Shown piece after piece: positions 1 to 64,000 of a DNA stretch of 64,000 nucleotides (position 1 is the first letter of the stretch; every line of letters starts with the position of its first letter). This DNA is from Shigella phage Ag3. A model generated the notes under the pieces. That model did no database searches and was not told where the DNA came from. It saw nothing but the letters and a program-made list of their open reading frames with translations. Made by a program: the position numbers and the translations under genes. The stretch lies in sequence record FJ373894; one strand, 5' to 3'.

Positions 1-72
1 TTAATTTATTTGGTCTAAACATGCACGCGAAATAATATGTATGTCATGTTAACCAACACACGAGAGTAATAT

Positions 73-450
73 ATGAAACAGTTCGTAGGATTATATGCGG
101 TCGGATGCAGTAAGCCAGACGCCATCCTCACCGCAGGGCAATTTGTCACAGGCACCCCAGTTTGTCTGACGCAGCTGGCGTCAGACAAGAACTTACCATC
201 GGAGCCGCGATTTGTCCCTCTGGGTTTGATGACAGGCCTGAAAGTTGGTCTGTATGTCGGTGTGGTGACGTTTGAAAACGGCGTCGAAGCGAAGGTTCTG
301 CCATTCAAATTGGGCAGCGAACAAATGCTGAAGGACACTATCAGTGAACACCTGAACGCACAATGTCTGGTTTCTCTGGACAAATTGTTCGGCGCAGTAT
401 CTGATGAAGGCGAGGCCACCCCCGCCTATGTGAATCAAGATCAGTCGTGA
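73..450 (+). CDS. hypothetical protein (125 aa)
   Basis: ORF track; balanced composition, whereas the overlapping minus ORF 15..419 is S/T/P/R-rich; weak RBS. Confidence 0.35.
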   Translation: MKQFVGLYAVGCSKPDAILTAGQFVTGTPVCLTQLASDKNLPSEPRFVPLGLMTGLKVGLYVGVVTFENGVEAKVLPFKLGSEQMLKDTISEHLNAQCLVSLDKLFGAVSDEGEATPAYVNQDQS

Positions 451-1949
451 TTACCCAGCGCCACCTTCATGAACTCCACAGGGTGGCGCTCTGTCAGGTA
501 GAACTTGTATCGCTCATGAGAGTGCCTGATAGCGTGGTTCGTGCTGGCGTTGTACGACACATCATCCACTAAGTCCCATATCCACGCGACGTCCTTGGAG
601 GAGTGCTGACGCATCAGACGACCCAATGTCTGTATGACGCGGATATATGACTTGCTCGGGTGCGCCAGTACAAGGTGGTGTAGCTTCTTGATTGACACAC
701 CCTGTTGCATTGTCCCGTATGAAGCCAACAACGTGATATCCTCTCCATCCTCCATCGCTTTCTGTATGCGGCGGCGGTCTTCGATCTTCACTTCCCCGTT
801 GATGACAAACACGTTGGGCTTGACTGCGCTCAGCATATCGTACACAACCATCATGTGGGCGTCAATACGCTCGAACATGATGGCCACGTTCCCTTTCAGA
901 TTCAGTGCCATCTTGGCGATCAGTTCGTTGCGGGACTGGTGTGTAATAAGGTATTCTATTTCCTTGGTATAATCCCCGTCCAGACCAACAGCATCCGCCG
1001 GAGTGTGCTTTAGCTGAATCATCTTCACTTTGATGTCAGTGGCGTACCCGAGATTGATAAGGTCGCGAGCCGTGATGATCTTATGGTACGCCCCGAAGTG
1101 AGCCACCACCTGAAGCCCGGCAACTTTGGTGTTCGACAGCGTACCTGTAACCCCCAGGCGCTGGTCGGCGTAGATGCAGTTGTTGAGGATATAGGACAGT
1201 TTCTCAGACTTGGAGGTATGCACTTCATCCACCACGATGTCACCGAACTGGTGGAACCATTCCTTCGGCTGGTCTTGAATGCCCTGCCATGTACTGATGA
1301 CGATTGGTTTGCTGATTTCCTTTGTCGCGCCCTCAAAGATCAACTGAGTGTTGGCAACGGGCTTCCAATCGCTGCCGTGTGCGTACTCTTCAAAGTTGTC
1401 GTACAGCTGAGTGACCAGGTGAATCGACGGCACCACGATAAGCGTCTTCAGAGGACTTTCGAGAGCTTCTCTGCGCTGCCTGTAGTACCGCGCCATGACA
1501 TACAGAATAAAGGACTTACCAGCACTCGTAGCCAGTTCACAGACGCATCTGGTTTGACGCATAGCCTTGGCGATGGTGTCGTACTGATAGTCGCGGGTCT
1601 CAGCATCGATGTATTCGTGATTTTCGGTGCGGATCTTTGGATGGAGACTGTCGATGAAGTCATGGATTTCTTGATCTGGGATGTCCTGAATGTACTTCAG
1701 AGCCGGATCCAGTTCAATGGTGTATTTGTTGTTCTTGCAGAACTTGAACACCTCAAACAGTAGGCCGATATCAATCAGACCGGATGACTTGGTGAACAAG
1801 CGAACAACCCCGTCCCATTTAGAGAAGGGGTTGGGAACGAAGTTCGGGTCTTCGAATTTGAAGTAGTCATTCAGCTCTTCCCTGATAGAAAGATCTGCGA
1901 TGCAACGCATGCGGACTTCGTTAACCTTAACAATCTGAATGTCTGCCAT
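441..1949 (-). CDS. SF2 DNA helicase (UvsW-like)
   Basis: ORF track 441..2063; internal ATG at 1949 preceded by GGGAG; GKS Walker-A-like and VVDEVH motif II. Confidence 0.7.
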   Translation of the reverse strand: MADIQIVKVNEVRMRCIADLSIREELNDYFKFEDPNFVPNPFSKWDGVVRLFTKSSGLIDIGLLFEVFKFCKNNKYTIELDPALKYIQDIPDQEIHDFIDSLHPKIRTENHEYIDAETRDYQYDTIAKAMRQTRCVCELATSAGKSFILYVMARYYRQRREALESPLKTLIVVPSIHLVTQLYDNFEEYAHGSDWKPVANTQLIFEGATKEISKPIVISTWQGIQDQPKEWFHQFGDIVVDEVHTSKSEKLSYILNNCIYADQRLGVTGTLSNTKVAGLQVVAHFGAYHKIITARDLINLGYATDIKVKMIQLKHTPADAVGLDGDYTKEIEYLITHQSRNELIAKMALNLKGNVAIMFERIDAHMMVVYDMLSAVKPNVFVINGEVKIEDRRRIQKAMEDGEDITLLASYGTMQQGVSIKKLHHLVLAHPSKSYIRVIQTLGRLMRQHSSKDVAWIWDLVDDVSYNASTNHAIRHSHERYKFYLTERHPVEFMKVALGNHD

Positions 1950-1966
1950 ACAAAATCTCCCAAGAT

Positions 1967-1981
1967 ATATGGGGTATTTAG
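1967..1981 (-). promoter_or_regulatory. late-promoter-like motif CTAAATACCCCATAT
   Basis: Minus-strand motif about 20 nt upstream of helicase ATG. Confidence 0.35.
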
Positions 1982-2724
1982 CGATCCGGCCAGACTCCGT
2001 TCTGTTCTTTATCCATGCGATGGTACAGACGAACACGCTCAAACATCTTTGCCAGGATGTCATCGCGGTTGAACTCTATGATGGTTGGCGTCAACGATGA
2101 CTCGTTGGCAATCACATTGATGAGGCGGGTGATCTTGACACCGAACATCTGCTGGAACATAACAGAGTACAAGCACAGTTGGATACTGTAGTCCTCGATC
2201 ATTCCCCGCGTCTTCATGGTGTTCGATGTCTTGAAGTCGATGATAGCAGGCTTACCCTCATAAACCCCAATAAGGTCCACTCGACCTGCGAGACCAAGCA
2301 CCTCGCTATATAACGGGATCTCCTGAGCATAGATCTTTGTCATCTTGTTCAGATAGGGGAACAGCTGCTTGAACATGAACATGTATTCGCCAGCCGCTTC
2401 CAACACTTCTTTCATTGGGCGGTTCTTCAAATACAGTTCACATGCAAGGTGCAGCTTCTCCCCTCGGTCAGCGCAACGCATGGTCTCAAGGTCGGCGGCC
2501 TCTGCACCCAGCTTCTCCCTCCAAGCCTCAAGCCATTCATGATCACCAGTACGCCCCAGCATCGTCGTTACAGACGTCAGCTTGACACCAGTTGGTGACA
2601 CATAATGACGACCGTTCTCCGTCGTCACACACTCCAGTTCCTTATGAGGAAGTTCGTACTGCTGGAATGTGTAATGACGATTTTCGAAGTCGTTCAGCTT
2701 GCGCAGGGCTTGGAGAGATGCCAT
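1978..2724 (-). CDS. PD-(D/E)XK nuclease (RecB/Cas4-like)
   Basis: ORF track 1978..2802; ATG at 2724 overlaps upstream stop (ATGA); motifs GRVDLIG, IIDFKTS, QLCLY. Confidence 0.6.
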   Translation of the reverse strand: MASLQALRKLNDFENRHYTFQQYELPHKELECVTTENGRHYVSPTGVKLTSVTTMLGRTGDHEWLEAWREKLGAEAADLETMRCADRGEKLHLACELYLKNRPMKEVLEAAGEYMFMFKQLFPYLNKMTKIYAQEIPLYSEVLGLAGRVDLIGVYEGKPAIIDFKTSNTMKTRGMIEDYSIQLCLYSVMFQQMFGVKITRLINVIANESSLTPTIIEFNRDDILAKMFERVRLYHRMDKEQNGVWPDR

Positions 2725-3176
2725 CAGGAACCATCCATATATTTTCGCCAATCGATGGCATTCTTCACTTCGTATCCCAGCTTGTTCAGGCGATCCAAAC
2801 AAGTCTCGATGAACTTGACTTTTGCTTTTTGTTCTTGTAACAGAACAGACAGTTCTACATAGTCATCGTCGGCTTTGACCCATGTGTCCAGGTCAGACTT
2901 CAGGGGGCGAACCTTCAGGGGGCGCTCTGCGTAGATGTTCGGGGGTAACTCCCCTGCGTAGTAGCGGCGCAGATAGAGATCGATCTGGCGGAAGCGCCCG
3001 TTGAGGAATTCAAGATAACGCCCCTCACGCAGATAATGCCGTTGTACGGCCATCCAAGAGCGCCCGATTTTCAGTGAGATCTGGTCAAGGTTCATGTCTT
3101 CTGGGTCCACTGTAATCAGCGGCTCCAGTTCGTTCATGATGTCCTCGGTTGCCATTGTCTGTAGTTGTTCTTTCAT
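2724..3176 (-). CDS. hypothetical protein (150 aa)
   Basis: ORF track; tightly packed in minus-strand operon. Confidence 0.5.
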   Translation of the reverse strand: MKEQLQTMATEDIMNELEPLITVDPEDMNLDQISLKIGRSWMAVQRHYLREGRYLEFLNGRFRQIDLYLRRYYAGELPPNIYAERPLKVRPLKSDLDTWVKADDDYVELSVLLQEQKAKVKFIETCLDRLNKLGYEVKNAIDWRKYMDGS

Positions 3177-3218
3177 AAAATATCCCAGCTTGTCAATGTC
3201 ATAGAATTATACCGTATT

Positions 3219-3719
3219 TCATGGATTAGAATCAATCACCTTCCCACCAGATAGTGGGACCAGCTGCTGGAACTTGAACGTCACTGTCGTCACCAGCTGA
3301 GGTACAGCCGCATCCACGTCCACCAGTACGTTGTCCAGAGCAGTCGGACGGGCTTCCTCCAGCACGAGAGTGAGGCCAATCGGTCGGTTGAGGTTATCCA
3401 GTAATTCAATGGTAATGTCCTTGGAGACAGCCAAATCCTTGCCGACGTTGCTGGTGATCCATTGGTGGATCTGTAACCATGATTTCCAGTCCTCGTCTAT
3501 AACGAAAGTAAATACGACGGGATCATAGGTTAAACGTTCTGAAGGGATAGAAACCAGTACGTCGCCAGGAGACGGACCATCGATGCCTTCAGAGTATACT
3601 CCTGGTATACTGAAGTCGTGGATGTTACGGGTTAGGAGTACAAGGTCTCCGATAGTCAGACGCCACTTATCGGACGCCGCGAAATTAGGGTTTTCGTTCT
3701 TGAATTGTACGTCGGACAT
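3219..3719 (-). CDS. hypothetical protein (166 aa)
   Basis: ORF track. Confidence 0.5.
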   Translation of the reverse strand: MSDVQFKNENPNFAASDKWRLTIGDLVLLTRNIHDFSIPGVYSEGIDGPSPGDVLVSIPSERLTYDPVVFTFVIDEDWKSWLQIHQWITSNVGKDLAVSKDITIELLDNLNRPIGLTLVLEEARPTALDNVLVDVDAAVPQLVTTVTFKFQQLVPLSGGKVIDSNP

Positions 3720-3757
3720 AATAGCACCTTTTGCTGTGGAGATATTTTGTGACCCTG

Positions 3758-4399
3758 ATGCGCGGGATCAGTAGATTGTTGTTGGCATGCGCGATGCTCT
3801 TGCTTACGAGCTGTCGCATCTTTGTCACGCCAATAATTTCTGTTTCCGAACTCTGGAACCCAGAAGTACGCACCGTACCCGTGACGTTGTCGGCCAGTGT
3901 TCCTACTTGTAACAAGGGTATGCTGGACATCATCGTGCAAGAGTTCCAGACCTTTCAGAAGCTCGTGCCTTTGGGTTGCTTCGAGGAGAACACGAGCACC
4001 CTCAAGCCATACTGGAAGACCACGATTCCCCTCCTGCGTCGTGGCGATGAAGGGAAGATTCCATACCTATCAGCAAGTATTTATTACTCTCAGAACAACA
4101 GCATCATCATCACTTTTAATCCATCATTCTACGCCAAGCTGAAGCAACACATGGTTGGGCGACTGAGTGAAACGTCGGATATAATCGTGACGTTCAAGAT
4201 CATGAATGACTCAGACAAGCCAGTACGAATCGCAACTCAGGGTGTGTTTGTCAACAACGATGCTGTTGGGAATGAGATGAACATCTTCGAAGTTAACCCA
4301 GGGGGGACGATCTGGATTAGACTGAGTAATGTGGGTGTGAACTCCCTACTGTTGGATGGCATCGAACCAGTGGGAGTTCTTCCGGCGCGGGAGCGCTGA
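3758..4399 (+). CDS. putative lipoprotein
   Basis: ORF track 3731..4399 (TTG); ATG at 3758 gives MRGISRLLLACAMLLLTSC with lipobox-like LTSC. Confidence 0.45.
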   Translation: MRGISRLLLACAMLLLTSCRIFVTPIISVSELWNPEVRTVPVTLSASVPTCNKGMLDIIVQEFQTFQKLVPLGCFEENTSTLKPYWKTTIPLLRRGDEGKIPYLSASIYYSQNNSIIITFNPSFYAKLKQHMVGRLSETSDIIVTFKIMNDSDKPVRIATQGVFVNNDAVGNEMNIFEVNPGGTIWIRLSNVGVNSLLLDGIEPVGVLPARER

Positions 4400-4400
4400 A

Positions 4401-5129
4401 TTACTTCAGCGCGCTCTTCAGATTATCAGAACCGATGTTGTTGATAACGCCACCAGCACACAGGTCTTTAGCCCACTCAGACAGTACATTGGCGAACGAG
4501 AAGTTCAGACACTTGCTGACCATGTCTTGGATGTGGGCTAACTCTGAGGCAATACCATTGGCGATATCCTGACCGATTTGCGCCACCTGAGCAATAGCAT
4601 CGTTGATGTATCCGGTAACTTCGGCGGCCAGCGCCTGGATCTTTGCCAGGCCAGCGCTCACACCCTGCGCAACTAACTCAGCCAGTTCGGCCATCTTGGC
4701 AGTAACAGTGCTGAGAGCGCCCTCCATAGCCCCGATCCACTGGCGCCCAAGAGTCTGTATGACGCCGAAGGCATTGTTGATCAGATCACAGTTGGTCGGC
4801 TCGCGCTCGATTGACTTCAGGCCAGATTTGTACGACACGGAAGTCCCGATGCGGGAATACGCTTCGTTCACAGTCTGATCACCATAGTTGTTCAGTGTGG
4901 TGAGGCTGGTGTCGGCAGAGGTGAACATCGTGTTCGTTTCATTGAGTTTGGCTGTGGTTAGACCACCTGCCGTCAGAGCGCCCTGGATTTGCGTATTTCC
5001 GGTGTTTGCCAGTGCAGCTGTAGTCGCCTTGCCGCTGGTGATTAAACCCTGAGACGTGCTGCTGAGGGACGGGAGAGGATTGTTAAATGCGTTACCCTGC
5101 TCAAGGGCGTCATAGATCTGTGCGTTCAT
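4401..5129 (-). CDS. hypothetical protein, possible virion protein
   Basis: ORF track 4401..5144; two in-frame ATGs (5144, 5129); CTAAATA motif and hairpin just upstream. Confidence 0.5.
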   Translation of the reverse strand: MNAQIYDALEQGNAFNNPLPSLSSTSQGLITSGKATTAALANTGNTQIQGALTAGGLTTAKLNETNTMFTSADTSLTTLNNYGDQTVNEAYSRIGTSVSYKSGLKSIEREPTNCDLINNAFGVIQTLGRQWIGAMEGALSTVTAKMAELAELVAQGVSAGLAKIQALAAEVTGYINDAIAQVAQIGQDIANGIASELAHIQDMVSKCLNFSFANVLSEWAKDLCAGGVINNIGSDNLKSALK

Positions 5130-5130
5130 A

Positions 5131-5163
5131 GAAAATACCCCCATGGATGATGGGGGTATTTAG
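5131..5163 (-). promoter_or_regulatory. CTAAATACCCCC motif within an inverted repeat upstream of 4401..5129
   Basis: Arms AAATACCCCC / GGGGGTATTT around ATGGATGAT loop. Confidence 0.4.
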
Positions 5164-5167
5164 GTGA

Positions 5168-5335
5168 TCATGGCAGTTTGTAAACGAAGTTGGACCAGAA
5201 CTTCCGAGCGAACTTCTTGGCATAGACCTTCCAGTCGGCGTATTCGCCCTCCTTCAGGTCGTTGTAGGTCTCGAACCCTACTGCTCCCAGGAAGTACGCC
5301 GTGAAGATATAGCAGAACAGATTGACGACAAACAT
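5168..5335 (-). CDS. small hydrophobic protein (55 aa)
   Basis: Manually translated MFVVNLFCYIFTAYFLGAVGF...; GGAG RBS; below ORF-track length cutoff. Confidence 0.35.
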   Translation of the reverse strand: MFVVNLFCYIFTAYFLGAVGFETYNDLKEGEYADWKVYAKKFARKFWSNFVYKLP

Positions 5336-5376
5336 GATGTATCTCCGCTGTGTGAACTCAAATTATTTATGGTATG

Positions 5377-5799
5377 TTACAAAAGGCGCTTGGTCTTCGG
5401 CTTGCCCATCAGTGTGATGTCCACAGGGAGGCCAGCTTTCTTGCAACGGTTGATCATGTCCAGGGTGCCAGTGGACGAACCATCCCACATCGCAATCGGA
5501 TACACTTCCAGCTTGGTCTGCCTGACGAGATCCAATGCCTTGTCTAACATGTCCTGATTGCGTTTGTTGCCCATCCCTTTCCCATACTTTTCATAATAGC
5601 TCGGAGGGATTGGCATAGGAGTGATATGAACATAATTGATTTCAGCCCAATCACGGCAAATCGTGTCGACACCCGTGGCCTCACCCTCGATCAACGTATA
5701 GACTTCATGAGGATCGAGGAGTTCGTCCAGCTTGGCGAATACCTTATCCCGCTCGGTGATTGAGCGGGAACCTGTAACGAGTACGATATATTTCTTCAT
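5377..5799 (-). CDS. SLOG-fold protein (DprA/LOG-like, DUF2493-type)
   Basis: Internal start MKKYIVLVTGSRS; motifs VLVTGSR and EGEATGVDTICRDWA. Confidence 0.5.
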   Translation of the reverse strand: MKKYIVLVTGSRSITERDKVFAKLDELLDPHEVYTLIEGEATGVDTICRDWAEINYVHITPMPIPPSYYEKYGKGMGNKRNQDMLDKALDLVRQTKLEVYPIAMWDGSSTGTLDMINRCKKAGLPVDITLMGKPKTKRLL

Positions 5800-5804
5800 G
5801 GAAC

Positions 5805-6125
5805 TCACAGCGCCCCAAGATTGCCGATGACATACAGGGAGCACAGAGGAGTGCCTGACGAACGGGGTTCGATTGTCATCCCGCTCAGGCGGATCAGTTC
5901 CAGTAAGCCGTCAGTGGTTTGATACGCGCGTGTCGAACCGTTCGGGCGATAAAGCTCCAGCTCGGTTCTTCCTTCCTTTAATGCATTACGGATACGAGCG
6001 AACACACTGTGGTCGCCGAACTTCTGTTTCAGAAGGTCCAGCTTGGTGACCAGTCGACGACGCGATTTGCGCGCACGAGGGTTCTCTTTTACGACCGCTT
6101 CTAAAATTGGGATGCTGTTAGCCAT
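5805..6125 (-). CDS. hypothetical protein (106 aa)
   Basis: ORF track. Confidence 0.45.
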   Translation of the reverse strand: MANSIPILEAVVKENPRARKSRRRLVTKLDLLKQKFGDHSVFARIRNALKEGRTELELYRPNGSTRAYQTTDGLLELIRLSGMTIEPRSSGTPLCSLYVIGNLGAL

Positions 6126-6184
6126 GATAAAGTCCTCTATTTGTAGGGGATAGGGTATGCGGTTAACATACCCCGTTCAAAGGT

Positions 6185-6466
6185 TTAGAACAAATGCTCG
6201 CCTTCCACATGGTATGCTAACACGCCGTCAGAACATTCAAAATACATGTTATCATATTCCCACAGAGCGGTGATTTCTTCACCCTGGCAAACTACCGAAA
6301 ACTTCGGCTGGCTGGCCTTAACTGGAAATTTTTCAGGGGAAGAGATTGGGGTGAATTTGGCATTTCTGACGGCCATACCAACAAATTGCTGCAATGTTAC
6401 TTTGTAACGAGAGTGGGTGATAGTACCAGCATTCAGAGCTTCGATCAATTGCGCTTTAGTTGTCAT
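6185..6466 (-). CDS. hypothetical protein (93 aa)
   Basis: ORF track. Confidence 0.45.
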   Translation of the reverse strand: MTTKAQLIEALNAGTITHSRYKVTLQQFVGMAVRNAKFTPISSPEKFPVKASQPKFSVVCQGEEITALWEYDNMYFECSDGVLAYHVEGEHLF

Positions 6467-6519
6467 GATATAGTTCCTTCATTTCAGAGTCAGTGTCGTA
6501 CTGCTTATGGAATGAAGTA

Positions 6520-6567
6520 TACGGGGTTTATTGAAGAAGTAAACCCCGTATTCAACTTTTTATTGAA
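6520..6567 (-). promoter_or_regulatory. 11-bp stem hairpin with TTCTTCAATAAA in loop/stem, plus second TTCAATAAA copy
   Basis: TACGGGGTTTA / TAAACCCCGTA stem; second half-site at 6559..6567. Confidence 0.4.
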
Positions 6568-6568
6568 T

Positions 6569-6805
6569 TTATTTAAAACGGTCAGGAAGGGTGTCGTGCA
6601 GTTCAGCTGACAGCACCAAGAACTTACCATCCGTCGTTGGGAAGCAATAGTCTTTATTGATGTGACGCAAGTGTTCAGCTACAGCTGCCACGCAGTCATC
6701 TGTCACGTCGGTCTTCTCACCAACCCACATGCTGGTTTTGGTGTTCAGCCTACCCTGGAATATAGTACCAGTCAGAGGGCTTGCGCCGATCTTTTTGATA
6801 ATCAT
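6569..6805 (-). CDS. hypothetical protein (78 aa)
   Basis: ORF track. Confidence 0.45.
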   Translation of the reverse strand: MIIKKIGASPLTGTIFQGRLNTKTSMWVGEKTDVTDDCVAAVAEHLRHINKDYCFPTTDGKFLVLSAELHDTLPDRFK

Positions 6806-6813
6806 GTTTGACC

Positions 6814-7254
6814 TCAGTTAATGCGGAACAGATGTGGATAACCACCAGGATGACCCTGACCCGTAACGAACACGTCGAACTTCGAACCCTTGATCAGGCC
6901 AGGCAGATTGCCAGAGTCCAGCAGTTCTCGGATCTGATCCATCGCCAGCATCCAGTTCTTAGCAGGTTCAGCTTCAGCCTCTCCACGATTGAGGACGAGT
7001 TCACCTTCAGAATAATACTTCCCGCTGTCCTTCATGTAGTACAGCTTGATATGGATATACTGAGGGGATGGGACCAAACGCCAGCCGTCATCAATCAGAT
7101 CCTGGCGATCATTATCCAGGGACTGGTAATCGATCTCACCAGACGCCAGACCATAGCTGCGCATGTAGCGGAACTTCTCAACACGGTCTTTCACGTCAGA
7201 GATGAAGAACTCCTTCGTGGCAGGACTGATGAAAATGTATTTCTCTTTTGACAT
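6814..7254 (-). CDS. hypothetical protein (146 aa)
   Basis: ORF track. Confidence 0.5.
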   Translation of the reverse strand: MSKEKYIFISPATKEFFISDVKDRVEKFRYMRSYGLASGEIDYQSLDNDRQDLIDDGWRLVPSPQYIHIKLYYMKDSGKYYSEGELVLNRGEAEAEPAKNWMLAMDQIRELLDSGNLPGLIKGSKFDVFVTGQGHPGGYPHLFRIN

Positions 7255-7266
7255 GATATAGATCCT

Positions 7267-7524
7267 TCAGTTCAAAATGGGATGTTCGTCGATATCGGAC
7301 TGCGTTGCAATCTCCCAGCGGACGATGTTCTCGGTTGTGATGAAATCACGGTTCAGGTGAGAGGCTGGCACATACACCATCGTGTCGACCATGAAGTAAC
7401 GCTGCTCGTTGTTCCAGGAGTCAACGTAAGCCTCAATGAGGCATACTTCGATCACTTCGCCTTTCGGCTTCTTCACAGTCTTTTTCAGGTACATGACGCA
7501 GCCCTCGGATAGTAGACGGGGCAA
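7267..7524 (-). CDS. hypothetical protein (85 aa)
   Basis: ORF track. Confidence 0.45.
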   Translation of the reverse strand: MPRLLSEGCVMYLKKTVKKPKGEVIEVCLIEAYVDSWNNEQRYFMVDTMVYVPASHLNRDFITTENIVRWEIATQSDIDEHPILN

Positions 7525-7554
7525 TAATACCTCTCGCCCCGTTATTGAAAACTG

Positions 7555-7797
7555 TTATCCTTCTTGTTCTTCCCAACCCCATTCATCTTCCCAAGACTGG
7601 CGAGGGGTCTTGCCCGCTTCGTAATCATCACGCCATGCGTCGGCGTCGGCGGCTGAACCACCCTGGCTTTTCGCGACTTTGCACAATACGTCGTGCCACT
7701 CACGGAAGGTGGAGTTGGCGACTGTGGTGTTTACAGAATCTTCTTTCAGGCTCATTGTGATTTCCTCGATTAATAGAGAGGGTAATAATACCCTCAT
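7555..7797 (-). CDS. hypothetical acidic protein (80 aa)
   Basis: ORF track. Confidence 0.4.
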   Translation of the reverse strand: MRVLLPSLLIEEITMSLKEDSVNTTVANSTFREWHDVLCKVAKSQGGSAADADAWRDDYEAGKTPRQSWEDEWGWEEQEG

Positions 7798-7814
7798 GCA
7801 ATCTTTGAAACTCT

Positions 7815-8147
7815 TTATCCAGCCAAAGTCATATTCTGGGAACCAACCCCATCTTCACATTCTGGATGACATGAAGTGCCCAGTTTTTCATGGATTACAT
7901 CCAGATGGGTAAAGATAGCGTCGATGATATCGTCTTGGTCAGACTGGACGTCAATCACCAAGCCGACCAGACCAGGCGCGGCCATTTCTTTATCTTCACC
8001 TTTCTGAGTGGTTGGGTAATCACCGTCGAGTTGGATACGGATGTTTCTGATATTGGTGAGGAGGTTGCACAAACGCTCTTTATGAGAACGAGCATTGACC
8101 AGAATTTGGGACACGGATTGTGTTGGTGATACGAGGTTACTTGACAT
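7815..8147 (-). CDS. hypothetical protein
   Basis: ORF track 7815..8189; ATG at 8147 preceded by AGGAG. Confidence 0.45.
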   Translation of the reverse strand: MSSNLVSPTQSVSQILVNARSHKERLCNLLTNIRNIRIQLDGDYPTTQKGEDKEMAAPGLVGLVIDVQSDQDDIIDAIFTHLDVIHEKLGTSCHPECEDGVGSQNMTLAG

Positions 8148-8239
8148 GATTTGTACTCCTGTTGTATGGTTGACTGTACAAGCATACAACAGGCAGGTGT
8201 ATTGAACAACGCGGGTATTAAATCGACACGATAAAGGAA

Positions 8240-8479
8240 TTAACTCGGAATGTGTCTAGCGATCTTCTTGTTGATGTCGTCTAGCAGAATACTCATCGTA
8301 TCTTTGTAGACCTCTACAGCCAATATCGATTTGGAATTCATGAATGAGCTGAAGATACCAGATTTCAAACGCCTCAACTCCTTTTCCGCTTCTTCAATCT
8401 GTCCCATGATGTATTTCTTCGCGCCCTGTAGCTCTATAGCACGGATGTCTATTTCTTTATCGTTCATGATGGCCTCCAA
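8240..8479 (-). CDS. hypothetical protein (79 aa)
   Basis: ORF track; GGAGG RBS; directly downstream of capsid-gene terminator. Confidence 0.45.
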   Translation of the reverse strand: MEAIMNDKEIDIRAIELQGAKKYIMGQIEEAEKELRRLKSGIFSSFMNSKSILAVEVYKDTMSILLDDINKKIARHIPS

Positions 8480-8513
8480 TTAGTTTGGCACATCATATAG
8501 CGAATCCCCATAA

Positions 8514-8541
8514 TGAAAAACCCCGCCGAAGCGGGGTTTTG
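8514..8541 (-). terminator. rho-independent terminator after capsid gene
   Basis: Minus-strand CCCCGCTTCGGCGGGG followed by TTTTT. Confidence 0.7.
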
Positions 8542-8559
8542 TAGGACCAGCCTGTTGGA

Positions 8560-9891
8560 TTAGAACAGACCTTTGATCAGACCTTTACGGAAGTAAGGGT
8601 TGCTGTCCTGAGCGATACCATCGGCAGTCACGTAAACCTGTGGGTCCTGGTTCGCTGGGATCTGTACGAATGGGTTCGCGCAGATGCCGTAACGAGTTTT
8701 GAACGCCATACGTGGGCTGAAGGTGGTTTCACCCTGGGTGCGGTACATTTCCAGCGGTACATACGGCGCGAAGAAGATACCAGCATCCAGCGCGGTCGCG
8801 CCTTTGTATGCCAGGGTGATGTACTCTGCTACTGCATACGGGTCGATGTAAACGCGCATGCCGTTAGACAGAACACCAGCGAAGGTCTGACCAGTTGGGT
8901 CAATCGCCAGCTTGGTGTTTTCCTGTAGCGCCGGGGCGTAATCCAGCATGCCGGACATCGCCAGAGCAGATGCTACGTTCGGAGAACACAGAACACGGTT
9001 GCCTTTACCACGACGGGTGTCAACACCGATGCCGTTCGCTTCAACTTCCAGCATGAAAGTCATGTACTTCCATTTTTCCAGCGCCCAACGACCGGAGATG
9101 TCGGTGGAGATGTCTACAACGCCGTTTGCGCCGAATTTTTTGAAGCGTACTGCACTGAAGTTCATGGTACGGATGAACTCACGGTTCATTTCCGCCTGAA
9201 TTTCAGTTACCATCACGTCGGACAGGATGCTGTCAACGTCTTCGCCGTGGATCGCCATCATGTCCTGGCGCAGTTCATGGCTGTAGTCAGCGTACAGGCC
9301 ACGAGACTTCGCAGTCACGGTTGCTTTCTGAACGGTGATACCAACACGTGCCCATGGGTTGGTGGTGGTGCCCAGCAGTTCAGCGTCGGTGGTTGGCATG
9401 CCTTTACCGATGGTGGTCACGCCAGCGCCGGAACCTTCGATCTCGGCCTGAGTAAAGCCAGATGGATCGCCAGCCTGTACAGTACCGTCACCAGAGTAGC
9501 CGGAATCAGCTTCCTGCATGAACAGTTCTTTACGGGACTGTTGGGTGTTGGATGAGTCGCCGACGCCCTGGCGAGCACGCAGAGCAAAGATCTGACCGTC
9601 AGGACCAGACAGCGGCTGCACGCCGAAGAAGTCCATCGCGATGTTGATCGGAGCCAGACGTTTTGCCATGTCGATCAGGACTGGCTGCCATTTGCCCACA
9701 GAGTTGTTCACAGAACCAGGAGCGTCAGATTCGCCCAGGTTTTTGGCGTTCCACTCAGCCTGGTTTTGCAGCAGGCGGACAGCAACGTTTTCGGCAGAAA
9801 GCGGCTGGATACTTTCAGATTCTTTCTGAAGAACTGGCAGCCACTGCTCGCGCATTTGTTCGGTAACAAGTTTCTTAGCCATGATGGTCAT
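8560..9891 (-). CDS. major capsid protein (T4 gp23-like)
   Basis: N-terminus MTI... and FFGVQPLSGPDGQIFALRA resemble T4 gp23; sits after protease and scaffold; alternative start 9882. Confidence 0.8.
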   Translation of the reverse strand: MTIMAKKLVTEQMREQWLPVLQKESESIQPLSAENVAVRLLQNQAEWNAKNLGESDAPGSVNNSVGKWQPVLIDMAKRLAPINIAMDFFGVQPLSGPDGQIFALRARQGVGDSSNTQQSRKELFMQEADSGYSGDGTVQAGDPSGFTQAEIEGSGAGVTTIGKGMPTTDAELLGTTTNPWARVGITVQKATVTAKSRGLYADYSHELRQDMMAIHGEDVDSILSDVMVTEIQAEMNREFIRTMNFSAVRFKKFGANGVVDISTDISGRWALEKWKYMTFMLEVEANGIGVDTRRGKGNRVLCSPNVASALAMSGMLDYAPALQENTKLAIDPTGQTFAGVLSNGMRVYIDPYAVAEYITLAYKGATALDAGIFFAPYVPLEMYRTQGETTFSPRMAFKTRYGICANPFVQIPANQDPQVYVTADGIAQDSNPYFRKGLIKGLF

Positions 9892-9929
9892 TCCTTACAT
9901 TGATATTCAGTTAAGTTGAAATTACTTAG

Positions 9930-9960
9930 TAGTTCAAAATCAAGCCCCCTTTCGAGGGCT
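9930..9960 (-). terminator. hairpin/attenuator between scaffold and capsid genes
   Basis: GC stem with one mismatch, U-rich tail on minus strand. Confidence 0.4.
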
Positions 9961-9973
9961 GTGGCTGCTAAAA

Positions 9974-10840
9974 TTAGCCGTTGATGCCGAAGCGACGATT
10001 ATAGTCGGCCAACTGACGCTTGATAGATTCTTTCAGCTCTTTGTCTGTTTCATCTTCATCGTCTTTGCCATCGTCGTCGTCATCGCCTTCTTTCTTAGAC
10101 TTTTTGCCTTCGTCGACTTTGTCTTTGTCGCCTTTGTTGTCGTCGTCACCGTCTTTGCCGCCGACTTTGTCCTGGAAGTCATCGTCATCGCCTTCTTTCT
10201 TCGCGGACTTACCTTCTACCAGGTTGCGGAAGGTGTGTACGCGGGAAGCGAATTCGCTTTCGGTGGTGAACTGCACCGCTTCCAGCAGATTGACAACCGT
10301 TGCTTTCTTGGTGTCGACCATGCCTTCACAGATACGGGCGATCACAGAGTCGCGCAGAGTCGCATTCGCGGCTTCTTTGATTTGACGGTTTTCGCTTTCA
10401 GCAGCCGCAGCGCGTTGTTCTGCTTCGGTCAGGCGGGCAGTCAGCGCAGCGATCTGGCCGTTTTCGTCAGTCGCAAAGTTGATACCAGCTTCTTTCAGAA
10501 CGCCAGTCAGGCCAGTCAGCAGGTTTTCAGCTGCTTCACGCTTGATCTGAGCATCGATTGCAGGAGCGTTGGTGTTAGCCCACTCTTCTACAACAGCGTT
10601 CAGGAAGCTGTCAACTTTGGTTGCGATCTCCATCAAGTGAGACTCTTTCAGCTGAGCAATCTCAGACTGATGAGCTTCAACCAGACGCAGGCGCTCGACG
10701 TTGGCAGCGTTTTCGGTTTCTTGAATAGCGGTCAGGCGAGCGGCTTCTACTTTAGATTCCAGCAGACCAGACACTTTATCCAGGAAGTCGGTGCTGAGGC
10801 CGTTAACGCCCTCAAACAGTTTTTGCAATTCAGGTTTCAT
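9974..10840 (-). CDS. prohead scaffold protein (gp22-like)
   Basis: Helical, strongly acidic KKEGDDDD low-complexity tail; between protease and capsid genes. Confidence 0.65.
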   Translation of the reverse strand: MKPELQKLFEGVNGLSTDFLDKVSGLLESKVEAARLTAIQETENAANVERLRLVEAHQSEIAQLKESHLMEIATKVDSFLNAVVEEWANTNAPAIDAQIKREAAENLLTGLTGVLKEAGINFATDENGQIAALTARLTEAEQRAAAAESENRQIKEAANATLRDSVIARICEGMVDTKKATVVNLLEAVQFTTESEFASRVHTFRNLVEGKSAKKEGDDDDFQDKVGGKDGDDDNKGDKDKVDEGKKSKKEGDDDDDGKDDEDETDKELKESIKRQLADYNRRFGING

Positions 10841-10864
10841 GATTATTTCCTTCTGAACGATTTT

Positions 10865-10876
10865 CAGTATTTAGTG
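10865..10876 (-). promoter_or_regulatory. late-promoter-like CACTAAATACTG upstream of scaffold gene
   Basis: T4-late-like TAAATA core about 25 nt upstream of ATG. Confidence 0.35.
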
Positions 10877-10885
10877 AGGCTGAAT

Positions 10886-11554
10886 TCAGCCCAGATGTCT
10901 CAATGCGATATCGAGGCGGCGCAGGAAGTCGTCTTCGAACTGAATATTGGTTTTCACCAATGAATCGACCACTTGCCCTTTGATGTCTTTAGGAACCCAA
11001 ATTCCTGAAGATTCATCAAGCTGCCATTCAACAGATTCGCTCACAGCCTTTACATAACAAACTTGTCCAGAAGGACGGTCGACTGCATCAACAGCAGTGA
11101 GCATAAAGCCAGGTTGAACGTCGTCATAACCGTTCACCGACTTGGTCTCACCAAGGCCACGTGTAGACACGGCCAAGTTGAAGTCTGCTTCAGCCAGAGC
11201 ACGAATGATCTGGCCTTTTGGTGTATTTAGCACACGCGCTCGACCGATTGCGTTTGTACCCTCCCAACGGAGGCTCTCGGTCTTCAGCGCAGCTTCAGCA
11301 ATATCTGGGAAAGGGTAGTCGGGATGTTTGAGTTCACCGATTGCGCGACGATCCTGAACATACTCTTTGTCATATGCTTCGACAGCTGGTATGCCCACTT
11401 TCTGGAGATCGTAGTTGCGTCCATTACGGTTCACCTGATTACACATCACGAATGGACCTTCGATGAACATAGCCTTACCCCCGGTGGAGGTCGTGCTTTC
11501 ACCAATTTGGAGGTCTTTCCCTATCGCCGTGATCTCACGCAACAGTTTCATCAT
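10886..11554 (-). CDS. prohead core protease (T4 gp21-like)
   Basis: GELKHP...GRARVL...STRGLGE matches T4 gp21 GELNHP...GRARVI...SSRGLGS. Confidence 0.85.
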   Translation of the reverse strand: MMKLLREITAIGKDLQIGESTTSTGGKAMFIEGPFVMCNQVNRNGRNYDLQKVGIPAVEAYDKEYVQDRRAIGELKHPDYPFPDIAEAALKTESLRWEGTNAIGRARVLNTPKGQIIRALAEADFNLAVSTRGLGETKSVNGYDDVQPGFMLTAVDAVDRPSGQVCYVKAVSESVEWQLDESSGIWVPKDIKGQVVDSLVKTNIQFEDDFLRRLDIALRHLG

Positions 11555-11561
11555 TCGCTCC

Positions 11562-11867
11562 TTAACTCAGTCCCATCATTTTGCGGAACTTCATCGCTTT
11601 CTTCTTACGACGCTCAATCTTTCGACTGTAGCCCATACCCATGCGTTTCTTGGCTCGGATTGCCTTGCGGTTGCCCAGCTTGCGGGTACGGCGCTCACTG
11701 GCGACCATAACCTCACAACGAGAACCATCCGCAGACAATTTGAAACCAGGAGCGCACTGCAGGCGACGGCGGCGTTTACCTTTTGCATTCACCTTGTCAA
11801 TGACTTTCTGCTCGTCCATGCGGGAAGCCAGGAAATCAGCGAATGTTGCAACTTCTTCGATTTCCAT
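11562..11867 (-). CDS. highly basic small protein, possible internal head/core protein
   Basis: ORF track; Arg/Lys-rich; position equivalent to T4 gp68. Confidence 0.4.
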   Translation of the reverse strand: MEIEEVATFADFLASRMDEQKVIDKVNAKGKRRRRLQCAPGFKLSADGSRCEVMVASERRTRKLGNRKAIRAKKRMGMGYSRKIERRKKKAMKFRKMMGLS

Positions 11868-11877
11868 GATGCTCTCC

Positions 11878-12096
11878 TTATTCGTCTTGCGCAGGAGACA
11901 TGTCTTGACTCAGAGAGTTCATGACATATGCGGTGCCCTGTTGAACGAGTTCCTGGGCGCGAGCGGACAGTTCAGTTTGACATTCTGCAACAGCAGCATC
12001 GGTGTCACCAGCGATGATTGCTTTTACCAGATCGATAGCGGCCATGTTCATATCCTCTAAATGTTTTCTATACTTAGTCGAATTATTCTTCACCAC
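11878..12096 (-). CDS. small prohead core protein (gp67-like?)
   Basis: ORF track; position between portal and protease. Confidence 0.35.
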   Translation of the reverse strand: MVKNNSTKYRKHLEDMNMAAIDLVKAIIAGDTDAAVAECQTELSARAQELVQQGTAYVMNSLSQDMSPAQDE

Positions 12097-13774
12097 CAGG
12101 AGGGTTAGTCGCTGGGATGACGTTAGGTCTGAATTTCAGTGGGCTGACTTCACCGCCGCCGAAGCCGCCTGATTCATCTGCCTGCACTTCAGGATATTTG
12201 CCTTCTTTCTTCTCTTGCGCGATCTTCTCTTGCTGATCTTTGATGTCTTCGTCAGACATACGCAGCAGATTGCGCTGAGCATAATCGATAGAGAACAGGG
12301 TGCCAATGTACGGTTCGATCTGACCAAGAGCAGACATGCGTTGTGCCAGGATTTCGTTTTCCTGCTGCTCACGAATGAAGCTGTCAGATGTAAATTCGAA
12401 CTTGACAAACGGCTTGATCTTTTCGTTCCAATCAGTCTGGTCAGTGATGTTCTTCAGGATCAGCTGACGACGAAGAAGTTCAAGGAAGAATCCTGAATAA
12501 CGACGACGCAGGCCTGCGCAGAATTTGTTGAAGCGCAGTTCTTCCTGGGTGATTTCAGCAAGATTGGAACCACCGATGTTGATGGAACCTTCCTCTTGGA
12601 GGCGGCTCTTAGGGATCATCAGAGCCTCGTAGAGCTTCTCGCGGAAGTATACCACATGATCCATTTGACCCAGTTGATCGCCACCACCTACGTTGGATAT
12701 CTCCGTTGCGTTCTGCCCTTCGCGGCGCGGCAACCAGTAGTCTTCAGCGATACCCATCAGATGGGTATTGCCTGCCACTTTACCAGTGGTGCGATCATAC
12801 GCCAGACGGTTCTTGAATTTACCCATCATGGCTTGCATGTATTCTTCGGCCGACTTCTTGCCCAGCGTACCCACGTCGAGATAGAACGCTCGCTTCTCTG
12901 GAGCACGCGTGATGGCGTAGATGACCGTCGCATCCTCAGTTGTAACGAGGTTGTTCAGGGGACGGATAGCGGGGTTCAGCAAGCCTGGGATAACCCCATT
13001 GGCCAACGGATCTTCACCACTGTCGATGTAGACAACGCTTTCTTCATCAAACACCAGTTCCTGCTGTGACGGCTGGAAGTTCTGAGACGTGCCCGATTGC
13101 CCAGTAAACTGATTGCGGTTGTAGTTCGGGTTGTAGTAGTATTGAAGTTTGACTTCTCCAATTACCTCGATACCGTCGCGAACTTCTTTCTTCACGATGT
13201 ATACAGGGCGGATGCAGCGCGAATCCAGCATCACCAGTTTGGCAATACCACCTTTCTTGTTCTTTGGATCTACGACAACATGGTATGCTTGACGACCTTC
13301 TACATACCAACGACGGATCTTTTGATATGCGGTGTTGTTGAAGTCCATGAGTTCAAGAACTTCCTTGAAGGCATCATTGATCTTTTCTTTGATGGAGTCG
13401 TCGATGCCTTCAACCTTTTCCAGATTGATTGTGACGGGAGTCTCATCCTCTTCACAGGTGACGACGTCGTTCACGATAATATCGACAGCCTTACGGATCT
13501 CAGGTTGCTGAGCCATAGACTGATATTCTTCGACGACTTGTTTGACGCTGAGTAGTTCACTCTCAACGCCTACGAAATTGAATGTGTTGGCACCGCCCTG
13601 CAAGATGATAGAACCATCCTGAGCATCGTCCAGCGCAACAACAGCCGCTTTTGAAAGCAACTTCTCTTCTTGGTTCGTTACCAGTTTGTCGGTGTCTACC
13701 GGGGCTTCAATCTTCCCGCCAGTACCGAACAGACCGAAGAACCCGTTACCGAATGCACCATTACCGAATGCCAT
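12083..13774 (-). CDS. portal protein (gp20-like)
   Basis: 563 aa; synteny between tail tube and prohead core genes. Confidence 0.65.
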   Translation of the reverse strand: MAFGNGAFGNGFFGLFGTGGKIEAPVDTDKLVTNQEEKLLSKAAVVALDDAQDGSIILQGGANTFNFVGVESELLSVKQVVEEYQSMAQQPEIRKAVDIIVNDVVTCEEDETPVTINLEKVEGIDDSIKEKINDAFKEVLELMDFNNTAYQKIRRWYVEGRQAYHVVVDPKNKKGGIAKLVMLDSRCIRPVYIVKKEVRDGIEVIGEVKLQYYYNPNYNRNQFTGQSGTSQNFQPSQQELVFDEESVVYIDSGEDPLANGVIPGLLNPAIRPLNNLVTTEDATVIYAITRAPEKRAFYLDVGTLGKKSAEEYMQAMMGKFKNRLAYDRTTGKVAGNTHLMGIAEDYWLPRREGQNATEISNVGGGDQLGQMDHVVYFREKLYEALMIPKSRLQEEGSINIGGSNLAEITQEELRFNKFCAGLRRRYSGFFLELLRRQLILKNITDQTDWNEKIKPFVKFEFTSDSFIREQQENEILAQRMSALGQIEPYIGTLFSIDYAQRNLLRMSDEDIKDQQEKIAQEKKEGKYPEVQADESGGFGGGEVSPLKFRPNVIPATNPPGGEE

Positions 13775-13840
13775 GATTAAGTCCTCAACATTTTCTTGTA
13801 ATTAGTGAGGGGGAATAAGATTCCCCCAGCACTGAGGACA

Positions 13841-14374
13841 TTACAGGGACTTATCAGAAATGGCCTGGAAGTAACGCAGATCGACAGTGAACTGAGTATA
13901 TGAGTCCATTGCAGACATATCCAGTTCCAGCTGGCCGAGGTTCTGAGGCCAACCCCCCTGCAGAGTCCAGGTCTTAGTGACGTTGTCGTTCGCATCCAGT
14001 AACTCCATGATCACGTCACGGAAATAGTCATCTGGATTCGCCGCCGCACGGTTGCTGTTGCTTCCGTTAATGCACTGCTGCCAAACTTCAAAGGCGTTGT
14101 AAGCAGAGTTGTTCACGACGTTGATGAACGTAATAGGAAGCGCTTCGAAGCGACGATCACCAGGGAATGGAAGTTCACGGCCACCCCAAGGCACAAGGAT
14201 CTCACCCAGCTGGCCAGTAGGAGTGTTGGTTGTTACTGCCAACAGAGACACGTCGCGAATGGTATCCGCGCCAGCTACGAATGCTGGGAAGTTGACGGTC
14301 ACACGCCAGCGGTGCTGACGCTGTACGCCGCCCCCACGGGACATGGCCGCGCGAAATTCATTAACTGTAGCCAT
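13841..14374 (-). CDS. tail tube protein (gp19-like)
   Basis: 177 aa immediately downstream of sheath gene. Confidence 0.6.
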   Translation of the reverse strand: MATVNEFRAAMSRGGGVQRQHRWRVTVNFPAFVAGADTIRDVSLLAVTTNTPTGQLGEILVPWGGRELPFPGDRRFEALPITFINVVNNSAYNAFEVWQQCINGSNSNRAAANPDDYFRDVIMELLDANDNVTKTWTLQGGWPQNLGQLELDMSAMDSYTQFTVDLRYFQAISDKSL

Positions 14375-14427
14375 TATAGATTCTCCAAAAAGAGTTACAC
14401 AATTCTAATTAGTGCTTTCAATGAAAT

Positions 14428-14443
14428 TGCCCTCCGAAGAGGG
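14428..14443 (-). terminator. hairpin after tail sheath gene
   Basis: GCCCTC-TTCG-GAGGGC on minus strand; weak U tract. Confidence 0.4.
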
Positions 14444-14452
14444 CATGTTCCA

Positions 14453-16348
14453 TCAGGAAGCGGCTACGATGCCACCGCCAGTTTCGATCTCGCTGAACTC
14501 CATGTCCGGACGTACTGCAGCAAAGTCCAGATACACCCAGTTGATGGAGTATTCTGGTTTCAGCCAGATACCCGCAACCATCTGGTTCGCAGCGATGATG
14601 TCGGCGGTGTTGTTGTCGGCGTCGCACTTCACCTGACCATCGTAGATCGCACCCATGTTGGCCAGCTGGCGGATATACGGGCGTACAGCGTTGCTGAACA
14701 GGCTACGAGTGAATTCATCGTTGTTCTCACCAAGGTAGTATTTGGCGATGGCAGCGATGTTCTGCTCGGCCATGATGAACAGACCGCGAACGTTGATGCG
14801 GTCAAACGCAGACGGGCGAGTCAGACCAGTCTTGTCGCCGTACAGCACGATGCCTTCGTTGGAGAAGGTGACGATGCTGTTGATCTGGTTGCGATACAGC
14901 ACAGCACGCTCATCAGAAGACGCAGACCACGCCATGCGGTTATAGTTGTTGTATTTGCCACGGTTGTGGAACGCAGGGGATTTGTAGATGCCCGCGATCT
15001 CAATGCTGCGTGCCCAAACACCCGCCGTACCACCACAAGCAGGGATCCAGCGCATCTTATCGTTGTACTTGTCGTACACATACGCCCAGTTGTCGTCCAT
15101 GAAGAAGTAGGAAGAGTCACGTACCAGGCTTTCACGCCAGGCCACAACATCTTCCATCTCACGACCACGGTTGCCGACCACAACGTCACGCAGAGGAGAC
15201 ACGAAGGACACAGTGTCTTTGCGCTCGGTGGAGAGATCAATCAGTGTCTGTTGCTCAATGAGTTCTTCACAGAATGCAAACACAGGCTTGGCGTCATACG
15301 CTTCGGCATTGTTCAGGGCTTCAATGGCCGCCACACGGTTGCCAGTGTAATCGTCTACACCACCTTCGAGTTCAGTGACGCCAGCAGCCAGGGTAGTGGC
15401 GAAGGTGTACACCCAATTTGAGGTGTCGTTGATCACGTCTTTGAAGTACGCATTGGAGCCATCGGATTTCTTAGAACCCTGAGTGGCCTGCATCAGTTCA
15501 TATTTTTCGATAATAGAACCGGAAGCACCAACAGTGGTGGTCACTGCAGTCGCAGTCAGACCGTTCGCATCAGGCACGATAGCAGTCACAGTCTGAGGAC
15601 CGATTGCTTTGTGAGTGACGGTGACGGTGTTGGACTTCACGACAACAGAAGAATACACGTCAGTCAGAGCCGTCAACGCAGTGCCGATTTTGGTCGCCAG
15701 GGTGGCCGGGGTGTCAGTGTCAGTGTACGCCACGTCTTCGCCAGCAACAGAGATTGAGCCTGCACCAGTAGCCGTACCGGATACGGAGATACGATCAACC
15801 TGACCAACAGCGCCAGAAGAATCTGTGATGCGACCGACTTTGTCAACGATGACGATGTGGTATTCGCCAGCCTGTGGAGCATATGCGAAGTTGTTACGGA
15901 ATTCCCAAGTCGGGAATCCAGCAGCATCACACACGTTGATCGCAACGTCGTTACCCAGGGAGCCAGCATAGCGGCCTGTCCAGGTAATAGACGCAGATGG
16001 GGACGCGGTTTCGAAGTCCAGTTTGTTACGGATAAGGATTGCAGTCTGACCTTTGGTTACAGCGTTACGTGCCGCCGGACCGACCACACGGGTCACCCAT
16101 GCAACAGAGCTGTAAGACAGGAAGTCAGCAATCACCAGGAAGTCGGTGGCAGTTGCATCGTTTGGCTTGAAGAATTTCTTCACCAGACCAGTTTCACCAC
16201 CAGTGACCAACACAGGGAGTTCTGCTTCACCCCATTGGAATTTACCGACGGTCGCACCCTGAACAACAACGGATGGAGACGTCTGAAGCGTGGCATCACG
16301 CTCAGTCCACTGTACGGACGGCGCAACGCTGAAGCTTTGAGTTGCCAT
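14453..16348 (-). CDS. tail sheath protein (T4 gp18-like)
   Basis: ORF track 14453..16381; ATG at 16348 with GGAA RBS; YDKYNDKMRWIP and YGDKT...FDRINVRGLF match gp18. Confidence 0.85.
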   Translation of the reverse strand: MATQSFSVAPSVQWTERDATLQTSPSVVVQGATVGKFQWGEAELPVLVTGGETGLVKKFFKPNDATATDFLVIADFLSYSSVAWVTRVVGPAARNAVTKGQTAILIRNKLDFETASPSASITWTGRYAGSLGNDVAINVCDAAGFPTWEFRNNFAYAPQAGEYHIVIVDKVGRITDSSGAVGQVDRISVSGTATGAGSISVAGEDVAYTDTDTPATLATKIGTALTALTDVYSSVVVKSNTVTVTHKAIGPQTVTAIVPDANGLTATAVTTTVGASGSIIEKYELMQATQGSKKSDGSNAYFKDVINDTSNWVYTFATTLAAGVTELEGGVDDYTGNRVAAIEALNNAEAYDAKPVFAFCEELIEQQTLIDLSTERKDTVSFVSPLRDVVVGNRGREMEDVVAWRESLVRDSSYFFMDDNWAYVYDKYNDKMRWIPACGGTAGVWARSIEIAGIYKSPAFHNRGKYNNYNRMAWSASSDERAVLYRNQINSIVTFSNEGIVLYGDKTGLTRPSAFDRINVRGLFIMAEQNIAAIAKYYLGENNDEFTRSLFSNAVRPYIRQLANMGAIYDGQVKCDADNNTADIIAANQMVAGIWLKPEYSINWVYLDFAAVRPDMEFSEIETGGGIVAAS

Positions 16349-16388
16349 AATCTTATTCCTTCTCGGTAGAGTTTCGCTCAATTTGAAA

Positions 16389-16399
16389 GTTATTTAGTG
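16389..16399 (-). promoter_or_regulatory. late-promoter-like CACTAAATAAC upstream of tail sheath gene
   Basis: TAAATA core about 40 nt upstream of ATG 16348. Confidence 0.35.
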
Positions 16400-16400
16400 A

Positions 16401-18611
16401 TCACCGTCTCAGCCATTCTTCCATGGACATGCCAGAGCGTTCGTCATACACCTGAACTCCACCAAACCCTGGGATACTCTCTATAGAGTGAGGATCTGGT
16501 GTTGAAAGCACACCCCCGAAAGGTAACATCTGAGATTCTTCCATCGCAGATAATCTTCCTCTCATGTCCACAGAGATACTTGAGTTTGTGAGATCACTAA
16601 ACCATTCTTGTTTCACCGCCCATGCATAGAGCACGAGAGGCATCACACAGTCATCATGACAACCATCATCGGCTTCATACCTTGTCCCAGTCCATACGAA
16701 TGTACTGAGTTCATCTATCGTGTCTTGGTCATCAACCACCAGCATCTCACGTTCGATAAGCGCCTTGAGGTTAGCACAACCATTCGAACGCACTTTCTTG
16801 TTCGTGTTGATGCCAGGCTCAGGGCGGCGGCCACCAATTCGTTTGCCAGTACCCTTCGCATCTGTGGTAGTGAAGATGATCTCTGGGTATTCAATTTCCT
16901 GGTATAGAATTGTGATTACCTGGCCGCCCACGTCGTTGTTGGTTTCAACCAGCATCGGACACGTGCCATATTTCTCGCCCATGTCGGCGATAGTGTATGC
17001 ATACATCATTGGAGGTATCGTGTTGTTCCGATACTTGGCCGCAATCTTGTGAGGATAGTCTGTGATATCCAAGATGGTCAGAACAGAGTAATCCCCCTCC
17101 ACACCTTTGCCTGTATCGGCGATACCCATGTAGATGCGCTTCGGATCGTAATCGTGGTAGATCTTGGTGAACTCGTTCGGCTCCTGATAGAGTTTCGAGG
17201 TCATCTTGTCTAGACACTTGGCAGGTATCAGTGATCCTACAGAACCACGGAACTTGATACCGAATTCCTGATCGAAACGTGCATCGCCCAGCTTCGCCCT
17301 CTGTTTGGATTCCCAGTTCGGATCCTTGGTGTATGTTGGAACACGATACCATGGAACCTCTGTGAGTTTGAAGTCGTTGTACTGAGGGTGTTCTGGGTTC
17401 GCCTTGGTGACGATGTCGTAGAACAACCCGCGCTGACCTTTCGGCGTACTGGTCAGGATACAACGTGATGTATCTGCAGATGCAATCGCCGGGAATGTAG
17501 ACTCCCAGAATTCAAAGTCGTTTTCGATGAACGCCACTTCGTCCACATACAGTAGCGATACGGAACGACCACGGATAGAGTCAGAAGATGTCGCATAAGC
17601 ATAGATCTTCGATCCGTTTTCGAACTCGATGAGTGTGGAGCCGAACTTCTCACAACCCTGTTGGAGGAAGAATGGCAAATCCTGGTATGCCTTGCGGATA
17701 CGGTCTAGGATTTCAATCGCCTGCTTCTCTTTGTTCGCCAGTACCGCGATCTCTTTGTCAGAGTGGAACATCGCATACCAGAGCAGGAACGCTGCTACGA
17801 CTGTCGTGTTGTGGCTGAGGAAGCCGTTGGTGTAGTAGCGCTGATCACTAGATTTCACCTGCAGGTCAAACATGTGATGCATCTCACCAGTCTGCCATAC
17901 CTCAACGACTTCTTCTAGACCTTCTTCGGTCATTAGCCGTGAACCAGCAACCAGATCTTTAGCAAACACTTCCTTCATGTTCTGATTGAAGAACATGTGA
18001 TCATCGGCCACGTTGATACGACGACCACTGGAAGTGATGACAACGTACTCTTGGTACAGCTTAGTCTTGTGCGCGGCGATGACAGGCACCCAGCCTTTGT
18101 CACAGCGAACAAAATAACGCTTGCCGAAGCGGCTGTCTACGAACTTATCGTGTTTGCCAAAGGCATTCAGTGGCTCGGCGTGATTTGGTCCCTCGAAGCG
18201 GCTGTGAAGCTCCTCGATGGTGACTTTAAACTCTTCTTGGCTGAACGTATCGTAAACCTCGACGATGCTGTCACCCTTCACACACTTACCAGACTGACGC
18301 GCCTGAACCACGGCGTTGAAGCGGTGATCCTGGAAGTCATGGAACAGCTGCTTCTGATAATCATGCATATCGAAGAGGATGAAGCCCTTATCGATGGTCG
18401 TGATCTTGTAGTAGTTGGCGGCGAAGTAATGAGCGTCCATTGCGCACTCAACGAACTCCGATTCTTGATCGTCGGTCAACATCAACTCTACACGAGGAGC
18501 ACGCACAGACGGCTTGCGCATGAACGTCTGGTCCATACGCAATCTGACATCATCAATCTTGAATCCCGTCTTTATCGGGGCATATTCAATATCACGCTTC
18601 TGATACGCCAT
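16401..18611 (-). CDS. terminase large subunit (T4 gp17-like) carrying an intein
   Basis: MHDYQK, RQSGK|TTVVA and AYATSSDSIRG...YVDEVAFI match gp17; ORF track starts at GTG 18620, ATG 18611 has RBS. Confidence 0.9.
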   Translation of the reverse strand: MAYQKRDIEYAPIKTGFKIDDVRLRMDQTFMRKPSVRAPRVELMLTDDQESEFVECAMDAHYFAANYYKITTIDKGFILFDMHDYQKQLFHDFQDHRFNAVVQARQSGKCVKGDSIVEVYDTFSQEEFKVTIEELHSRFEGPNHAEPLNAFGKHDKFVDSRFGKRYFVRCDKGWVPVIAAHKTKLYQEYVVITSSGRRINVADDHMFFNQNMKEVFAKDLVAGSRLMTEEGLEEVVEVWQTGEMHHMFDLQVKSSDQRYYTNGFLSHNTTVVAAFLLWYAMFHSDKEIAVLANKEKQAIEILDRIRKAYQDLPFFLQQGCEKFGSTLIEFENGSKIYAYATSSDSIRGRSVSLLYVDEVAFIENDFEFWESTFPAIASADTSRCILTSTPKGQRGLFYDIVTKANPEHPQYNDFKLTEVPWYRVPTYTKDPNWESKQRAKLGDARFDQEFGIKFRGSVGSLIPAKCLDKMTSKLYQEPNEFTKIYHDYDPKRIYMGIADTGKGVEGDYSVLTILDITDYPHKIAAKYRNNTIPPMMYAYTIADMGEKYGTCPMLVETNNDVGGQVITILYQEIEYPEIIFTTTDAKGTGKRIGGRRPEPGINTNKKVRSNGCANLKALIEREMLVVDDQDTIDELSTFVWTGTRYEADDGCHDDCVMPLVLYAWAVKQEWFSDLTNSSISVDMRGRLSAMEESQMLPFGGVLSTPDPHSIESIPGFGGVQVYDERSGMSMEEWLRR
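17808..18284 (-). mobile_element. mini-intein (159 aa) in terminase Walker A motif
   Basis: Begins CVKGDSIVEV after RQSGK, ends HMFDLQV...NGFLSHN followed by T; removal restores RQSGKTTVVA. Confidence 0.8.
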
Positions 18612-19299
18612 CGTCTTCACCTTCTTCCTTCGGCTCTGCCTGAACTTCGATTACATCTTCTTCGGGATCAGGTCCTTTGGACGCAGCTTTCGCTGCAGTA
18701 CGTTCTTCAGCACGTTTACGGGCGTCTTCGATGGTCTTCAGTAGATCACGGGAAGACCTGGCCTGTTTGCCGACGTTGACCGTGGTTGTACCATCAGGGG
18801 ACGTGGTGACCTCGACGGTTGTTTCGTCCCCAGGAGGTGGCTCTTTGTCGCCTGTAACGGCCTTGATGGTCTTCTGGTTCTCCATCAGGTCTTTGTTCAG
18901 ACCGCGCATGAGTTCGCCCAACTCTTTGAAGACTGTGAACGCGCGGGGTGCTTCAGTGGTCGTCGCGAGTTTGGCCGCCTGTCCCATCATGAACATCGTG
19001 GCTTCCTGCATGGCATAAGTCGTGTCACGGATGCGTTTGTAGTCGGTGGTGGCGTCCGTGTCTTCGAAGTCTGGAACCTTAGACTCCTTGGACTTCAGCT
19101 CTTCTGGGTCCAGAGAAGGAGGGAACACCACAGGCTCATACCCTGCAGGCTTTTCACCCAACCATTCGCCTGTATCCGGATCATAATCTTTTCCAGCCAC
19201 AGGCGAGGTCTTCTCCATGACTTCTTGAGCGACCTCATCCCGCGCTTGGATAGCACCGAGGGTGGACAATAGGCGTTCTGACATAGCACTCATAATCAA
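18592..19299 (-). CDS. terminase small subunit (gp16-like)
   Basis: Directly upstream of and overlapping large terminase; central region resembles T4 gp16. Confidence 0.6.
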   Translation of the reverse strand: MIMSAMSERLLSTLGAIQARDEVAQEVMEKTSPVAGKDYDPDTGEWLGEKPAGYEPVVFPPSLDPEELKSKESKVPDFEDTDATTDYKRIRDTTYAMQEATMFMMGQAAKLATTTEAPRAFTVFKELGELMRGLNKDLMENQKTIKAVTGDKEPPPGDETTVEVTTSPDGTTTVNVGKQARSSRDLLKTIEDARKRAEERTAAKAASKGPDPEEDVIEVQAEPKEEGEDDGVSEA

Positions 19300-19991
19300 T
19301 CTCCAGGATGATGTACGCCGTCTTTGTCAACACGGAACCACTCTGGTAGTTCCGTCCACGGCGTTTTCAAATCATTAGACATTTCGATAATTATCTCTTT
19401 GATCCCGTTGGGATCCCCGCCACCGCCGTTGTCCACCCAATAGTCGTACCCATAGATGAAGCCGCTCAGCTGGAACATGAAGGAGCAGTCGACGTGTGGT
19501 GAATCAGAAGCATCCCCTTCCCAGTTATCGGACATCTGGTGGTTAATCAGTTGGATCTTGATCTTCTGGTCTTGCTGTAGTGTATCGTTGTCCTTGATGC
19601 CACAGTCTAGAGAGGGGGTGAATACCGAATAAACCTGCTCTAGCACCTGTAACATCTCAACCAATTTCTTGGTTCGGATATTGTACTCAAAATCGATAAT
19701 CAGGGGAATTCGCTGCTTCGCCCCGGCTGTTGGCGTCGATTGTCGATTGTGGTACGTCTTCGTCACTTGTTTGTTGATCTCAAACTGACCAAAAGAGAAG
19801 GTCGCAAATGGGAGCATGTTGGATGGCACGTTCCTGTTGAGGTCATTGCGTCTCCCGATGGCCATGTGTAATGGGACTTCCATAAGGCCACGCTCTGTGT
19901 TCACCTTCAGATCAGACATAATGGTGGCAAACAGATTGATGTATTTCATCAATGAATCATGGTAGAAGTAATTTTCAAATGGTCTGGCCAT
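19296..19991 (-). CDS. tail completion/sheath stabiliser (gp15-like)
   Basis: Synteny only. Confidence 0.45.
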   Translation of the reverse strand: MARPFENYFYHDSLMKYINLFATIMSDLKVNTERGLMEVPLHMAIGRRNDLNRNVPSNMLPFATFSFGQFEINKQVTKTYHNRQSTPTAGAKQRIPLIIDFEYNIRTKKLVEMLQVLEQVYSVFTPSLDCGIKDNDTLQQDQKIKIQLINHQMSDNWEGDASDSPHVDCSFMFQLSGFIYGYDYWVDNGGGGDPNGIKEIIIEMSNDLKTPWTELPEWFRVDKDGVHHPGD

Positions 19992-19993
19992 GA

Positions 19994-20644
19994 TTATTCT
20001 CCAAAGTCGATCTTCATCTTGTCTACTGCAAGCCCCTTCTCAAGCACATCCGCCAAAGCATTGTCGGTCTGCAGAGAAGAATCCTTGTACACGTCCGGTT
20101 CGTTCTCTTCGTCCAAGATGGACAGACGTTTGTCGATATCGTCGATCTCCGGAACGCCTGTATCGAAGTTTTCGTTGCCGTACTGGAACAACGTGCACGG
20201 CAGAGAGAACGTATACCATTTGCCAAATTGCATGAAGTCTTCATCGTTGTTTGGGTTGTTGACCTTGAAGATCTTGTTCGCCAGGGGCAGGTAGATCAGG
20301 TCACCTTCCTGAGGTTGTTGTTCAATCCCAACACCGTTGCCTATCACCTCAGCAAAGCGGCGGCGCGAGATAGAGAACGTCACCTCATCCTGTAGATTAA
20401 TACCCCCGAACTTCTCCCACATCTGGGTGTTGAAGCCCTGGTAATCCTGCATGTAAACTTCGATGTCGAACGCTTGGTCGAATCGATGGTTTGCATCGTT
20501 GGTGACTGGGAATTTTTCAACGATGGAACGTGGTATATACTTGACGTCTATCCCACGCAACTGAATCATTTCTTGCACCAAATCTTCAATCAGCTTCTGT
20601 GTGCCTTGGTGATTGGTGGCGTTGAAATATTTTGAAGTGGCCAT
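19994..20644 (-). CDS. neck protein (gp14-like)
   Basis: Synteny; GAGGG RBS; CTAAATACC motif upstream. Confidence 0.45.
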   Translation of the reverse strand: MATSKYFNATNHQGTQKLIEDLVQEMIQLRGIDVKYIPRSIVEKFPVTNDANHRFDQAFDIEVYMQDYQGFNTQMWEKFGGINLQDEVTFSISRRRFAEVIGNGVGIEQQPQEGDLIYLPLANKIFKVNNPNNDEDFMQFGKWYTFSLPCTLFQYGNENFDTGVPEIDDIDKRLSILDEENEPDVYKDSSLQTDNALADVLEKGLAVDKMKIDFGE

Positions 20645-20663
20645 ATCGATACCCTCAATTTTG

Positions 20664-20674
20664 AAGGTATTTAG
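20664..20674 (-). promoter_or_regulatory. late-promoter-like CTAAATACCTT upstream of gp14-like gene
   Basis: About 20 nt upstream of ATG 20644. Confidence 0.4.
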
Positions 20675-20703
20675 TCGAAGTTTATTCTTTTGAGGAATAA
20701 CTC

Positions 20704-20916
20704 ATGCAAGTGGAAGACATCAAAGAAGTTCGCAGCGGTCGTCGCGTCCGAATCATCTGTGTGGACGCCAAGATTGGAGGCGGTGATTACGACATCGTCG
20801 GTCTGGTGAAGGAAGTGGATGGCACAGACTTCATTGAGTGGTGGAACTCCAAAGACAAGACCGAAGACGGCCTGCTGCGTGGTAGTGGCAACGGAAACCT
20901 GGATTTGAAAATCTAA
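20704..20916 (+). CDS. small hypothetical protein (70 aa)
   Basis: GAGGAA RBS 6 nt upstream of ATG; hairpin immediately after stop. Confidence 0.4.
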   Translation: MQVEDIKEVRSGRRVRIICVDAKIGGGDYDIVGLVKEVDGTDFIEWWNSKDKTEDGLLRGSGNGNLDLKI

Positions 20917-20921
20917 AAGAA

Positions 20922-20941
20922 GGGCGGGGGAACCCGCCTTT
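20922..20941. terminator. bidirectional hairpin between small plus ORF and gp13-like gene
   Basis: AGGGCGGG-GGAA-CCCGCCTT flanked by A-run and T-rich sequence. Confidence 0.5.
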
Positions 20942-20943
20942 CC

Positions 20944-21714
20944 TTATCCCATATAGAAGTCAATCGGGTATTGCTGGCCAGTACGAAGTTCTTCCTCTAA
21001 ACGCTCGATCTCCGCTTCAGCCTCACTGAACATAGTATCACCATCCAGCTCAATACCGCCAGGGAGACGGATGCCTCTTGCCTTCTTCAGCACCTCCGCC
21101 CAACGGCGTTTTACCAGAGCTGTTGCATACGCCTTCAGCCACATGTCATTCCATGCTTCTTCATTACCCTCTACCTCTGGGTCGATGTTCTGGAAACATT
21201 TGAACGCCAGAGCCTCGTCCTTCGTCAGGGCGAATTGAGGGTAGAGTTTGCGCTGGAATTTCTTGTACACGAAGGTGCGCTTCACGTTCAGCACACTGGT
21301 GATGTCGGACAGACGCTGCTGCATTGAGACATAATCGATCAGGCGGATAGACACCAGCGCTGACTTCGGCACCAACATAGCCTGCGCCATTTGCCACTGA
21401 GGGGTTGCCCAGTTACCGATAGATTCAATAGGTGGTCCTGGAATGACTTCGGTGACGTCATCGATATCTTTCGGGAATTCGATGTAGCCCTTCGTGATAG
21501 TGTCGTCATCAACGACATGGACGAAGAACGCATCCTGGCTACCATCGCGGTGATACTCCCAGAATTTCTGTAGAGCGTCATCGACAGCGTCGGACACCTG
21601 TGATGGGTCGAGGTTGATCTGAATTACGGGTGCCCCCAATTTCTTGAGGATGTAATTCATAAACCCCTTGCGGTCTCTGATAGAATTAACGGCCATTGAC
21701 GTTCCCCTTACCAC
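20944..21714 (-). CDS. neck protein (gp13-like)
   Basis: Synteny only. Confidence 0.45.
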   Translation of the reverse strand: MVRGTSMAVNSIRDRKGFMNYILKKLGAPVIQINLDPSQVSDAVDDALQKFWEYHRDGSQDAFFVHVVDDDTITKGYIEFPKDIDDVTEVIPGPPIESIGNWATPQWQMAQAMLVPKSALVSIRLIDYVSMQQRLSDITSVLNVKRTFVYKKFQRKLYPQFALTKDEALAFKCFQNIDPEVEGNEEAWNDMWLKAYATALVKRRWAEVLKKARGIRLPGGIELDGDTMFSEAEAEIERLEEELRTGQQYPIDFYMG

Positions 21715-22048
21715 TCTGGAGATCAGATACCGTAATCCGCAGAGTTCGCACGTCGTCGGACAGACTGCTGCTATTGAGTTTTAATTCAGCAACGTTCTGC
21801 TTGACGTAGTTGACGTCTGTGTTCAATACAGCGATCTTCTCACTCATATCGTTGACTTTGACAAGGATCTGGTCAACCTTGTTGGAATCCCGCTCAACCA
21901 CATCAAGACGGTTTTCGAACTTACCCATCATCCAAACAACCGAGCCAACAGAGACTATCGCCGCCGTCAGCACCCCGGTGAGGATCGCTTTCACATCGAT
22001 CACAGTGTTAGTTTGAGTTGTCATCTTGGCCTCCTGACGGGAGTTCAA
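21686..22048 (-). CDS. membrane-anchored coiled-coil protein
   Basis: ORF track; one hydrophobic segment then heptad-like region. Confidence 0.4.
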   Translation of the reverse strand: MNSRQEAKMTTQTNTVIDVKAILTGVLTAAIVSVGSVVWMMGKFENRLDVVERDSNKVDQILVKVNDMSEKIAVLNTDVNYVKQNVAELKLNSSSLSDDVRTLRITVSDLQSGKGNVNGR

Positions 22049-22256
22049 TCCCGAGGTGTTCCGCCATGAGTTGTACCGTCGCTGTCAGTTGATCGATCTG
22101 CGCTGCCTGCGCTGCAATAGTTCTGTCCTTTTCTTCCTGATTACGACGGGCGTTCAGAGCCGCTAAACCAGCAGCGCTGTCTGTGCAGATGATAGCCCCA
22201 GGGCAAGAGCTACTTCTCATCATCGATGCATGCCCCTGTACTTTTACACCACGCAT
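22008..22256 (-). CDS. hypothetical protein (82 aa)
   Basis: ORF track. Confidence 0.35.
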   Translation of the reverse strand: MRGVKVQGHASMMRSSSCPGAIICTDSAAGLAALNARRNQEEKDRTIAAQAAQIDQLTATVQLMAEHLGIELPSGGQDDNSN

Positions 22257-22306
22257 GATAATATCCTCTGTTAATGGCGGGGTTGCCCCCGCCTTGGTAA
22301 TACTAC

Positions 22307-25300
22307 TTATGCCAGAGCAATCAAACGGAAATCTTTGAATGATGGCGGCGCTGTACGGTTGCCTCTCACCAGCAGGCGGATCTTCAGGCCAACGAAAGGA
22401 TTGGTGCTGTCCACAGTCTTGTCATATTCGTATTCAAAGAATGTAGAACCGTCATTGACCAGAGGGGATGTTGGAGTCACAGTTTCCCATGCCACGTCAT
22501 CCATCTCCTGACCAGCGCGGAGCAGTTTCACCTGTACAGTCATTGAAGACTGAGAAGGTAGCATCGCACCGAAGTACTGTTTCAGAGTGGTGCAAGGGTT
22601 ATCGAATCCGATATCCTTGGTCACATAACTGAACACGTCTTCAAACGGATCCACCCCGTAGGTGTTGAAGATGATAGTGAAATCATCTCCATCAATCATC
22701 GGAGCCGTGTACACGTTGCTTTCGTTACGCGTCATTGTCGCCCGCACCTGGAAGTCACCCACTTGGCGATAGATGCCTTCCGTCGACAGAGACACGTCCG
22801 TATCGGATTCGAACTCAGCCCAATCAGAGAATGAGTTGGAGGTCGCATCGCGGTAACGGTATTCCAGTTTCAACACAGAACCTTCCAGGGCTGAATTGGT
22901 GACGCTTGCGTAGAACATGTCTACCAAGTAGTTGCCCAGGAAAGAAGCCTCTTCACCACCAATCTGCCCGTCGGAGTCGGCGTTGGAACTCAGAACAAAT
23001 TTGAACGTCGTGAACGTCGCGTCTGTCACAGTGTGTTGGGCGTTCAGTTGCTCAGGAGTGAAACCACAACCACCCGTCAGACCAGACAGGGTAACACTTT
23101 CACCCGCAGTCAGGCCATGCCCCGGCGCGTACACTGTAACAGTTGAAGAACCGTTGACACATTTCACGGTGTTCAGACCCAGAGGGCGGATCTTCGGACC
23201 GACTTTAGCATCGAAGGTCACGATGTTTGAACCAGCGGAGAAGTTACAGCGATACACACGGAACTTCATATCGGCAGTCTGGTTTGGAGTCCAAGTCGTG
23301 CCGTTGGAAGACGTGAAGAACACACCAGTGTACGGCTGCTTGGCGATGTACTCGTTGGTCAGCAAGTTCTTTTTGCCCATCTCTGCGATGTATGCGTTGT
23401 AGTCCTGAGTGTTGGCCAGGAGCACGATCGCGAACTCAGTCTGCGCCTGCAGATACACAGGATAATCAAACTTGAACATCGTTGGTACAGAAGAGTCTGT
23501 GGAGACGGAAACTTCTGATGGGTTCAAAGTCTTACGAGTGACCACAGTCGTCGCAGGCAGGCCATTACTCATCTCACGGATTTCCAGAGTAATCGGGATA
23601 TCACGGGACTTGGTGGAGAAGAAGACTTCAATCCCTTCGATGTACTCGCCACCAATATTGGTAGCAACCATGAAGGATTGAGCAATCGGGTCTTTCCACT
23701 TCGCAACTTCAACCGTCTCCGTTTTGTTTTCGGTGGACTTGGTCGCAGTGTAACCCAGGACGCGAGTGTTGACATAGGTCTTCTGAATGCCCTGTTTCTT
23801 ACCGAAGGATTTGTGAACCGCTTCAGCATTGGTCAGGGTATCGTCAGCAGACTTGCTGTCCACAGGACTATCAGTCAGACGGAAGACGTTGTCGCCCGTG
23901 TTGAACTTAACAGTCTCGTTCTGAGGAACTGCGAACACGCCTTTGATGTTGCCGTTGGCGTCAGTATTCAACGCACCACCCAGGGAGCCGCCGTTGGGTG
24001 TACAGTACGCGCTAACATCGCGTCCAGAGAAGAACGGATACACGCGAGTAAACGGACGCAGGCCTGTGGCTTCGAAGTTGATGTTCGTTTTGCGCATGTA
24101 TGGGATAACCTGCGTTTCAACGATCTGCTCGCCAGTCAGGGTAGTGGTCGTCTTGTCGGTGTACGTGTACGTGGTGACGTCACGGGTAGACACAGTCGTG
24201 CGGTAGCGGTAGCCCCACCATACACCGCCTGCGCCATGCGGTTCCCACACACGCTCAGACACGGAAACAGTACGCCATGTGCCATACACAGAACCTTCTT
24301 TGATCGCGCCGCGTGTGTTGATCGTTTCGTTGATCACACGTGGAGCAACATAGTAGTTCTCGAACCAGTAGTCGGTGGTCGGGTTCAGCTTCAGGAAACC
24401 TTCCCAGTTGAATACCGCATATGGGTTCACGTTGATGGTCGTGGTCGCATAATCCTGGCGCACAGAGATCTCACGGGTGTAGTTGCATACAACCATGCCA
24501 TCCTGAACGTTGTTCCAGCCCACTGGCGTCAGGTCAACCGCATTCTGCTGAACGAACGGGCGTAGGCGACCATTGTCAGTGTCGATTGAACCTACCCAGT
24601 CAGCAGACAAATCGTCGATCAGACGGAAGTCTTTGAACGGGTCGGCAGCGATACCGTTTTTGAAGCGCGGGTTGCCAGTGATCGGGTCGAACACCTGCTG
24701 AGTCATAGCTGAAGATTCCAGCTGTGACAGTGAGGTGTAGTATTCAACATTGGAGATACGGGTCTCCAGTTTACCGATATCACGCATCGTGTAACGACGG
24801 TTGTCGATGGTACGAATCTGAATATCGTCGATGTTGGCCGTGTAAGGCGGGATCATCAATTCGTACAGACGCATGCCGTTGTCTGGGATCGCAGGCGAAG
24901 CCAGGTTGTTGGAACTCACACCACGCGCAACGTTAAACACGCCGTTGTCGGCCAGATACACAGCATCAATACGAGGCAGATAGTACTCCGCATCGAGGAC
25001 GATAGCAGTGTTCGGGCGAACCATATCAGTGTCGGAAGCACCGCTGGTGATCTTAGGACGGAAGTCCAGGCAGTCTGCCAGGCCATACACAGTACCAGAA
25101 CTGGACGAAACATAGTTCGGAATGTCTGGGTAATCGATGGAAGAATAGGAATCCGCTGTGAAGAAATCACCAGAGCTGTGAGCGAAATACTGATACACCA
25201 CCGTGAACGTCCCTGAAATGGCTCCAGTGCCCGATAACAGGTTAGAACGATAGTATGCAGCATCACGCTGGCCGCCGTCCAGAGTGAAGTTAGAGGTGAC

Positions 25301-27145
25301 GTCAGCGCCACTTGCATTCTTCACGCTGACCAGCTTGTAGCCGTCGTGGTTGTTCAGCTGTACGCTGGCCGCCGAAGTGAACGTCACAGTCTCGGTGACT
25401 TCGGTAACAGTCTTGGTCTTGATCGTCGCTGTGGTGCGGACCATCAGTGCCAACAGGTTGATAGACTGGTTGGCGTACCCCGCACCCAGGGAAATCTGCA
25501 GTGCTGAACCGACCGGAGTACCAGTCAGGGACAGTCCCGAAGAGATATCAAACTGAGCTGCAGTGCCGTCTGCCTTCGCCGCTGAGTACAAAGAGAATTC
25601 AGGGCTGAAGCTGTAACCCAGAGGAGCAGAGATAGAGCCTGCGCCTGCCGCGTTCAACGTGATCTTGTTTGACCGCAGGACGGTGTAGTTGATGTCGATG
25701 GTCCCCGTAGGAGCCAGCGTCTTCACACCAAATACAGGCAGAGGGAAGATCAGGTCAATTGCTGAACTCTGGCTGAACTGATTAGACTCCAGTTCGCAAG
25801 AGAACATTGTTGTACCGCTTTCTTCGTATGCAACTTTGGTGACAGTACCCATGTCCCCAGTGACAACGAGGTCGCGCATATACAGACGGAATTCCGCTCC
25901 AGAACGTTCTGCTGAAATCAGGAGGGCAGTGGCCTGGACAGCGCTGGATGCGTTCAGGAACTTGTAACGGATTGTGCGAGAGACAACCGGAACCCCTTTG
26001 GAGTTCTTGGACACCAGATAGTTGCCAGTCGCAACAGCCACAGGGTTGTTGTTCAGGGTATCGGTGTCACGGGCTTTATCAATAGTGACCAGCTCTTCGC
26101 CGAGGTTTTCGATACGACGGCCACGAACGTAGGAGATCCCTGGCTTCATGACCGCCACGAATTTGCTTGCGTCACCACCTTCGGCCGGAGTGTACACGCC
26201 GCCGTTGTTGTTCTCTTTCAGATGTTCACGCAGGTCGATCTGGTGAGTAGAGACGTTGTAATCCCCGTTGGTCTCATAAGTGCGCTGCGCCATACTGTCT
26301 TCGAGGATGTTGTAGGTGGACTGGGTCACCATGGACTGAATGCGCCCGTCTTTGACTTTCGCCAGTTCAACGAAGTCGGCCACTTCTTCATCATAACCGT
26401 AGCGAGACAACACGAGGTCGATGCGCAGGCGATGCGCACCAGGGGCTTTGGAGTTCGGAGTACCCTGAGCATTGGAGAACAGACTTTCGTCTTCGGTTTC
26501 GGTGACGATGGTCTCTGTCACTTTGAATCCAACGCGGTGTGAGGTGGAGTTGGATGCGTTGTCGACGATCAGGGTAGCAGCCTCAACATCCAGGAACATG
26601 CCGCGGACGAAGTAAACGCCTTTGGTCATGCGCGCAACAATAGAGCCACCGACAGTAGCAGCCACACCATAGCCGACACGAATGAAATTATCGTTCACGT
26701 CGTAGGTGTTGAAGTACAGGTTGTCACCAGCTTCGAAACCGTCTGAACTACCACTCTCAGTCATCTCTAAGATGGCGTACATTGTATCCGGCTCAGCCAG
26801 GTAACGTTCCAGAGACAGGACGCGCGCTTTCGCATTGTTGTCCTTACCCAGAACATAGAGTTCGGAGATACCTTCCAGATCGGTGAACTCGCTACCACCA
26901 GCCAGAGTGAACTTCATGGACACTGCGGTGTTGGTGATTGTCAGGCCGCCGGGGATAACCATCGAACCGTCTTTGAACAGATGGTTCCCGAGTTTCTCCA
27001 GCTGATCCTGGAAGATGGTCTGCATCTGGTTCAGTTCACGCGTCTGAACTTTGATAGGAGCCGGACGGAACAGGATGCGTGAAAAACGCTTCTCTGGATT
27101 CCAATCATCCCAGTATGGGCGGCGGTTGAGGTTCATTTCTTGCAT
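22307..27145 (-). CDS. large virion structural protein (about 1612 aa)
   Basis: ORF track 22307..27283; ATG at 27145 with GGAG RBS; T/S/G/N-rich beta-type composition. Confidence 0.7.
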   Translation of the reverse strand: MQEMNLNRRPYWDDWNPEKRFSRILFRPAPIKVQTRELNQMQTIFQDQLEKLGNHLFKDGSMVIPGGLTITNTAVSMKFTLAGGSEFTDLEGISELYVLGKDNNAKARVLSLERYLAEPDTMYAILEMTESGSSDGFEAGDNLYFNTYDVNDNFIRVGYGVAATVGGSIVARMTKGVYFVRGMFLDVEAATLIVDNASNSTSHRVGFKVTETIVTETEDESLFSNAQGTPNSKAPGAHRLRIDLVLSRYGYDEEVADFVELAKVKDGRIQSMVTQSTYNILEDSMAQRTYETNGDYNVSTHQIDLREHLKENNNGGVYTPAEGGDASKFVAVMKPGISYVRGRRIENLGEELVTIDKARDTDTLNNNPVAVATGNYLVSKNSKGVPVVSRTIRYKFLNASSAVQATALLISAERSGAEFRLYMRDLVVTGDMGTVTKVAYEESGTTMFSCELESNQFSQSSAIDLIFPLPVFGVKTLAPTGTIDINYTVLRSNKITLNAAGAGSISAPLGYSFSPEFSLYSAAKADGTAAQFDISSGLSLTGTPVGSALQISLGAGYANQSINLLALMVRTTATIKTKTVTEVTETVTFTSAASVQLNNHDGYKLVSVKNASGADVTSNFTLDGGQRDAAYYRSNLLSGTGAISGTFTVVYQYFAHSSGDFFTADSYSSIDYPDIPNYVSSSSGTVYGLADCLDFRPKITSGASDTDMVRPNTAIVLDAEYYLPRIDAVYLADNGVFNVARGVSSNNLASPAIPDNGMRLYELMIPPYTANIDDIQIRTIDNRRYTMRDIGKLETRISNVEYYTSLSQLESSAMTQQVFDPITGNPRFKNGIAADPFKDFRLIDDLSADWVGSIDTDNGRLRPFVQQNAVDLTPVGWNNVQDGMVVCNYTREISVRQDYATTTINVNPYAVFNWEGFLKLNPTTDYWFENYYVAPRVINETINTRGAIKEGSVYGTWRTVSVSERVWEPHGAGGVWWGYRYRTTVSTRDVTTYTYTDKTTTTLTGEQIVETQVIPYMRKTNINFEATGLRPFTRVYPFFSGRDVSAYCTPNGGSLGGALNTDANGNIKGVFAVPQNETVKFNTGDNVFRLTDSPVDSKSADDTLTNAEAVHKSFGKKQGIQKTYVNTRVLGYTATKSTENKTETVEVAKWKDPIAQSFMVATNIGGEYIEGIEVFFSTKSRDIPITLEIREMSNGLPATTVVTRKTLNPSEVSVSTDSSVPTMFKFDYPVYLQAQTEFAIVLLANTQDYNAYIAEMGKKNLLTNEYIAKQPYTGVFFTSSNGTTWTPNQTADMKFRVYRCNFSAGSNIVTFDAKVGPKIRPLGLNTVKCVNGSSTVTVYAPGHGLTAGESVTLSGLTGGCGFTPEQLNAQHTVTDATFTTFKFVLSSNADSDGQIGGEEASFLGNYLVDMFYASVTNSALEGSVLKLEYRYRDATSNSFSDWAEFESDTDVSLSTEGIYRQVGDFQVRATMTRNESNVYTAPMIDGDDFTIIFNTYGVDPFEDVFSYVTKDIGFDNPCTTLKQYFGAMLPSQSSMTVQVKLLRAGQEMDDVAWETVTPTSPLVNDGSTFFEYEYDKTVDSTNPFVGLKIRLLVRGNRTAPPSFKDFRLIALA

Positions 27146-27175
27146 TTTGATGCTCCATCGATAGGTGCCATTATA

Positions 27176-27191
27176 GAGATATTTAGTATAC
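27176..27191 (-). promoter_or_regulatory. late-promoter-like ACTAAATATCTC upstream of giant structural gene
   Basis: About 35 nt upstream of ATG 27145. Confidence 0.3.
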
Positions 27192-27203
27192 AGCCAACCG
27201 AGG

Positions 27204-27236
27204 AATAGAAAGAAAAAGCCCCTCATCTGAGGGGCT
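27204..27236 (-). terminator. rho-independent terminator after tailspike A
   Basis: Minus-strand AGCCCCTCAGATGAGGGGCT followed by TTTTTCTTTC. Confidence 0.65.
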
Positions 27237-27243
27237 TTGTCTA

Positions 27244-29028
27244 TCAAGCGGAAGCATTCCATTGACCAGCATTGATCACCCATGTGCTCGTTACTTTTGA
27301 ATACACCATTTTCACGAGATTCATTTTCGTGGTGGCGGTGTTGGCACCAGTCACATCGACAGGGACACCCGCTATGCTCAATGAAGCAATGTTTGAACCT
27401 CTCAGTAAAAACGTCAGCTCCATACCATCATATGGCGTACCGGTAAATGCGATGTTGGAACCAGAAGAAACGTTTCTTCGATAGCACCCATAACCGCTGT
27501 TTATGTCGACAGAGTCAGTTGTGAGCTGTAATGGCAATTTTCCACGACTTAATTTACATGCCGTTACAACGCCGAGATCATCAATGCCTCGACTTGCGCC
27601 CCAACGTGCGATGTTGACTATGTGGCCAGTCACACCAGCGTCTTGCGCACCACCAATGTCGAAGAAACCTCCAGCCCTTGTTCCCCATATCGGCTCATCA
27701 ATTAAGCTGTTGGTGGAGTTGGTTATACTATACCCATGCGCGAGGGTTCCTTGGCTTGGGGAAGAGTGTGTACAATCTCGGAATGTGGCATCTTGAGAAC
27801 CACTGATGCGGACATCAGAGATACTATTGTTCTCATAATACATTCCATACACCTTAGTTCCCTTGGCCTGATCCAAGAATCCATATTTCGTGGTATTCTG
27901 GCTGAATCCGTTAACAAAACAGACTGCTTCTGTAGGGAATGTTGTGGTATAATCCCAAGAAGTCCCGCCGTCGGTGGAGTGTCTTACGATAATACCATAA
28001 TCCGGCATATCCACTTCCGGAGCACCAGAATAACCATCAAACCCTGTTATAACGATAGCATTGGCTCCGTTCTGTACTATTAACCGACTCGAACCAGCCC
28101 CACCACCGATAACCTCACAACCGTCTATCTTCAATCCATAACACAAAGTCCCTATCTCTATCCCGATATTATTAATGGCTGTGCCCATGTCCACCCACAT
28201 CATATCTAGATGACCATGGTTCCTCCAATATTTGGCTCTGAAAGCGACGCAACCCGTTTTACCATTCAACGATATCCTGATATTGTGTAATTTGCAGTTT
28301 CTCACTGCATTCCCACCAGAACGAGAAGGATCAATCGTGAGTACACCAACGTTGTTTTCACCAGCCAAGAATAATGCGCCGGAATGTGCATAAATTTCAG
28401 AGTTAGGATAAAACGCCAACGCCTGGCCAGTTACCGTATAGTTGCCAGGAAGAAACTGGAATGTCCCACCCTGGGATAATTTAGTTTGTATAAGAGACTG
28501 AGACATCGAAGGGTCGATAACAGTTAGACGATAAAACCCAGAGTATAACTCATCTCTTAATGCATCTGGATCCAATTTCACCCAGTTAGAACTTGACAAT
28601 CCACCAGTATTGGCAATGGTGCCACCAGCGTTTACAGATTTGGGTAAAGTCCCACCCCAACGGTAAAGACTTGTACCATCAGAAACGACTTCATTTCTTA
28701 CACGTATCGTGAACCCCGAATCGAAGTTTTCGACCAAAGTTACAAATTCCTTCCGAAGTACTGCAAGAACCCCCAGGTCTACGGTGCCCGTATTGTGTAC
28801 GAGAATGCCGTCTGCCATGCTGGTGATGGTAGCGCCAGCAGGCAGGTTAGAAGGCAGAGCATAGGAGCGCTGGGGCACCTTGTCGTAGATCACCTTATAA
28901 CCAGTCAGGGTGGATCCTGGTTTAGCATACAGAACCTCGGACTTCTTGCACCCGAACTTGCGTGCAATAGAGTCCTTGTTGGTCTCTTTCGAGACCGTAC
29001 CTTTCGGCTGTGAAAATTGCGGATTCAT
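27244..29028 (-). CDS. tailspike protein A (594 aa)
   Basis: N-terminus MNPQFSQPKG shared with 31692..33713; Gly/Asn/Thr-rich beta-helix-like repeats. Confidence 0.7.
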   Translation of the reverse strand: MNPQFSQPKGTVSKETNKDSIARKFGCKKSEVLYAKPGSTLTGYKVIYDKVPQRSYALPSNLPAGATITSMADGILVHNTGTVDLGVLAVLRKEFVTLVENFDSGFTIRVRNEVVSDGTSLYRWGGTLPKSVNAGGTIANTGGLSSSNWVKLDPDALRDELYSGFYRLTVIDPSMSQSLIQTKLSQGGTFQFLPGNYTVTGQALAFYPNSEIYAHSGALFLAGENNVGVLTIDPSRSGGNAVRNCKLHNIRISLNGKTGCVAFRAKYWRNHGHLDMMWVDMGTAINNIGIEIGTLCYGLKIDGCEVIGGGAGSSRLIVQNGANAIVITGFDGYSGAPEVDMPDYGIIVRHSTDGGTSWDYTTTFPTEAVCFVNGFSQNTTKYGFLDQAKGTKVYGMYYENNSISDVRISGSQDATFRDCTHSSPSQGTLAHGYSITNSTNSLIDEPIWGTRAGGFFDIGGAQDAGVTGHIVNIARWGASRGIDDLGVVTACKLSRGKLPLQLTTDSVDINSGYGCYRRNVSSGSNIAFTGTPYDGMELTFLLRGSNIASLSIAGVPVDVTGANTATTKMNLVKMVYSKVTSTWVINAGQWNASA

Positions 29029-29198
29029 AAGAATCTCCTGTTGTTTATTCTCGATGGTATGCGCAACGGCTTATTTAGTTGTCGGCGAGTCCAGGTATGC
29101 CGCCACCGAATATGTTGCTGGTGAACGCGCAACTGGATTGGCTTATCGAACAGACTGGAACAAAGCGCGTTATCAGGTCTGACATGGACGAATGCGAC

Positions 29199-29223
29199 TG
29201 AAGAAAAGGTCCCTTTCGGGACC
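29199..29223 (-). terminator. rho-independent terminator after tailspike B
   Basis: Minus-strand GGTCCCGAAAGGGACC followed by TTTTCTTC. Confidence 0.65.
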
Positions 29224-29229
29224 TTGACT

Positions 29230-31506
29230 TTAGTTCTGAATCAACACGGCATTGTACGATAGTGGAAAATCACCAGAAGTTCCTGAACGGGTAAACTGGT
29301 AGTTAGACCCAGAAACACCAGCAGCGACAGACGCCAACTGACTCGCTGAAGTGGCTGTCACCGCAATGCTACGGCCAGATACCAGGCTAACTATACCGAC
29401 AGCGGCAGTAACGGACCCAACGCCATTCGGGATAGTAACTAACCCGACTTGCTTGTCCGGGTGTGTCGGGGAGTCATAATGGTAGAACTTACACGAAGCT
29501 CCACCCACAAAAACCTGCCCGTAAAAGTAACAATTTTTTGTTGTTACGCTAGAGCCACCAGTTTGGTTATCTAAAACAGTAATTCCCAGTGGCTTATTTG
29601 CCAGGAATGTACAATTTTCCGCAGTTACTCCAACTACAGAGTTCACTAAAAGGTCTCCCTGCTGTGCTGCATCAATGTCATTGTTCTGGAAAAGGCAATT
29701 CACAAGCTTTGGTCTTGCCGGTACTAGGCCACCTTCTTTAATAATCTCAAGACCAAAGTAACGGCTGTCAGAGAATTTAACACCTGTAGCCATAAACTCA
29801 TTACAAGAACCCTGAATTACCACACAAGATTTATTACCGCTGCGGTTGCTGCTGTAATACCCGTTTGTTAATTGTAAATACTGAGTATTAGTCGCTCTCA
29901 GTGCAATACCGGTGGCAAGGTCTGACATGACGTCAGTCAGCCATATCCACCGGCAGTTAACTATCTCTATAGCTGCGGTGCCTAAAGTGTTATCACCACA
30001 GGCGTAGAATCTATCGCCTAGCAGCTCAATACCCTCTATGTTCGTGCTCACATGAGAGCTGTTTTCGGTTATGAACAGCCCGCATTTACACCCATTGAAT
30101 GTATTCTGGTTAAATCGAGTGTTAATCTGTCCCCCACCAAGTACAACACCGTATGTACTGGCAGCGAATCTGTTGAACCTGAAATCAAGCTCTCCAGCCC
30201 CATAACCGCCGGGTGCATCTACGCAATATTTAAGGAAGGCAAAAGAACAATTTTCAACTGTAACCAAAGGCGCTTCGATTCGTATACCAGTTGATGTGGA
30301 TTCTACGGTAACTGACTGAATCGTAAAGTCCGCAAGTCTTGCAAATTCATGAGTAACCTTGAAACATGTATCTCCGTCATTTTCAGGGCAGAATGTCGTG
30401 TTGAGCTTGCCCGCTCCGATAAGATTGGCGGGGCTATCAATAACAATATCTTTTACGAAATATTTCTCCGTTGCCGCCGGGACAAATACTGTATTAGACG
30501 CTGTAGAGGCGAGCTTAGCTGCGGCCAATGCGGCATTGATGGCCTGTGACCATGTATTAGACCCAGTTTTATAGTCGGCGGCATTGAAATAGACGGCATG
30601 GCGGGCGTTAATTATAGCCTGCTCTACAGTAACACCAGAAGAAGTCCCGACTAACGTAGCCCCGGAGCTTGCCGCTAAATCGTTTCTTAAATTTGGGTCC
30701 GTTTGTGGAGTCCAGTCGGCAACAGCAACAGGGTTGGTACTTGCTGCGATTACATGCGGCAATGCACCACTCCAGGAATACCAGGTCTTACTTACCGGGT
30801 CATATACCACTTTGTCACGGTCATTAATTGTTAAAGTGCCGCCTACGCTAAAAGTTAAACCAGAGTCAGCGTAGCCATTTTCAATAGCCCAGTTGAGTTT
30901 TAACTTGATCAAATCATCACCAACAGAGTCTAAACTCTGTTGCACCGTTTGCCCCGACGTAGTTCCAACAAGGCTTGCCCCATTATCAGAAGCCAACGCC
31001 AGGTAATTTTGTTTTACGGACATTTCTGACACGACCCAAACTCCAGCCGCAGGCGAACCTGTGAGGAAACTCACAACTCCTGTTGTGCTGTTGTAGCTGT
31101 AGTTGACACCAGGAACCTGGAACTTCCCGTCAACATACAGAGACTGTACGCCGTAGGTTGTGAAGTCTGGCGTGAAAGTAGTCTCGTTACCGTCCGCCTG
31201 AAACTTGTAGATTCTGATCCCGTTTTCATAATCTTCTGGGGACAGGATCTTGTCAAACAGACAGTACACTACATCATCAGCCTCTAGTGCTCGACCGAGG
31301 TTGACTGTGTTGCCATCGATTTCATAGTTGTCGACAGGAACCTGAACACCACCATTGATAGTGATGAAGCCCGTAACGGGATAGAACGGGAGGGAGATAA
31401 ACGTCTCTCCACCCGTTGCGGTATAAGTGTATGGAATCTGGTGTGGTGCTGTTACAACCGCTCCAAAGATGCTCTCGACGTTTCTGGTCATTTGAAGATA
31501 CCCCAT
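29230..31506 (-). CDS. tailspike protein B (758 aa)
   Basis: Beta-helix-like repeats (NCSFAF, NCTFLANK); alternative start 31491. Confidence 0.65.
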   Translation of the reverse strand: MGYLQMTRNVESIFGAVVTAPHQIPYTYTATGGETFISLPFYPVTGFITINGGVQVPVDNYEIDGNTVNLGRALEADDVVYCLFDKILSPEDYENGIRIYKFQADGNETTFTPDFTTYGVQSLYVDGKFQVPGVNYSYNSTTGVVSFLTGSPAAGVWVVSEMSVKQNYLALASDNGASLVGTTSGQTVQQSLDSVGDDLIKLKLNWAIENGYADSGLTFSVGGTLTINDRDKVVYDPVSKTWYSWSGALPHVIAASTNPVAVADWTPQTDPNLRNDLAASSGATLVGTSSGVTVEQAIINARHAVYFNAADYKTGSNTWSQAINAALAAAKLASTASNTVFVPAATEKYFVKDIVIDSPANLIGAGKLNTTFCPENDGDTCFKVTHEFARLADFTIQSVTVESTSTGIRIEAPLVTVENCSFAFLKYCVDAPGGYGAGELDFRFNRFAASTYGVVLGGGQINTRFNQNTFNGCKCGLFITENSSHVSTNIEGIELLGDRFYACGDNTLGTAAIEIVNCRWIWLTDVMSDLATGIALRATNTQYLQLTNGYYSSNRSGNKSCVVIQGSCNEFMATGVKFSDSRYFGLEIIKEGGLVPARPKLVNCLFQNNDIDAAQQGDLLVNSVVGVTAENCTFLANKPLGITVLDNQTGGSSVTTKNCYFYGQVFVGGASCKFYHYDSPTHPDKQVGLVTIPNGVGSVTAAVGIVSLVSGRSIAVTATSASQLASVAAGVSGSNYQFTRSGTSGDFPLSYNAVLIQN

Positions 31507-31519
31507 AGAGGATTTGCCA

Positions 31520-31534
31520 ATATGGGGTATTTAG
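31520..31534 (-). promoter_or_regulatory. late-promoter-like CTAAATACCCCATAT upstream of tailspike B
   Basis: Identical 15-mer to 1967..1981. Confidence 0.4.
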
Positions 31535-31691
31535 CGAATGGATAAGAAGTCGCAGGACTACCCACTTGTTTTATCTGATTACGAATTTACCCAGGCTGAT
31601 ATCGTTAATCAGCGTAGCCACTATGTTTGCCAGTTGGGTGGTTGTTAACGTGTTCACATCACCACGCAATTGCTGGCTACAACAATGATTG

Positions 31692-33713
31692 TTAGCTTAG
31701 ATTTAGACTAAACCCACCATTTGACTTGCTTATCATACCACGAACAGTTTTGTTGCCTCCACCGCTGTATTCGTCATATTGCATTTTGACATTTACAGCG
31801 ATGTTGGCGTCAATTGAATCCCATCCAGCAAAGTTCAGGAACACATTTCCGCTAGTGTCTACTGATATTGTTGGCGTGGCTGCTGTTCCTTTTGTGAACG
31901 TACTTTGCACTGAACCTTCCATTGTGCTTGCTGCTGGAGTTGTACCCATCACTAATGTTCCCTGCAATCGCCCATGCCATGCGCTAGAAACACCTGAAAC
32001 CGGGGAGTTGGCTACAACATCAACCGTCCACAAACTTACGTTTCGGTACGTACTCACAGTGCCAATTTTAAAATTCCTGGAATCTCCAGCGGCTTTAATG
32101 AACAGCATTGAACCCGTAGCGCATTTACTTGAATCAGGCGCTGCACCTGCAGATGCAAAATCAGAGAATGTGCAATTATCAAATTTTACTTTGCTGTAAT
32201 CGGTAGCTGTTAACTTAGCTTCTGGTGCATTAACATTTTCGAATTTAACTCCGCCATAGTTCGCCACTGCGCCTGTAAGCTGATTGGTATTGACATATAC
32301 ATCACCACCATTCAGCTTTCGGACCACCAGGTCACGACAGATAAATCCATTAATAGAATCGCCTGACGTCCAGTTATCGTTGGTGTTGAAGTTAAAGAAC
32401 CATGCATGGTTACCAGAGTCTCCGCCGCCAAGTTCTATGCGTCCGGTGATCACAATATTTGAATAACCATAGCCACGCGGGTTATTATCTGCTACAGACT
32501 CGTCAATCAGCTTTGTTGTGCCAATAACACTTCCCCAATTCCCCCCGACGACATCATAATTGATGGTTATGTTACGCATCAGCCCGGCAATCATCGTCTC
32601 TGTTATGGTGCTGTCCCAACCCCAATCCAGCCATATTGGTGCTACGCGGTACGGAAGCGTGTAACGCCCTGTGCTACGATATTTGTAATTGACTGTAAGA
32701 TTAGATATTTGATTATCCATGTTACCGTTATAGAAATACATTTTGATTGGCGTACCCTGTTGAGTATCAATGGCATCAACAGTTATCTGGCCACCACCAC
32801 AATTGTTCGTCAGAAAGAAATCACGACGGCAACCATTATTAACTGTATGGATGTCAACTACACCAACATTACCAAGGAGATGTGGATAGCGAGTGTCATT
32901 GTTCACACTGCGAGCAAAGAGATTTTTTACATTAGTACATTCGTAGCCTTGATAGCACTTGTTAGTCTTGCCAATAAATGTGAAATTATTGCATCCATTC
33001 AGGCGCAGTGGGGTTAGTCCGCGTTTGTCATCACCGACATACTCAAGGGTGGAAGAAGCATCCACTTCAAACACCAGATTGGTGATATTCGTCAGGTCGA
33101 ACACGCGCGTCAGGTCAAATGCACCGGAGTAAAGCAGGGTGTCCCTGATAACCAGTCCGCGAATTTCAAGGCAGTCCATATTACTTAAAGTAAAGATGGT
33201 ACTAAGACCGCCACTACCAGGACCAAAGTTCACAACCTGGTCAAAAATAATTTCAACACTTTTTAGGTTGTTAGATGTGATGTAAGACTGCAAAGATTGC
33301 AGTGTACCGAATCGGGAGAAGTAAAGGACACGTTTGTTTACAACTGAATCAAGAGCATCTTTTACTGTAGATGATTCGTATCCGACAAGACTTGCCTTTT
33401 CACCCGTCAGCAGTTCAGAACCCAGCGTTTTGCTTTCAACGCTAACCCATGCTGAAGATGATACACCACCAGTTGATTGTGGTGTTGAGTTTTTGTTCAC
33501 AGTTTTGGGCAAAGACCCACCCCAGGTATAACACTGGGCACCATTGATATGCCACACGGCGTCGGTTGCAGTCGTCACAGTAGCACCGTCTTCAAAACTA
33601 CCTTCGACCAAATTAAGACCTAAATCCGACAAAGCCCGCCGCCACAATTCACGCGGGTTTTTGTTGATTTCTTTGGCTGTTGAACCTTTCGGCTGATTGA
33701 ATTGCGGATTCAT
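31692..33713 (-). CDS. tailspike protein C (673 aa)
   Basis: N-terminal module shared with 27244..29028 (MNPQFNQPKG, WGGSLPK, TGGVSSS); beta-helix-like repeats. Confidence 0.7.
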   Translation of the reverse strand: MNPQFNQPKGSTAKEINKNPRELWRRALSDLGLNLVEGSFEDGATVTTATDAVWHINGAQCYTWGGSLPKTVNKNSTPQSTGGVSSSAWVSVESKTLGSELLTGEKASLVGYESSTVKDALDSVVNKRVLYFSRFGTLQSLQSYITSNNLKSVEIIFDQVVNFGPGSGGLSTIFTLSNMDCLEIRGLVIRDTLLYSGAFDLTRVFDLTNITNLVFEVDASSTLEYVGDDKRGLTPLRLNGCNNFTFIGKTNKCYQGYECTNVKNLFARSVNNDTRYPHLLGNVGVVDIHTVNNGCRRDFFLTNNCGGGQITVDAIDTQQGTPIKMYFYNGNMDNQISNLTVNYKYRSTGRYTLPYRVAPIWLDWGWDSTITETMIAGLMRNITINYDVVGGNWGSVIGTTKLIDESVADNNPRGYGYSNIVITGRIELGGGDSGNHAWFFNFNTNDNWTSGDSINGFICRDLVVRKLNGGDVYVNTNQLTGAVANYGGVKFENVNAPEAKLTATDYSKVKFDNCTFSDFASAGAAPDSSKCATGSMLFIKAAGDSRNFKIGTVSTYRNVSLWTVDVVANSPVSGVSSAWHGRLQGTLVMGTTPAASTMEGSVQSTFTKGTAATPTISVDTSGNVFLNFAGWDSIDANIAVNVKMQYDEYSGGGNKTVRGMISKSNGGFSLNLS

Positions 33714-33759
33714 GTGAATCTCCTGTTGTTCTCATGAAGCCCCGAAGGGGCTTTATCAA

Positions 33760-36700
33760 TTAGAAGTTGCGAGACATCTCGAACCATATACCAGCTCGGC
33801 GCTGGAGAGTCATGATAGCCAAGCCACCGGAAGCCGTGGCGTTCACCCCACCTTTGAGGCGCATCACAGTACTATTGTGAGTGAGGACAACCCCATCACC
33901 CATACGCAGGTTGATAATATCACCCGATTGTGCACCAGTGAAGTCGGTGATGGTTCCTGAAGCGATATACAGATTCGGACCAAACACCGCAGATGGGGTG
34001 CCACCCGACACCGTCACTTCACCTTTCGGATCATCAAGAGCAGTGACGTCTCTTATCACGTTGAAAGCGCCGCGCCCACGGCTAAGATAATACTTGCTGG
34101 TAGTAGCCCCGCGAGCAGCAATGTTGGTCAGGGAACCATCAGTCATCAGGGTTCCGGCGTCGTATGCATAAACAACATGCGGACGAGACGTGACCGAGTT
34201 AATGACTTCGTCATGGATGTTGACGTTGTACATTGCTTTGTTATTGGTGGCGGCCAGATAGATAGCGCAAGATCCCGCTCCATACGCGTTACCGCCGATA
34301 TTGATGTTGCCTGTGTCGCCAGCGATAGGAGTGGTGTTCGGGTTACGGGAACTACTGTAGATCGCCAGAGGATAGTCTGCGGTCAACACCCAATCAGATT
34401 CCACGGCGATGCTCGCCAAGGAACCAGCAAACAAGCCGTTGGCATTGACAGACACGTTGGTGACGCCAGCGCCCATGTAAACGCTGTATTTCCAGTCGCC
34501 GAGGATTGTATTCCCACTGACGGTACATTGGTCAACGCCCTTGTAAAGCTGGATCGCTGCGTCATCTGATGGAGATACAGCCGCTGTCGAAGTCTGGATA
34601 TGGTTACCAGAGATATTGATCCAACGACACCCCCAAGCGACGTTGACGCCAGAACTACCACCATCAATCAGAAGGTTGCCAACGACATTTACTCGCTGGC
34701 AGTTTGGACTGAGGTTGATGTTTCGGTGGGTGTTCCCTATGATGTGGTTCTTCGTAATCAGTGTGCGGAACAGACCCAGCCCCTGAACACCATGGGTGCC
34801 CCCAGAAATGAAGTTTCCTTCAATGATGGTATCGCGCAACGTGATCGTAGACGGGAACAACGGAACCCCAGCATTGGTGTCTAGGCCACCATACAGAGAT
34901 GTGATCTGCCCGATCATCCCGATGCCACAAATCGCATAGTTGCCTGTGCCCGCCCAAGGATCGGTTGGCATCTCAATGACGTTTTCGCTGATTTTGTTGT
35001 TGATGTTCATGGAAGTCGTGCTGGTCGTACCGATACGGATACCGTATGCCTCGCCAGTCCCATCCAGACCATAAACATAGTTCTTTTCAATAGTCGCACG
35101 GATAACGCCGGAAACGATGATACCCTTCCTGGTGTTGTTGTTGCCATTTAGGATACAGTTTCTGATTTGTAAATCGGTGTGCCCAGTATCAACAAAGGAG
35201 TAGAGCAGTGTGTCTGTGTTGGCAACGATACACTTCAGCTTCAGACCATCGATAACTTTGACACCAACTGTCACCAGAACACGGCCTACACCATAAACCT
35301 TTTCTGTACCGCGGACGATAACTCCTGGATGGCTCGCGGCATAATCAACAGCACCCTGAACAGCCAGAGTGAAATCTGTGTTTTCATCGACGTACTCACC
35401 AGCCGTAACCAGATGAGAGAATTGCTCTGGCGTGACATAGTATTGCATTTCGGCCAAAGTGCCCTGGGGTGTTACAACGACAGCGTTTGCACCCACCAGA
35501 CCTGTATTCCCGGCCAGCAACTCGCCTTTGTACGCTTCAAGGGCGTCTTTACTGCCAGGGGCTGGTAAGAGTGGCACCACAACGTTGCCAGGAGCGTAGG
35601 ACAAGTTGCTTCCGCTCACAGATACGATGGACGCGCCTGTTGGGATACCAGAAGGCAGACCCCAGATCTTCTGTGCAACGACATCATAGATAACCGTCTT
35701 TCCGTCCAGTTTGGTGATGGTATCGGACGACAAAATAACCTGAGAATTCGGTACGTTCACGGAACGTGCCACTTCGTTTGGTGTACGGTCGATCTGATTG
35801 TACAGGGTTGGGTCACCATTGATGACGACAACAACTTCATCACCAGCTTCGAGTTCGTCGGCCAGCGTGATGATCTTCGTAACGGAGTCATAAGTGAAGC
35901 CCAGGCCTTTCTGCTGGCGGGATCCATCGATAAAGATCTCAGAAACATCTTCGGCATCGACATCCAACTCGATCTCAGTTTCACCACCCACAGCTGATCC
36001 GCTATTGTATATCCAAGTGATAACCGTACCGCCGCCGGAACCACCGGAGCCATCGCCCAACTGGATCGGGACATATTGGATGACCTGCAGCTCGGAACCT
36101 GATGGGATTGATGGACTGAAGTCGACATTGAAACCATTGAGGGAATACTTTGACTCCAGCAGGCGCTTCCCGTCAACATACACATCAACAATGGACGGCT
36201 GTGTGGTGAGAGTTACCTGAGCTGTATCTGATGCAACTGTCTCAGTGAAGATGGTACGACTGTAAACGCGCCCCTGGCCAAGACCGACGCCAGCAGTCAC
36301 AATCCAACCACGCGCGTCTCCAGACCAGGTAAAGGTCGCAGACACGCTATCGGTGGAGAGAGTCATAGGCTCTACAGAGCCGTACATTGGGTGACCATTT
36401 GGGTCAATGGTCAGAGGATACAGGGAGAACTTTCCATACAAGTCACAGACTGTAACAGAATCGCCAATGCGCGTAGGGGAAGGGAACACCACCGTAGAGA
36501 CGCCTGTGGAGTTGTCTACCAGATAGCCTCGCCCTTCAGTGAGCGTTGCCGTAGAGGCATGCGGAAGGGCTTCCCAGCGGATACCACCGCCACCCAGCGG
36601 CAACCATCCACCATTTTCGTAGAAGCCCTCAAATTCGTCGGAGTCGGCATTGTAGCGAACAGAAGACGGGAGGCCTGCGCTGGCATTACCCTCGGGTAAA

Positions 36701-36819
36701 GTCAGGACAGCATCTGGTCCATGCTCAATCGTACCCGTGTTGAGGATACCAGCCAAAGTAGACTGTTCTTCAGCCACCAGACCGAGAGGGAAAACAGGCT
36801 GTGTTGGTTTATTAGCCAT
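33760..36819 (-). CDS. tailspike protein D (about 1019 aa, TSP4-like)
   Basis: ORF track 33760..36849; ATG at 36819 with GGGG RBS; long N-terminal domain plus C-terminal repeats. Confidence 0.7.
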   Translation of the reverse strand: MANKPTQPVFPLGLVAEEQSTLAGILNTGTIEHGPDAVLTLPEGNASAGLPSSVRYNADSDEFEGFYENGGWLPLGGGGIRWEALPHASTATLTEGRGYLVDNSTGVSTVVFPSPTRIGDSVTVCDLYGKFSLYPLTIDPNGHPMYGSVEPMTLSTDSVSATFTWSGDARGWIVTAGVGLGQGRVYSRTIFTETVASDTAQVTLTTQPSIVDVYVDGKRLLESKYSLNGFNVDFSPSIPSGSELQVIQYVPIQLGDGSGGSGGGTVITWIYNSGSAVGGETEIELDVDAEDVSEIFIDGSRQQKGLGFTYDSVTKIITLADELEAGDEVVVVINGDPTLYNQIDRTPNEVARSVNVPNSQVILSSDTITKLDGKTVIYDVVAQKIWGLPSGIPTGASIVSVSGSNLSYAPGNVVVPLLPAPGSKDALEAYKGELLAGNTGLVGANAVVVTPQGTLAEMQYYVTPEQFSHLVTAGEYVDENTDFTLAVQGAVDYAASHPGVIVRGTEKVYGVGRVLVTVGVKVIDGLKLKCIVANTDTLLYSFVDTGHTDLQIRNCILNGNNNTRKGIIVSGVIRATIEKNYVYGLDGTGEAYGIRIGTTSTTSMNINNKISENVIEMPTDPWAGTGNYAICGIGMIGQITSLYGGLDTNAGVPLFPSTITLRDTIIEGNFISGGTHGVQGLGLFRTLITKNHIIGNTHRNINLSPNCQRVNVVGNLLIDGGSSGVNVAWGCRWINISGNHIQTSTAAVSPSDDAAIQLYKGVDQCTVSGNTILGDWKYSVYMGAGVTNVSVNANGLFAGSLASIAVESDWVLTADYPLAIYSSSRNPNTTPIAGDTGNINIGGNAYGAGSCAIYLAATNNKAMYNVNIHDEVINSVTSRPHVVYAYDAGTLMTDGSLTNIAARGATTSKYYLSRGRGAFNVIRDVTALDDPKGEVTVSGGTPSAVFGPNLYIASGTITDFTGAQSGDIINLRMGDGVVLTHNSTVMRLKGGVNATASGGLAIMTLQRRAGIWFEMSRNF

Positions 36820-36822
36820 TTC

Positions 36823-36863
36823 AAATACCCCTAAATGTGTTCGTTTCATCTAGGGGTATTTAG
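36823..36863 (-). promoter_or_regulatory. CTAAATACCCCTAG motif plus inverted repeat upstream of tailspike D
   Basis: Arms AAATACCCCTA / TAGGGGTATTT; downstream arm supplies GGGG RBS. Confidence 0.4.
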
Positions 36864-36871
36864 TTTTCACT

Positions 36872-38083
36872 TTAGAAAGAAGCGACTAGATTGTAGTCAA
36901 CGGAGCAAGCAGTCGTCGTGTTCGCATTTGTTATCGTCAAACGAAGTTTTGAAGACACCACAGAACCCGCGAATGTCACCGTACCGGAAGTGGACTTCTG
37001 AATCAACAGCTCGGTCTTGATTGTCCCGTCACGGGTGATCGTCACACGATACGTATCCACGACGTTGCCTGTACCCCATTGTGCACTGATCAACACCTGG
37101 CAAAGGTTCACCAAATCGAAGTCGGGCAACGCAGAGTTCCCCGAAGCAGAGACAGTGATGCTGCTTGGGTTGGTCTTCCCGATCTTCACACGGGCAGCAA
37201 TGTCGGCGTCCAGGCTTGTCATTTTGGCGTTGTAGGTCGATGTGTTGACCTTTCCAGACAACGTGGTATTGATCGTGCCGATATCACTCTGAATGCCGCT
37301 GATGGAACTGTCCAACGCCGCCATCTTCGTGTTATACGTACTGACGTTCACTTTGTTGTTCGTCAGATCCAGTATACTGGTGTCCAGGCTAGACATCTTG
37401 GAGTTGTAAGTCGACGTGTTGACCTTCGCTGCCAGAGTGGTGTTCACAGTGTTGAACTGAGACTGGATATCCAACATATCGGCGTCGTAATCAACAACCT
37501 TCAGATAAGCGTTGAAACGCGTATCATTGAAGATAGAAGTCACAAACGCAGATGTGTCGTACTTGACAGTGTCGGTTCCACTCACCAGTAACATGGTAGT
37601 TGGCACACCAGTACCAGAGTAAGTGACCAGATTTGTGCCGTCGAAAGTGAGTTTGTTGTAGCCGCCAGATAACAACTCGATTTTCAGACCAGAGTTAACC
37701 CCGGCAGTGTCTTCACTCACGCCGTGCTTGCGCAGCATAGACAGATTGACGCCATCAGTGGAATCAACTGGCTCATCTGCGATGGTAAGTTTCTTCCCCG
37801 TAGGGATACTGACACCAGCATTGGCTCGGATTTCTGTGGCAAAAGTCTTCCGCCCGTTGATAGTTTGTTCCCCACCGTCGGTGCGAATCACCTTATTATC
37901 CAACGTGTCGTAGATGTCATCCACAGAACGCTTCAGCTCATACGTCAGATGAGCTGAAGGAGGAAACAACGGATCGTCAACAGCGAAATCGTTGATAACA
38001 TCGTTCTTGCTTACTTTGTCGTCAACAGAACCAAGAATTGCGTCAATCTGCTGACCTGTATATTGACTCAGGAAATCGGCCAT
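36872..38083 (-). CDS. tail fibre protein with internal tandem repeats
   Basis: Three repeats of about 33 aa (KVNTSTYNxKMxxLDxxI). Confidence 0.6.
   Translation of the reverse strand: MADFLSQYTGQQIDAILGSVDDKVSKNDVINDFAVDDPLFPPSAHLTYELKRSVDDIYDTLDNKVIRTDGGEQTINGRKTFATEIRANAGVSIPTGKKLTIADEPVDSTDGVNLSMLRKHGVSEDTAGVNSGLKIELLSGGYNKLTFDGTNLVTYSGTGVPTTMLLVSGTDTVKYDTSAFVTSIFNDTRFNAYLKVVDYDADMLDIQSQFNTVNTTLAAKVNTSTYNSKMSSLDTSILDLTNNKVNVSTYNTKMAALDSSISGIQSDIGTINTTLSGKVNTSTYNAKMTSLDADIAARVKIGKTNPSSITVSASGNSALPDFDLVNLCQVLISAQWGTGNVVDTYRVTITRDGTIKTELLIQKSTSGTVTFAGSVVSSKLRLTITNANTTTACSVDYNLVASF
37186..37486 (-). repeat. in-frame tandem repeat inside tail fibre gene
   Basis: Repeated GTTGACCTT...GTGTT...CAT units visible in nucleotide sequence. 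Confidence 0.5.
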
Positions 38084-38085
38084 TT

Positions 38086-38940
38086 TTAACTCCTTGAACT
38101 TTCCAGGAATACGGTAAACCCAGCAGGATGGAAATGCTGACGGAAGACGCGCTCAAACACACCTTCAAAATCAGATACGTCGCCAGGAACTCTTATCACA
38201 TACGTGAATTCATCATAGTAGTAATCGTCACGCATTCCTGTCGCGCCGTCACATTCAAAGTTATCGTCCAAACCACCAATTTCTTCCTTGGGATAGTACA
38301 CACTCACTGGGCAACCAAAGTAAATCCAGAAGAACAATTCAATCGCTTTCTTCGTCCCGCGAATGCGATAAATGTGTTTAAGCAACTTCAACCAGCGGAC
38401 ATGGTCCAGCGTTCGACGTTTGGTTCCCTCGACATACACAGAGAGCGTGTCTCCGTCTGAAGTCACCAAACTGTCCGAACCAACTGGCACAAACTTCCCG
38501 AACTCCAGGAAGGTCTTATCAACCGTTCTCTGGAATCCGAAATCAGCATACCAATCGTCGATGCGTTCGTTCTTGTCTTCCATTGAGATTAATGGCCGAC
38601 CGTCTACATCCAGCAAATTTTCGAAGTCTAGCGCCATCATGTTCTCAAACGTGCGCGTCAGGAACTTGTCTTCCAAGAAGTCCTTGGCCTCGGTCCCTGG
38701 TGTCTTGCGCTTCTTGATGTCAATCAGCTGCTCAATAGGAGATTGATCCGTATTTGGGTTCACCCAACCATCAGTGTCTGCCAGATACGCCAAGATCTCC
38801 TCTTCGGTGAATCCCTGCTGGCGATACAGCCAGTTGAAGAACGTGTCCATGAACTCGATGAACACTGGGAATTCATTCTGGTAGAACAATGGGGTTTCAT
38901 ATTTCACCCCATTGTGTCCGTTATTGAGATCTTTGGACAT
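38086..38940 (-). CDS. virion/baseplate-associated protein (284 aa)
   Basis: ORF track; overlaps upstream gene by 20 nt. Confidence 0.45.
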   Translation of the reverse strand: MSKDLNNGHNGVKYETPLFYQNEFPVFIEFMDTFFNWLYRQQGFTEEEILAYLADTDGWVNPNTDQSPIEQLIDIKKRKTPGTEAKDFLEDKFLTRTFENMMALDFENLLDVDGRPLISMEDKNERIDDWYADFGFQRTVDKTFLEFGKFVPVGSDSLVTSDGDTLSVYVEGTKRRTLDHVRWLKLLKHIYRIRGTKKAIELFFWIYFGCPVSVYYPKEEIGGLDDNFECDGATGMRDDYYYDEFTYVIRVPGDVSDFEGVFERVFRQHFHPAGFTVFLESSRS

Positions 38941-40702
38941 AACGCACCTCCGGCTCCACAGTTACAGCACCGATGCGAAGCACCTGGTTCTGTGTGGCCT
39001 GAATGTTCTGGTCAAGACCGTCTGGAGACACGATGATAGTCACTCCCTCGGTGTTGTAGTTGGATACTGTGATGCGCTGGAGTTCAACAACGCCATTCAC
39101 ATAATCAACCGTTCCAACAGCTTGTACCAGATATTCCTTGGTCGTGTCTGCTGTACTCACCTTGTACATATTCAGGACACCGCTGACATCGCGCATGTAG
39201 TAAGTGAAGTCGACCTCGGCCGGAAGCGGCTTAAACCCACTGATACGCACAGAACCAGATGCAATTGAGCGTCCATAATCGAACGTGAAGCTGTCCAGTA
39301 CCCCATAGTCTGGCTTGAAGTGGCGCTTGTACTTCACGGAAGCGATGTTTGACGCTATCGATCTGTCCATGTCGGTGATGGCCGACTGCAACTGCTCTTT
39401 ATCGAACAGTTCGTCGAATCCTTCCAGGTTCCCCAAGCCCCAGTTGACAACACCGTTCTTTACGACTGTCTTCAACTGCTCTTCGGTGTAGGCCGTGGAA
39501 GTCGGATCCCAGAACACGCGGGTGGTGACATCAACATAAGTCAGTTCGGCGTCGACAATCTTGGGTGTGATCGTACCCACATTGTACTTGTCCAAAGTCG
39601 CCACGATATCTGCCTTCTCAGCGTCCGACAGCGTCTCACCAACAGAAGGTACTACAGCAATGTAAACGTATCCAGAGTCGGGCGGAGATAGCGTGTCGCC
39701 GCCATATGCTTTGGCGCGGGAGACGTTGGAGAACAGACGCTCGGCCAACACAGCATAATCGACTTCGGCTACCGCCGCACCCTCAGCCTGATAAGCCAGC
39801 GGAGCAAGGCGCTTGATATCCTCAATGCTCTCTGGGTCTGTACCGCCAGAAGAACGTTCTGACACCAGCTCAACATCTACAAGGTTGAAGCCCCCGATGG
39901 AAGACGCAGAGGACAAGGCAGTGATGTCATTGCCGTCTGCACCAGATGTCTCCAGATACTGAAGGTACACGACGTTCCCGTCTTCTACTCGCTTGCAGAT
40001 ATAACCGTCGCCGAATTCAAACGTGTACATCCCGTCCAACCCCAGCTCAACGAAGTAGAGTTGTGCATACTGGCTCAAATCGAACGGGCTGACATATCGT
40101 GAGAAGGTAGACCGCACGTCGGAGGTCTCAGATTCTTGCACCTGCACCACCATGTGGTTGATGTCCACGGAAGAAGACGGGATCACATAGGTGGAGATCG
40201 CGCTGCCTTCCACGTCATAGGACTTGTACAGCCAGTTGCCCTGCACGAGTTTGATGTTCTCGAACTTGTAAGAGCCGTCTACAAGAGAGGCGCTCACAGG
40301 TTGGTCAACCGTGAAGTTGTAGGATTTGCCATCCTTCGCTCCAATGAACATCGCCCGGCGGTCCATTACAATCGTATCTGGAGCCGTGCTGGCGTCATAT
40401 GGAGTGACTGTGACGTTTGCGTACAGGAACGCCGCCTGGTGGTTGTGAGGGGTGTAAGACAAGAACCCCGCCGCCAGACCGACATTAGAACGCTGTTGTG
40501 CAGAGTGAAGATGGCTTTCGCCATTCAGCATGTTCTGCATGAACCCGATAGAGTTGGCATCCGAGGCCAAGATACGCACGATTGCACTGAGACCAGAACC
40601 TTCAAAGTCATAATCCTTGAAAGTTGGATCAGCTTTCATGCGCTTCTTGATAAGATACTCGAAAGCCCTGACATCGAGTGAAGGAACTGTTTGTGTGGCC
40701 AT
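38921..40702 (-). CDS. baseplate wedge protein (gp6/J-like?)
   Basis: ORF track 38921..40717; ATG at 40702 with GGAG RBS; first gene of late operon. Confidence 0.5.
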   Translation of the reverse strand: MATQTVPSLDVRAFEYLIKKRMKADPTFKDYDFEGSGLSAIVRILASDANSIGFMQNMLNGESHLHSAQQRSNVGLAAGFLSYTPHNHQAAFLYANVTVTPYDASTAPDTIVMDRRAMFIGAKDGKSYNFTVDQPVSASLVDGSYKFENIKLVQGNWLYKSYDVEGSAISTYVIPSSSVDINHMVVQVQESETSDVRSTFSRYVSPFDLSQYAQLYFVELGLDGMYTFEFGDGYICKRVEDGNVVYLQYLETSGADGNDITALSSASSIGGFNLVDVELVSERSSGGTDPESIEDIKRLAPLAYQAEGAAVAEVDYAVLAERLFSNVSRAKAYGGDTLSPPDSGYVYIAVVPSVGETLSDAEKADIVATLDKYNVGTITPKIVDAELTYVDVTTRVFWDPTSTAYTEEQLKTVVKNGVVNWGLGNLEGFDELFDKEQLQSAITDMDRSIASNIASVKYKRHFKPDYGVLDSFTFDYGRSIASGSVRISGFKPLPAEVDFTYYMRDVSGVLNMYKVSTADTTKEYLVQAVGTVDYVNGVVELQRITVSNYNTEGVTIIVSPDGLDQNIQATQNQVLRIGAVTVEPEVRYVQRSQ

Positions 40703-40740
40703 GTTTATCTCCATCACCTGAACTTGAATATGGTGTTGAA

Positions 40741-40752
40741 GATATTTAGTGG
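40741..40752 (-). promoter_or_regulatory. late-promoter-like CACTAAATATC upstream of baseplate gene
   Basis: About 35 nt upstream of ATG 40702. Confidence 0.35.
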
Positions 40753-40985
40753 GATGGGATTGAAACTTCCTCGCGCGTTATTTTATTATACTATCACTCG
40801 CTTCACTGCGTTCCGCTCGGATAACACCGCCTTGACAGGCAGTCCCATTCCACAGCCATGGAGGCTGCTTTTCGTTGTTCGTTAACACTCACAACTCAAA
40901 GGGCACAGCGATACGATACAGTCTCTGAGTGGTGTAGAAAAGTAGTTTTTGCCTATTAATAAACCGCGCTCCTATTTGTTGGCCT

Positions 40986-41015
40986 TTAATTCAATAACAC
41001 CTTCACCAATATAAT
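40986..41015 (+). promoter_or_regulatory. sigma70-like promoter candidate
   Basis: TATAAT at 41010..41015; weak -35 TTAATT 18 nt upstream. Confidence 0.3.
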
Positions 41016-41051
41016 AGTGCGGTCAATTAACCATATATTAAGGAACCTCTC

Positions 41052-41624
41052 ATGCACATCAACACTGCTATCACGAAACACATCATTCCTTTGTTAGAGA
41101 AATATGAAGGGAAGAAATCAAAGGATATTTCGTTTGAAGATATATCCGCCGAAGTGAAGCGCTTGACACGTAAAGAAGTCAATTTCCGCCGTGTTCCCCC
41201 ATCTGCAGTAGATCGGGCAAAGTCAGATTTGAACACGGCTTCCACTTTCTCCTTTAATATCGATGCCACGGCGACATTGGTATCCGAATTAACGCAGTCG
41301 TCACAAGCCCGTCGCGATCGCTTCCGCCATTTATGTGTGGCCAACGACTATCCTAGCACCCGTGTCGGCATCAAGCTTGAAGCAATCCGCTCCGAGGTGT
41401 GCTTCACAGTGAACTATATCCTGGAGCCTGAAACCAGCAACATTTATTTCGCAGCCATCATCGGCTTCTATGGTACATCCATTAATGGTTGGGCTGAGCG
41501 CGTTGAATTAAAAGAGACTCTGAACAAACACAGCATCCCGTCCACCCATTATATGTCGCTCGCAGCCGCCCGTGAATATGTGTATCTGCTCGAGCGTGAT
41601 GTGAAGTTAAAAGTGGTAAAATAA
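41052..41624 (+). CDS. hypothetical protein (190 aa)
   Basis: AAGGAA RBS; TATAAT-like hexamer 41010..41015 upstream. Confidence 0.5.
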   Translation: MHINTAITKHIIPLLEKYEGKKSKDISFEDISAEVKRLTRKEVNFRRVPPSAVDRAKSDLNTASTFSFNIDATATLVSELTQSSQARRDRFRHLCVANDYPSTRVGIKLEAIRSEVCFTVNYILEPETSNIYFAAIIGFYGTSINGWAERVELKETLNKHSIPSTHYMSLAAAREYVYLLERDVKLKVVK

Positions 41625-41681
41625 CGCTTTATTCAATACAGAATTGCAGTAAAGTTAGTTGCATGGAAGGGAGGGAACACT

Positions 41682-41828
41682 ATGTTTTACATGATGTTGC
41701 TCCTCATCCTCCTGATCGGGATTACCTTTACTCTCCTGGGTCTACCCGATCAGTCCGGTACTCAGTCGCCCACTTCGGCGCATCCGGTTTTGAGTGAAGG
41801 TTCGTCCGCACTGCTGTGGGCAGTGTAG
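41682..41828 (+). CDS. small hydrophobic peptide (48 aa)
   Basis: Manually found; GGAAGGGAGGG RBS; MFYMMLLLILLIGITF. Confidence 0.25.
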   Translation: MFYMMLLLILLIGITFTLLGLPDQSGTQSPTSAHPVLSEGSSALLWAV

Positions 41829-43681
41829 CTCAAAGAGGAGAGGACTTTTCAAATTAGCTGGTCTGTGGTAAAGTATTAAACACGAGGGAAACAGCGCATT
41901 GAGTTAGGCATCTAAAGCCGACCTCACTAATCCCAGTCTCAGGGGCATGCGTGAATAGAGGCGTGACATCCACCTTGCATGGTGTTAGTGGACGCACTGA
42001 CCGTCGGAGAACGAAACTCCCTGTTGTAGCGTGATTAGCTCAGAAATAGAGAGCACCCCGTTGGCAAGTCGACACCAACACATAGGGGAGGTCGGGGGCG
42101 CTAATCTCCATCACGCCGACAACATTATGAGTCTTCATAGAGGGTTCATAATGTTGCGTCAAAGGGCAACAAAGGTTCCTGTTGGTTGAATTAACTTGAT
42201 TCATAGTTCCTGCTGATCTTCCCGGATTCGAAGGAGCACCAACAGGCGAGGCCGGATGCGTAAGTTCCGGCAAATCGATGGCGAGGTGGTGCATTGGTGA
42301 CACGGGGTAGCGCCCAGAAGTGTGGTTCGATTCCACACCCTCGCCAACAAATTAAAGGGTTTTCAATAATGGATTGCAGAGTATAGTTAACCCACTGAAC
42401 GAAAAGCTGTTTGGGCACTAGACAAACACTTCGATGTGAACCCAGGACATGGCGTCTTGTGCTCAAACAGGTTTTCGTTTTCGTTGTGCGTGACTTTGCG
42501 GGTTTTAAGAAACAGACCACAAAAATAAATGCAAACGATGATGTAGTTCTGATGGCGGCGTAATAGCCTATAAGTCAGTGAGGTCTTCCGACTCCTCATA
42601 ACAAAATTCGGCGCACTAAAAATAGGCGGGAGGGTGTGATTAATAAGCTCCCGCCGACATCTGAGAGGGCACTTGATCGAGGTCGGTATCCGCTATACGG
42701 GATGCTGTAAAATGAATCCACGGAGTGTCCTCCCAGATGTGTCTCACAGCGCATCAGTTTGCAGTTATGCAAGCTTCAATAAGTTAAAACGCGCCTCAGG
42801 CGTTATGGGATAAAGCCTTAAACAGTGGAATCCCCAGGGCTGGCAATCCCTGTTAAAGAAGTAGCCGTGTGGGGGTCAGCCCCCACAACGCAAAGTAGAG
42901 TCCTCTGGACGTTGAACTTAACCCAAGGGTTGATTCACATGGTGAACGTTCCCGGCGGCGATAGTACAAGATGAGGGGTCATTGAAGTTCAGAGAACTCT
43001 ACTTTGCGGCAGGTACTGCAAAACAGTGATCATCCTGACAAGCGTGATCACTCTTCGACAAAGCATCGCATCGTGGCCATCAACCACATCCTCGCTCTAG
43101 TGATGAGTGGTGTTATGTTCTGTCGGCCAGCCTCGTTTGGTCCGAGCGTAGAGGACAAGTGCTGAAGTGTGACGAAGACACTGAAGTGCGGGTTGTTTAG
43201 TGAATCCTGCTAAGCGCAAGGGTTGAGTGGCAAGAAACACCTGAGGATAAGTCAACGCCATTATTCGCCATGATAATGGCATCGGGAGGCACCCGACGCT
43301 AAACCGTTTGGCCTGACGAAACAGGCAAGTATCTGGGGTCGATCACCTTATCCTCACCCAGATGCGGGTTGTAGCATGGCTGCAACTCTGATGGCTCTCA
43401 ATATTCCATAATGTGTATCGGTTGTGGATGACAGGTAAATGAGCGGAAAGGCGAGAGCCATCAGAGTTGTGACCAACCCGATCTTGCAAGCCCGTATCCC
43501 TGTATGGTTAAGACTTGCAAGTGGAAAGCCCTGGAAAAATAAACGCCTGTGGTGAGGCTACGGTGCAAGCCAAAGACCCACAGAAGCGCGTTGCCGTGAG
43601 GCGCACAAACAGGCATGCATGAACTGATCATGCACAAACGGGATAAAGGGTTGACAGTCCTTGGTTGGTCACACAATAATT

Positions 43682-43761
43682 TGGAGGATGATGGAAGGGG
43701 TAGACATTCCCTGAGGGGATGGCGGCAGCCGTTGAAGGTTCGAATCCTTCTCCTCCAACCA
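43682..43761 (+). tRNA. tRNA-Ser-like (anticodon UGA), non-canonical
   Basis: Perfect acceptor TGGAGGA/TCCTCCA and T-arm GAAGGTTCGAATCCTTC; long variable arm; C at position 33 and poor D-stem. Confidence 0.4.
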
Positions 43762-43946
43762 AATTGAGGGGCGATAGTTTAAGGGATAGTTGTCCGGACA
43801 GCGAATCCTCATAGAGAACGGCTGGGCGGCCAAACCCAGCAGGTGAGGTGAAAATCCTCAAACCCCGCCAAACATTGTTGGACTGCCAGCAAGCTCCGGT
43901 CTACGGCAGGCGTGATGGGATCGCGGAATTCAAATACCGCCTTGGG

Positions 43947-43956
43947 AGCACCTAAA
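43947..43956 (+). promoter_or_regulatory. late-promoter-like CTAAATAAAC upstream of small ORF
   Basis: About 35 nt upstream of ATG 43989. Confidence 0.3.
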
Positions 43957-43988
43957 TAAACCAGTTGTTCAATAAACAACTGGTGAGT

Positions 43989-44189
43989 ATGATGAAAACG
44001 TTCGGTGATTTTATTGCTGAGTGGGATGGCCTCGCCACCGACAACAAAGAGATTGTCGAGTTTGTTGAAAAGCGAGGTGACAAGTGGGTTGTCCTTGACC
44101 ACACCAAGACGAAGGTTCTTGGTACACATGACACCAAAGCTGACGCTGATGCCCAATTAAGGGCGATTGAAGCGAACAAGCACGGATAA
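43989..44189 (+). CDS. small hypothetical protein (66 aa)
   Basis: ORF track 43965..44189; ATG at 43989 after GGTGAG; CTAAATAA motif upstream. Confidence 0.4.
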   Translation: MMKTFGDFIAEWDGLATDNKEIVEFVEKRGDKWVVLDHTKTKVLGTHDTKADADAQLRAIEANKHG

Positions 44190-44190
44190 A

Positions 44191-44266
44191 GACGATGTAG
44201 TTCAGTCGGTAGAACGGCGGTCTGTTAAACCGTATGTCGCAGGTTCAAGTCCTGCCATCGTCGCCA
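44191..44266 (+). tRNA. tRNA-Asn (anticodon GUU)
   Basis: Cloverleaf by hand: acceptor GACGATG/CATCGTC, loop CTGTTAA, T-arm GCAGGTTCAAGTCCTGC, encoded CCA. Confidence 0.85.
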
Positions 44267-44523
44267 GACAATGGGTGTGAACGAAAGTGAATAGGCACGA
44301 AGTACGCGACCGACAAGCTCCAAGCCTCTGTCCAATAGCCGAACGGAATCTGAAGACGACGATAGTAACGCCCACCAAATTCAGAGTGTAGAGGCTACAG
44401 TAGTGCGCACCTCACGGGTTGCTACACCGGACACTCTGATACAAATCTGCCGCTGCGTGGATTAGCTGAGGAAGGATGGCCGATGTCCTCGAGCGTGGCC
44501 CAGCACGCAGCGGTAGACCAAAT

Positions 44524-44607
44524 GTGAGTGTGGCAGAGCGGTCGAATGCAGGAGACTGTAAATCTCCCCGTAACAGCGCGGTGGTTCGAATCCATCCACT
44601 CACACCA
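44524..44607 (+). tRNA. tRNA-Tyr (anticodon GUA)
   Basis: Acceptor GTGAGTG/CACTCAC, anticodon arm GGAGACTGTAAATCTCC, long variable arm, T-arm GGTGGTTCGAATCCATC, CCA. Confidence 0.85.
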
Positions 44608-44829
44608 AACACAGTAAGCGTTGCAGCCAGCTGTGTATAAAATGGGGTGACTCCACATCGGAAACGATGCCCCAACTTCCAGAAATGGTCGGGCGCAAAG
44701 CCTGTAAAGTTCCAGGAGATCGAACCAGAAGGCACTGGTCGCCAGTTAACCAATCGGCGCTGAGAAGCGCGGGGAGTTGGGCTACGGCAGATCAAATGCT
44801 CAATCGGGTGTGAATCCCGTTCAAATTTC

Positions 44830-44913
44830 GCGGGAGCCATAGGGGTTGGACAGTAGCCGACTGATCATCGGCGACGATCACTGGACAGGTTCGAATCCTG
44901 ATCTCCCGCTCCA
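44830..44913 (+). tRNA. tRNA-like gene, possibly Ile (GAU) or pseudo-tRNA
   Basis: Acceptor GCGGGAG/CTCCCGC, anticodon stem GCCGA/TCGGC with loop CTGATCA, T-loop TTCGAAT; extra base and 12-nt variable region. Confidence 0.35.
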
Positions 44914-44917
44914 AATT

Positions 44918-45006
44918 GGAAGGTTGCCCGAGAGGTTTAAGGGACTCGACTGCTAATCGAGTGGGGCTTTTAGCCCCCGAAGGTTCGAATCCTTCACCTT
45001 CCGCCA
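44918..45006 (+). tRNA. tRNA-Ser (anticodon GCU)
   Basis: Acceptor GGAAGGT/ACCTTCC, D-stem CCC/GGG, loop CTGCTAA, variable arm GGGGC/GCCCC, T-arm GAAGGTTCGAATCCTTC, CCA. Confidence 0.85.
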
Positions 45007-45570
45007 AATTTGCGATCATCGCGGAAATCCCAGACGCGAGTGGAGGCCAGGGTGAAGACTGGCACATGGGCACTGACGGCAAAGGTGTTCTACCTCCTGG
45101 AATTGGGTGGCCTGAATGGTAGGGAAAGCAGCCAAGCGTTGTGGGTTCAACTCCCACTCACCCAGCCCCAGATGGAATGGGTCCATCATCGCAAATCATA
45201 TTTTGGGCGTGACTTCCTGAAGAGTTAGAAGGTGTGCATGCCGACTCTCTCGTAATCGGGTGTTTAGGAAGTTAAGAAAATCGCGGCGAGGATAGTGAAA
45301 TGCAAATAGCTTTCTCTACGCCGACGACTTCAGGTTCGATTCCTGACGCGCTCTCCCATAAGGCAGTACCAGTGCGAAGTGTGTAGTCTTTTCAACCCAT
45401 CCCCATCGATGTGGTATAGCCAGGTAAGGAAACCTGGCTTTCTTTTGCCCCCAGCTTAATGTCTTCTTATCACCCCAAATATGTAATCCTTCGTCGTAGT
45501 TTGTTCAATGATACAAAGGGGTTTAAAATTTAACCGTTAAAACCCCTATCATTGATTTGAGGATACACCA

Positions 45571-46224
45571 ATGCGTAATGTTTCTATCTGGGAAAATACT
45601 GAAGAATGGGAATTGCAGTCCACCCCAACTATAATCCGTATGTTCCAATACAAAGGCAACAAGCGTACTCTGAACGAGTTCTTGTCGCCGAATTATATCC
45701 ATCGCGGCTCCCAGCTCGCTCCGCGTGATCTCAACCAGCCTGGCGAATGCACACCCTTTGATCTCGGCGTGAAGGGGCAGGTTGTCCTTATGGGTTACTC
45801 TAGTATTACCGCCGCCGAAGAGGGCAACGGTCAACCGTTCAAAGTATTCCATACACGCGAACAGGCAATCCATTGGCTGGTCAAAAACTTCTTCTATTTC
45901 TATGGCGATGAAAGCGCAACCCGCCGTTGTCGTAAAGCCGTTTCTATGGACTTCGACGCAGAGAATCGGAAGTACCAGGCCATGGCTCGCGAGTATGAAA
46001 AGAATCTCGTCAAGCCTGTCACTGTGGTTGACAACAAATACGTCGCTGAAGCCCCGCGTCATACAGTGAATATCGTTCCGGCCTGTGAAACGAAAGCGCC
46101 GACACCGCCTACTCCTCCGGTCAGTCGTGTTCTGAATGATCAGGGCGCTCCGGTAAAACAAAAGGCCAAGAAATCGTCATTTGTGGATAACATGATGAAG
46201 TTCCTGCGGTTGTTCGGGAAATAA
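45571..46224 (+). CDS. hypothetical protein (217 aa)
   Basis: GAGGA RBS; hairpin upstream. Confidence 0.55.
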   Translation: MRNVSIWENTEEWELQSTPTIIRMFQYKGNKRTLNEFLSPNYIHRGSQLAPRDLNQPGECTPFDLGVKGQVVLMGYSSITAAEEGNGQPFKVFHTREQAIHWLVKNFFYFYGDESATRRCRKAVSMDFDAENRKYQAMAREYEKNLVKPVTVVDNKYVAEAPRHTVNIVPACETKAPTPPTPPVSRVLNDQGAPVKQKAKKSSFVDNMMKFLRLFGK

Positions 46225-46280
46225 TAGAAGGGGGGTGTCTCTCTGCAGTAAATAATAGACACCCCTTATGGAGAATTACC

Positions 46281-46790
46281 ATGAAAGCATTTTCTGATTT
46301 TGTTAACAACCGCCTCCAAGAAATAGACCACCCTCTCATGAAGGGTAAGACACCGCTCACCACACAGGAAATGGTGAAAACAATCAATGATTACTCTGGC
46401 ATCCAGTTCAAACATGCGTCCAGCAAACAAGGCGGTTTACAACGACTAGACCACCAAATCGAATTAGGATACAGAACAACAGTAGGTGGTAAAACTGTTT
46501 CTGTAAACACGTCATTCCGCCCTATCGATCAGGCGACTATAAGAAAGTTGGATCTAGACAAGAATATCACTAGTGGTATGGATAACACTCACTATGAAAA
46601 TTCTGAGATCATATTCGAAGTAGGCGGTGATGGTTACTACAAGACAATGAAAGGCAAGAACGACGGAAATACCAAATCCATTAATGAACTTAAGAACGAA
46701 TTAAAAACGGCAGGCAGCGCCCTGAAATCTAGTAAAAACTCGGAAGACCTGGTCGAAAAATTGAAGTCTGCTGGATACCAGTCCTTCTAG
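46281..46790 (+). CDS. hypothetical protein (169 aa)
   Basis: GGAG RBS. Confidence 0.55.
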   Translation: MKAFSDFVNNRLQEIDHPLMKGKTPLTTQEMVKTINDYSGIQFKHASSKQGGLQRLDHQIELGYRTTVGGKTVSVNTSFRPIDQATIRKLDLDKNITSGMDNTHYENSEIIFEVGGDGYYKTMKGKNDGNTKSINELKNELKTAGSALKSSKNSEDLVEKLKSAGYQSF

Positions 46791-46872
46791 ATTCAGGAAA
46801 TAATCTGAGATTCTCCTTTTCTATACTCCTGTAGATACGCTATGATAAGCCAATGTCTACAGGAGAAATAGA

Positions 46873-48129
46873 ATGAACAAATTCGCTGCACAACCCCTCG
46901 CTCCATATATTCCGTTTCACACGTTAGGGAAAGGTCCATACAAAACGATTTTTGATGTCCTCTCTCTTCATCGTGAACATATTCACTGGGAAGACTACCT
47001 CTACAAACACACTCCGTGTGAACTCGTCGCCAACCCCGAAACTAACCAGCAGGTCTGGTTCAAGCGTGAAGATTACTTCGCGCCGCTATCTTGTTATATG
47101 AATGGCAAGCAGGGCATCAACGGCAGCAAACTCCGTCAGGCCATCTGGCTCATGGTTGAGCACCTGAAGGCCGGAGGCTCCCCTGACATCATCCACGGCA
47201 CTGTCGTTGGTAGTCCGCAGTCCCCTATGGCGACGGCAGTCTCTCGGCACTTCGGCGGCAAGACAACCACTGTACTCGGCGCGACCAAACCCACCACTTG
47301 TATGAACCATGATATGGTGGAAATGAGTGCCTGGTTCGGTAGTGAGTTCAACTTCGTCGGCTCCGGCTACAACAGCACCATCCAACCTCGCTGTAAGAAG
47401 CTCATCGAGCAGGTGAATCCAAAGGCGTACTACCTGGAATATGGTATTACCCTGGACCACACAGTGCATTCCCCCGAGCGCATCGCAGGATTCCATATGC
47501 TGGGCGGCGAGCAGGTTGCTAACATCCCTGACCATATCACCGATCTGATCATCCCTGCTGGATCATGCAACTCATGCACAAGCATCCTGACCGGGCTGGC
47601 GATGCACCCTAAGCCTAATCTGAAGCGTGTTTATCTGATTGGGATTGGACCAAACCGCCTGGACTTCATTGAGAGCCGCCTGCGCATCATCGGCAAACAG
47701 GCCAATCTGCCTCACATTGTCGACTTCACCCGTCGTTATCACGACAACCCAGACTATGTCCACGGCAAGAAGGAGCTTCAGCATGCCTCTAAGAGCGTTT
47801 CGCTGGCTGTCCTCCTAAGTGGTATCAGGCAGAAGGGAGAGCCAGAGGTCGTGCTTCCTCGTTTTGAGGTACACCATTGGGATCTTCACACCACCAATTG
47901 GGTTCGTTACAATGACCTGATGGATTATCAGTGGGGTGATATTGAGTTGCACCCTCGCTATGAAGGCAAGGTCATGACCTGGATCCAGCAGAACAAGCCC
48001 GAGTTGCTCAATGAGAACACTCTGTTCTGGATTGTGGGTAGCAAGCCGTACATCGAGCCAATGAAGGCCGCATGCCCTGAGCTGGCTATCCCAGATGAAG
48101 TGAACGTCAACACCTTCACTCCTTCCTGA
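46873..48129 (+). CDS. PLP-dependent enzyme, fold type II (ACC deaminase/D-cysteine desulfhydrase-like)
   Basis: FKREDYF...NGSKLRQA resembles KRDD...GGNKLRK lysine motif; 418 aa. Confidence 0.6.
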   Translation: MNKFAAQPLAPYIPFHTLGKGPYKTIFDVLSLHREHIHWEDYLYKHTPCELVANPETNQQVWFKREDYFAPLSCYMNGKQGINGSKLRQAIWLMVEHLKAGGSPDIIHGTVVGSPQSPMATAVSRHFGGKTTTVLGATKPTTCMNHDMVEMSAWFGSEFNFVGSGYNSTIQPRCKKLIEQVNPKAYYLEYGITLDHTVHSPERIAGFHMLGGEQVANIPDHITDLIIPAGSCNSCTSILTGLAMHPKPNLKRVYLIGIGPNRLDFIESRLRIIGKQANLPHIVDFTRRYHDNPDYVHGKKELQHASKSVSLAVLLSGIRQKGEPEVVLPRFEVHHWDLHTTNWVRYNDLMDYQWGDIELHPRYEGKVMTWIQQNKPELLNENTLFWIVGSKPYIEPMKAACPELAIPDEVNVNTFTPS

Positions 48130-48135
48130 TCCCTT

Positions 48136-48149
48136 CTAAATACCCCATA
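48136..48149 (+). promoter_or_regulatory. late-promoter-like CTAAATACCCCATA (copy 1)
   Basis: Followed by GGGGTATCTATG. Confidence 0.35.
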
Positions 48150-48235
48150 CAACCCGTGTGGGGTATCTATGAAACCTTTCTTGAATATTTCCGTGATATC
48201 GTCCTGTGCAAACCCGGCCTGGCAGTGCGGGAAGC

Positions 48236-48250
48236 CTAAATACCCCATAT
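48236..48250 (+). promoter_or_regulatory. late-promoter-like CTAAATACCCCATAT (copy 2)
   Basis: 25 nt upstream of ATG 48275 with GAGGAA RBS. Confidence 0.4.
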
Positions 48251-48274
48251 GGCTAACCCACTGAGGAACCCAAC

Positions 48275-48733
48275 ATGCCAACCTCCAAATTGTTTGAATC
48301 AGAATACACCAATGACATCCCCGTATGGACTGGTGTTCAAGACGGTATCACGATTGAGCTGTTTGATCGTGAAGAGACGGGCGCGGAAGAGATCTATGCA
48401 GGCGTTGAAGGCACTGATGTTGTCCGCGCCGCCGTAGCCCTTGCCACCTTCCTGGAAGATGCGCCGATTGATGGTGTGCCGTTCGAGGCGCACGTAGATC
48501 CCGAGGATCCAACGTCTATTATCATCACGGTGAATGGAGTGCCATACACTTCGTACAGCATCGAGACGGACGAAGAGGGCAGCGGAGCGCTGTATATTGC
48601 CACTGACCTGCAGCTGGAAGACGATGAGATGGATTATCTGATTCAGAATGGGGTACTGCCACCGTTCACAGATGAAGACCTGGACACAGAACTGGCCGCC
48701 GTCGGTGACGATGACGACTTCTGGGAAGAATAA
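48275..48733 (+). CDS. highly acidic protein (152 aa)
   Basis: GAGGAA RBS; about 30 percent Asp/Glu; two CTAAATACCCCAT motifs upstream. Confidence 0.6.
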   Translation: MPTSKLFESEYTNDIPVWTGVQDGITIELFDREETGAEEIYAGVEGTDVVRAAVALATFLEDAPIDGVPFEAHVDPEDPTSIIITVNGVPYTSYSIETDEEGSGALYIATDLQLEDDEMDYLIQNGVLPPFTDEDLDTELAAVGDDDDFWEE

Positions 48734-48736
48734 CAA

Positions 48737-48763
48737 AAAGGGGCATTAAGCCCCTTTCTTTTA
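48737..48763. terminator. bidirectional terminator between convergent genes
   Basis: AAAGGGGC-ATTAA-GCCCCTTT then CTTTT; A-run on other side. Confidence 0.65.
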
Positions 48764-49132
48764 GAACTCGCCCGTGTGGGCTGTGAATCTCATGGTAACG
48801 GTTTCGGTTCGCTCATCCTTTCGGAATTCGAATTTCAGACCTTCCTGGAGCATCCTTTCTCCCAGCAACTTCTTGAACTTTTTCATTTCGTGCTCTGACG
48901 GATAATGAGGACATCTGTAAGCCTGGTGGAATGCCGTGAACATATTGTCAAAGGTATACCCGCAAACGACGTATGCCATATCGTCAATTTCAACGCCTCG
49001 TGACGCCTCGAGCATAAGGGCTTTCTTCACTTCTTTGACAAAGATGTCGACAGCCTTTTCAACTTTGCTCATAGCATTCCAGGCCTGAGCCTGGGTTATG
49101 GTTGCTTGTAGTTCCTGTGCGAAGTTGCTCAT
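48761..49132 (-). CDS. hypothetical protein (123 aa)
   Basis: ORF track. Confidence 0.5.
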   Translation of the reverse strand: MSNFAQELQATITQAQAWNAMSKVEKAVDIFVKEVKKALMLEASRGVEIDDMAYVVCGYTFDNMFTAFHQAYRCPHYPSEHEMKKFKKLLGERMLQEGLKFEFRKDERTETVTMRFTAHTGEF

Positions 49133-49515
49133 TTCACTTCTCCTTCACGGTAGTCCGGGTGCACCACAGAGTTCTTCGCCTGACCATTCAAGAACTCTTC
49201 CACGATTTGTTTGGCTTCTGCAATGGAAGAAGCGCGCTTGTTCAACACACGCCATTCGAATCCCCAGCGCCCGTCTTCTTTCTGATCCCATTTGGCGATG
49301 TGAAGTTTAATGACGAGATCAGTCGCGTTTCGGTGAACAGACGGCTCATAGCTTTCTTCGTGGGACATATAGGCCGCACAAGCGCCGTTCTTGTACTCAG
49401 CTGCTGGCCATGCGCGGCGCTCAAAGGAGCGATAACGCCCCGTTGGTTCAGGGGCGACACGCCAGGTCAATTTGATCTTGGCTTCCAAACGAGCAGGAGT
49501 TTTGGGCATAGTCAT
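49129..49515 (-). CDS. hypothetical protein (128 aa)
   Basis: ORF track; AAGGA RBS. Confidence 0.5.
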   Translation of the reverse strand: MTMPKTPARLEAKIKLTWRVAPEPTGRYRSFERRAWPAAEYKNGACAAYMSHEESYEPSVHRNATDLVIKLHIAKWDQKEDGRWGFEWRVLNKRASSIAEAKQIVEEFLNGQAKNSVVHPDYREGEVK

Positions 49516-49563
49516 GATATAGTCCTTCAGTTCAAAGTAAGCCCCCGAAGGGGCTTGGTCATA

Positions 49564-50121
49564 TTAAAGACGGGAATCCAGCCAGGCGTTCTTTTCGTTC
49601 TGCCACTCCCAAGCGGCCTGACCGCCTGCCATGATCACTTCCAGGGAAGGAGTATTGTCGTCCTCGCCGCCGTGAAGGTCAGGGTCGAAGCCGTCGTCTT
49701 CAGGATCGTCTTCGCACTCATTCTGATAAGCGGAATATTCGATGTAATGGGCTTCGGCTTCACAATCCATGTCACCCAGAGCTTCCTCGAGGGACATTTT
49801 ACCTTCGGCGATCAGTTCGGCAGTCGCGTCGTCCAGGCCTGCGTCTTTCGCTTCAACGAACAGTTCGTGACGTTTCTGGAAGAAAAAGAACTGCATGGCT
49901 TCAATGCGTGAGTCGAAGAACTCTTGGCGAGGAGCAGTGATTTCACGACCATCAACCTTGCTTACCATCACGACGCGAGAACCGTACTCAACCAGGAAGC
50001 GGCCACCTTTCACTGGGTTGGAACCGTCAATTGTGCCCAGAGTGGTGATTGCGCGGCCTTCTTCAGTCCCGAACATTACGGTTTTGCCTGATTTGGACTG
50101 AGCGATAATCTCGATTGCCAT
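49564..50121 (-). CDS. hypothetical protein (about 185 aa)
   Basis: ORF track 49564..50301; internal ATG at 50121 with AAGGAAATACATC RBS. Confidence 0.5.
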   Translation of the reverse strand: MAIEIIAQSKSGKTVMFGTEEGRAITTLGTIDGSNPVKGGRFLVEYGSRVVMVSKVDGREITAPRQEFFDSRIEAMQFFFFQKRHELFVEAKDAGLDDATAELIAEGKMSLEEALGDMDCEAEAHYIEYSAYQNECEDDPEDDGFDPDLHGGEDDNTPSLEVIMAGGQAAWEWQNEKNAWLDSRL

Positions 50122-50182
50122 GATGTATTTCCTTCTCTTCAGATTGTTGTTTGTTCGTACTACAATTAGAAGTATACGCCAG

Positions 50183-50212
50183 TTATTGAAGAAGTAAACT
50201 TTATTCAATAAA
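50183..50212. promoter_or_regulatory. inverted repeat TTATTGAAGAAG...TTATTCAATAA
   Basis: Both orientations of the TTCAATAA half-site within 30 nt. Confidence 0.35.
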
Positions 50213-50216
50213 TATT

Positions 50217-50429
50217 TTAATAAATTTTGAACTCTGCTCCCTTGTACGTCGCCGACCCTCGTTCTATGAGACCGTCTGGGACAATCACCTTTGTCGGCCA
50301 ACCGCCATCGGGAGCCTTAACAGTCAGGCGTGTCTTGTGATCACCCAGCTGTGTCTGTTCATAGATCCTTCCGCGCACTATCGTCGCCCCGCCCTGGGTG
50401 ACGAGCAATCTCTTGTTTACCACTTTCAT
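50217..50429 (-). CDS. hypothetical protein (70 aa)
   Basis: ORF track. Confidence 0.4.
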   Translation of the reverse strand: MKVVNKRLLVTQGGATIVRGRIYEQTQLGDHKTRLTVKAPDGGWPTKVIVPDGLIERGSATYKGAEFKIY

Positions 50430-50471
50430 TCCCTAAACACCAAAAGAAAGGGGAGTTTCCTCCCCTTGAAC

Positions 50472-51062
50472 TTATTTCTTCAGATCAGGCCACGCACCAG
50501 AGGTCGCAGTAGACCCAGCTGGGGGAGCAGACTCAAGATCGGGAGCACCCGACTGAGTAACAACAGTGGGATCTTTTTGTACGACCCTGACCCCAAACTG
50601 CTTGAGAGCATCCACAGCCTGGGCTTTTCGCCCGTTGCTTTTGTAGTGGTTGTAGCCTTTGATACCGAATGATGCACTAATTGCTGTCAATAATGAATAG
50701 GTATACCATTCAGGTGCGGTATCGAGCGCCTGGAGGCCACCGATTACTGCTTTGATGAAATCCCCTTTATGATACTCACCAGGGAACAAAATCAGTTCCA
50801 CAACCGGAGCAGTCATGACGAGGATAGCGGGTACGGCCAACACAATAGTCCAGAATTCGTCTTTCCAAGATCCGCCGACTTCGGTGATCTTAGACAGCTC
50901 CCAATCAGAGGAGGACTTGATGGCCTCCAGCTTGACGTCGTGTTTGGCCTGAACAACTTCCCGCTTATATTGGATCAAATCAGTCCCGAGGTTCCAGAGT
51001 TGCTTGAGCGCCCCTGGGATCATACCAACGAGGGGGATTGCCATAATAAACTCCTTGGTCAA
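50472..51062 (-). CDS. membrane protein (196 aa)
   Basis: ORF track; several hydrophobic segments. Confidence 0.5.
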   Translation of the reverse strand: MTKEFIMAIPLVGMIPGALKQLWNLGTDLIQYKREVVQAKHDVKLEAIKSSSDWELSKITEVGGSWKDEFWTIVLAVPAILVMTAPVVELILFPGEYHKGDFIKAVIGGLQALDTAPEWYTYSLLTAISASFGIKGYNHYKSNGRKAQAVDALKQFGVRVVQKDPTVVTQSGAPDLESAPPAGSTATSGAWPDLKK

Positions 51063-51123
51063 TGAATGGCTCTATGGTTAAATATGCCCACGTGCTAACG
51101 GCACGGATAACCTGGAGAATTAC

Positions 51124-54123
51124 ATGACCGTCTTCTATACGAACGTTGCCCGCCGGGGCAATGACCTGTTGATTCGAATCGCAGATGACATGGGTAATCG
51201 CCGTCTGTTGAAAAAGAAATTCGAACCCACTCTCTATTTACCCACGGCTGATTATTCAAATGTTGAAAAGGTCGGCTTGCTCAACGAACCCCTGGTCTCC
51301 AAGAAGTTCCCTGACATGCGCACTGCCGACAACTACCTTGAGGAGTATAAGGAAGTCCAGGGCGCGGCCATCTATGGACAGACGGATTATGCATACCAGT
51401 TCATCGCCCACAGTTTCCCTGGAAAGATTGAGCCGGATTACTCCAACATCCATATTGCTAACCTCGATATCGAAGTGTTCACCGCTGGGTGGAAAGACGG
51501 GGAGATGACCAAGGGTCCATTCCCTCATCCGACTATTGAGCAGCAGACGTTCAAAGGTAGCGAGGCACGCATCCGCCGCTTCCATCAGCAGGTACTGGCT
51601 AACCATGACTTCATCCGTGAGCACTTTCCCAGTTCCTTTATCAGCAACAACGTGACCGACCAGTTCCCTATCATTGATAGCAATGGCAAGATCACCCAGG
51701 ACATGAATGCAGCGTTCCCTATCACGCTCATCCAGCTTCAGGACATGGCGACCAATAAGTTCATGGTGTGGGGTATGCCGTGCGCGAAGGATCGTGCGAA
51801 GTTCAGATACGATCCAGAAGACGCGGAGATCGGTGGACTTGAGGTGGAGTACAAGGAGTTTGTCACCGAGCAGGATCTGCTGCGATCTTTCCTTGACTTC
51901 TGGTCACAGCGTCAGTTTGATGGCTGGACAGGCTGGAACATTGAAACGTTCGATAGCCCGTATCTTGTTGAGCGCATGAACCAGGTTCTGGGCGAAGCCG
52001 AAACATCGCGCCTCAGTCCTTGGGGTATCATCAAGAAGCGTATCATTCGCGATAAGAAGGGCGATATCACGACGTATCAGTTCGTGGGCTGTCCTATGCT
52101 CGATTATATGCAGATCTACAAGAAGCACACGTACACCACCCGTGAGCGGTACTCTCTTGATTGGATTGCTTACTGTGAGCTGGGTGAGAAGAAGATGGAC
52201 TACAGTGAGAGCAAGTCGCTCTTTGACCTGTACTTCAACGACTATGCCAAACACACCCGATATGGTATCAAGGACGTCAAGCTGGTATGGCGTCTTGAGC
52301 AGAAGCTGCGTTTGCTTCAGCTGATGTTCGTCCTTGCGTACCGCACCAAGTCCAACTATGAAGACGGCCTGGGTACAGTGGCTCCGTGGCTGGCCATGTG
52401 CTACTATCGTCTGTATGAGAAGGGGATAGTGCCTAAGATCCAGCGTGTATACGATGGTCCGACCGATTTTGAGGGCGCATACGTCATGGAGGTGACACCA
52501 GGAATCTACTTCTGGGTCTTCTCTGAGGACTTGAACTCCCTCTACCCTCACATCATCCAGCAATACAACCTCGGTCCTGAGACTATCGTTGGCGACAAAC
52601 ACCAGCGCCGTGAGATCATTGAGGCTATGTGTGAAGAGCTGGCTACTCAGATGAATAACATGGCAACGCCGATGCACAAACGTCGGTTGATGAAAGCCCT
52701 TCACGACAAACTGTTGCGTGCGATTGACGAACGCCTGCAGGTTGTTGATGAACTGGTTGCCCTGGGTGAGTTCCACTTTGAAACCCTGCGCCGCTACAAC
52801 GTGTCCTTCACGCCGAACGTTCAGTTCTTCAGCAACGAGAAGATGTCGTTCCTGTCTGAAATCATGCGCGGTATCTACAGTGACCGTAAAGTAGAGAAGG
52901 CCAAGGGGCTGAAGTACGAGCAGTGGGCTGGTTGGTGTAAAGAGATGGCGAAGGGTGACTTCCATCTTGAGTCTGCGATGAAGTCCCGCTACTACGATCC
53001 AGAGTGGTATGAAGAGCACAAGAACATTGATCTTGATGCACTGACCGAAGTGATGAAGAAGTGGGAAGATCTGGGCGTTGCTCAAGACACCCTACAGCAA
53101 GGTCTGAAGATCTTGATGAACGCAGGTTATGGCGCGATCTCAAACGTCTGGTTCAAAGAGTACTTCAACCTCAACATCGCCGAAGCCATCACCACATCTG
53201 GCCAGCTGATCAACAAATGGAACAAGCGTTACACCGATGATTACCTGAACAAGCTGTGTGGTACGACAGGCCAGGACTTCGTCATCGCGGGTGATACCGA
53301 CTCCAACTACATCTGCATTGAGCGTCTTGTCAAGCAGTTGTGGCCTGATGTTACTGACCATCATGCTATGGTTGATAATATCGACCAATGGATCAAAGAC
53401 AACTACCAGCCGAAGACCAATGAGTGGGCACAGCTTCTGTGTAACACCATGAACGGATTTGAACAGCGCATGGTGTGGGAGCGTGAAGTAATTGCATCAG
53501 CTGCCGTCTGGCGAGCCAAGAAGATGTATGCCATGGCCGTGTACGACAGTGAGGGTATCAAGTACGAGAAGCCGAAGATCAAGTTCAAAGGTCTGGAAGC
53601 CCGTAAGTCCACCACGCCGGAATGGTGTCGTGAGCGTCTTGTTAAGTGCTATGAGAAGATCCTACTCGGCACAGAAGAGGAAGTACAGACGCTCATCTCC
53701 CAGTACAAAGAGGAGTACATGAAGCTCTCTGTAGACGATATCGCCAAGGCGTCAGGCGTGTCCGACATAGAGAAGTGTGTGGCCGCCGACGGCTCGTTCA
53801 TCTCTGGTGCTCACTATGCTGCCAAGGCATGTGTGGGTTACAACCGCATGGTAGAGAAGAACGAAGACCTCGGCCTGCCGATGATTGAGTCGGGTGATAA
53901 GGTCAACATGGTACTGCTGAAGAATGGCAACCCGTTTGGCCAGAATTACTTCGCATATCCTGAGTTCTTCCCCGAGGAACTGGGTATGGGTAAATGGGTG
54001 GATTACCATACAGCCTTTGAGAAGTCCTTCATCGACCCGATTCAGTCCATCCTTGACGTGGTCGGCTGGTCGCACAAGCGTCGTGTGAACCTTCTTGCCA
54101 TGATGCAAAAGAAGAAAGGTTGA
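51124..54123 (+). CDS. DNA polymerase, family B (T4 gp43-like)
   Basis: FTGWNIETFD exo motif, SLYPHII, VIAGDTDS; 999 aa; GGAG RBS. Confidence 0.95.
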   Translation: MTVFYTNVARRGNDLLIRIADDMGNRRLLKKKFEPTLYLPTADYSNVEKVGLLNEPLVSKKFPDMRTADNYLEEYKEVQGAAIYGQTDYAYQFIAHSFPGKIEPDYSNIHIANLDIEVFTAGWKDGEMTKGPFPHPTIEQQTFKGSEARIRRFHQQVLANHDFIREHFPSSFISNNVTDQFPIIDSNGKITQDMNAAFPITLIQLQDMATNKFMVWGMPCAKDRAKFRYDPEDAEIGGLEVEYKEFVTEQDLLRSFLDFWSQRQFDGWTGWNIETFDSPYLVERMNQVLGEAETSRLSPWGIIKKRIIRDKKGDITTYQFVGCPMLDYMQIYKKHTYTTRERYSLDWIAYCELGEKKMDYSESKSLFDLYFNDYAKHTRYGIKDVKLVWRLEQKLRLLQLMFVLAYRTKSNYEDGLGTVAPWLAMCYYRLYEKGIVPKIQRVYDGPTDFEGAYVMEVTPGIYFWVFSEDLNSLYPHIIQQYNLGPETIVGDKHQRREIIEAMCEELATQMNNMATPMHKRRLMKALHDKLLRAIDERLQVVDELVALGEFHFETLRRYNVSFTPNVQFFSNEKMSFLSEIMRGIYSDRKVEKAKGLKYEQWAGWCKEMAKGDFHLESAMKSRYYDPEWYEEHKNIDLDALTEVMKKWEDLGVAQDTLQQGLKILMNAGYGAISNVWFKEYFNLNIAEAITTSGQLINKWNKRYTDDYLNKLCGTTGQDFVIAGDTDSNYICIERLVKQLWPDVTDHHAMVDNIDQWIKDNYQPKTNEWAQLLCNTMNGFEQRMVWEREVIASAAVWRAKKMYAMAVYDSEGIKYEKPKIKFKGLEARKSTTPEWCRERLVKCYEKILLGTEEEVQTLISQYKEEYMKLSVDDIAKASGVSDIEKCVAADGSFISGAHYAAKACVGYNRMVEKNEDLGLPMIESGDKVNMVLLKNGNPFGQNYFAYPEFFPEELGMGKWVDYHTAFEKSFIDPIQSILDVVGWSHKRRVNLLAMMQKKKG

Positions 54124-54176
54124 TTCAATAAACCAAAGGGGGATATAATTCCCCCTGTTAACCCTTTGACAAACAG

Positions 54177-54527
54177 GTGATTGAAATGAAACTCAATAAG
54201 ATTCTTCTGGTGTGCGCTCTGGCTTTCTCTACCACTGCATGCTCCACCCTTCTGGACGTTGCGTCTACTGTAGACCTTGACGCTCCGTCGTTCACCAATG
54301 AACAAGCCGTGTCTAAGATGGAAGATACCATCAAGGCTCATGCCGCTCTTGACAACACCACTCCTGGTCCATTACAGACCGTCTGCAACTATGACGATTC
54401 CATCCAGGAAGACGAAACCTACCACTGCACCACCTACGTGAAGCAGGCCTCTGTCGTACTGTATGCTGACTGCACCGAAGAGCAGTGCGTTGCCACAGGC
54501 TATGACAAAGTGGAGAAAGATCAATGA
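54177..54527 (+). CDS. putative lipoprotein (116 aa)
   Basis: Signal peptide MKLNKILLVCALAFSTTAC. Confidence 0.5.
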   Translation: MIEMKLNKILLVCALAFSTTACSTLLDVASTVDLDAPSFTNEQAVSKMEDTIKAHAALDNTTPGPLQTVCNYDDSIQEDETYHCTTYVKQASVVLYADCTEEQCVATGYDKVEKDQ

Positions 54528-55303
54528 ACAACCTGGTCTGTCTTTACGACGCAAACACGAAGGTCGGCGGCCTGTATCGCGTCCTGGTGGATGTTGATCT
54601 GACGTTGGTCGATAGCCTGTCCCCTTGGGTTCAGTGGTTCAATGAAGAGAACATCGCCGCCGCTGCTATCGCTACGGGGGAACATAAGTCATATCAGTTC
54701 CAGCCGATCACCAAAGAGTGTTATATGGCTCATGCTGGCGACCTGGCTATTCTGATGCGCGAACGTGCACATCCGGCGTGGTTGATACGCCGCGTGTACC
54801 TCGCTGGGCAATGGATGTATGCTCCTACAGGGCGTGATCCTATGGATTGGTGGCGTCGCCCCGATCTGTATGCCAAGATGAACCCGCTTCCTGGTGCTTA
54901 CGAGTTCCTGGTGAATCTGAAGAAGATTCTGCTCGAAGACTTTGACAATGTTGAATTCATCGCAGTGTCCAAGTGTGAGCCGGAACACGAGCGCAGCAAG
55001 CGCCAGTTTGTCTACGACAAGTTCCCTGGTATCTTCAACGGATTTGTCAGTACTGACGAAAAGCATCTGCTGGCAGGCGATGTCCTGATTGATGACAATC
55101 CGAAGTATGTTGAGCCGTGCGGCCTGAACAACATCTTCGTCATCTTTGTTCCTCAGGGCAATTATGAAAAACTGGATCTTTCGAATTCGGAAGATATGCT
55201 TTATATTAAACCAGTAGAAGGCCAGAACCACTTCGACTTCCTGAACCGCAATATTGTCGAAGTGGTGAATCGCCTGATTGGTCATTATCAATACGTCCGA
55301 TAG
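54524..55303 (+). CDS. HAD-superfamily 5'(3')-deoxyribonucleotidase-like phosphatase
   Basis: VLVDVDLTLVD (DxDxT) and DVLIDDNP motifs. Confidence 0.55.
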   Translation: MNNLVCLYDANTKVGGLYRVLVDVDLTLVDSLSPWVQWFNEENIAAAAIATGEHKSYQFQPITKECYMAHAGDLAILMRERAHPAWLIRRVYLAGQWMYAPTGRDPMDWWRRPDLYAKMNPLPGAYEFLVNLKKILLEDFDNVEFIAVSKCEPEHERSKRQFVYDKFPGIFNGFVSTDEKHLLAGDVLIDDNPKYVEPCGLNNIFVIFVPQGNYEKLDLSNSEDMLYIKPVEGQNHFDFLNRNIVEVVNRLIGHYQYVR

Positions 55304-55312
55304 GAGGACATC

Positions 55313-55618
55313 GTGCAAGAACAATCCAAGTTTGGGGAAACCCCAGACAAGCGTTCCGGTGATAGCGATATGGATGGCGTGATTATCCATGTCAACAACT
55401 TTATTCGCCAGCAGGAGACTCCGACTCCTATCGGCGCAGCCAAGGCTCTCCATGACGTACTGGTGGAGATCGGTCAGCGCTCTGAAGCGGATGAAATCTT
55501 CTATAACTTCGACGACCAGTATAAAGTGAAGTTTGAAGAGAATGGTCGTCCGCAGGTTGCTGTATTCTGGGCACCTTGGATGGGCGGCGTGAGCTGGCGT
55601 ATTGAGGATGCTATGTAA
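55313..55618 (+). CDS. hypothetical protein (101 aa)
   Basis: AGGAGGA RBS. Confidence 0.45.
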   Translation: MQEQSKFGETPDKRSGDSDMDGVIIHVNNFIRQQETPTPIGAAKALHDVLVEIGQRSEADEIFYNFDDQYKVKFEENGRPQVAVFWAPWMGGVSWRIEDAM

Positions 55619-56304
55619 TGCTGTCGCTCTACCTGATCACGAATCTCGTCAATCATAAATTCTATATCGGTGTCACTTCAGAACCGGATAGGCGGTTGGC
55701 TGAGCATAAGTGTGGTCAGGGGAGCATTGCATTACAACGAGCGTTCAAGAAATATGGTGAAGACCAGTTCACGTTTGAAGTTCTGTTCCGAGGGAAGGAA
55801 TCAGTTATCCTTGAGATAGAGTCTGAACTGGTCTGTCAGGAGATCCTTGACTCTGGGTGGTGCTACAATATGGTCGTCGGTGGTGGGAAGCCTCCATTGG
55901 CCACGCCTGATTCATCCGCAAAGAGTGCTGCAACCCGCAAACGTTTGATCGCTGAGGGTAAGATCAAGCCACCTCCCCGCATATCGGCTGAGTCACAAAG
56001 AAGGGGTGGTGAAACCAGAAGGAAACTGATATCCGAGGGAGTGATAAAGAAGCCATTACCTCCCTCTCCAGAAGCCCAGAGGCGAGCAGGTGAAACAAGG
56101 AAACAGTTGCATGCTCTTGGCCTGATAGACATTGGTCCTGGCCGCGATGAAACGATTTACAAATGGCAGCACAAAGATGGTCGCATTGTTGAGTTAAGAA
56201 GATGCGATATGGAACTTCAATATGGCCTCCCTTCTGGTAATATAACGAATCTCTTGAAAGGTAGGGCTAAAACATGTCTCGGTTGGAGAATAATGAATGG
56301 CTAA
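55618..56304 (+). CDS. GIY-YIG homing endonuclease (Seg/I-TevI-like)
   Basis: LYLITNLVNHKFYIGVTS...RRLAEH matches GIY-YIG; Arg-rich C-terminal repeats. Confidence 0.8.
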   Translation: MLSLYLITNLVNHKFYIGVTSEPDRRLAEHKCGQGSIALQRAFKKYGEDQFTFEVLFRGKESVILEIESELVCQEILDSGWCYNMVVGGGKPPLATPDSSAKSAATRKRLIAEGKIKPPPRISAESQRRGGETRRKLISEGVIKKPLPPSPEAQRRAGETRKQLHALGLIDIGPGRDETIYKWQHKDGRIVELRRCDMELQYGLPSGNITNLLKGRAKTCLGWRIMNG

Positions 56305-57214
56305 AATAATTGTAGTGAAGGGAACAAGTGGCGTGGGCAAGGGTACGAGAGTGGTCCAGTTCATCGAATGGCTCCGTACGAAGCTGGAGCCTACCGAACT
56401 CACCTACACCATTGGTGACAAGACGCGCCCGTTTGGCCTGAAATTCGAAGAGCTGAAGTTAATCTTCGTCGGCCAGTACACTGTGTCCAACAAATCTGGC
56501 CTGGCCTCCTGGACTTCCATGGATGCTATTCATGCTACCACAGGCTCGGGTGATATCGCTCGTGATCTGGTCAAAGGCTGGCTGGCCCAGGGTTACACTC
56601 TGGTGTGCGAGGGCGAACCTCTGATGCTGTCGGATAAATGGCGTCCTGAATGGATGTTCAAGAACTATCCGATTGAATCACTGTCACTGCTGTACTTTGC
56701 ATACCCTGACCGCTATCAGTACGATGCCCGCATCCGTGGTCGCTCTGGTAAAGAAGCAGGGGACTCCGGCTGGTCGCGCAACGAATCTTACTCCAAGGAG
56801 TTTGAGAAGTCGAAGGCCGAAATGCTGGCGCTGGGCTTCACTGTGGCTGTTGATGATTACAGCGGACAGGATATCCTGTATAAATCACCGGATGCCAACA
56901 CCCAGGAGTTCCTGACCAGGCAGCAGTCGGAGTTGGCGGTACTGCCGTTCGACGCCCCGCTTTGGGTGGTGGGTAATGCGATTTGTCATCAGATACGCTC
57001 TGAACTGCGCGATGTTGACATGCACACCAAAGACTTCTACGCCTACTGCGAAACCAATCCGATGACCCGTGAGGTCGGTGGCCGGGATCCTTTGGCGCAC
57101 AGAGTCCCTGAGAAGCCGCAGAAGGCATCCAAAACTAAAACCAAGGCGAGCGCCCAGCCAGAAGCACCGAAGGCGGCGTCGCGCTCTCTCCTTGACCTGA
57201 TGAAGAAGGGGTGA
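56297..57214 (+). CDS. P-loop kinase (candidate DNA/nucleotide kinase)
   Basis: Walker A VVKGTSGVGKGT; 305 aa; overlaps endonuclease stop. Confidence 0.6.
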   Translation: MAKIIVVKGTSGVGKGTRVVQFIEWLRTKLEPTELTYTIGDKTRPFGLKFEELKLIFVGQYTVSNKSGLASWTSMDAIHATTGSGDIARDLVKGWLAQGYTLVCEGEPLMLSDKWRPEWMFKNYPIESLSLLYFAYPDRYQYDARIRGRSGKEAGDSGWSRNESYSKEFEKSKAEMLALGFTVAVDDYSGQDILYKSPDANTQEFLTRQQSELAVLPFDAPLWVVGNAICHQIRSELRDVDMHTKDFYAYCETNPMTREVGGRDPLAHRVPEKPQKASKTKTKASAQPEAPKAASRSLLDLMKKG

Positions 57215-57414
57215 TCATGAAACGGTTGTCTAATTATCTGTTATTCGTCGGTCTGGTTATGGCAGCCGTTTCAATGTGCGCTGCCCTAGCCTATCATTTC
57301 ACCCCTCTGGGCTTAACAACCTCAGAGAAGTTGAACGTGACTGTGATGTACTGTATTGGCGCGGTGATGTCTATCGGCGCTGCTGGTTACAAAATATTCA
57401 AGGAACCAAAATGA
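57211..57414 (+). CDS. small membrane protein (67 aa)
   Basis: ORF track; hydrophobic. Confidence 0.4.
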   Translation: MIMKRLSNYLLFVGLVMAAVSMCAALAYHFTPLGLTTSEKLNVTVMYCIGAVMSIGAAGYKIFKEPK

Positions 57415-57791
57415 AAATTCAAATCCCTCGCGATGCTGTGGCTGTCGCAATTGACTACACCGGAAACGCCAAGCACATTACTGCCGTGCGCCTGATTCCT
57501 GAAAAGAACTGCGTGATCCCTCAGTTCCAGCTGAACGCCAACCCGTCGTCCAAAGACTTCGGTCAGTGGCTGCAGGCTGCTCCGTTCCGTACCCAGACGA
57601 ATGCCCAGATGTTCATCTCGGGTAAGACCCACACTGCAGCCCGTCTGTGGTTCGTGACCGCTGACCGTCGCTTTGTCGATATGTGGGAGCGCCCGATGGG
57701 GTTCGTGAAACCAGAAGACATTCAGCTGGCTCCTGAGCCTGAAGTTGTTGCTCCTGCCGAGGAAGCGAAAGATGAAGATCAGGTCGGTTGA
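57411..57791 (+). CDS. hypothetical protein (126 aa)
   Basis: ATG overlaps upstream stop (ATGA); AAGGAA RBS; ORF track gives 57276..57791. Confidence 0.5.
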   Translation: MKIQIPRDAVAVAIDYTGNAKHITAVRLIPEKNCVIPQFQLNANPSSKDFGQWLQAAPFRTQTNAQMFISGKTHTAARLWFVTADRRFVDMWERPMGFVKPEDIQLAPEPEVVAPAEEAKDEDQVG

Positions 57792-57957
57792 TTTTATCTT
57801 CATGATGCTGATGTTCGTTATCTTTACGGTTTCACTCGTCGGTGTCATGGTCACAGAAGGGGTTCCACAACGCCCCTTCCTGGTGATTTGTCCTATATCG
57901 ATCACCACTTTCTTCTATCTGGCGTTCCGTGTTGAACTGGGGACCAAACTCAAATGA
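57772..57957 (+). CDS. small membrane protein
   Basis: ORF track 57745..57957; ATG at 57772 after GGAAG. Confidence 0.35.
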   Translation: MKIRSVDFIFMMLMFVIFTVSLVGVMVTEGVPQRPFLVICPISITTFFYLAFRVELGTKLK

Positions 57958-59180
57958 CCCATCTATCTAAAATGCCGACGGGCTACGCGCCCCCGGCTGA
58001 ATGGAAGTACCCGATTGACCTGGCTGTTGATTATCGTAAGCCTGAGAATCGCATGTACCTGCTCAAGGCTTGGGTGGAGGCGCTGTCCTACACCGAAGAG
58101 CACAACCAGCAGATGCGTCTGATGGATTATGCGATCGAAGTCACTGAAGGTATCAGCCTCGAACAGAAAGTCGAGCGCAAGATCTGGATGGCATTCCTTT
58201 GGGGTTGTTGCTACAACGCCATCGGTCCATGGACGATCTACAGTGAGTTCCCTGTGCCACCACAGTCCAAAGAAGAGATGCAGCGCTTCTCTGATTGGTA
58301 CAACCTGAACTTTGATCGCATGCGCTTCGATACCGACTGTCGCTACCGCAAGTCGAAGATGATTCCATGTGTTCAGTCCTATATTGACTGGCTGGCTGGC
58401 CGTACTCAATATGACGCTTTCCGTGAGATGTTGGTGTGCATCGATAAAGCAGAACAATTCACTCAGCTGTGGGACACGGCGATGTCCTGGAAATACTTCG
58501 GTCGCCTCAGTGCCTGGAACTTCCTAGAAGCCCTGAACATGGTCTTCGGGGACGAATACACCATTGACGTCCCTGGCTTCATGCTGCGTGACCGTGATGG
58601 CAGTGAGTCCAACCGTAATGGCGCGGCGTTCTTGTCCAACCGTGATGATTGGGTGACCAAGCATGGGAAGAAAAAGATCAATGGCTGTCCTATCACTGAT
58701 GAAGAGTGTGACATCCTTGAGGCCGACCTTGAACAGGCGTTCAAGGAATGCGTGGCTGAGTTCGGGCATCTGACGTTCATCAATCGCCTGAACTTTGAAA
58801 CCTCCGGCGCATGCTGGCTGAAGAAGTTCTTCCGTGAAAAGAACACCCGTTACATTGGGTGGGATGCCGAGCGTACCTGGGATGAGATCGACTACATGGA
58901 ACGCATCTGGCCGGAGTACTCCTGTGCAGCGCTCTGGGAAGCCCGTTCACTCTGGCTACCAGATACCCTGTTATGCGAAAAGGCACCTCCAGGGCACGTT
59001 CCAGGCGTTCAGAAGTGGAAGATGCCTGTGTTCTTTGAGACTGGCGTTCCTCTGCACATCTGGCATCTGCAAAAGGGTACGCGCTGGGAGCCTGACCAGG
59101 TGTATCGAGAATTGGGTAAACCGAAGATTGATAAACCGAAGTCCAACAGCGTCAACCTCATGGCACTCTTGAAACGCTGA
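57954..59180 (+). CDS. hypothetical protein (408 aa)
   Basis: ORF track; coupled to neighbours. Confidence 0.55.
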   Translation: MTHLSKMPTGYAPPAEWKYPIDLAVDYRKPENRMYLLKAWVEALSYTEEHNQQMRLMDYAIEVTEGISLEQKVERKIWMAFLWGCCYNAIGPWTIYSEFPVPPQSKEEMQRFSDWYNLNFDRMRFDTDCRYRKSKMIPCVQSYIDWLAGRTQYDAFREMLVCIDKAEQFTQLWDTAMSWKYFGRLSAWNFLEALNMVFGDEYTIDVPGFMLRDRDGSESNRNGAAFLSNRDDWVTKHGKKKINGCPITDEECDILEADLEQAFKECVAEFGHLTFINRLNFETSGACWLKKFFREKNTRYIGWDAERTWDEIDYMERIWPEYSCAALWEARSLWLPDTLLCEKAPPGHVPGVQKWKMPVFFETGVPLHIWHLQKGTRWEPDQVYRELGKPKIDKPKSNSVNLMALLKR

Positions 59181-59216
59181 TATAAATATCCTCGCCTATA
59201 AAGTGAGGATATTATC

Positions 59217-59384
59217 ATGTTACAAGATCTGTTGGTCTACGCACTTCCGGGTGTGGTTGTTGGATTCATCGCAGGTGCTCTGGTCTTCCGCAAACACGCG
59301 CAAGACGGTGAAGTGATTGTTCAGAAGGGTAAAGACATCCTGGAACAAATCGAAGCCAAACTGGACGAGCTGAAGAAAAAGTAA
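59217..59384 (+). CDS. small membrane protein (55 aa)
   Basis: Manually found; GTGAGGA RBS; MLQDLLVYALPGVVVGFIAGALVF. Confidence 0.4.
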   Translation: MLQDLLVYALPGVVVGFIAGALVFRKHAQDGEVIVQKGKDILEQIEAKLDELKKK

Positions 59385-59400
59385 TCTGATTGCGATTGCG

Positions 59401-59412
59401 TTCTTCAATAAA
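59401..59412 (+). promoter_or_regulatory. conserved TTCTTCAATAAA motif
   Basis: Also at 62321..62332; reverse orientation at 6527..6538 and 50183..50194. Confidence 0.35.
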
Positions 59413-59450
59413 GGGGAATGGGTTAATATTAGCCCGTTCCCCTTTCTTTT
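59413..59450 (+). terminator. rho-independent terminator
   Basis: GGGGAATGGG...CCCGTTCCCC 10-bp stem then TTTCTTTTT. Confidence 0.65.
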
Positions 59451-59466
59451 TGCAAGGAAATACATC

Positions 59467-59679
59467 ATGGCAATGAAACGAATTGAAGATATGTCCCTAC
59501 TGGATATGGAAGCGACTTTTGGTGATTACTTTGAGTCCACTCCGAAACAAAAAGACCCTCTGGTTGGCCGTCTGGTGGTTTCTGAAGCGTTCGCACAGAA
59601 AGTTCGCGAAGGTCTTCCGCCTGAATATGGGCGCTTCCGTAATGGCGCTTCCGTTATCGTCATGGGTGAATCTAAATGA
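59467..59679 (+). CDS. hypothetical protein (70 aa)
   Basis: AAGGAAATACATC RBS. Confidence 0.45.
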   Translation: MAMKRIEDMSLLDMEATFGDYFESTPKQKDPLVGRLVVSEAFAQKVREGLPPEYGRFRNGASVIVMGESK

Positions 59680-60062
59680 CACAGTCCGAATACAAACAGT
59701 ACCTGTACGATCTGTTCATGAAAGAAACGGATGGTACACTCCACCCTAAGAAAGCCACTATCGTCGTGCTGCATTCACAAGGCGCCCTGTCATTCTCCTA
59801 TCTTTTCAAAGAATTGGATCTGATGGGCATTGAATATAAAAAGCACATTACGCCAGAACGCACTCTGAAGCGCGCAATCGCTCACTGCGTCCATTCAGTG
59901 GCAACTGTTATGTTCCGCCATCACATCACATTTGATGAAGCGCTGGACCCACAGTACCATGAAGAGCGTTGGGATCTGTTGTTAAAGAACGGTGCCAAGC
60001 CTGAGCACAAAGATCAACTCCTTGGGATGACCAAGGCGCAACTCGTGGATGGTGTGTTATGA
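59676..60062 (+). CDS. hypothetical protein (128 aa)
   Basis: ORF track; start overlaps upstream stop. Confidence 0.5.
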   Translation: MTQSEYKQYLYDLFMKETDGTLHPKKATIVVLHSQGALSFSYLFKELDLMGIEYKKHITPERTLKRAIAHCVHSVATVMFRHHITFDEALDPQYHEERWDLLLKNGAKPEHKDQLLGMTKAQLVDGVL

Positions 60063-61171
60063 TCTATCTCCTGTTTGGTGTGCCATTGATACTGGCCATC
60101 CTGTTTGTGGTCTACCACCGCAAGACCCATGAGCCGAAAGAGACTCTGATTGCGACGGCGATTGTGGTGGTGCTGTCCTGTCTGATTCAGGTCGGGGCTT
60201 ATGCTGCGTTCTCCCTCGGCAGTTCAGGGGACGTTGAGATCCTGAACGGATACGTCACTGGCAAGGAGCGCAATAAGGTGAGCTGCGAGCACTCGTATCA
60301 GTGCAACTGCTACTACACCACATCATGCTCCGGTTCCGGTAGCAGCAAGTCCTGTACCCGTACTCGCCATTGCAGCACCTGCTATGAGCATTCGTATGAC
60401 GTGGACTGGGATGTGCTGACGACTGTTGGTAATCTGACGATTGACCGCATTGACCGCCGTGGTCTTGGCCAGCCGCCGCGCTGGGCGCAGGTTCAGATTG
60501 GTGAGCCAGCCGCCCGTGAGCACTCCTACATGAACTATGTGCTGGGCAACAAGGACTCTCTGTTCTCCCGCTCAGACCAGCAGTTTGCTGAGCGCTTCAA
60601 AGACAAGATTCCCAAGTACCCTGAGGTCTATGACTACTATCGTGTCACTCGTGTCCTGAACGTGTCCGGCCTGGCTTTGCCAACCACATACTGGAACGAC
60701 TACCTGAATGATGTTCTGAAGAAGCTGGGCGCGGCCAAGCAGGTGAACATCGTCTGGGTTGTGACATCCGGTCAGCCAGTTGAATATTTCCAGGGCTTGG
60801 TCTATGCATGGGATGGCGGTAAAAAGAACGACGTTATCGTCGTGACCGACATCAGCAAAGACCTGAAGATCAATTGGGGTAAGAGCACTTCGTTCGCTGA
60901 TGGTATGCACAACCGTGAACTTCACTCCCGCAACGGTATGGACCTGACTGGGCATGATATGGGCATCGGCGTCATGACAGACGTTGTCGCCAACATCACT
61001 AAAGGCTACAACCGCGTTGAGATGAAGGAAATGGAGTACCTGAAGTGGCGGGAACTCAAGACCTGGGAAGTTGTGGTTGTTGTTCTGCTGGGCTGCTTGC
61101 CATTCACCGCAATTTTCATATTGCAGCGAATGGAGTACAATGGTGGCCGTCGTTATCCGTTTAATTTTTAA
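60059..61171 (+). CDS. Cys-rich membrane protein (370 aa)
   Basis: N- and C-terminal hydrophobic segments; CEHSYQCNCYYTTSCSGSGSSKSCTRTRHCSTC cluster. Confidence 0.55.
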   Translation: MIYLLFGVPLILAILFVVYHRKTHEPKETLIATAIVVVLSCLIQVGAYAAFSLGSSGDVEILNGYVTGKERNKVSCEHSYQCNCYYTTSCSGSGSSKSCTRTRHCSTCYEHSYDVDWDVLTTVGNLTIDRIDRRGLGQPPRWAQVQIGEPAAREHSYMNYVLGNKDSLFSRSDQQFAERFKDKIPKYPEVYDYYRVTRVLNVSGLALPTTYWNDYLNDVLKKLGAAKQVNIVWVVTSGQPVEYFQGLVYAWDGGKKNDVIVVTDISKDLKINWGKSTSFADGMHNRELHSRNGMDLTGHDMGIGVMTDVVANITKGYNRVEMKEMEYLKWRELKTWEVVVVVLLGCLPFTAIFILQRMEYNGGRRYPFNF

Positions 61172-61189
61172 TCAAAAGAGGAAGTAAGA

Positions 61190-61759
61190 ATGTCTCAATC
61201 TAAGAGTATTGCAACAGGTTGGATCGTTGGTTTGGCTTTGCTGGGCATGGTGATTGTCTGCATCGGTACAGTCATCAGCTACTTCAACGACTTCAACCGC
61301 ACCGAACAGCAGGTCAAGAAGTTCAACAAAGACTCCGAGAACTACCTGAGCAACTACACGCTCAAAGTTCAGGAGACGGCGCAGATTCCTGACATGTACA
61401 AAGACGGCCTGAAGGAAGTGATCAAAGGTACGTTCGAAGGGCGTTATGGCGCTGATGGTTCCAAGGCGGTCATGCAGTGGATCCAGGAGCAGAACATTCA
61501 GTTCGATTCCAGCCTGTACAAAGAGATCCAGGTGGTGATCAGTTCTGGGCGTGATGAATTCCGCATCAGCCAGACCAAGAAGCTGGATATCTGCGCAATG
61601 TACGAAACCAAGCTGGCTCAGTTCCCTGGTTCGTTGATCGCTGGCATGTTTGGCTACCCGCGCATCGACCTTGACAAGACCTGCCAGGTGGTGAGCGATA
61701 CCCGTACCCAGGCCGCGTTCGACGCTGGGGTTCAGAAACCGATCAACTTCAAAGGCTGA
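61190..61759 (+). CDS. LemA-family protein
   Basis: N-terminal TM helix; C-terminal FPGSLIAGMFGY...PINF resembles LemA FPNNIVAGMFGF...KVNF. Confidence 0.55.
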   Translation: MSQSKSIATGWIVGLALLGMVIVCIGTVISYFNDFNRTEQQVKKFNKDSENYLSNYTLKVQETAQIPDMYKDGLKEVIKGTFEGRYGADGSKAVMQWIQEQNIQFDSSLYKEIQVVISSGRDEFRISQTKKLDICAMYETKLAQFPGSLIAGMFGYPRIDLDKTCQVVSDTRTQAAFDAGVQKPINFKG

Positions 61760-61891
61760 TATCATGTCAGAACGTGATAAAGAAATCGTCAAGCACGCCA
61801 ACACGCTGGCAAAGGAGCTTGGCATTGAAATTGAAGTCAAGAACATGGATGACGTTCTGACTTTCTTAAACAAATGTTTGGGGTACGAATA

Positions 61892-62317
61892 ATGGCTCTG
61901 AAACTTACTGAATCACTGACGCTGGACCAGCAGCAGGCGCTGTTAGACGAAGTGGTGATCTCTGCTGTCAAACAGGGGATCATCCGTGACGACACGTTAC
62001 TCACCCGCCCTGAGATGATTCATCATCTGGTGGTGTGCCTTGGCGAGGCCAACAATCCTCGCAAAAAGATCCGCATGTTCAAAGGCGGCGTGATCTATCC
62101 AAACGGGCGTTTCGGTTTCATTGAACCAGTGTTGAAGACTGATGGCACCCCAAACAATAATGGTGGGCATATCAAGACCTCAATCCCAGTGACACCGTAC
62201 ACCGAAGGGGTTGATGCACTTTCTTGGTTCGAGACAATCAACACCATTTATGTGATGGCACCGGACGGTAAACCAGTTCAGGATCTGCGAGGCGGCAAAG
62301 TAGAATCTGAAGACTAA
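61892..62317 (+). CDS. hypothetical protein (141 aa)
   Basis: ORF track 61874..62317; ATG at 61892 overlaps stop of a 42-aa upstream ORF. Confidence 0.5.
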   Translation: MALKLTESLTLDQQQALLDEVVISAVKQGIIRDDTLLTRPEMIHHLVVCLGEANNPRKKIRMFKGGVIYPNGRFGFIEPVLKTDGTPNNNGGHIKTSIPVTPYTEGVDALSWFETINTIYVMAPDGKPVQDLRGGKVESED

Positions 62318-62320
62318 TCG

Positions 62321-62332
62321 TTCTTCAATAAA
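62321..62332 (+). promoter_or_regulatory. conserved TTCTTCAATAAA motif
   Basis: Immediately after stop of 61892..62317, before terminator. Confidence 0.35.
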
Positions 62333-62333
62333 A

Positions 62334-62367
62334 GGGGATAGGGTATTATTGCTCTATCCCCTTTTTC
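62334..62367 (+). terminator. rho-independent terminator
   Basis: GGGGATAG...CTATCCCC stem then TTTTTC. Confidence 0.7.
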
Positions 62368-62742
62368 ATGGACAAGAACATGACAGACAAGCCAAGAAAG
62401 ATTGCGATTGTTGGAGCCGGACTGGGCTCTCGGTTGATCAAAGTTCTACTGGAAGAGAAGCTACCAGGAGTTGAGGTTGTGCACATCACTCCCGACGATA
62501 TTCCGAAGCGTCGGAGTGAGCCTGGTGAGCGTATGATCATCTGTGACGAGCTACAACAGATGCCGGACACCAAGGCTCTGCTTGTCAAGCTGAAACAACG
62601 AGACACGGAGATGTCTGCTGAATGTGATATGCGGGAGTTCTATGCCGACCGCCGCTATCAAGAACCCACACGCCTGCGTGGAGCCGCTGCTCACAAACGT
62701 CAGGCCACTAAAATGAAGAACAAACGCCGGAGCAAACGCTGA
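62368..62742 (+). CDS. hypothetical basic protein (124 aa)
   Basis: ORF track; follows terminator. Confidence 0.5.
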   Translation: MDKNMTDKPRKIAIVGAGLGSRLIKVLLEEKLPGVEVVHITPDDIPKRRSEPGERMIICDELQQMPDTKALLVKLKQRDTEMSAECDMREFYADRRYQEPTRLRGAAAHKRQATKMKNKRRSKR

Positions 62743-63194
62743 TGACTACCAAACCAACTTATGAAGAATTGGCACAGACCATTCTGACCTTTGACAGTAC
62801 TCTGAAGACCCTGTACAAGGTGCTGGGGAATAACCCGACTTCGGAGTCAGGCAACACAGTCAATCTTCTGTTACTGCTGAACCCTCTGTGGGATATTGAT
62901 GCCACTGTTGCTGCCCTGAAAGATCCTGGGGCACAGGAACCGGAACCGGAGCCAGCCCCTGTATCCACGGGGATTCAGAATTATCTGGAGAACTTTGATG
63001 AGTACTCCTTCACTGACCTGCTCCTGCGCGATATGATCAACGCAGAACGCCGTCGCCAGGAAAAGAACTGTCCTGTGGTCCAGTCTGATGAAGAAATCGA
63101 GCAGAGCGTTCGCGAAGGACTGGAGGCTTCTATAGGCCTGGCTGTGATGATTGTTCAGGCGCTGTCCTATGCTGCCAAGGGGGAAACGAAATGA
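62742..63194 (+). CDS. hypothetical acidic protein (150 aa)
   Basis: ORF track; ATGA overlap with upstream stop. Confidence 0.5.
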   Translation: MTTKPTYEELAQTILTFDSTLKTLYKVLGNNPTSESGNTVNLLLLLNPLWDIDATVAALKDPGAQEPEPEPAPVSTGIQNYLENFDEYSFTDLLLRDMINAERRRQEKNCPVVQSDEEIEQSVREGLEASIGLAVMIVQALSYAAKGETK

Positions 63195-63391
63195 AGAAAT
63201 CATCTGCGGCTGTTGCTGCTATGCTAGCGCTGTCAGAAATGGAAATCGCCGCCGCGCATCGTGGTGATGATATGTGGGGGCGTCGTTACACTCAGGGTGG
63301 CACACCCGGCGAACCGGGACATGGTCGCCCGTCTGTAACCCGCAAGAAGAAGGCGAAGACCAATGGAAAGAACAAGCGCAAACGTAAGTGA
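63191..63391 (+). CDS. small basic protein (66 aa)
   Basis: ORF track. Confidence 0.4.
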   Translation: MKKSSAAVAAMLALSEMEIAAAHRGDDMWGRRYTQGGTPGEPGHGRPSVTRKKKAKTNGKNKRKRK

Positions 63392-63546
63392 GGAGCGCCT
63401 GAAGGATTTGTCCGTTGGCAATCCCAAGTTAGCCAGATCATGGGTGATGTTTGAAGAAGGTAAGATGATGGCCGACGAGATCATCTTCCTTCGAGCAGAG
63501 GTCGCTCGATTAAGTAAAACCGAACCCAAAAAGTAGAGGATATGTT

Positions 63547-63894
63547 ATGAGTTCTATTGAACAGCTGATCACCCCACAGTATGTGTACTCCAACATTGTT
63601 GAGCACCTGCGCTCACAGTTGAACGTGGGAACCCTGAGCAGCACTGACCTGAAAGATCTACAGATCACTGAAGTTGAAGTGGCCGCGTTCGGTAGCCGTT
63701 ATCACTTCAATGTGGACTACACGCGTGTAGAAGAGCAGCAGTCCTCTATCATCGCACTGGCCACTCCGGTCAACCCTCGCAAAGAGCCTGTGTCGGTCAC
63801 CCGCACCGTCGTGGGCTATCTTGAGGAAACCCTTGAGCCTGGGGCAACCCGACCGACATTCAACTTCCAGGCACGATTTGCCACCGAAGATTGA
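63547..63894 (+). CDS. hypothetical protein (115 aa)
   Basis: ORF track; terminator follows. Confidence 0.5.
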   Translation: MSSIEQLITPQYVYSNIVEHLRSQLNVGTLSSTDLKDLQITEVEVAAFGSRYHFNVDYTRVEEQQSSIIALATPVNPRKEPVSVTRTVVGYLEETLEPGATRPTFNFQARFATED

Positions 63895-63902
63895 TCTGAA
63901 CA

Positions 63903-63926
63903 AAGCCCTCAGCCGAGGGCTTTTTC
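63903..63926 (+). terminator. rho-independent terminator
   Basis: AGCCCTC-AGCC-GAGGGCT followed by TTTTT. Confidence 0.7.
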
Positions 63927-64000
63927 AATTGAAGCCCACCACAGTATCATACCCACTCAATCAATATGTTTCCCTTTGACATTGATAGGATTTCTATACT

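Follow-up and report, generated by a model that had tools for sequence, protein, structure and literature searches.

The window analysed here is a stretch of 64,000 nucleotides from Shigella phage Ag3 (record FJ373894), a phage genome of the Ackermannviridae (Agtrevirus-like) with 96-98% nucleotide identity to P46FS4, MK-13 and SKML-39. It contains two adjacent genes, here called A and B, which are flanked by DNA polymerase/hypermodification genes and by rIIA/rIIB, all on the same strand, with genes for a 5-hmdU DNA kinase and an amino-acid:DNA transferase directly upstream of the pair's region (Table 1). The positions and lengths of both ORFs are exactly those given in the sequence-only reading, an earlier description of this DNA. 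Protein A matched phrog_2087 with E 8.6e-164 and protein B matched phrog_1383 with E 3.8e-87 in PHROG searches, and these strong matches, together with hundreds of homologues, indicate that A and B are real genes and not chance ORFs. A minus-strand ORF of 233 aa (61172-61873), which overlaps B, was rejected as an antisense shadow. The GC contents of the two genes are 0.53 and 0.52, compared with 0.50 across the window.

The two genes share one reading frame, and sequence inspection located a GAGGA ribosome-binding site for B inside the six-codon junction between them. On the upstream side, the stop of the 128-aa gene overlaps the start of A (ATGA), and the terminator-like hairpin bounds, on its upstream side, the transcription unit to which A and B belong. 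The 70-aa and 128-aa genes were placed outside the conserved cassette because they are not found beside the pair beyond this phage lineage. A promoter scan of the sequence yielded matches no more numerous than in shuffled sequence; judging from the genomic context, A and B are likely transcribed in the early or middle phase.

Table 1. Coordinates of the A/B gene pair, its protein domains and neighbouring features in the window.
Feature	Position	Strand	Description and basis
Terminator-like hairpin	59410..59445	+	Strong intrinsic type; 16-bp stem and T run
Two small upstream genes of the A/B transcription unit	59467..60062	+	70 aa; 128 aa (phrog_5047)
Gene A (phrog_2087)	60059..61171	+	370 aa; predicted three-TM inner-membrane protein; ORF list
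A, N-terminal TM hairpin	60062..60223	+	TM1 aa 2-20, TM2 aa 26-55; model and hydrophobicity scan
A, Cys-rich beta domain	60227..60532	+	aa 57-158
A, TPM-fold domain	60653..61006	+	aa ~199-316; boundaries inferred
A, C-terminal TM anchor	61061..61141	+	aa 335-361; model helix and hydrophobicity scan
A-B junction	61172..61189	+	A's TAA stop, then six in-frame codons
Gene B (phrog_1383)	61190..61759	+	189 aa; predicted type-II membrane protein; ORF list
B, TM helix	61217..61285	+	aa ~10-32; hydrophobicity scan
B, LemA-like helical domain	61286..61669	+	aa 33-160; hhalign, 2ETD match, Pfam
B, Cys135 and Cys165	61592..61684	+	Predicted periplasmic disulfide

Protein A begins with a TM hairpin; a Cys-rich beta domain and then a TPM-fold domain come next, and the C-terminus carries a TM anchor. 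Its AF2 model has a pLDDT of 89.6 and a pTM of 0.78. Terminal TM segments and a dense cysteine cluster had been noticed from the sequence before, and both were borne out: a Kyte-Doolittle scan and the model helices gave three hydrophobic segments (residues ~1-22, 27-55 and 333-358), and the seven cysteines lie at 76, 82, 84, 90, 99, 105 and 108 (nt 60284-60382). The hairpin loop is short and positively charged (family mean of 1.96 K+R in ~10 residues) and the C-terminal tail is short and basic (family mean net charge +1.6), and both are predicted to be cytoplasmic. The Cys-rich beta domain, for which no known-domain match was found, is predicted to be periplasmic and disulfide-bonded, and its His78 and His111 are near-invariant.

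The predicted structure of the domain that follows comprises four beta strands and four helices, the four-stranded beta sheet with four flanking helices being treated as the defining feature of TPM (bioRxiv 10.1101/2024.10.28.620569). It retains the motifs KQVNIvvV and W.GGKKNDV, and the W-G-x-G-K...N-x-V loop of TPM is kept in phage A. In sequence comparisons, protein A of the window had no match to Pfam TPM (PF04536), and 13 of 50 members of the A family matched it weakly (best E 1.8e-4). The hhalign comparison of A with eight bacterial TPM partners gave 7.7%, which is not significant. The motif IEVGYGLEG..PDG, invariant in these eight LemA-partner proteins, is missing from A, where the aligned segment reads I.W..S.SF..G..N. 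A search of the A family profile against PDB sequences found nothing, the best match being Jagged-2 at a noise-level E of 2.6. The suggestion of TPM as the family of the LemA partner was upheld by the predicted fold and not by a Pfam match for the window protein, while the other family suggested, DUF2207, was absent both from the matches of the window protein and from the 25 most frequent of 53 families matched by 50 members.

Protein B has a single hydrophobic segment (residues ~4-35 in the Kyte-Doolittle scan), followed by a LemA-like helical bundle. Its AF2 model is all-helical (pLDDT 82.9), with helices at 5-63, 68-82, 87-100 and 108-143, and shows the LemA layout of an N-terminal TM and then an all-helical domain of ~150 aa with a long first helix. 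The C-terminal motif FPGSLIAGMFGYP (aa 145-157, nt 61622-61660) aligns with the LemA motif FPxxIxAxxFGF, present as FPGVIFAKMFGF in TM0961, so that the N-terminal TM and the C-terminal motif of LemA type are both found as read earlier. When A and B were searched as single proteins against Pfam, NCBIfam and PADLOC, nothing exceeded the thresholds, and B remained below the gathering cutoff of Pfam LemA (PF04011; 13.8 vs 26.2 bits, E 0.054, residues 125-158 only). Across 51 members of the B family, LemA was the commonest Pfam match, at E<=1 in nine (best E 0.0016). Comparison of B with bona fide LemA using hhalign gave 96.6% with E 4.9e-10 when the TM was included and 52.7% with E 1.4e-4 when it was removed, against 0.3% for a reversed control. 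LemA 2ETD (2etd_A), a construct without the TM, was the top PDB match of the B family profile in hmmsearch (E 0.0051). These results suggest that B is a remote relative of LemA; the earlier assignment to the LemA family thus held as remote homology and fell short of the Pfam cutoff. Weak matches of B to DUF5775, Spore_III_AF, DUF948 and LeoBC cover the TM and stalk and were discarded as noise.

The orientation of both proteins was predicted from sequence statistics. The N-tail of B has a mean net charge of +1.25 and the 20 residues past the TM one of -1.08 (family means), which predicts an N-in, C-out TM, and the charge bias of A and B as a whole agrees with the positive-inside rule. Cys135 and Cys165 of B are both present in 28 sequences and both absent from 23, and in none does one occur alone; the cysteines of the A family likewise disappear in pairs. 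In Bacillus phage G, the homologues of the pair contain 0 and 2 cysteines, and Cys135 and Cys165 of B are missing. A natural in-frame A-B fusion, P0370, was found on a single metagenome contig, and its TM-linker-TM arrangement implies that both large domains lie on one side of the membrane. Given the cysteine co-variation, the charge bias, the fusion and the Cys-poor version in phage G, we infer that the large domains of A and B are both periplasmic, which answers the topology check that the sequence-only reading had proposed.

The A-B cassette, in this order, is common to T4-like, T5-like, jumbo, ICP1 and other phages, and its carriers include ICP1, CBA120 and ViI relatives. Homologues of A were detected by tblastn in 485 phage records from many families, the B family comprises 1,423 clusters at 50% identity, and the block is present by DNA similarity in 234 phage records, mostly of Ackermannviridae genera. 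The earlier reading had allowed for the pair being absent from related phages; instead, hundreds of phage homologues were found. In 81 of 82 loci, B is the next gene downstream of A and has the same orientation; the remaining case is a contig end. Among 185,579 species genomes only 29 loci were found, mostly on MAG contigs, and B adjoins A in 23 of these. No third conserved gene emerged across 28 lineages, no neighbour family occurring in more than two of them. Identity declines with taxonomic distance, from 83% in Kuttervirus through 69% in Klebsiella phages and 56% in a Serratia phage to 47% in T4-like Aeromonas phages. Copies of A and B from different virus families are 35-47% identical to their counterparts and have many invariant residues, and this cross-family conservation suggests a conserved target or activity. 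Solo A homologues, myxobacterial ones among them, occur in cellular-looking contexts, and the pair was also observed on Achromobacter and Variovorax isolate contigs, which may be prophage, jumbo phage or cellular.

Gene structure, fold assignments, strict pairing and distribution are established here. In bacteria, lemA was directly followed by a gene of 233-266 aa in all seven distinct loci checked; Pfam records TPM in four of these neighbours, and another neighbour shows ~98% identity to one of the four, in agreement with the earlier statement that bacterial LemA pairs with a membrane partner. Two independent weak signals, one from A and one from B, thus converge on a known bacterial pairing of lemA followed by TPM, which is unlikely to occur by chance. 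It is therefore highly probable that A and B are a viral version of the bacterial LemA-TPM pair, one protein with a TPM fold and the other LemA-like, both facing the periplasm. They are distant relatives of the bacterial pair and strictly linked, and they make up families of their own, at a large distance from those of cellular LemA and TPM.

For the role of the pair, the cellular families serve as a guide. TPM domains have been proposed to be chaperone-like helpers in assembling complexes linked to the membrane and have ties to PspA and band-7 operons (PMC11237479; bioRxiv 10.1101/2025.01.14.632903), and photosystem II is repaired and matured with the help of TPM proteins; no consensus on TPM function is reported (bioRxiv 10.1101/2024.10.28.620569). 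By analogy, A and B may serve membrane maintenance or remodelling or aid the assembly of a membrane complex, a functional class to which we give a little less than an even chance. In such a model, A would be anchored in the host inner membrane by its N-terminal TM hairpin and C-terminal TM and would display the disulfide-bonded Cys-rich beta domain and the TPM-fold domain in the periplasm, and B, with a type-II membrane topology, would likewise have its LemA-like helical bundle on the periplasmic side. Made together from one early/middle transcription unit, the two may act as a heteromeric inner-membrane complex, their physical association being proposed by analogy only. The complex would stabilise or remodel the host cytoplasmic membrane, or chaperone a periplasm-exposed membrane complex, so that the envelope would keep working during the lengthy infection by a large virulent phage.

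A periplasm-facing pair could also act in superinfection exclusion, which the sequence-only reading had suggested along with envelope remodelling, or in protection from lysis from without, blocking the genome entry of later phages or the wall damage they cause. T4 Imm and Sp act at the location predicted for A and B, in the inner membrane facing the periplasm. The genomic surroundings of the pair, beside rIIA/rIIB, are of early/middle type, and in the 485 phage records identified by tblastn the pair occurs in virulent phages only. However, the exclusion proteins known so far are of small size, evolve fast and are specific to a lineage, whereas A and B are long and keep their 35-47% identity and invariant residues across myoviruses, T5-like siphoviruses and jumbo phages, which use quite different injection machines. 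Conservation this high is easier to explain by a conserved host target than by a typical fast-evolving exclusion protein. PADLOC likewise returned no significant match (none for A; for B a weak one to LeoBC with E 1.5e-4 and 19 bits, covering the TM and stalk), and the solo A homologues in cellular-looking contexts also count against exclusion, which we consider unlikely.

A role in lysis timing, with B as a holin, antiholin or i-spanin-like protein and A as its periplasmic regulator, would account for the gross topology of B, which resembles that of T4 holin T and of i-spanins, and for the closeness of the pair to rIIA/rIIB in Ackermannviridae. We judge it improbable, since B has no Pfam holin or spanin match, the lone A-family match to Phage_holin_3_2 is marginal (E 0.074), and B is a compact LemA-like helical bundle, not a long coiled coil. 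The ORF list contains no ORF of at least 40 aa embedded in B in another plus-strand frame, and the downstream 42-aa ORF begins without a signal-peptide or lipobox-like N-terminus, so that no o-spanin candidate was seen in this list. Beyond Ackermannviridae the neighbours of the pair are unrelated to lysis, and the conservation of A and B is far above that usual for lysis proteins.

Large virulent phages have a high demand for phosphate, and A could be envisaged as a periplasmic phosphatase or nucleotidase whose TPM domain hydrolyses phosphate esters there and so feeds phage DNA synthesis with phosphate, B serving to anchor or regulate it. PMC11237479 cites reports of phosphatase or ATPase/ADPase activity for some TPM domains, but the phosphatase assignment is disputed (bioRxiv 10.1101/2025.01.14.632903; bioRxiv 10.1101/2024.10.28.620569). 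The most conserved motif of the bacterial TPM partners, IEVGYGLEG..PDG, is the one that A lacks. An enzymatic role also leaves the obligatory LemA-like partner and the Cys-rich domain unexplained, and we hold it to be very doubtful.

To the sequence-only reading the pair looked like an acquired module, but no sign of acquisition by this phage was found and that view is not supported. One version of it would make A and B a recently captured host lemA-TPM operon, carried as an accessory 'moron' of this phage. A and B are genuinely related to the bacterial pair in fold and family, but the genes show no compositional anomaly, the block recurs in 234 phage records that are mostly Ackermannviridae, the cassette is common to many phage groups, and identity drops in step with taxonomy (83% to 47%). 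Moreover, divergence from cellular LemA and TPM keeps both proteins below the Pfam cutoffs, the two genes stand in the opposite order, A carries a domain that the bacterial partner lacks, and the 29 loci among 185,579 species genomes are mostly MAG contigs. No bacterial lemA-TPM operon with high identity and the same A-B architecture was found, and recent capture is accordingly most improbable.

Nearly all copies carry the annotation 'hypothetical' or a wrong one, 'major capsid' or 'virion structural' protein. In PHROG, phrog_1383 bears the name 'virion structural protein', which RefSeq records take over; some GenBank labels agree and two records name B 'major capsid protein'. Yet tailed-phage virions assemble in the cytoplasm, while B has an N-terminal TM helix, a predicted periplasmic disulfide and LemA homology and lies in a replication/nucleotide-metabolism region, always beside a three-TM partner, so that a virion role can hardly be credited. 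A literature search found no origin for the 'virion structural protein' label, which therefore looks like a propagated annotation error and is corrected here. The spanin, holin T and virion-protein readings of B were all rejected on ORF, fold and context evidence.

Beyond the viral LemA-TPM relationship itself, a broader and more speculative interpretation sees in the A-B cassette an auxiliary module of ancient origin, spread over many families of large virulent phages, that takes over host inner-membrane maintenance from the periplasmic side, a possibility we put forward tentatively. Such a module might hold together a conserved envelope or energy-transducing complex once the host has been shut off, or might counter membrane-targeting abortive-infection effectors. 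If so, the pair would become the first genetically tractable model for the role of a LemA-TPM pair in any organism, and the Cys-rich beta domain of A, whose seventh cysteine has no partner and whose His78 and His111 are near-invariant, would be a new periplasmic ligand- or metal-binding domain recognising a conserved host target.

The membrane proteins LemA and TPM occur very widely in bacteria, and a divergent, strictly paired viral version of them is present in hundreds of large virulent phages. The literature searched contained no experimental data on either phage family or on LemA or TPM in phages, and no functional study of LemA. Carriers such as ICP1, CBA120, ViI relatives and T5-like and T4-like phages are experimentally tractable, and the pairing and the predicted periplasmic, disulfide-bonded topology lead to concrete, testable predictions. 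Phage knock-outs could yield a phenotype for the LemA-TPM module, of which we found none reported for bacteria.

The system closest to A/B is the bacterial LemA-TPM operon (PF04011 then PF04536; e.g. Thermotoga TM0961/2ETD and its neighbour), likewise a two-gene membrane module. Both systems combine a single-TM partner, whose helical bundle of ~150 aa ends in FPxxIxAxxFGF, with a protein in which a TPM-fold domain precedes a TM anchor, and in both the genes are tightly adjacent. At one bacterial lemA-TPM locus, NfeD and FloA follow. The phage version differs in its reversed order, TPM-like first, in Gram-negative phages, and in that both proteins fall below Pfam thresholds; relative to bacterial TPM partners, phage A has two additions, the N-terminal TM hairpin and the Cys-rich beta domain, but no Gly-rich C-tail and no IEVGYGLEG..PDG. 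T4 Imm and Sp are also phage-encoded early proteins of the inner membrane and periplasm, an analogy of location only, since no homology to A/B was detected and Imm and Sp, which are far smaller and lineage-restricted, do not form a conserved pair. The TPM-domain factors for assembly and repair, namely AtTLP18.3, Psb32, LMTP1/TLP26 and YdjH (of PspA operons), have no Cys-rich beta domain, no described LemA-like partner and negligible sequence similarity to A, and the phage hosts do not possess the clients of these factors, for instance photosystem II. On the LemA side, a counterpart by description is MamQ, a LemA family member required for magnetosome membrane formation, for which a TPM partner is not described (PMC3905215). 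Like B, MamQ is a single-TM protein of LemA type with its C-terminal domain toward the periplasm-equivalent lumen, and it has been linked to inner-membrane remodelling (PMC3905215; bioRxiv 10.64898/2026.07.15.738315).

Two membrane-protein ORFs, here called A and B, were found exactly as the sequence-only reading had described them, and both are real genes; in PHROG, A matches phrog_2087 (E 8.6e-164) and B matches phrog_1383 (E 3.8e-87). B is overlapped by a 233-aa ORF on the minus strand, an antisense shadow. Three segments of A are hydrophobic (aa ~1-22, ~27-55 and ~333-358), and its seven cysteines all fall within positions 76-108, while B has a single hydrophobic segment (aa ~4-35) and carries FPGSLIAGMFGYP at aa 145-157. 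The ATG of A overlaps the stop of a 128-aa gene upstream, the ribosome-binding site of B is GAGGA, and the two genes share a reading frame, with one stop and six codons between them.

The source genome belongs to the Ackermannviridae, with 96-98% identity to the Agtrevirus-like phages P46FS4, MK-13 and SKML-39. Just 5′ of the pair lie two thymidine-hypermodification genes, a 5-hmdU DNA kinase (HMUD2) and an amino-acid:DNA transferase (ADDT), whose presence implies that Ag3 DNA contains hypermodified thymidines in ViI-like fashion. A terminator-like hairpin divides this block from the A/B transcription unit and is followed by closely packed genes. In related records the pair lies on the same strand, between DNA polymerase/nucleotide-metabolism genes and rIIA/rIIB. 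The stretch upstream of the pair encodes many small membrane proteins: ORFs of 67, 70 and 55 aa (57211-57414, 57745-57957 and 59217-59384), interspersed with the hypermodification genes, have strongly hydrophobic segments. A 124-aa ORF (62368-62742) has an N-terminal GxGxxG-like motif (IAIVGAGLGS). In Salmonella phage SeF6a the homologous protein bears the label "NADH dehydrogenase-like protein", but the ORF looks too small to encode an entire Rossmann-fold enzyme.

Coordinates of the A-B pair and of features upstream of it
Feature	Position	Strand	Description
HMUD2 5-hmdU DNA kinase	56297-57214		Upstream of pair; E 1e-159
Amino-acid:DNA transferase ADDT	57954-59180		Upstream of pair; E 2e-60
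Terminator-like hairpin, very strong	59410-59445	+	16-bp stem with 7 GC pairs, then T run
A	60059-61171	+	ORF, 370 aa
B	61190-61759	+	ORF, 189 aa

Against Pfam LemA (PF04011), B scored 13.8 bits (cutoff 26.2) in a match confined to the C-terminal motif, so that by the strict Pfam criterion it is not classed as LemA. LemA is nevertheless the Pfam family matched by the largest number of B-family members (9/51; best E 0.0016), and the best PDB sequence match of the 51-member profile is the LemA crystal structure 2ETD (E 0.0051), covering nearly the entire soluble domain; the 2ETD construct lacks the TM helix. With hhalign, the B family aligned to 30 bona fide Pfam LemA proteins at 96.6% (E 4.9e-10, 146 columns), and removal of the TM helix left 52.7% (E 1.4e-4, 123 columns) in unchanged register, compared with 0.3% for a reversed control and 0.6% for an unrelated profile. 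B thus very probably belongs, as a divergent member, to the LemA superfamily, a judgement made from profile similarity, common architecture and genomic neighbourhood rather than from structure; a few records and UniRef already name it "LemA".

For A, searches of Pfam, NCBIfam and PDB sequences gave no significant match, whether made with its own sequence or with the profile of its family. The AF2 model, which is confident (pLDDT 89.6, pTM 0.78), comprises a TM hairpin, a beta-rich domain with the Cys cluster (aa 57-158), an alpha/beta domain (aa ~199-316) and a C-terminal TM. The proposal of a TPM partner was right. TPM_phosphatase (PF04536) is the most frequent Pfam match across the A family (13/50 members, best E 1.8e-4). 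An hhalign comparison with eight genuine bacterial LemA-partner TPM proteins was not significant (7.7%), yet it was in register, pairing KQVNIvvV with TAQVvVVTV and W.GGKKNDV with WGIGqKekNNGV, with a TM following in both. The most conserved motif of the bacterial partners, IEVGYGLEG..PDG, is absent from A. DUF2207, suggested as the other candidate, gave no Pfam signal in the single protein and is absent from the 25 most frequent of the 53 families matched by the 50 family members, and in our searches no known domain was matched by the Cys-rich beta domain.

Among 82 A-carrying loci examined (80 from IMG/VR and two GenBank records), B lies immediately 3′ of A on the same strand in 81, and in the remaining one the contig stops ~90 nt after A. 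The coupling is very strict, and the reading of the pair as a two-gene membrane module was right. When the loci were grouped into 28 lineages (A at least 55% identical), no further gene family recurred beside the pair in more than two of them. A natural in-frame A-B fusion (P0370, 553 aa; L122:1012-2673) occurs on a 9.5-kb phage-like metagenome contig without ambiguous bases. Because A and B share a frame and are one stop apart, a single stop-codon change in the window would yield the same fusion.

In the fusion, the C-terminal TM of A leads through a ~25-residue linker into the TM of B, an arrangement in which the two large domains face the same side of the membrane. Cys135 and Cys165 of B are both present in 28 sequences, both absent in 23 and never found singly, a perfect co-variation from which a disulfide is predicted. 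In A, nine sequences have lost Cys84 together with Cys105, and two have lost Cys90 together with Cys99; the TM1-TM2 loop and C-tail are basic, and the mean net charge of B changes from +1.25 in the N-tail to -1.08 after the TM. The Gram-positive version, in Bacillus phage G, has no cysteine in B (gp142) and two in A (gp144). From these sequence statistics (cysteine co-variation, charge bias, the fusion and the Cys-poor phage G version), the A ectodomain and the LemA-like domain of B are predicted to lie in the oxidising periplasm. Most A members have an odd number of ectodomain cysteines, seven, within residues 76-108 (nt 60284-60382), together with His78 and His111. The two co-varying pairs leave Cys76, Cys82 and Cys108, which with the near-invariant histidines could form a metal site or an intermolecular disulfide.

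By tblastn, A is present in 485 of 50,697 phage records: in Ackermannviridae of Salmonella, Escherichia, Klebsiella, Dickeya and Serratia; T4-like Aeromonas and Cronobacter phages; T5-like Vibrio, Pectobacterium, Pantoea and Aeromonas phages; ICP1; jumbo phages including PBECO4, Ea35-70 and Serratia phages; Acinetobacter myoviruses; and Sinorhizobium phiM12. Searching 1.84 billion representatives with the B profile gave 1,423 clusters (50% identity, E<=1e-3). Across 185,579 species genomes only 29 A loci were found, mostly on MAG contigs, with B adjoining in 23. The first supposition, that the pair was "acquired", is not supported: its GC is unremarkable (0.53 for A and 0.52 for B vs 0.50 for the window) and it recurs across many phage families; a recent capture from a host is unlikely. 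Four loci in apparently cellular contexts, three GC-rich Myxococcota-like MAGs (L110, L113, L114) and a Rickettsiales-like MAG (L105), carry full-length A with its Cys-rich domain and no B-like neighbour, beside cellular-looking genes (a TetR regulator, Ser/Thr kinase, trmB and racemase); the phage gene may derive from such homologues, or they may be its relatives in cells. Two isolate genomes, Achromobacter anxifer (L092, 487-kb contig) and Variovorax sp. WDL1 (L098, 282-kb contig), carry the pair among mostly orphan ORFs, the former with a UvsX/RecA-like gene upstream; these contigs may be prophages, stretches of jumbo phage or cellular loci.

Public labels of B homologues range over "virion structural protein", "major capsid protein", "Lipoprotein", "LemA" and "hypothetical" (for example L084:5959-6546 of DU_PP_V, NC_049509 and phage G gp142), and in ICP1 and a T5-like phage both genes are labelled hypothetical or, wrongly, major capsid protein. 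The structural labels on B homologues are almost certainly wrong, and it is unlikely that B is a virion component.

Our literature search found no experimental work on either phage family, and no earlier description of A as a TPM-type protein, of its obligate pairing with B, of how widely the two are distributed or of a periplasmic topology with disulfide bonds. Among cellular relatives, formation of the magnetosome membrane depends on the LemA-family protein MamQ (PMC3905215), a mycobacterial LemA-like domain has been proposed as a membrane scaffold (bioRxiv 10.64898/2026.07.15.738315), and a Flavobacterium mutant under membrane stress induces both lemA and a TPM gene (PMC13236525). TPM domains accompany PspA as conserved partners, and some of these operons also contain band-7 proteins; the domains have been argued to help membrane complexes assemble, in a chaperone-like way, and not to be phosphatases (PMC11237479; bioRxiv 10.1101/2025.01.14.632903). 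In photosystem II, TPM domains act as accessory factors when the complex is repaired and matures. Drawing on these roles, we propose that A and B would form a heteromeric, periplasm-facing inner-membrane complex, made early to mid infection, which would maintain in working order, or suitably remodel, the host's cytoplasmic membrane or a membrane complex exposed to the periplasm while a large virulent phage runs through its long cycle. As a functional class, host membrane maintenance or remodelling is a tentative assignment by analogy, quite possibly correct. The main rival, exclusion of superinfecting phages, appears improbable: the size of both proteins speaks against it, as does their unusual conservation across phages with different injection machines. 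Control of lysis by the pair is also unlikely, as is a role for A as a periplasmic phosphatase.

In bacteria, lemA is directly followed by a 233-266 aa gene in 7/7 distinct loci examined, and this gene has a TPM domain wherever a Pfam record exists. At one of these pairs, that of Thermincola ferriacetica LemA (P0313; L120:2501-5573), NfeD and flotillin FloA genes follow directly, connecting the cellular module to membrane-microdomain proteins. The phage pair is the same kind of module in reversed order; the bacterial-type order, B before A, occurs at two loci, L093 and Bacillus phage G (L123). The A-B module is a virus-specific variant of the LemA-TPM pairing, distinguished by its reversed order and an added Cys-rich domain.
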